NCBI GenBank assembly: GCA_963842525.1 | Contig: CAWJGT010000003.1 | Span: 544,001 to 608,000 of the forward strand | Source of the DNA: an uncultured Holophagales bacterium | GTDB lineage: Bacteria > Acidobacteriota > Thermoanaerobaculia > Multivoradales > UBA5704 | Direction: 5' to 3' | DNA: 64,000 nucleotides | The notes under the pieces: generated by a model | Told to the model about the DNA's origin: nothing | Databases searched by the model: none | What the model saw: the letters and a program-made list of their open reading frames with translations, nothing else | In this document: positions 1 to 64,000 of the stretch, one piece after another | Position numbering within the stretch: the stretch's first letter is position 1 | How the letters are laid out: every line of letters begins with the position of its first letter | Translations under genes and position numbers: made by a program

Positions 1-1
1 C

Positions 2-3000
2 GGGCCGGTGCCGGACGCCCTGGCGGTGCGGGCCTTCCTGCGCGAGCTGCTGCCGGAGCCGATGGTTCCGGCCTGGATCGTCCCCCTGCCGGAGCTGCCG
101 CTCACCGTCAACGGCAAGCTGGACCGGCGGGCCTTGCCGGAGCCGGAGGCCGGGGTCCGCGAGACGGCCCGGACCGTGCCCGCGAGCGAGCTCGAGCGGA
201 CCATCGCCGCGATCTGGTGCGAGGTGCTGGGCCTCGACCGGGTGGGGGTCGGGGAGAGCTTCTTCGATCTGGGCGGCCACTCGCTGCGGCTGGTCCAGGT
301 GCAGGCGCGGCTGCGGCAGGCCCTCGGACGCGAGCTCTCGGTGGTCGAGCTGTTCCAGTACCCGACCGTCGCCGCCCTCGCCCGTTTCCTCGACGACGGC
401 CGGCGGGAGGAGGGCCGCCCGGCGCCGCTCGCGCGGACCGCTCCGGCATCCCTGGTGGCCGAGGGCCGGTCCCGGGACATCGCGGTCATCGGCATGGCCG
501 GCCGCTTTCCCGGCGCGCGCGATGTCCAGGAGCTGTGGGACAACCTGCGCCAGGGCGTCGATTCGCTCACCTTCTTCTCCGACGAGGAGCTCCTGGCCGC
601 CGGCATTCCTCCGGAGCGGCTCGCTTCGCCCGACTACGTCAAGGCGGGCCGGGTGCTCGAGGGCATCGACCTCTTCGACGCCGGGTTCTTCGGCTTCAGC
701 CCGCGCGAAGCCGAGCTCTTGGACCCGCAGCAGCGGCTGTTCCTGGAGTGCGCATGGCAGGCGCTCGAGAGCGCCGGCCACAGCCCGCGGGGCTGCCGGG
801 GCCGGGTCGGCGTCTATGCCGGCGCGCGGATGAGCAGCTACGCCTTCAACATCTTCTCGCGCCCGGACATCCTGGAGTCGCTGGGCGACATCGCCGTGCA
901 GGCGGCCGTCGACAAGGACTACCTGGCCACCCGGGTCTCCTACGAGCTCGACCTCAAGGGGCCGAGCCTCACCGTGCAGACCGCCTGCTCGACCTCCCTG
1001 GTGGCGGTGCACCTCGCCTCCCAGTCCCTCGGCTCCGGCGAGTGTGACATGGCCCTCGCCGGCGGCGTCGCGGTGCAGACGCAGCAGCGCACCGGGTACA
1101 TGTACCAGCCGGGGAGCATCCTGTCCCGCGACGGCCGCTGCCGCACCTTCGACGCCCAGGCGAGCGGCACGCTCAGCGGGGACGGAGTCGGTGTGGTCGT
1201 CCTCAAGCGGCTGCAGGACGCCCTGCGCGACGGCGACACCATCCATGCCGTGATCAAGGGATCAGCCATCAACAACGATGGCGCTCTCAAGGTGGGCTAC
1301 ACCGCCCCGAGCGTCGAGGGGCAGGCGCAGGTCATCGCGGCGGCCCAGGAGGCGGCCGGCGTCTCCGCGGACAGCATCACCTATGTCGAGGCCCACGGCA
1401 CGGCCACGCCCCTGGGGGACCCGATCGAGATCGCCGCCCTGACCCAGGCCTTCCGCAAAGGGACCGACCGGACCGGCTTCTGCGCCGTGGGATCGGTCAA
1501 GACCAACCTCGGCCATCTGGATGCCGCGGCCGGGGTCACCGGCCTCATCAAGACCGCTCTTGCGCTCCGGCACCGCCAGATTCCGCCCAGCCTCCACTTC
1601 GCGGCGCCCAATCCGAAGATCGACTTCGCGGCAAGCCCGTTCTACGTCAACACGAAGCTCGCGGAGTGGCGGAGCGAAGAGGGGCCGCGCCGGGCCGGCG
1701 TGAGCTCCTTCGGGATGGGCGGTACGAACGCGCACGCCGTTCTCGAGGAGGCTCCCGCGGTCGAGCCCTCCGGGCCCTCGCGCGCTTGGCAGCTCCTCCA
1801 GCTCTCGGCCAGGACGCCCGAGGCCCTCGAGGAGGCCACCGCGAACCTGGCCCGCTTCCTCGCCCACAATCCCGGCGTCAGCCTGCCCGATGTCGCCCAC
1901 ACGCTCCAGGTGGGGCGGGTGGCCTTCGAGCACCGGCGCATGCTGGTCTGCCGCAACGTCGAAGAAGCCGTCGCCGGCCTGGAAGGAGGCCTCCCGGGAC
2001 GCCTCCTCTCGCGGCACACCGAGCCCGCCCACCGCCCGGTCGCCTTCCTGTTCCCCGGGCAGGGCGCGCAGCACGTGGACATGCTGCGCGGGCTTTACGA
2101 GACCGAGCCGGTGTTCCGGCGTGAGCTGGATGCCTGTGCCGAGCGGCTCCTGCCGCGGCTGGGACGTGACCTGCGCGATCTCCTGCATCCCGCGGCGGAG
2201 CGGCGCGAAGAGGCCAGGTGTGACCTGCGCCGGACCCGCTTCGCCCAGCCGGCCCTGTTCGCTGTCGAGCTCGCCCTCGCCCGCCTCTGGATCTCCTGGG
2301 GGATCCGGCCCTGGGCCCTGATCGGCCACAGCGTCGGCGAATATGTCGCCGCCTGCCTGGCCGGCGTCCTCTCCCTCGACGACGCCCTGCTGCTGGTCGC
2401 CGCGCGCGGCGAGCTGATGCAGGGGCTGCCGGCCGGGGCGATGCTCTCCGTCGACCTCGCGGAGAGCGAGCTCCTGCCGCTGCTCGGCCCCGACCTCGCC
2501 CTGGCCGCCGTCAATGGGCCATCCCTGTGCGTGGCGTCCGGTCCCGAGGAGACGATCGACGTGCTCGAAGCCCGCCTCGCGGAGCGCGACGTCCCCTGCC
2601 GCCGGCTCCACACCTCCCATGCCTTCCACTCCGGGATGATGGACCCGGTCCTCGCGCCCTTCGAGGAGACCTTGCGGCAGGTAGCTCTCAAGCCGCCGGC
2701 GATCCCCTACCTGTCCAACCTGACGGGGACCTGGATCACGGCGGCCGAGGCCACCGATCCCGCCTACTGGGTGAGACACCTGCGAGAGACCGTCCGCTTC
2801 GGAGAGGGGATCGCCCATCTGCTCGCCGAGCGGAGCGCCGTGCTGCTCGAGGTCGGCCCCGGACGGACGCTCGGCAGCCTGGCCCGGCGGCAGGCCGAGC
2901 CCGGCACCGGCCGCACCGTCGTCGCCTCCGCCCGTCATCCCCAGGACGGCGAGCACGACGCGGCCGTGCTGCTCGAGGCCGTCGGCCGCCTCTGGCTCGC

Positions 3001-6000
3001 CGGTCTCGAGATCGACTGGAGCGCCTTCCGCGCCGGCGAGCGCCGGCTGCGGCTCCCGCTACCCACCTACCCCTTCCAGCGTCGTCGCTTCTGGATCGAT
3101 CCGGCCCGGCCGGGGAGCGCTCCGAGCACGGCGAGCCGGTCCGCTGCCGAATGGTTCTACGAGCCGTCCTGGAAGGCTGCGGCCAGCGCCGTCGCGGACG
3201 CCTTCGTGCGCTCCCACAACGAGAGCCACCAGGTGCCCTGGCTGCGGGCGAGCCTCGAGGAGTGGCTCTCCGGCGAGGAGGGAGCCGGGGTGCTGCGCCG
3301 TCTCCTCACCCTGGATCCAGCGGCGCGCGTGATCGTCCCGGCCGTTCGGCCGGAGGACAGGACGGCTCTCGCCGTCGAGGCCGGCAGCGATTCACCGGTC
3401 CGCCGGGAGGAGGCGCTCCTGCCCGGCCATGCGCGCCCGGACCTCGCGACCCCCTACCAGGCTCCGGAGGGCGAGGTGGAGAAGCAGCTCGCCGGGATCT
3501 GGCAGGAGCTCCTGGGTGTCGAGCGCATAGGCGCCTGCGATGACTTCTTCGAGCTGGGCGGCCATTCGCTCCTCGCCATCCGCCTGCTGTCCCGCATCCG
3601 GCAGACGCTGAGCGCGGAGGTCTCCCTGGACGCCATTTTCGAGGCGGCCACGATCCGGGAGCTGGCCACCCTGGTGGCGGCCGCGGGGAGCGACGATCGA
3701 AAGCTACGGATGCCGGCCATCCTGGCGGTCCCGCGCGACGGGGCCCTTCCCCTCTCCTTCTCCCAGCAGCGGCTGTGGTTCCTCGACCAGCTCGATCCCG
3801 AGAGCTGGGCCTACAACATTCCCCTGGCGGTGGGGGTCCGCGGAGCCCTCGACGCAGCGGCTATGGAGAAGGCCCTGCGCGAGATCGTGCGCCGGCACGA
3901 GGCCCTGCGGACGACGTTCTGGACCGTCGAAGGCGAGCCGGTGCAGAGGATCGCGCCCGAGCTGTCGCTCCGCCTGCCGGTCGTCGACCTGTCGGGTCTG
4001 CCCGCGCCGGCGCGGAATACCGAGTCCCGGGTCCTGGTGCGCCGAGAGGCGCGTCAGCCTTTCGACCTTGCCGCAGGGCCGCTGCTGCGCTCGACCCTGG
4101 TCGAGCTCGGCCGGGAGGAGCGCCTCGCGTTCTTGACGATGCACCACATCGTCGGAGACGCCTGGTCGATCGGCCTGCTCGTGCGCGAGCTGGGGATCCT
4201 GTACGAAGCCTTCTCGCAGGGCCGTCCCTCGCCCCTTCCGGAAGCTCGCGGTCCAGTACGCCGACTTCGCCTCCTGGCAACGGCAGTGGCTCTCCGGCGC
4301 GGTGCTCGAGGAGGAGCTGGCCTACTGGAGGGAGCACCTGGACGGCTCGGCTCCGGCGCTGGACCTGCCCTTCGACCGGCCGCGGCCGGCGGTCCCGACC
4401 TTCGTGGGGGACAGCCGCCCGTTCTATCTGCCGGAGGAGCTGGCCGGCCGCATCCGCGCCTTCTCCCAGGAGCAAGGGGCGACGCTCTTCATGACCCTGC
4501 TGGCGGCCTTCCAGGTGCTCCTCTCCCGCACCTGCGGGCAGACCGACATCTCGGTCGGGACTCCTGTCGCGGGCCGCAATCATCTGCAGACCGAGGACCT
4601 GATCGGGTTCTTCGTCAATACCCTGGTGCTGCGGACCGACCTCGCCGGCGATCCCACCCTGCGGGAGCTGCTGGGCCGGGTGCGGAGCGTGGCCCTGGGG
4701 GCCTACTCCCATCAGGAGCTGCCGTTCGAGCTGCTGGTCGAGGAGCTGCAGCCGGTGCGCAGCCTCAATCAATCACCCCTGTTCCAGGTGATGCTCGTCC
4801 TGCAGAACGCGCCGGCCGCGACGCTCCAGGCCCGGAGCATCACCCTGGAATCGCTGCCGCTGGAGACGGGGACGGCCCGGTTCGACCTCACGATCGCGGT
4901 GGTCGAGACGCGCGGCGGCGTCTTCGGGTCCCTGGAGCACAACACCGACCTGTTCGACGGCACCACGGCGCAGCGCATGGTGCAGCACTTCGAGGCTCGC
5001 GTTGCGGGGCCTGGTCGAAGGCCCGGAACGCCGGCTCTCGGAGCTGCCGCTGCTGACGGAAGGTGAGCGGGCGCAACTGCTCGCGGAGTGGAACGACACC
5101 GGCGCCGAGCCGGCCTGGGAGGGTCCCGTCCACGAGCTCTTCGCACGATGCGCCGAGCGGTATCCGACCACCGAAGCCCTGATCTTCGAGGGGACGACGC
5201 TGACGTACGGCGAGCTGAGCCGAAGGGCCGGGCGGTTGGCCGCCTGGCTGCGCGTTCAAGGCGCGGGCCTCGAATCGCGGGTGGGTGTGTGCGTCGAGCC
5301 GTCGCCCGAGATGATCGTGAGCCTGCTGGGCATCCTCAAGGCAGGAGCCTCCTATGTGCCGCTCGACCCGGCCTATCCGCGGGAGCGCCTGGTGAGGATG
5401 CTTGAGGACTCCGGCGTCGAGCTGCTGCTGACCCAGGAGCGCTTCCGGTCCACCTTGCCCGGCAAGGCGGCCCTGCTGTGCCTGGATTCGGAGTGGGGCG
5501 TGGTGGAGGCGATGGGGCCTGAGATGGCCCAGACGGAGCAGGTGACGGCGAAGAGCGCGGCCTACATGATCTACACCTCCGGCTCCACGGGCACGCCCAA
5601 GGGTGTAGTGGCGGTGCACGGCGGCCTGGCCAGCTTCACGCGCTCCATGGTGGAGGCCCTGGCGCTCGCGCCCGGAGACCGGGTGCTCCAGTTCGCCTCG
5701 CTGAGCTTCGACGCTTCGGCGGTGCAGATCTTCCCGACCCTGGCGAGCGGAGCGGCCCTGGTGCTGCACCGCAACCCGCGTGCCCTCTCCACGCGCGAGC
5801 TCCTGGAGCTCTGCTCGGCGACGAGGGTGACGGTGCTCGACCTGCCGGCCGCCCTGTGGCGCCAGTGGGTCGGCGAGGGGATGGAGAGCGAGATCGCGGC
5901 TCCGATCCGCATGTACATGACGGGAGGCGAGGCGGTGCCGGCGCCGGTGCTGCGGGCCTGGGCGAGCCGGATGGAGCCAGCGGTGGGTTTCCTCAGCTCC

Positions 6001-8886
6001 TATGGTCCGACCGAGGCGACCGTCACTTCCACGGTCTTCCAGACGACGAGCGGCGAGGTGGACCGGCTCGCCCTCCCGGAGGTGCCGCTCGGCCGGCCGC
6101 TGCCCGGGACCGGGCTCTATCTGTTGGACGGCGGCCTCCAGCCTGTCCCGGTCGGCGTCCTCGGCGAGGTCTTTCTCGCCGGGGCAGGGGTGACGAGGGG
6201 ATACCTCCATCATCCGGGCCTGACGGCAGAGCGCTACCTGCCGGATCCATGGTCCGGGGAGCCCGGAGCGCGCGTGTACCGCGCGGGAGACCTGGCGCGC
6301 CGCCTGCCGGACGGGAGCCTTCAGTTCGCCGGGCGCCGCGATCAGCAGGTCAAGTTGCGCGGGTACCGGGTGGAGCTGGGAGAGATCGAGGCCTCCCTCG
6401 GGGCCTGCCCTGGGGTCCGGGAGAAGGTGGTGGTAGTGCGCGGAGAGGCGGCAGGAGACAGGCGCCTGGTGGCCTATGTGGTGCCGGAGCGACCGGACGA
6501 GCTGTCGGCGGAGGATCTGCTCGCCATGCTGCGGACGATGCTGCCGGCCCATATGGTCCCATCGTCCCTCGTCCTGCTCCCCCAGCTACCGCTGACGCCG
6601 AGCGGCAAGATCGACCGCAAGGCGCTGCCCGCTTTCGACGCCTCTTCGCTGCCACAGCAGCGGCAGGAGATCGGCCCGGTAAGGACGAAGCAGGAGATCG
6701 TCCCGGCACAGACGCAACTGGAGCTCGATCTCGTCCATCTCTGGGAAGAGCTGCTGGATGTGCGGCCGATCGGGATCCATGACAACTTCTTCGACCTTGG
6801 CGGTCACTCGCTCCTCACCGTGCGTCTCGTGGCCCAGATCGGGAAGAAGCTCGGCCGGCGCGTCCCCCTGGCGGTGCTCTTCGAAGGACCGACGATCAGC
6901 CACCTCGCGCGGCGGCTTGCGGCCGAGGAGGTGGCCCCGGCCTGGTCGCCGCTGGTGGCGATCCAGCCCGCGCACTCATTCTCGAAGCCGCCCCTGTTCT
7001 TCGTTCATCCCCTCGGCGGTGAGGTCCTGGCCTATTACCACCTGGCCCGGCACCTGGGCACGGACCAGCCGTTCTACGCCCTCCAGGCCGCGACGCTGCA
7101 CCACCAGGGAGGCGAGCCGCACCCCTCCATCGAGGAGATGGCGGCTCGCTATCTCGCGGAGGTGCGGAAGGTCCAGCCGCAGGGCTCCTACATGCTGGGA
7201 GGCTCCTCGTTCGGTGGTCTGGTCGCCTTCGAGATGGCCCAGCAGCTCCGCGGGCAAGGAGAGAAGGTTGCCCTTCTCGCCATGCTCGATACCCCGGTTC
7301 CGGTGAACGAGCCCGAGCTCTTCGACCTCGACTCCGCAGCCCTCATCCCCGCGCTGCTGCGCCAGCAGGCTCGGGGCCACGGCCGAGAGCTCCGCCTGAC
7401 CCCCAACGAGCTGCGAGGCCTTCTCCTGGAAGAGCAGGTCGATCTGGCTCTGGGGAGGGCGAAGGAAGCTGGAATCCTTGGCGGGGAGATCGACGCGGCT
7501 CTGCTGCACCGCTTCATCCGGGGCTACGAGCCGAGGATGCGGGCGATGCAACGCTACCGGGCCCGCCCCTATCCGGGCTCGATCGACCTGTTCCGTCCCC
7601 ATGAGTTGGACCCCGAGGAGCTGAGACACGCTTCCGCCGAGCGGCGGAAGCGGCTCGCGGACCCGGCCCTCGGCTGGGGTGCGTTCGCCGCCGGGGGGGT
7701 GGAGGTCTGCTACGTCCCCGGCCAGCACGAGACCATGACCGCCGAGCCTCACGTTCGCGAGCTCGCCAAGGCCCTGAAATCCCGCATCGGGCAGGTTGCC
7801 GAGGCCGAGGCCGCAGCCCCGAGGCTCTCTTTGACAGAGCAGAGGCGCAGGGGATCGACCCGCAGCTCGAGTCCTGAGGGGCTTAACAGCATCAAGAAGA
7901 TCGGAATGATCAACTGCTTTTTTGGCGCATGGCCGGGGTGGGCTGATCTGTTCATCGAAAGCTGTCGGTTCAATCCTACAGTCGATTTCTTTCTGGTCAG
8001 CGATTGTGCAGCCCCCCGGTGGGGAATTCCCCCCAACGTCAAGATCATCGACCTCGATCTGCAACAGTTCAGCAGGCGCGCGTCGGAGAGGCTGGGCCTG
8101 GAGATCCATCTCTCCAAGCCTTATAAGTTGAACGATTTCAAGCCATTCTGGGGAGTCATCTTCGAAGAGTACATCAAGGATTACGACTTCTGGGGATTCT
8201 GCGACCTGGACATCATCTTCGGAGACATTCGTGCATTCATGACCGACGAGCTCCTGGACAAGTACGACGTCATCGCGAGCCGGCGGGAGTTCATCACCGG
8301 ACACTTCCTGCTCTTCAGGAATACCGATGAGATCAGGCATCTGTATAAGAGGAGCTCGGACTGGCAGTGGGTCGCCACGAGCGAAGAGTTCTTGGTCTTT
8401 GAGGAATGCGGAATAGGACTTCATCCCAGACTCCTCCAAGGGGCCAGCTTTTCTGACCTGGCACCCGAGGGAGTCGTCGACAGCATGATGCACGTTCTCG
8501 CGCGTTCTCCTGAAATCCGTGTCCACCGGGAAACGATCTGCGGTGAACAGTTGTTCATATTAATCGGTGGCAATGCGGACAAAGCCCTGAAGATCCGTTG
8601 GGAGAGTGGAAAGATCTTTGATCTCATGGCCGATAAGGAGCTCATATACTTCCACTTCCTGTACCTGAAGTCTGAGGGCAGGCTCTTCCTTCCGCAATGG
8701 GAGACTATGCCTCCTGTCTTTCTGCTGACCCGGCGGGGGTTTTTTTGGGTAGGTCAACAAAAGCTGGGGCAGCGCCTCGAAAGCTCTTTCGATCGTGCTC
8801 TCTACTTTCTCCGGCGGTCTCTCCCGCTTGCGCCGAAACTTCTCAAGCGGCGGTTCTACAGGATCCTTGGAGGATTGAAGAAATGA
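2..8886 (+). CDS. Hybrid NRPS-PKS, 5'-partial: A(C-term)-T-KS-AT-(KR remnant)-ACP-C-A-T-TE-DUF6625-like; two apparent +1 frameshifts (~4243, ~4998)
   Basis: ORFs 8..5056, 4302..5066 and 5002..8886 join into one continuous domain series. Motifs: NGKLDR, GGHSL (272), KS TACSTS/HGT/GHLD, AT GHSVG and HAFH, ACP GGHSL (3557), [36 protein letters not shown]. Stop TGA at 8884-8886. Confidence 0.9.
476..3010 (+). other. KS-AT didomain, malonyl-type AT
   Basis: [13 protein letters not shown] start; catalytic Cys in VQTACSTS (~980-991); EAHGTAT; KTNLGHLD; AT GHSVG (2324-2338) and HAFHS. Confidence 0.9.
3746..6920 (+). other. NRPS module C-A-T; A code read as DAVDMGSVTK, substrate uncertain
   Basis: [19 protein letters not shown]; A segments [31 protein letters not shown]; [11 protein letters not shown]. 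Confidence 0.85.
6990..7790 (+). other. Type I thioesterase domain
   Basis: [10 protein letters not shown], nucleophile motif GSSFGG, LDT, and C-terminal GQHETM His. Confidence 0.9.
7891..8886 (+). other. DUF6625-like domain (DxD-containing, possibly glycosyltransferase-like), in frame after the TE
   Basis: [61 protein letters not shown] match the pattern I recognise for DUF6625 proteins of polysaccharide loci. Recognition by eye; needs an HMM check. Confidence 0.7.
8869..8873 (+). promoter_or_regulatory. Shine-Dalgarno site for the permease
   Basis: GGAGG 9 nt upstream of ATG 8883, which overlaps the upstream stop (ATGA, 8883-8886). Confidence 0.7.
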
Positions 8887-11297
8887 GAGATTTGCTGCAA
8901 GACGCCCGCTACGGATTGCGCAGGCTGTGGCAAGCTCCGGGGTTTACCGGGGCCGTGATGCTGGTGCTGGCTCTCGGCATTGGCGCCACGACGGCGATCT
9001 TCAGCGTGCTCGATGCCGCCCTGCTGCGGCCGCTGCCCTACCCCGAGCCCGAGCGACTGGTCGCGGTCTACGACCTGCAAGGGCAGGAGGAGGCGCCGGC
9101 CTCGTCCGCCGAATACCTCGACTGGAAGCGGGACACGGAGGTCTTCAGCGACTTCGGCGCGTACTTCATGATAGCGCTTGCGCTGACCGGTGAGGGTGAG
9201 CCGGAGATGGTCCGGGTCGTGCGGATGTCGGCCAGCGTGCCGCGGATGCTGGGCGCCCTGCCGCGTGTCGGGCGCGCGTTTGCGCCGGGCGAGGATGCGC
9301 TGGAGGCCGAGCGCGTCGTGATGTTGAGCGAAGCGCTGTGGCGGCGCCGCTTCGACGGCGACCAGAAGATCGTCGGCCGTGCCGTCACACTGGGAGATGA
9401 ACCGTACACGGTGATCGGCATCATCCCCCCAGGCCGGCGTTCGACCGTTCCGGCCGACCTGGCGGCGGCGCAGGAGATCGATGTATGGATTCCCCTGCGG
9501 CTCGAGCCGGAACGCATGCCGCGTAACCTGCACTTCATCAACGTGGTCGGACGGCTGCGCCCCGGGCTCGCCCTCGCGCAAGCCGAGGAGCGCATTGCGG
9601 CGTTGGCTCACCGGCTCCGGGAGAGCAAGGTGACGGACCATGGTATCCGCCTCGTCCGGCTGGAACGTATCGTGATCGGCGACGCGCGGCCGCTCCTCGC
9701 CGCCCTGGCTGGCGCGGTGGGCATGGTGCTCCTCATTGCCTGTACAAACGTGGCGAACCTGCTGCTGGCGCGCTCGGCGGTACGGCGGCGCGAGATCGCC
9801 ATCCGCGCGGCGCTCGGCGCGGCGCGCGGCCGCCTCGTACGGCAGCTCATGGTCGAGAGCCTTCTCCTGGCGTTGCTCGGCGGCGGTGCCAGCGTGCTCG
9901 TCGCATGGGGCGGCGTGGCCGCCCTCCGCAGGCTTGGCCCCGCCGGTATGCCGCGGCTCGCCGAGGCCGCGGTGGATGCGCGCATGCTGGGTTTCGCGCT
10001 GCTCCTTGCGCTGGTCACCGGCCTGCTCTTCGGCCTGCTCCCCGCGTGGCGCGCCTCGCGCGCCGACCTCGCCGAGGTGATGAAGACCGGCGCGCCGGGC
10101 GCCAGCGGAGGCCTCGCTCGCAGCCGTCTGCGCGGCGCGCTCATCGTGGCCGAGGTGGCGCTCTCGTTCGCTTTGCTCATCGGCGCCGGCCTGATGATCC
10201 GCAGCTTCGGCCGGCTGCTCGCGGTCGACAAGGGCTTCAACGCTGAGCGCGTGCTCAGCACCTCGGTCTCCTTGCCGTTCACCCGCTATCCCGAGCCGTA
10301 CCAGCAGGCCGCGTTCTTCCGCGAGCTCTGCGAGCGCGTAGCGGCGCTTCCGGGAGTCCAGTCTGCGGCCTTTGCCAGCAGCGTGCCCCTGGCGGGAGAT
10401 GTCAGCGGCGTAGTCCTCATCGAGGGCCGCACCTTTCCGCCGGACGCGCGACCGGTCGCCCAGAAGCGGATCGCCTCGCCGGGCTACTTCGCAGCGCTGC
10501 GCACACCGGTCCTCTCCGGGCGCGTCTTCGAGGACAAGGACGCCGCCGGCGCGCCGCCGGTGGTCGTCATCAACCAGGCCTTCGCGCGACGCTACTTCCC
10601 CGGCGAGAGCCCGCTCGGCAAGCGGGTCGATTTCGCGTGGGAGACCACCGGGATGGGGATGCAGGAGATCGTCGGCGTGGTCGCGGATATGCGGGAGCTG
10701 GCGCTCCACGAGCCGGCCGAGCCGACGATCTACATCCCGCAGGCGCAACGCCCGTCGAGTTGGGGCTATCTCATTGTGCGTACGACCCGAGATCCCATGG
10801 GCATGGTCTCCGCACTGCGCCGGGCGGTGACCTCGCTCGATCGCAACCTGCCGATCGCCCAGGTGCGCACGTTGGAGGAGCTGGTGGCCCAGGGGCTCGC
10901 GGAGCGCCGGCTCGCGATGTCCCTTTTCGGCGTCTTTTCCGCATTGTCGCTGGTGCTCGCCGCTTTAGGTCTTTATGCCGTCATCAGCTACATGGTGATG
11001 CAACGGCGGCAGGAGATTGGCATCCGGATGGCGCTCGGCGCGCGCACCGAGCACGTTCTGCGCGGGGTGCTGGGCCAGGGGCTGGCGCTGATCGCGGCCG
11101 GTGCGGCCCTCGGCGCGCTCGCCGCCCTATGGCTCGGGCGATTCCTCTCTGGGCTCATCTTCGGCGTCGGCACCACCGACCCCGCCACCTTCGCGGGTGT
11201 AGCGCTCCTGCTCGTGGCGACCGCTCTCCTGGCGAGCCTGGTGCCCGCGCTGCGCGCCGCCCGCCTCGATCCGGCGAGCGTGTTGCGTAGCGAGTAG
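8883..11297 (+). CDS. ADOP-family (Acidobacterial duplicated orphan permease) MacB/FtsX-type ABC permease, ~804 aa
   Basis: N-terminus [19 protein letters not shown]...[15 protein letters not shown]; [15 protein letters not shown]...[13 protein letters not shown]; second half [14 protein letters not shown]; C-terminus [17 protein letters not shown]. No ATPase domain. Confidence 0.92.
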
Positions 11298-11330
11298 ACC
11301 CCTATCCGCGCGTGCGCCCTGATGGCTTCG

Positions 11331-11678
11331 TGACTCGCGGTCCCGGCGATTGGGGCCGCGGTCCGCGCGACCGGGACCGCGAAACCGCACTGTGGACCTG
11401 CGGTCCCTGCCAAGCGGACCTCGGGTCCTACCAGATGACCTGATGCCCTGCGTTGCGGGCCGCGGTCCCTCTGACAGGGACCCCCGGTCCGCACAGGAGG
11501 ACCGCGGTCCCTCTCACACGGACCGGAAGTCCAGGGCCGCGTTTTTCAAAACCGCTGATGGGGACCGCGGCCCGCGCGACTGGGGCCTTCGGTCCGCGCC
11601 GGGGGCTCGCGAGCCCACAGGCTCCGGCATCGCTGGCTTCGACACGGCGCGCGGTCCGGTCTCTGGAGCGGCGGCTCT
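11331..11678. repeat. Intergenic array of ~16-17 short palindromes (consensus GGACC-N2-3-GGTCC) with a 21-bp period
   Basis: Units start at 11332, 11353, 11374, 11394, 11416, 11436, 11457, 11478, 11499, 11520, 11541, 11562, 11583, 11604, ~11624, 11646 and ~11666, with variable ~8-9 nt spacers. Confidence 0.85.
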
Positions 11679-11682
11679 GTTT

Positions 11683-46225
<34,543 letters not shown>

Positions 46226-46245
46226 CGCTGCTCTCCGTTCGCGGG

Positions 46246-49200
46246 TCAAGAGACCGGCTGATCCACCAGGACCCGGCGGCGCGCGCGGGCCAGGGAGAGG
46301 CTCCGCCTCTCCTGGTCCCGCTGCTCTTCGTCCCGCGCCTCCAGCCGGGCGAGCTCCGCTTCGATCTCGCGCAGGTGGGCGTCCGGGCGCTCGACCACGC
46401 TCCGCAGGACGAGCGCAAAGCCGTCCAGGAAGCGGGCGATGGTCGCGGCCTCGAACAGGTCGGTGCTGTATTCCGCCTGGCCCATGATGCCGGCCCCGGT
46501 CTCCATCAGGTTGAGCAGCAGGTCGAATTTCGCGGTCTGCCGGGGTACGTCGAGGGGAGCGACCGAGAGGCCCCGCAGGCTCTGCGCCGCGAACGGGACG
46601 TTCTGGAGCACGAGCTTGAGCTGGAACAGGGGCGTGCGGCTCAGGTCGCGCTCCGGGCTCAGCATTTCCACGAGCCGGTCGAAGGGGGCGTCCTGGTGCA
46701 TGTAGGCTTCCAGGGTATCCCGGCGCACCTGCCGCAGGATTTCGCGGAACGTGGGGTCTCCCGCAAGGTCGACGCTCAGCACGAGCTGGTTGACGAAGAG
46801 CCCGATGAGGCCTTCGAGCTCCGCGTGCCGGCGGTTCGCGATGTCCGTTCCGAGGACCAGCCGGTCGCTTTCTGCATGCCGGTGCACGAGGACGGCAAAA
46901 GCGGCCAGGAGGGACATGAAGAGCGTCGCATCCTCCTGCCGCCCCAGGATCCGCAGGGCCTCCGTCAAGCCGCCTGCGATGGCCACGGGCACGGCGGCGC
47001 CCAGACCGCTGCGGACGGGCGGTCTGGGACGGTCGGCCCGGAGCTCCGCCGGAGCGAGCCCGGCGAGCCGCGCCCGCCAGTACTCGAGCTGGCCGTCCAG
47101 GGGCTCGCCCTGCAGCCAGCGCCGCTGCCAGACGGCGAAGTCGGCGTACTGGACCGGCAGCTCCGGCAACGGCGAGGGCCTGCCTTCGGCAAACGCCGCG
47201 TAGAGCGCCGTGACCTCGCGGACCAGGATTCCCATGGACCAGCCGTCGCCGGCGATGTGATGCAGGGTCAGGGCGACGACGTGCTCCATCTGTCCCCCTG
47301 TGGCGGCCAGCCGCAGCAGGAGGCCGCGCAGCAGCGGACCGCGCGCGAGATCGAACGGCCGGCCGGCTTCTTCACCGGCCAGCGCGAGGGCCGTCGCTGC
47401 GCGCGTTCTCTCCGGCAGCCCCGACAGGTCGACCACCGCGAGCCCGAAATCTGCCGCCGGTTGGATCACCTGCACCGGCGAGCCCTTCGGGGCCGCGAAG
47501 ACCGTGCGCAGTGCCTCATGGCGCCGGACGACCTCGCCGAGGCAGCACGCCAGCACCTCGGGGCGGAGCGGCCCTTCGATGCGTAGCGCCACTGGGATGT
47601 TGTAGAGCGGGCTTCCCGGTTCGAGCTGATCGATGAGCCAGAGGCGCTGCTGCGCGAACGACAGCGGCAGGGGCTCCTCCCGCGGTGTGTGAGCGATGGG
47701 AGCGCCAGGCATCAGAGGCGGTGTAAGCCTGTCCCCGCCGGCCTGGAGCACAGCCTCCACCCGGGCGGCGAGGTCCGCCAGCCGTGGAGCCTCGAAGAGG
47801 TCGCGCAGCGGCATCTCGACGTCGAAGGCGCTCCGCAGGCGCGACATCACCCGCGTCGCCAGCAGCGAGTGGCCGCCCAGGTCGAAGAAATGTTCGGCCG
47901 GCCCGACCCGTTCGAGACCGAGAAGCTCGGACCAGATGCCGGCGAGCACCTCTTCGACCGGCGTGCGCGGCGCCAGAGGGCTCTCTTCGGGGCGTTGCCT
48001 CTCCGAGGCCGGCAGGGCCTTGCGGTCCACCTTGCCGTTCGGCGTGAGGGGGAAGACGGCAAGGACCACAAGCACGGTGGGGACCATGTAGTCCGGGAGG
48101 CGCTCGCGCAGGGCCTGGCGCAAGGTTCCAGCGGTGGCATCGCCGGTCACATAGGCGACCAGCCTGCCTTCCCGGACTACCACTACGGCCTCGTGGACTC
48201 CAGTCTGCGCGGCCAGCGCCGCCTCGATCTCTCCCAGCTCGATGCGGAAGCCGCGGATCTTCACCTGGTGGTCGATGCGGCCGAGGACCTCCATCCCACC
48301 CGGAAGGTGGCGGGCCAGGTCTCCCGTCCGGTAGAGGCGGCCTCCCGGCTCATCTCTCTCCGTCGCGAAGGGGTCCGGCAGGAAGCGCTCGGCAGTCAGG
48401 TCCGGCCGGCCCAGGTAGCCCCGCGCCACGCCGGTGCCGCCGATCCAGAGCTCGCCGGGCACTCCGAGGGGCACGGCCTGCAGCTCCCGGTCGAGAAGAT
48501 GGATCCGGGTGTTGGCAATGGGCCGGCCGATCGAGACCGACCCGGCCTCGTCCGGCCCGATGCGCGCGGCGGCCGACCAGACGGTGGTCTCGGTGGGACC
48601 GTAGAGGTTCCACAGCTCGCGGGTCTGCCGGGCCAGGGACGTGGCCAGCTCGCGCGGGAGTGCCTCACCGCCGCAGAGCGCGAGGAGGGAGGGATCGCCG
48701 GTCCAACCCGCATCGAGGAGCATCCGCCACGTCGCCGGGGTTGCCTGCAGCACACCGGCCCCCGATGCATGGAGCCGCGCCGCGAGGAGCACGCCGTCCG
48801 CGGCCTCGGCCCGGCTGGCCACCTCGACACAGCCGCCGGTGGTCAAGGGGAGGAAGATCTCCAGCGCCGCGATGTCGAAGGCGAGCGAGGTGACGGCGAG
48901 CAGCCGCTCCCCGGCGGAGAAGCCTGGGGCTCGTCGCATCGACGCGAGGAAATTGACCAGGGCCTGGTGAGGGACTCCCACGCCTTTGGGACGGCCTGTC
49001 GAGCCCGAGGTGTAGAGGACATAGGCAAGCTGGCGGTCGTCGCAGGGGACCGGCTCGCCGCGGTCCCGATCGACCGGGGTGGTCGAAGGGTCGCCGACCG
49101 CCTTGCCGTCCAGGCAGAGAACCGCCCCGGGAGCCGGGGGGAGCGCGGCGAGCAGGCGCGTCTCGGTGATCAGCACCTGCGGCGCCGCGTCCTCCAGCAC

Positions 49201-52200
49201 GAGGGCCAGCCGCTTGCGAGGGTAGTCGGGGTCAAGCGGCACGTAGGCGGCCCCGGCCTTGAGCACGCCGAGGAGGGCCGCGACCAGATCGAGGGACCGC
49301 TCGAGGGCGACGCCAACGCGGCTCTCCGGACCGCAGCCCAGCCCTCGCAAGCGGCGCGCCAGCCGGTCCGCCCGGGCGTCGAGCTCGGCGTAGGAGAGGA
49401 TCTCCCCCGCGAACGTGGCGGCCGGCGCATCCGGCGTGCGCGCCGCCTGGGCTGCGAAGAGGTCGTGCACGAGGAGCCCCTCCGGCAGCCGCACCGCGGT
49501 GTCGCTCCACTCGGCGAGGAGCTGATGGCGTTCGGCCCCGGTGAGCAGCGACAGCTCCGAGGTCCGCCGCTCCGGCGCCGCCAGGGACGCGGCGAGCAGG
49601 CACTCGTAGTGGACGACCAGGCGGTCGATGGTCGCGGCGTCGAACAGGGCGGTGGCGTGCTCAACCGTGCCGCGGAGCCCGCCGTCGTGCTCCTCGAAGG
49701 CGAGCGTGAGATCGACTTTCGCCGTGGTCCCGGTCCCGCCGGCCGGCCGCAGGCGCAGGCCCTGGATCTCCAGGGCCGCGACGGGGGCGTTCTGCAGGAT
49801 GAGCATCGCCTGGAACAAGGGGGCGTAGGCGAGGCTTCGCTCCGCCGTGAGGTCCTGGACCAGCCGTTCGAACGGCACGTCCTGGTGCAGATGGGCGGCG
49901 AGCGCGGTCTCGCGGACCCGGCCGAGCAACTCCCGGAACGAGGGCTGATCCGTGAGATCGCCGCGCAGCACCAGCGTGTTGAGGAAAAATCCGATCAATC
50001 CCTCGATCTCCACCCGGTTGCGTCCCGCGACCGGAGTTCCGACCGCGAGGTCCTGCTGCCCGCTGTAGCGGGCCAGCAGAGCCTGGAAGCCGGCCAGGAG
50101 TACCATGAAGAGCGTCGCTCCCTCGCGCCGGCTCAGTGCTTGCGCCTGCCGGGTGAGCTCGGCCGGCAGCCGCACGGGCCGGGTGGCGCCGCGGGTGCTC
50201 TGCACCGCGGGCCGGGGACGGTCGGTGGGGAGCGAGAGGAGGGACGGCAGCCCCGCGAGCTGGCGGCGCCAGAAGGAGATCTCGCTCTCCAGGGCTTCGC
50301 CGTGCAGCCAGGAGCGCTGCCAGACCGCGTAGTCCGCGTACTGCACCGGCAGCTCCGTCAGGGGCGAGGGCCTGCCTTCCGCGAACGCCGCGTAGAGGGT
50401 CCCTACCTCGCGGACCAGGATGCCGATCGACCAGCCGTCGCTGGCGATGTGGTGCATGGTCAACGCGGCGACGTGGTCCTCGCCGTCCAGCCGCAGCAGC
50501 ACGCCGCGCAGCAGGGGGCCGCGCGCCAGGTCGAACGGACGGGCGGCCTCTTCGCGGGCCAGAGCGAGAGCCGTGGCCTCATGGCGCCTCTCCGGCAGCC
50601 CCGAGAGGTCGACCACGGGCAGCCTGAAAAGGGCCGGTGGTTGGATCACCTGCACCGGCGAGCCCTCGAAGGTGGCGAAGACCGTGCGCAACGCCTCATG
50701 GCGCCGGACGATCTCGCCGAGGCAGCGCGCCAGCACCGCGGCGGCCAGCGGCCCTTCGACGCGCAGCGCCACCGGGATGCTGTAGAGCGGGCTGCCCGGC
50801 TCGAGCTGATCGATAAACCATAGGCGTTGCTGCGCGAACGAGAGAGGCAGCGATCCCTCCCGCGATGTTCGGGCGATCGTGACAAGAGGTGGGGTAGGCC
50901 GGTCAGCGCCGGCCCGGAGCGCCGCCTCGACCCGCGAGGCGAGGTGCGCCAGGGCCGGGGCCTCGAAGAGGTCGCGCAGCGGCATCTCGACACCGAAGGC
51001 GCTGCGCAGGCGCGAGACCACCTGAGTCGCCAGCAGCGAATGGCCGCCCAGGTCGAAGAAGTGGTCGTTCGTCCCAACCCGTTCGACACCGAGGAGCTCG
51101 GCCCAGATGCCGGCGAGCACCTCCTCGACCTGAGTCCGCGGCGCGCGATAGCTCTCCTCGGCGCTCTGCCAATCCGGGGCTGGCAGGGCCTTGCGGTCCA
51201 CCTTGCGGTTGGGGCTGAGGGGGAGGACGTCAAGGACAACAACGACGGCAGGGACCATGTAGTCCGGGAGGCGATCGCGCAAGGCTTGGCGCAGGCTCTC
51301 GGCGGCGGCGTCGCCCACCACATAGGCCACCAGCCGCCGGTCGCCAGATACATCCTCCCGCACAACCACGACCGCCTCACGGACACCTGCGAGGCCGAGC
51401 AGCGCTTCCTCGACCTCTCGCGGCTCGATACGGAAGCCGCGGATCTTGACCTGGTCGTCGAAACGGCCCTGGTACTCCAGGTCCCCCCGAGGCGAGAGCC
51501 GTACCTTGTCGCCCGTCCGGTAGAGGCGGCCTCCCGGCACGCGGCCGAACGGGTCCGGGACGAACCTCTCGGCCGTGAGGTCGGGCCGCTCCAGGTAGCC
51601 GCGAGCCAGGCAGGCACCACCGATGTAGAGATCCCCGGCCACACCGAGCCGGGCCGGCACCAGGCCGGGCTCGACGACGTAGGTCGTGGCATTCCAGACA
51701 GGCCGGCCGATGGATGGATAGACCGCCCAATCCTCCGGGTCGGGGCTCAGCGTGAAGGCGGTGGCCACGTGCGTCTCGGACGGGCCGTAGTGGTTGTGGA
51801 AGGCGCACTCCGGAAGGCGCCGGAGCAGCGCCGTCATGGCCCGGTTCGTCTGCAGCCGCTCGCCGGTCGTGGTGATCTCCCGCAGAGGTGGAAGCTCCTG
51901 GCGGTCGGCAAAGACCTCCGCGAGCTGCTGCAGGACGACCACCGGGAAGATCGCCTTCTCGATCCTCTGCTCCACGAGCAGCTCCGCCAGCGCCGGCATG
52001 TCGCGGCGCAGCTCTTCCGGCACCACGGCCAGGGTTCCTCCGGAGCCCCAGCAGGCGAACATCTCGTAGAAGCTGACGTCGAAGCTCAGCGAGGCGAACT
52101 GCAGGGTCTGTGCTCGCCCCAGACACGCCGCCAGATGCCAGTCGATCAGGTTGCGCAGAGCCCCATGGGGGAGGGCCACTCCCTTGGGCCGGCCGGTCGA

Positions 52201-55200
52201 GCCCGAGGTGAAGATCACATAGGCCAGGCTCGCCGGGGACGGCTCGCCGGGTGGCGTCAGCGCCCCAGCATCCGTGTCCGGCTCGTCGTCGCCGTCGACC
52301 AGGACCACCTCGGCGCTTCCGGCCGGCAGACGGTCGCGCAAATGACATTGGGTCAGCAGCACCGGAGAGCGGGTGTCGTCAAGCATGAAGGCCAGCCGCT
52401 GCTCGGGGTAGCCTGGGTCGAGGGGCACATAGGCGCCGCCGGCCTGGAGGATACCGAGCACGCCCACAACCATGTCCAGGGAGCGCTCGACCATCAGGCC
52501 GACCAGGACGTCCGGGCCGACGCCGAGGCGGCGCAGGTGTTCGGCAAGGCGGCCGGCCCGGGCGCTCAGCTCGGCATAGGTCAGCGCCGCCGCCCCGCAG
52601 ACCACGGCGGCGGCCTCGGGCGTCCGGCGGGCCTGCGCCGCGAACAGCTCGTGAACGTAGCCGACGGATCCGCTCCATCCGGTGTCGTTCCAGGCCAGGC
52701 AGAGCTGGTGGTGCTCCGCCTCCGAGAGCAGCGGCAGCTCCGAGACCGGCAGGTCCGGCGCCGCCGTGGCCGCGGCGAGCAGCCGCTCCAGGCACGCGAT
52801 CAGGCGGTCGACGGTCGTGCCGTCGAACAGATCGGTGGCGTGCTCGACCGCGCCGGCCAGCCCGCCGTCGTGCTGCTCGAGCGTGAGCGTGAGATCGAAT
52901 TTCGCCAGGGTGGCAGCCAGACCCATCGGCCGCAGGTGCAGGCGCGGGATCTCCAGGATCTCGATCGGAGCGTTCTGCAGGACCAGCATCACCTGGAACA
53001 GGGGCGTATGGGCGAGGCTCCGCTCGGGCTCCAGCTCCTGGACGAGCCTCTCGAAAGGCACGTCCTGGTGCAGATAGGCGGAGAGGGCGGTCTCGCGGAC
53101 CCGGCCGAGCAGCTCCCGGAAGGTGGGCTTTCCGGCCAGATCGCTGCGCAGCACCAGCGTGTTGACGAAGAACCCGATCAGGTTTTCGATCTCCACCCGG
53201 TTGCGTCCGGCCACCGGCGTGCCCACCGCGAGGTCTTGCTGCCCGCTGGAGCGCGCGAGAAGCGCCTGGAATGCTGCCAGCAGGACCATGAAGAGCGTCG
53301 CGCCCTCGCGCCGGCTCAGGGACTCGACCTGCCGCGTGAGCCCGGCGGGAAGCCGCACGGGCCGTGACGCGCCGCGGTAGCTTTGCGTGGCGGGCCGCGG
53401 CCGGTCGGTGGGGAAGCTCCAGGAGCGGCGGCAGGTCCGCGAGTTGCCGCCGCCAGTAGGAGATCTCGCCTTCGAGCGCTTCGCCGCGCAGCCAGGAGCC
53501 TTGCCAGGTCGCGAAGTCCCCATACTGCACCGGAAGCTCGGGCAGGGGGGACGCCGCGTAGAGGGCCGTCATCTCGCGGACGAGGATGCCCATCGACCAG
53601 CCGTCGCCGGCGATGTGGTGGAGGGTTAGCGCAACGGCGTGTTCCCCCTCCGCCAGCCGCAGCAACAGGCCGCGGAGCAGCGGACCGCGGGCGAGATCGA
53701 ACGGGCGGACAGCCTCTTCGCCGGCCAGGGAAACAGCCGTCGCCTCGCGCCGGTGCTCGGGCAGCGCCGACAGGTCCACCAGAGGCAGTCCAAACGGTGT
53801 TGCCGGCCGGATCACCTGCACCGGCGAGCCCTCCGGCGCGGCGAAAACCGTGCGCAGCGCCTCGTGCCGGCGCACGGTCTCGCCGAGGCAGCGCGCCAGG
53901 ACATCGGGGCTCAGCGGGCCTTCGACGCGCAGCGCCACCGGGATGTTGTAGCGCGGGCTTCCCGGTTCGAGCTGATCGATGAGCCAGAGGCGCTGTTGGG
54001 CGAAGGACAGGGGCAGGGGCGTCTCCCTCGGTACCTGGACCAGGGGAGGAGCAGGAAGCCCCGAGCCGGAGCGTCGCGCCGCCTCGACGCGGGCGGCGAG
54101 GTCCGCCAGCGCCGGAGCCTCGAAGAGATCGCGCAGCGGCAGCTCGACGCCGAAGGCCTCCCGCAGGCGCGACACCACCTGTGTTGCCAGCAGCGAGTGG
54201 CCGCCCAGCTCGAAGAAATGGTCGCCAGCTCCCACCCACTCTAAGCCGAGCACCTCGAGCCCAGATGCCGGCGAGGACCTCCTCCACGGGCGTGCGCGGC
54301 GCCAGGAAGCTCTCCGCGGCGTGTGGCCGCTCTGGAGCCGGCAGGGCCTTGCGGTCCACCTTGCCGTTCGGTGTGAGGGGGAGGACGGCAAGGACCACAA
54401 GGACGGCAGGGACCATATAGTCCGGGGAGCTCCTCGCGCAGGGCCTGCCGTAGGGCCTCGGTGGTGGCTTCGCCGGCCACGTAGGCCACCAGCCGGCCTT
54501 CCCGGACCACTACGGCGGCCTGGCGCACACCGGGCAAGGCGGCAAGGGCTGCCTCGATCTCTCCCAACTCGATGCGGAAGCCGCGGATCTTCACCTGGTG
54601 GTCGCGCCGCCCGAGGAACTCCAAGTTGCCGTCGGGCCGGTAGCGGGCCCGGTCGCCGGTGCGGTAGAGGCGGCCGGCTCGCCACGGGTCGGGGATGAAT
54701 TTCTCCGCCGTCAGCTCCGGCTCCCGGGCATAGCCGCCGGCCAGGCAGTCGCCCCCGATGTAGAGATCGCCGGGGATGCCCACCGGGCAGGGGGAGAGCC
54801 GCGCGTCGAGCACGTGGTAGCTCGCATTCTCGATAGGTCGGCCGTACGGGATGCTCGGCCAGGCCGGATCGACCGTGCCGATGGGGAAGACGTTGGACCA
54901 GACCGTTGCCTCGGTGGCGCCGCCGAGCGAGATCACCCGGGCGCCGGGGAAGCGCTCGCGGATGCGATCGGGAAGGGTGACCGGGATCCAGTCGCCGCTC
55001 AGGAAGACGAGGCGCAGGGCCGGGCGGGCCTCAGAATTCATCCCTTCCAGGAACGGCACCGTCTGCTCCAGGGCCGCCGGAGCCGAATCCCAGAACGTGA
55101 TGGGCTCCGTAGACAGCGCGTGCAGCAGACGCTCCGGATCGCGGATCTCCTCCTCGGTGGCGATGCGGATGGAGCCACCGGCCCCCAGCAGGCCGAAGAC

Positions 55201-58200
55201 GTCGAAGACCGACAGGTCGAAAGAGAGGGAGGTGACGAAGAGGACCCGGTCCTCTGGCGAGAAGGCAAAGGCCCGGTACGCCCAACGCAGGAGGTTGGCG
55301 ACCGGGCGATGGCGGACCATCACCCCCTTGGGGGCGCCCGTGGAGCCCGAGGTGAAGATGATGTAGGCGAGGTCATTCGGGGTTGACCGGCGGGTTGGCG
55401 CCGACGGCTCGTATCCGTCCAGATCCAGGCGATCCAGGCAGACCACGTGGCGGACCCTGCCGGGCTGCTCCGAATCGGTCACCAGGCAGGAGATCTCCAG
55501 CCGGTCGAGAATCCATTGCCGGCGCGCGGGCGGGTGGCTGGTCTCCAGCGGCACGTAGGCGGCGCCCGCCTTGAGCACGGCGAGCAGGGCCGGGATCATC
55601 TGGAGCGAACGGCGCAGGTGGATGCCTACCAGCGAGCCCGGGCCGATGCCGAGGCTCACCAGGTGGCGGGCCATGCGGTTGGCCCGCTCTTCGAGCTCGC
55701 ATAGGTCATGCGCCTCCTCGCCGCAGACGGCGGCGACAGCTCCGGGCGTGCGCTCGGCCCAGGACTCGAACAGCTCGTGGATCAGGGTGTCCTCGCCGCG
55801 AGCCGCCGCGGTGTCGTTCCACTCCACCAGCACCTGATGGCGCTCGGCGGCAGGCAGCAGCGGCAGCTCCATCACGGGGCAGAGGGGGTCCGCGGCGATT
55901 CCGTCGAGGAGCGTCCGGAGCTGGGCGAGCAGGCGGGCGGCCGTGGTGCGATCGAAGATCCTGGTGTCGTATTCGAGCCCGCCCCCGGCGCCCTCGCCGC
56001 GCCTCGATGAGCATCAGGTTCAGGTCGAACTTGGCGGTGACGCTGTCCAGCTCCAGTGGCCGCAGCACGCAGGCCTGGGAGGTCCGCGGCCTGCGCGATG
56101 GCGTTCTGGAAGGCGAGCATCACCTGGAACAGCGGCGCGTGGCTCAGGTTGCGCTCCGGCTGCAGGGCCTCGACCAGCTTCTCGAAAGGGACCTCCTGGT
56201 GGGCATGGGCGGCGAGGGCCGTCTCGCGCACCCGCGCCAGGAGCGCATCGAAGCGGGGGGATCCCGACAGATCGGCGCGATGCACCAGGGTGTTCACGAA
56301 GAGGCCGATCAACGGCTCGGTCTCCAACTGCGCCCGGCCCGCCACAGGCGCGCCGACGCAGAAGTCCTCCTGCTCGGTGAGGCGGAAGAGGAGGGCCTCC
56401 AGGGAGGCGAGCAGGACCATGAAGAGCGTCGCGCCTTCCCGCTGTGCGATGCCGCGGAGCTGTCCCAGAAGGCCGCCCGGGAGAGCGAAAGATACTCGGG
56501 CACCGCGGAAGGCCTGGAGCATCGGCCGCTGCGCGATCGGTGGGGAGAGCCAGCACCTGCGGCGCTCCTTCGAGCTGCCGGCGCCAGAAGGCGAGCTGTC
56601 GCTCCAGCGGCTCGCCCTGCAGCCAGCGTTGCTGCCAGAGGGCATAGTCGGCGTACTGGACCGGTAATGGCGGCAGTGGCGGCAGCGGTGAGCCGGCGAG
56701 GATCGCGGCCATCTCGCGCATCAGGACGCCCAGGGACCAGCCGTCGCTGACGATGTGGTGAGCGGCCAGGAGGAAGGCGTGCTCGTCGTCCGCGAGCCGC
56801 AGCAGCAGGGTGCGCAGCAGCGGCAGGCGCGAGAGGTCGAAGGGGCGCCACGCTTCCTGATGGGCCAGCCGCTGCGCCTCGGCCTCGCGCCGGTCCGGTG
56901 GCAGGGCCGCGAGATCGATCAACGGCAACTGCCAGGGCCGTGGCGGCGCGATCCGCTGGACCGGCACGCCATCGCGCTCGGGGAACGAGGTGCGCAGGAT
57001 CTCGTGGCGGCGCACCACCTCGCCGAGCGCAGCGTCGAGGCGGGAGCGGTCGAGCGGGCCGTGGAGGCCGAAGAAGCTCGGCATGTTGTAGGCCGCGCTG
57101 TCGGGCTCGAGCTGGGCCAGGAACCAGAGCCGGAGCTGCGCGAAGGACAGGGGCGGATCTCCCTCCCGGATCTGCGGCTCCAGGGGCGGCAAGCTTCCGG
57201 AGACACTGGCGGTGCCGGCCTCGGCGATCTCCGGCGCCAGCTCGGCGATGGTCCGCAGCTCGAAGAGGCGCCGCAGCGGGATCTCGACCGCGAAGGAGCT
57301 GCGGATGCGCGAGATCACCCGCGCCGCCAGGAGCGAGTGGCCCCCCAGGGCGAAGAAGTCGTCGTGGATGCCTACCGCCGGGAGGTCGAGCAGCTCGGCC
57401 CAGATGCCGGCAAGGATCTCCTCGACCGGCGTCCGCGGCGCCAGAGAACCCTCGTGGGCGCTCGGCCGCTCCGGAGCCGGCAGGGCCTTGCGGTCCACCT
57501 TGCCGGTGGGGGTACGGGGGAGGACGTCAAGGACAACAAGGACAGCAGGGATCATGTGAGTCCGGCAGACGCTCGCGCAGAGATTGGCGGAGCGCGCCGG
57601 CATCGATATCGCCCACTACATACGCCACCAGTTGCGGATCGCCGGGGGTGTCCTCGCGGGCGACGGCCACGGCCTGGCTCACGCCGGGCAGGGCGGCGAG
57701 GGCCGCCTCGATCTCTCCCAGCTCGATCCGGACGCCGCGGACCTTCACCTGGTGGTCGATGCGGCCGAGGAAGTGGATGGTGCCGTCCGGCCGCTGGCGC
57801 ACGAGGTCGCCGGTGAGGTAGAGGCGGCCGCCTGGCGCCGCGGCGCAGGGGTCCGGGACGAAGCGCTCCGCCGTCAGGTCCGGGCGGCCGAGATAGCCCC
57901 GCGCCAGGCCGGCGCCGCTGGCTTGCAGCTCGCCCGGCTGACCCAATGGCACAGGCTGCCCCCTCTGGTCCATAATCCGCAGGCCCACGTTGTCCAGAGG
58001 CCGGCCGAGGGCCGCGATCTTCCCCGCAGTCAGCTCGCCCGGCCGGCAGGGGTAGAAGGTCACGTCGATGGCGCACTCCGTCGGGCCGTAGAGGTTGCAG
58101 AGCTCGACGCCGGGCAGGCGCTCGAAGACTCTCTCGCAGAGGGGCGCCGGCAGGGCCTCGCCGCCGCAGAAGAGGCGTCGCAGCGTGAGGCCGCGCAGGT

Positions 58201-61200
58201 CTTCGTCCAGGAAGGGACCCAGGACGGAGGGGACGAGCTGGAGCACGGTCACGCTTCGCTCCCGCACCTCCCGCGCCATGGCGGCCGGGTCCTTATGCGC
58301 GCCGGGCGGCGCCAGCACCAGCCGCGCCCCGGAGAGCAGAGGCAGGAAGATCTCCCAGATCGCCGCGTCGAAGACGAACGGCGTCTTCTGGAGCACGGAG
58401 TCGGCTTCTCCGAGGGAGACGAGGCGCTGCATCCAGAGCAGGCGGTTGGCGATGGCGCCGTGCGAGACGAGAACGCCTTTGGGACGGCCGGTGGAGCCCG
58501 AGCTGTAGATCACGTAGGCGAGGCTCGCCGCGGGGTCGTGCACGGGCCGCGCGGGGTCGAGCGGCAGCGGCGCGGGGTCGTGCGCGGGCCGCACGGGGTC
58601 GAGCGCCTCCCGCGCGTGCTCCCCCAGCACCAGCTTCACCCCCGCATCCGCCAGCATGTAGCCGATCCGCTCCGCCGGATAATCGGGGTCCACCGGTAGC
58701 CAGGCCGCGCCGGCCTTCCAGACCGCGAGCAGGCTCACCACCATCTCCGGCGAGCGTTCGCAGCAGACCGCCACCCGGTCCTCGGGCAGGACGCCCCGGT
58801 CCACCAGGAGGCCGGCCAGCCGGCTCGCCCGCGCTTCGAGCTCACCGAAGGTGAGGGCGTGGCCCCCCTGTTCCACGGCGACGCGCTCCGGCGTCCGCGC
58901 GGCCTGCGCTGCCACGAGCCCCGCCAGATGATGGAGAGGCGCCGCGCCCAGATCCACCGCGGTGTCGTTCCACTCCACCAGGGCCTGCTGGCGCTCCGTC
59001 TCGCCCAGCAGCGGCAGCTCCGCGATCCTCCGCTCCGGGTCCGCCGCGGCGGCGGCGAGCAGCCGCTCGAAGCACAGGATCAGGCGCTCGATGGTCGTGC
59101 CGTCGAACAGGTCTGTGGCGTAGCTCGACGCTCCCGAGCGATCTCGCCGTTGCGCTCCTCCAGGCTGAGCGTGAGATCGAATTTCGCCATGGTCCCGGCC
59201 CCGCCGGCCGGCCGCAGGCGCAGGCCCGGGATCTCCAGGCTCTCCACGGGAGCGTTCTGGAACGCCAGCATCACCTGGAACAGCGGCGCATGGGCGAGGC
59301 TCCGCTCCGGCGACAGCTTCTGGACCAGCTTCTCGAACGGCACGTCCTGGTGCGCATGGGCGGCCAGCGCGGTGTCGCGGACCCGGCCGAGCAGCTCCCG
59401 GAAGGTGGGCTCACCGCTCAGATCTCCCCGCAGCACCAGCGTGTTGACGAAGAACCCGATCAGCCCCTCGATCTCCACCCGGTTGCGCCCGGCGACCGGG
59501 CTGCCCACCGCCAGGTCCTCCTGCCCGCTGGACCGCGCCAGGAGAGCCTGGAAGCCGGCGAGCGAGCACCATGAAGAGCGTCGCGCCCTCGTGCCGGCCC
59601 AGGTCCTGAAGCTGCCGGGTGAGGCCGGCCGGCAGCCGCACGGGTCTGACTGCGCCGCGGAAGCTCTGGACCGCGGGCCGCGGGCGGTCCGTGGGCAGCT
59701 CCAGGAGAGGCGGCAGGCCCGCGAGCTGCCGGCGCCACCAGGCGATCTCGCTCTCCAGGACCTCGCCCTGGAGCCAGGAGCGTTGCCAGGCGGCGAAGTC
59801 TGCATACTGCACCGGCAGAGCAGGGAGGGGGGACTCCCTATAGAGCGCCGTCATCTCGCGGACCAGGATGCCCATGGACCAGCCGTCGCCGACGATGTGA
59901 TGCAGGGTCAGCGCGGCGACATGGCTTCCTCTCCGCCAGCCGCAGCAGCACGCCGCGGAGCAGCGGACCCCGGGCGAGGTCGAAGGGACGGAGGGCCTCT
60001 TCGACGGTCAGGGCGAGGGCCGTCGCTTCGCGCCGGCTCTCCGGCAGCGCCGACAGGTCCACCAGGGGAAGAGAAAACCCTGTCGCGGTTTGGATCACCT
60101 GCACGGGCGAGCCGTCCGGCGCGGCGAAGACCGTGCGCAGCACCTCGTGCCGGCGCACGATCTCGCCGAGGCAGAGCGCCAGCACCCGGGAATCGAGCGG
60201 CCCTTCGCCGCGCAGCGCCACCGGGATGTTGTAGAGCGGGCTTCCCGGCTCGAGCTGGTCGATGAGCCAGAGGCGCTGCTGCGCGAAGGATAGCGGCAGG
60301 GGACCGTCGCGCCGCGTCGGATGCGATGCGTTCCGCGCCGGTCCGCCGCGCCGTCTCGATCCGGCCGGCGAGGTCCGCCAGCACCGGCGCCTCGAAGAGC
60401 TCGCGCAGCGGCATCTCGACGCCGAAAGCTTCCCGCAGGCGCGACAGCACCTGCGTCGCGAGCAGACGAATGGCCGCCCAGGTCGAAGAAGTGATCGGTT
60501 GCCCCAATCCGTTCGATGCCGAGCAGATCGGCCCAGATCCCCGCGACGGTCTCCTCGGCCGGCGTGCGCGGCGCGAGGTAGCTTTCTCCGGCGCGCTGGG
60601 GCTCGGGGGCGGGCAGGGCTTTGCGGTCCACCTTGCCGTTCGGGGTCAGGGGAAGGACGGCAAGGACCACAAGGACGGCAGGGACCATGTAGTCCGGGAG
60701 CTCTTCGCGCAGGGCCTGGCGCAGCTCTTCGGCCGAGACTTCGCCGGCAACGTAGGCAACCAGCCGGCTTTCCCGAACCACCACCGCGGCTTGGCGCACA
60801 CCGGGCAAGGCGGCGAGCGCCGCTTCGATCTCGCCCAGCTCGATGCGGAAGCCGCGGATCTTCACCTGGTGGTCGCGCCGCCCCAGGAACTCCAGGTTGC
60901 CATCCGGCCGGTAGCGCGCCCGGTCGCCGGTGCGGTAGAGGCGGCCCGCCTGCCAGGGATCAGGAATGAATTTCTCCGCCGTCAGATCCGGCTCGCGGGC
61001 GTAGCCGTCGGCCAGGCAGCCACCCCCAATGTAGAGATCGCCCGGGACTCCCACCGGACAGGGGGCGAGCCGGTCGTCGAGCACGTGGTAGCGGGCGTTC
61101 GCGATGGGCCGGCCGTACGGGATGCTCGGCCAAGCCGGATCGACCGCGCTCGATGGGGAAGACGTTGGACCAGACCGTGGCCTCGGTGGCGCCGCCCAGC

Positions 61201-64000
61201 GAAATCACCCGGGCGCCAGGGAAGCGCTCGCGGATGCGGCCGGGGAGGGTGACCGGGATCCAGTCGCCGCTCAGGAAGACGAGGCGCAGGGCCGGTCTTG
61301 CGCGGACCCCGGCCAGGAAAGGCACGGTCTGCTCCAGGGCCGCCGGGGCGGAGTCCCAGAAGGTGATGGGCTCCTCGGCGAGCGCTAGCAGCAGGCGCTC
61401 GGGATCGCGGATCTCCTCCTCGGTGGCGATGCGGATCGAGCCGCCGGCCCCCAGCAGGCCGAAGACGTCGAAGACCGACAGGTCGAAGGAGAGGGAGGTG
61501 ACGAAGAGCACCCGGTCCTCTGGGGAGAAGGCGAACGTGCGATGCGCCCAGCGGAGCAGGTTGACCACCGGGCGGTGGCGGACCATGACCCCCTTGGGCG
61601 TGCCCGTCGATCCTGAGGTGAAGATGATGTAGGCGAGGTCGTCCGGGGTCGACTGGCGCGGCAGGTGCTGACGGCTCGTATGTCGTCCAGATCCAAGCAA
61701 TCCAGGCGAGACCACGTGGCGCACCCTGCCGGGCTGCTCCGAGTCGGTCACCAGGCAGGAGATCTCCAGCCTGTCGAGAATCCATTGCCGGCGCGCGGGC
61801 GGATGGTTGATCTCCAGCGGCACGTAGGCGGCGCCCGCCTTGAGCACGGCGAGCAGGGCCGGGATCATGTGGAGCGACCGGCGCAGGTGGAGGCCCACCA
61901 GCGAGCCCGGGCCGACGCCGAGGCTCATCAGGTGGCGCGCCAAGCGGTTGGCCCGCGTTTCCAACTCGCCGTAGGTCATCGACTCGCCGCCGCAGACGGC
62001 GGCGACCGCTCCCGGGAGTGCGCCGGGCCCAGCTCCTCGAACAGCTCATGGATCAGGGTCTCTTCCGAGCGACCCGCGTCCGTGTCGTTCCACTCCATCA
62101 ACACCTGGTGGCGCTCGGATTCGGGCAGCAGCGGCAGGTCCGCGACTCCGATCTCCGGCGCTTCGAGGGCCGCGGTGAGCAGCCTCTGGTACTGAACGAT
62201 CAGGCGCTCGATCGTCGCGGCGTCGAACAGGTCGGCGGCGTGCTCGGCCGTGCCGCTGAGCCCGCCGTTGTGCTCGGCGAGATTGATCGTGAGATCGAAC
62301 TTCGCGGTGGTCCCGGCCGTGCTCAACCGTTGCAGGCGCAGGCTCTCGACCGCCAGGCTCTCGGCGGGGGCGTTCTGCAGCGCCAGCACCACCTGGAACA
62401 GGGGGGTCTGCGCCAGGCTCCTCTCCGGCGACAGCTCCTGGATGAGCTTCTCGAACGGCACGTCCTGATGGGCGTAGGCGGCCAGCGTGGTCTCGCGGAC
62501 CCGGCCGAGCAGCTCGCGGAAGGTGGGCTCGTTGTTCAGGTCGCCGCGCAGCACCAGCGCATTGACGAAGAACCCGATCAGCCCCTCGATCTCCGTGCGG
62601 TCGCGGCCGGCCACCGGCGTGCCCACCGCGAAGTCCTCCTGGCCGCTCCACCGCCCCAGCAGGGCCTGGAAGCCGGCGAGGAGCACCATGAAGAGCGTCG
62701 CACCCTCGCGCCGGCCCAGGGCCTCCAGCCTTCGGGTGAGCCCGGCGGACAGCCGCACGGGCCGCGTGGCGCCGCGGAAGCTCTGCACCGCGGGCCGCGG
62801 CCGGTCGGTGGGGAGCTCGAGGAGCGGCGGCAGGCCGGCGAGCTGCCGGCGCCACCAGGCGATCTCGCTCTCCAGGACCTCGCCCCGCAGCCAGGAGCTT
62901 TGCCAGACGGCGAAATCCACGTACTGCACCGGCAGCTCAGGCAACGGGGAGGGCCAGCCCGCGGCGAAGGCCGCGTAGAGGGCCGCGACCTCGCGGACCA
63001 GGATGCCCGATCGACCAGCCGTCGCCGGCGATGTGATGCAGGGTCAGGGCAGCGACATGGTCCTCCTCCGCCAGCCGCAGGAGCGTGCCACGCAGCAGCA
63101 GGCCGCGCGCGAGGTCGAACGGACGGGCGGCCTCTTCGCTGGCCAGGCCGTGGGCCAGCGCCTCCCGGCAGGCCTCCGGCAGCCCGGAAAGATCGACCAC
63201 GGGTAGCCAGAACGGGGCCGCCGGCTGGACGACCTGCACGGGCGAGCCCTCCGGCGCGGCGAGGACCGTGCGCAATGTCTCATGGCGCCGGACGATCTCC
63301 CCGAGGCAGAGCGTGAGCACCGCGGAATCCAGCGGGCCTTCGACTCGCAGCGCGACCGGGATGTTGTAGAGCGGGCTGCCCGGTTCGAGCTGATCGATGA
63401 ACCAGAGACGCTGCTGGGCGAACGACAAGGGCAGCGGCCCTTGTCGCGGCACCGGAGCCAGAGGCGGAGCGCTCCAGATCGCGCCGTCCCGCCGGGCCTC
63501 TTCGACCCGGGCGGCGAGGTCGGCGAGCGTCGGAGCCTCGAAGAGGGCCCGCAGCGGCAGCTCGATGCCAAAGGCCGCTCGCAGGCGCGACATCACCTGC
63601 GTCCCCAGCAGCGAGTGGCCGCCCAGCGCGAAGAAGTCGTCGGCCGCCCCGACCCGTTCGAGGCCGAGCAACTGGGCCCAGATGCCGGCGAGGACCTCCT
63701 CGACCGGCGTCCGCGGCGCCAGAAAGGCCTCCTCGGCGCGCCGCTGCTCCGGGGCGGGCAGGGCCTTGCGGTCGATCTTGCGGTTGGGGGTGAGAGGGAG
63801 GACATCAAGGACAACAAGGACGGCAGGGACCATGTGGTCCGGCAGCCGCTGGCGCAGGAAGGCACGCAGCTCCCGCTCTATGAAGGTGGCCCTGGCGGCA
63901 GGCACCACGTAGGCGGCCAGGTATCTCTCCTCCCCCCGGTCCTGGCGCGCGACGACGACCGCTTCGCGGACGCCCGGGAAGCGGCCGAGCACAGCTTCGA
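46246..64000 (-). CDS. Large NRPS, 5'-partial: A(C-term)-T, five C-A-T modules and a terminal C domain; many apparent indel frameshifts between ~53.4 and 63.0 kb
   Basis: ORF pieces 62937..63992, 61976..62944, 60960..61979, 60095..61084, 59838..60221, 59411..59875, 59080..59805, 57527..58978, 56020..57603, 55872..56645, 54241..55875, 53316..54416, 52379..54685 and 46246..53523 tile one collinear domain series. Stop TGA at 46246-46248. Confidence 0.85.
46370..47675 (-). other. C-terminal condensation domain (donor half of module 7)
   Basis: [32 protein letters not shown]; followed only by a charged tail ending [16 protein letters not shown]. Confidence 0.88.
47750..50855 (-). other. Module 6 C-A(Gly)-T
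   Basis: HHIASDGWS; code DILQLGLVWK from [30 protein letters not shown]. Confidence 0.88.
50925..54020 (-). other. Module 5 C-A(Pro-clade, atypical code DVYITTHVAK)-T
   Basis: [34 protein letters not shown]. The NHYGPSETH segment is typical of Pro-activating domains. Confidence 0.75.
54080..57155 (-). other. Module 4 C-A(Cys-type, DLFDFSLVWK)-T
   Basis: HHIVSDGWS; A domain closely similar to those of modules 2 and 8. Confidence 0.8.
57225..60300 (-). other. Module 3 C-A(Gln)-T
   Basis: Code DAWQFGLIDK from [31 protein letters not shown]; matches the established Gln code. Confidence 0.82.
58529..58605. repeat. 4 x 21-bp coding tandem repeat (42-bp higher-order duplication)
   Basis: CRCGGGGTCG at 58529, 58550, 58571 and 58592; encodes [28 protein letters not shown]. 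Confidence 0.75.
60355..63440 (-). other. Module 2 C-A(Cys-type, DLFDFSLVWK)-T
   Basis: HHIAGDGWS; [31 protein letters not shown]; T FFDLGGHS. Confidence 0.78.
63495..64000 (-). other. Module 1 remnant: A C-terminal subdomain and T
   Basis: [15 protein letters not shown]; [10 protein letters not shown]. The specificity region lies outside the window. Confidence 0.85.

Follow-up and report, generated by a model that had tools for sequence, protein, structure and literature searches.

A 21-bp-phased palindrome array between two convergent genes of a Thermoanaerobaculia genome as a probable copy of a dispersed, modular intergenic repeat

Several kinds of short repeat are known from the gaps between bacterial genes. 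The BOX element of Streptococcus pneumoniae is modular, with a variable middle module in the order boxA-(boxB)n-boxC, and BOX and the mycobacterial MIRU are both dispersed intergenic minisatellites. BIME-2 elements form tandem clusters, and elements moved by Y1 transposases are known to leave neither terminal inverted repeats nor duplicated target sites when they insert. A REP is defined as an imperfect palindrome of 20-40 bp with an unpaired GTAG (or CGTC) tag at one end, with supercoiling, termination and mRNA stability as proposed roles of REP and BIME sequences (PMC3733652), and BrickBuilt of Porphyromonas gingivalis is described as a minisatellite-MITE of 23-nt tandem units with a leader and a tail, present in about 19 copies (PMC4596501). 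The sopC locus is described as a series of 43-bp units in tandem, each carrying a single inverted repeat, the SopB site as TGGGACC-PuPy-GGTCCCA, of which arm positions 2, 4, 5, 6 and 7 and the Pu-Py centre are needed, and sopC-like arrays as found only on enterobacterial plasmids (PMC3177203).

The window analysed here is a stretch of 64,000 nucleotides from a 9.95-Mb genome (96% complete; labelled G000 in the genome comparisons) of the Thermoanaerobaculia (Acidobacteriota). Printed in rows of 21, positions 11331-11678 were found to be a 21-bp-phased run of GGACC-N2-3-GGTCC-type palindromes, and the array proved to be real and located as a preliminary description had said, with left arms in register in 21-nt rows from 11331. 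Its neighbours had been described as two convergent biosynthetic operons, which applies on the right, where the C-terminal 1000 aa of a PKS/NRPS open reading frame matched a KS-AT linker, acyltransferase, PP-binding and terminal reductase (NAD_binding_4) in Pfam and the stop lies at 11683-11685 (TCA on the + strand), but not obviously on the left, where the gene encodes a permease (MacB_PCD, 1.9e-35; FtsX, 1e-26; stop codon TAG at 11295-11297). The features of the locus are as follows.

8697..11297, + strand: left neighbour, an 866-aa MacB/FtsX-type ABC transporter permease gene, outside the element (ORF list, Pfam)
11318..11334, + strand: element head, with the motif GATGGCTTCGTGAC at 11321-11334 (copy alignments)
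11335..11595, no strand assigned: element body, some twelve units of 20-22 nt, each a GGACC-N2-3-GGTCC-type palindrome followed by a spacer of 8-9 nt (21-bp rows, palindrome scores, autocorrelation, unit logo)
11535..11561, + strand: central variant unit GCCGCGTTTTTCAAAACCGCTGATGG, with the palindrome GTTTT-TC-AAAAC at 11541-11552 (copy alignments)
11596..11677, + strand: element tail, with GGCTC-GC-GAGCC (11604), CCGGC-ATC-GCTGG (11624), GCTGGCTTCGAC and the end GGAGCGGCGGCTC (GAGC-GGCG-GCTC, 11666) (copy alignment)
11683..39399, - strand: right neighbour, a 9,238-codon PKS/NRPS ORF, outside the element (ORF list, Pfam)

Left arms in the body start at 11353, 11374, 11394, 11416, 11436, 11457, 11478, 11499, 11520, 11541, 11562 and 11583. 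A palindrome of the form 5-N2-3-5 with at least 4 of 5 arm pairs was present within a few bases of phase in 14 of 17 rows, whereas dinucleotide shuffles scored for the same row count (n=1000) averaged 4.95 such rows and never exceeded 11, and in six rows it was perfect (11394, 11416, 11478, 11499, 11541 and 11604); the earlier figure of about 16-17 palindromes was thus slightly generous. The periodicity was significant, with base autocorrelation of 0.407 at lag 21, 0.448 at lag 42 and 0.460 at lag 63 against 0.300 in shuffles (z of 4.4, 5.9 and 6.0), values that none of 1000 shuffles attained; no signal was found in the array at lag 7. Steps of exactly 21 bp link the starts 11457, 11478, 11499, 11520, 11541, 11562, 11583 and 11604, and the run of exact spacing reported from 11436 stands, although row 11436 itself is a poor unit (TGACC/TGCCC). 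Exact GGACC-N2-3-GGTCC occurs four times in the 64-kb window, all within 11394-11510, where 0.38 per window would be expected (0 of 100 shuffles reached four), and GGWCC reaches 46 per kb in the array against 4.3 genome-wide, with neither avoidance nor excess over the genome as a whole (4.32 per kb observed, about 4.3 expected from base composition). Two 26-nt stretches of the window copy, 42 bp apart, are 88% alike. The spacers, said previously all to differ, turned out to be related, following a degenerate family consensus S-Y-G-T-S-A-C-N-G, and across the eight exact-21 units starting at 11436-11583 the spacer is 8 nt long where the gap is 3 nt and 9 nt long where the gap is 2 nt. The array is, as had been proposed, neither a simple tandem repeat nor a CRISPR. 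In a CRISPR, repeats of about 21-48 bp alternate with unique spacers that are similarly long, usually near cas genes; here the repeats are 12-13 bp long, the 8-9-bp spacers are related and the unit order recurs in paralogous copies.

When the element was compared with its own genome by blastn, 22 other places were matched, the best at 81% identity over 371 bp, and an nhmmer profile built from 8 copies gave 61 matches that merged into about 26 loci. The family element is modular and 270-410 bp long, with a head, 21-nt units and a tail of about 80 bp. The head is common to the window copy and the copies at C4:126k and C3:1593k, which also have an identical unit order, and a weaker form of it aligns at C3:754k and C3:892k. 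The central variant unit aligns with GTTTTCCAAAAC at C3:1593k and GCTTTCCGAAAC at C4:126k and is followed by (C/G)TGA(T/C) in 9 of 9 aligned copies; it is a fixed landmark in the unit order of the family. Framing of the BrickBuilt type was thus found, with a head in 3-5 copies, a tail in 11 of 12 aligned copies (homology ends past the motif CGCTGGAGCGGCNGGTCCGG) and indels in unit steps. Head and tail share a direct TGGMTTCG, and no match was seen between the head, GATGGCTTCGTGGAC, and the reverse-complemented tail end, CCGGACCNGCCGCTCCAGCG. When nine copies were aligned, the long internal gaps comprised 12 rows of 21, 3 of 22, 1 of 20 and 2 of 43, rows that are not themselves events but reflect at least five separate whole-unit indel events. 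At the window copy, contigs from four DNA sequencing runs had no piece over 11411-11692. Family spacing is modally 21, with 11 of 21 adjacent pairs at exactly 21, 5 at 20 and 5 at 22.

No gene call, made with a crude codon-usage caller, overlapped any of the 26 loci, and their gaps were convergent in 7 cases, divergent in 6 and co-directional in 13, roughly the random proportions; the 11 tail-bearing copies were divided among 3 convergent, 3 divergent, 2 sense and 3 antisense positions. With about 26 copies, the element is therefore a repeat of the genome as a whole rather than a regulatory region reserved for the transporter and synthase genes. No two copies exceed 81% identity, and hence there is no sign of current activity. 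A separate 42-bp tandem family, with one GGACCSSGGTCC per unit, occupies about six loci, and no recurrent neighbour gene was found among 14 proteins beside those arrays. An undescribed dispersed repeat family had been one candidate from the outset, and it is the one borne out, by the loci here and by arrays of related type that occur in soil contigs and in a small number of further Thermoanaerobaculia genomes; among the matches listed in literature on repeats of Acidobacteria and Thermoanaerobaculia and on GGACC/GGTCC sites, outside subscription journals, no prior description of the family was found.

A period of 21 is also seven codons, and in some copies one or two frames lack stops (two frames in the C4 copy), while an array in G041, a genome of another genus, can be read as DSDPGPD-like repeats; a translated seven-residue-repeat protein, with codons creating the symmetry, was considered as an explanation. 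Open frames are, however, expected at 72% G+C, each of the six frames of the window copy is interrupted by one or more stops, 35 one-base gaps separate copies in the 9-copy alignment, the best-looking peptide reading in one G041 array hops between three frames, and gene calls are absent from all 26 loci, so that a coding origin can practically be dismissed.

Comparison with relatives revealed sites that lack the element. In the same-genus genome G004 the genes flanking the C3:1593k copy abut, with 42 bp between them against 412 bp here (G001 and G003 have other genes at the site), and the element of about 344 bp at C8:23.6k is absent between conserved flanks in five of five same-genus genomes, so that the orthologous site lacks the element in the one informative same-genus genome at the first locus and in all five at the second. 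In genus g9, an array of G013 has no counterpart at the syntenic locus of G041 or G047, and the same array aligns, at 67-80% identity, with other places in G041, more than 15 in all. Empty same-genus sites at two loci, together with non-orthologous sites of a sister family in another genus, therefore point to gain and loss like that of mobile DNA, and the family was found to be multicopy, intergenic and present or absent between close relatives, as expected of a BrickBuilt-type element. Terminal inverted repeats and recognisable target-site duplications were not found in the copy alignments or in the occupied/empty comparisons, the latter involving, at two loci, species at 75-86% coding identity with flanks too diverged to see or exclude a short target-site duplication. 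As no mobilising gene was found either, we infer transposition from presence and absence only.

A blastn search with the element in 30 relatives gave a single weak 30-bp match. G041, G013 and soil contigs share a GGACC-NN-GGTCC core and the 21-bp period with quite different spacers. A metagenome scan gave no matches to a first pattern and, with a shorter one, 14 contigs, 4 of them with at least four units; viral contigs gave two single chance-like matches. In the G041 arrays, 67 of 68 neighbouring units are spaced by exactly 21 and the gap is 2 nt in 131 of 136 cases; with the core and period recurring beside different spacers, this hints at a constraint that a purely neutral repeat would not need. 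Among 22 proteins beside the G041 arrays there was no recurrent neighbour gene. The presence of a cas1 gene some 450 bp from one of the G041 arrays was taken as coincidence.

A logo of 72 units resolved the repeat into three heptads, GGACC-RY, GGTCC-SN and GTSAC-NG, each of which fits G-K-N-M-C-N-N, with G at position -1 in 52 of 72 units and a gap of R (position 1) and Y (position 2) in 63 of 72. Other Thermoanaerobaculia carry plain GGWCC-NN heptamer arrays; plain heptamer arrays in this genome were not found (no runs of GGTCC x3 or GGACC x3). Nor did the genome have a match to PF05635, the 23S-rRNA intervening-sequence protein. Because the unit is three heptads and relatives carry heptamer arrays, the argument that 21 bp represents two helical turns has a rival in 3 x 7: the period itself stands, and its explanation has an alternative.

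The proposal that selection acts on symmetry and spacing was not supported: changes that break a palindrome in one arm outnumbered compensated double changes by 61 to 5. Nor did the suggested covariation analysis find pairing covariation: RNAalifold gave -39.7 kcal/mol over 480 columns with a covariation term of +2.41, which is penalising. In the 9-copy alignment likeness was 0.76 in core columns against 0.63 elsewhere, a difference reached by none of 346 circular shifts, but the difference is in part artificial, arising where units that are not orthologous were aligned, and among the three copies with clear unit orthology the core pentamers were not significantly better conserved (Fisher p 0.22, 0.48 and 0.08).

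These folding data bear on the suggestion that the array is an RNA element, serving as shared 3' end of both convergent genes in the form of a multi-hairpin bidirectional terminator or 3' stabiliser, a role that has been put forward for many REPs. At the window locus the array does sit exactly between two stop codons, its end GAGC-GGCG-GCTC is followed by TGTTTT, folds on both strands beat shuffles (z of -3.4 and -3.0; 0 of 100 shuffles as stable), and REPs are reported to lie mostly downstream of genes (PMC3733652). The terminal hairpin and T-run are, however, not kept in other copies, a consensus scan of 10800-12200 for a G+C-rich hairpin with a T-run behind it gave no terminator-like sites on either strand (and there were no promoter-like sites), and with 6 of 26 loci in divergent gaps such promoter-side positions are as frequent as convergent ones, which argues against a bidirectional intrinsic terminator; the tail-bearing copies likewise show no preference for sense over antisense (2 against 3). 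The penalising covariation term speaks against conserved pairing, the ends of the spacers form Watson-Crick pairs less often than expected (29 of 96, where 49 would be expected) and are thus anti-complementary, so that the hairpins are not extended into a longer register, and on the + strand the MFE and centroid structures disagree. Single-sequence folds are in any case uninformative here because long-range pairings join interchangeable units. A permissive Rfam search of 11000-12000 gave a best score of 17.8 bits against a gathering score of 40, and all six matches listed had E of at least 0.39. We regard an RNA function as improbable.

Palindromic, intergenic and clustered repeats would also suit a genuine REP/BIME system, in which a RAYT (Y1 tyrosine transposase) mobilises the repeats by way of hairpins in single-stranded DNA; about eight full-length Y1_Tnp matches were found in the genome, and Y1-type insertion fits the absence of inverted ends and target duplications. 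Against this, nine Y1_Tnp places (one interrupted by a stop codon) had no GGRCC-N2-3-GGYCC within 900 bp, bar an unrelated GGGCCTCGGCCC, and GGWCC density there was at background (1.9-6.6 per kb, with the genome at 4.3 and the array at 46). Units are 12-13 bp and not 20-40 bp, they bear no GTAG tag as in the REP definition (PMC3733652), with CGTC appearing only as one variant of the degenerate spacer in the 72-unit logo, and divergent gaps (6 of 26) are not depleted. The view that this is not a classical REP/BIME is thus upheld, and RAYT mobilisation is highly improbable.

A further possibility is that the palindromes are candidate sites for a dimeric helix-turn-helix protein, perhaps of ParB/SopB type or nucleoid-associated, with arrays kept as centromere-like, insulating or titrating double-stranded DNA platforms. 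The family consensus G-GGACC-RY-GGTCC coincides with SopB-site positions 2-7 and the purine-pyrimidine centre, and the 42-bp tandem family, with one palindrome per unit, compares with the 43-bp units of sopC (PMC3177203). What conservation there is lies in sequence and not pairing, a 2-nt centre makes a poor hairpin loop, and core and period are common to lineages with different spacers. On the other side, 46 of 118 near-consensus units (39%) have a 3-nt centre, which a rigid dimer should not tolerate, about two units of the window copy fit the full family consensus, and 61 units carry unrepaired one-arm changes. No array-specific ParB was found: this genome has three ParB_N matches, of which one is merely the latter part of a gene split in two, relatives that lack arrays have 1-7, and ParB copy number did not correlate with arrays. 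A canonical parS-like site lies 1.5 kb from parB at C25:15118, neither par genes nor any other recurrent gene were found beside the arrays, and a 12-bp motif match could arise by chance among thousands of known sites. We therefore consider protein docking unlikely. A broader version, in which GGWCC would be the recognition unit of a putative trans-acting protein throughout the Thermoanaerobaculia, with plain heptamers in many genera, same-face palindromes at a strict 21 bp in a few, and dispersed arrays as loading or titration platforms (chromosomal centromere-like or insulator) whose core matches SopB/sopC, seems to us quite doubtful; if true, arrays could help to structure the chromosome, or they could sequester the partition protein of plasmids that enter the cell.

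Taking these results together, we favour, with a probability of roughly 60%, the reading that the array represents a single copy of a modular repeat element, non-coding and specific to its lineage, with a short head, variable 21-bp units and a tail of about 80 bp, that has spread to about 26 intergenic sites. Copies of this element would have spread through a trans-acting mobilising or recombination activity, arrays would grow and shrink in register with the unit, through slippage during replication or through unequal exchange, and copies would decay close to neutrally. The 21-bp period would be a higher-order repeat of three heptads, kin to the GGWCC-NN heptamer arrays common in the class. 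At the window locus the element is most likely a passenger filling the gap between two convergent genes, and any effect on the 3' ends of the two transcripts (hairpin-rich RNA, collision buffer) would be a by-product and not a function tied to the biosynthetic cluster.

This removes a tempting misreading, in which an array beside a very large biosynthetic gene is taken for a dedicated regulatory platform of the cluster. An uncultured class of Acidobacteriota also gains a well-delimited repeat family, described by its head, unit logo and tail, by length change in unit steps and by empty sites. Such families are useful strain markers, a known cause of assembly breaks and annotation errors, and a resource for work on the spread of non-coding repeats that have no obvious transposase. 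A core and period that recur across lineages, and resemble a characterised centromere-binding site, could reveal a new DNA-binding system.

Among known systems, the family is best read as a new non-coding repeat of the BrickBuilt/BIME/BOX class. Like the cyanobacterial STRR and the GGWCC-NN arrays of other Thermoanaerobaculia it is built of heptads, with the GGWCC pentamer constant across the Thermoanaerobaculia; unlike plain heptamer arrays, it inverts two heptads into a palindrome and adds a head and a tail. BOX and MIRU units are longer (about 45-100 nt) and not based on palindromes, and no sequence relation to them is expected.

REP and BIME sequences resemble the family in being short extragenic palindromes in regular alternating clusters, dispersed over the chromosome and species-specific (PMC3733652), but here there is no flanked RAYT gene, no depletion of divergent gaps and, in addition, a fixed head/tail frame. 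The sopC array is alike in that its units stand in tandem, each with a single inverted repeat, and in its core of GGGACC-RY-GGTCC(C), including the purine-pyrimidine centre, and its unit of 43 bp compares with units of 42 bp and 21 bp here; it is, however, one plasmid locus, whereas the arrays here are chromosomal and dispersed over about 26 (21-bp) and about 6 (42-bp) loci, with no adjacent sopAB/parAB, no extra ParB-family gene and unrelated genes as neighbours, the outer T/A of the SopB site not conserved and 3-nt centres in the proportion of units given above (PMC3177203). BrickBuilt likewise has short tandem units without unique spacers, framed by a leader and a tail, and is always intergenic and of narrow host range; its units are 23 nt against 21 nt and its copies about 19 against about 26, and it has small inverted-repeat ends and reported promoter activity, whereas neither inverted ends nor a promoter-like site were found here (PMC4596501). 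The units of the present family are 12-13-bp palindromes made from three heptads and belong to another phylum.

When positions 11331-11678 of the window were set out in rows of 21, the left arms of palindromes of the GGACC-N2-3-GGTCC type aligned in one column, with eight consecutive starts (11457 to 11604) at exact 21-bp steps. The 21-bp phasing reported in the preliminary description was confirmed by autocorrelation, with maxima at lags 21, 42 and 63 (z of 4.4, 5.9 and 6.0; matched by 0 of 1000 shuffles at any lag). Its figure of 16-17 palindromes was slightly too high: in 14 of 17 rows a minimum of four of the five pairs of a 5-N2-3-5 palindrome was present (mean 4.95 and maximum 11 in 1000 dinucleotide shuffles), and six palindromes were perfect. 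All four exact GGACC-N2-3-GGTCC sites in the 64-kb window (0.38 expected) lie inside the array. Tandem Repeats Finder detected just two short period-21 stretches, because the spacers differ. The array occupies the gap between two convergent genes, as had been described, and its surroundings are as follows.

Genes beside the window array
Ending at 11297, convergent with the right neighbour: 866-aa MacB/FtsX-type ABC permease
11683-39399, minus strand: PKS/NRPS ORF of 9,238 codons, its end at 11683, with acyltransferase, carrier and terminal reductase domains at the C-terminus (domain scan of the C-terminal 1000 aa)
38072-46249, minus strand: megasynthase ORF of 2,725 codons
46246-53523, minus strand: megasynthase ORF of 2,425 codons

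These very large minus-strand megasynthase ORFs form a series across 11683-53523. The window lies on contig C3 of the source genome (9.95 Mb, 34 contigs) and has a G+C content mostly of 70-73%, with a dip to 63-68% between 6 and 10 kb.

The array proved to be one copy of a dispersed repeat family, a candidate already named in the preliminary description. Exact palindromes were clustered at 16 places of the source genome and near-exact ones in 23 clusters, of which the window's, with nine members, is the largest. With 11298-11683 as query, blastn found 22 other places in this genome, the best at C4:126132-126502 (81% over 371 bp) and the next at C3:1593325-1593667 (78% over 343 bp), and an nhmmer profile from eight copies gave 61 hits, which reduce to 26 loci. 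As the element body is nearly dyad-symmetric, many of these loci were detected on both strands. Unit order is identical end to end in the window copy and the two best blastn matches, and is partly common to less similar copies.

Parts of the element
Head: GATGGCTTCGTGGAC, clear in three copies and weaker in two more
Body: 21-nt units
Central variant unit: GCGTTTTYCAAAACCGCTGATGG
Tail: about 80 nt, its last part CGCTGGAGCGGCNGGTCCGG, in 11 of 12 aligned copies

Loci beyond the tail-bearing copies match the body only. Copies differ in length by whole units: internal gaps of at least 5 nt in a nine-copy alignment measured 21 (12 rows), 22 (3), 20 (1) or 43 nt (2), with a few exceptions at the ragged 5' end, and reflect five or more distinct events. 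From 72 near-consensus units with a 2-nt centre, the logo obtained was G-GGACC-RY-GGTCC-S-Y-G-T-S-A-C-N-G, so that spacers previously thought unrelated share a degenerate consensus. The unit also resolves into three heptads of the form G-K-N-M-C-N-N, and an origin of the 21-bp period as 3 x 7 therefore rivals the two helical turns to which it had been ascribed.

A translated repeat, which would have explained the symmetry by codon pattern, was rejected, as all six frames of the window copy contain between one and four stops and the nine-copy alignment holds 35 one-base gaps. The most protein-like (DPGPD-like) reading of an array in G041, a relative from another genus, shifts across three frames. 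No catalogued RNA family matched the window array and no consensus promoter or intrinsic terminator was found at it, which does not favour the bidirectional terminator once proposed. RNAalifold, run on nine copies aligned over 480 columns, returned -39.7 kcal/mol and a covariation term of +2.41, and pairing-breaking changes in one arm were seen in 61 units compared to five with fully compensated two-sided changes. The end positions of 96 nine-nt spacers were G..G or C..C in 65 and Watson-Crick in 29 (49 expected), and hence do not extend the longer hairpin register GGTCC-N9-GGACC; one pair further in, the count was at chance (27 Watson-Crick, 29.6 expected). Neither RNAalifold on the nine copies nor these pairing counts gave evidence of a conserved RNA or single-strand fold.

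The GGWCC columns of one reference copy showed a likeness among the other copies of 0.76 compared to 0.63 elsewhere, and the core-column excess by consensus definition was reached in 0 of 346 circular shifts, in a nine-copy comparison that is biased because the aligner matches cores of non-orthologous units. In three copies with clear unit orthology the excess was smaller and non-significant (0.88 vs 0.81, 0.87 vs 0.82 and 0.93 vs 0.84; Fisher p 0.22, 0.48 and 0.08). With this result, the preponderance of uncompensated arm changes, the covariation term and adjacent spacings that family-wide are 21 in 11 cases, 20 in five and 22 in five, the earlier proposal of selection on symmetry and spacing is not shown within the source genome.

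Our own crude codon-usage gene caller placed all 26 loci between genes, with 7 in convergent, 6 in divergent and 13 in co-directional gaps, the 1:1:2 ratio expected under random placement. Of the 11 tail-bearing copies, 3 lie in convergent and 3 in divergent gaps, while 2 are sense and 3 antisense. Two loci were informative on occupied and empty sites relative to five same-genus genomes (G001-G005). At C3:1593k the distance between the flanking genes is 412 bp in the source genome against 42 bp in G004 (unrelated genes occupy the site in G001 and G003, and contigs break there in G002 and G005), and at C8:23.6k all five genomes retain the flanks and a conserved GGATTGTA box without the ~344-bp element. 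The window junction and two other loci are uninformative on presence or absence, as synteny is absent there in relatives. The G004 ortholog of the C8 insertion site (L125, G004:C22:7850-8550) carries another small insertion with the long inverted repeat CCCTCACCCCCGGCCCCTCTCCC ... GGGAGAGGGGCCGGGGGTGAGGG; repeats have landed in the C8 intergenic gap more than once. Neither a terminal inverted repeat nor a target duplication is visible in the element copies. The closest pair of copies is 81% alike; the burst was therefore an old one. The best-supported account of the element is a formerly mobile, modular, non-coding repeat, and of its presence at the window locus, that it is a passenger; arrays would lengthen or shorten in unit steps, and copies would decay almost neutrally.

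A second, related family in the source genome consists of 42-bp tandem units at about six further loci, each unit being one GGACCSSGGTCC (module GGACC(G/C)(G/C)GGTCC-GCGTGAC, like the 21-bp family) and then the A+T-richer 21-mer TTCCTGTAGTCAATGCTTGAG.

Arrays of 42-bp units, by contig of the source genome
C5:3073-3338 (the same as C25:5515-5780)
C10:22999-23270
C11:178371-178699
C16:6189-6496
C19:35.7-36.2 kb
C19:390.6-391.1 kb

C5:1-7000 and C25:1845-8849 overlap by 7 kb in opposite orientation at 99.5% identity, through either assembly redundancy or recent duplication. No recurrent partner gene was found, the neighbours of the 42-bp and G041 arrays being unrelated housekeeping, defence and transport genes. 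On G041 contig C81 (5.9 kb; L034 1055-1783 and 2241-2629) one array lies ~450 bp from a cas1 gene, which we take as coincidence. The source genome has no intervening-sequence-protein gene, and its Y1-transposase genes are not flanked by these repeats; about eight full copies of this IS200-type transposase are present, three within 4 kb at C34:527.8-531.5 kb. Contig C11 carries a group II intron reverse transcriptase/maturase gene (L117 8572-9870) as part of a 2.1-kb stretch that is found again, 99.6% identical, at C25:512 kb and C3:360 kb.

Searching 30 relatives with the element by blastn gave no match bar one 30-bp hit. A two-unit pattern allowing up to two mismatches, run with a reversed control, gave 14 hits (control 2) in the source genome, 13 (control 1) in G013 and 103 (control 2) in G041, the last two belonging to another genus of the same family. 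The relatives are draft assemblies, whose repeats may be incompletely assembled, and kin are not independent. Where G003, G029 and G042 gave high counts, these were traced to other repeats, a non-palindromic 21-mer and heptamers. The G041 and G013 arrays are 'pure', with GGACC-YN-GGTC(C/G) plus 9 nt repeated over 200-490 bp; their spacer types alternate, and they lack a unique head and tail. Adjacent spacing in G041 is exactly 21 in 67 of 68 cases and the centre 2 nt in 131 of 136, with 8 of 11 arrays free of gene-call overlap. For one G013 array the syntenic locus is without a counterpart in G041 and in G047, a further relative, yet over 15 loci elsewhere in G041 are similar to it (67-80% identity). 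This family also moves.

Across 401 genomes of the class, most other hits were heptamer arrays, (GGWCC-NN)n, which abound in family f20 (137 pattern hits in G105 and 101 in G095, 0 for controls); plain heptamer arrays were absent from the source genome. Short GGWCC-GT heptamer arrays with irregularly alternating A/T lie directly 3' of stop codons.

Short GGWCC-GT arrays
L145 1501-1549, in G105
L146 1142-1176, in G296

Among 185,579 species, one genome each, the exact two-unit pattern was found in 49 stretches; the only long arrays were the three loci matching G041, and short 21-bp-phased arrays of 4-6 units occurred in four other records (an unclassified bacterium, a Streptomyces, a Dactylosporangium and an Acidobacteriota MAG). 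The unclassified bacterium (L103 517-684) has an array of 21-bp period along which the 12-bp palindrome varies (GTGGTGCACCAC, GTGGTCAAGCAC, GTACCCGGGTCC, GGACCTTGGTCC), with an A+T-rich 9-nt spacer, AACTTTTCT. Viral contigs gave two single matches, and soil metagenome contigs four more arrays of the same grammar with different spacers, one with a 63-bp superperiod. From lineage to lineage all else changes, but the GGWCC core returns and so, in young arrays, does the exact 21-bp period. Because of this recurrence a class-wide GGWCC-recognising factor is a candidate reason, although an improbable one.

A relation of the array to the sopC/SopB system is a testable resemblance, not a classification. 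In sopC, the F-plasmid centromere, each 43-bp tandem unit has one site for SopB, TGGGACC-PuPy-GGTCCCA, and SopB requires arm positions 2, 4, 5, 6 and 7 with a purine-pyrimidine centre (PMC3177203). The family consensus G-GGACC-RY-GGTCC includes these positions and this centre, and the 42-bp unit of the second family is comparable to the sopC unit in length. However, that study places sopC-like arrays only on enterobacterial plasmids (PMC3177203), the centre is 3 nt in 46 of 118 units, no par operon adjoins the arrays, array carriers do not exceed other genomes in number of ParB_N genes, and a canonical parS-like site adjoins parB in the source genome. This site, TCTTTCACGTGGAACA at C25:15118, has two mismatches to consensus, and the main parB follows 1.5 kb downstream of it; at up to two mismatches the genome has a single further site (control pattern 0). 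A second parA-parB pair (C34:52.1-53.4 kb; L161 3094-4398), conserved across the order, appears split in the source genome, with two ParB_N halves and the ParB HTH domain in different frames; the cause is a frameshift or else misassembly.

Together with BrickBuilt, BIME clusters and BOX elements form one class of repeats, and the best-supported account is that the element is a new form within this class. BrickBuilt has a leader, tandem 23-mers and a tail and is always intergenic (PMC4596501), and the element is, like it, a non-coding modular repeat.
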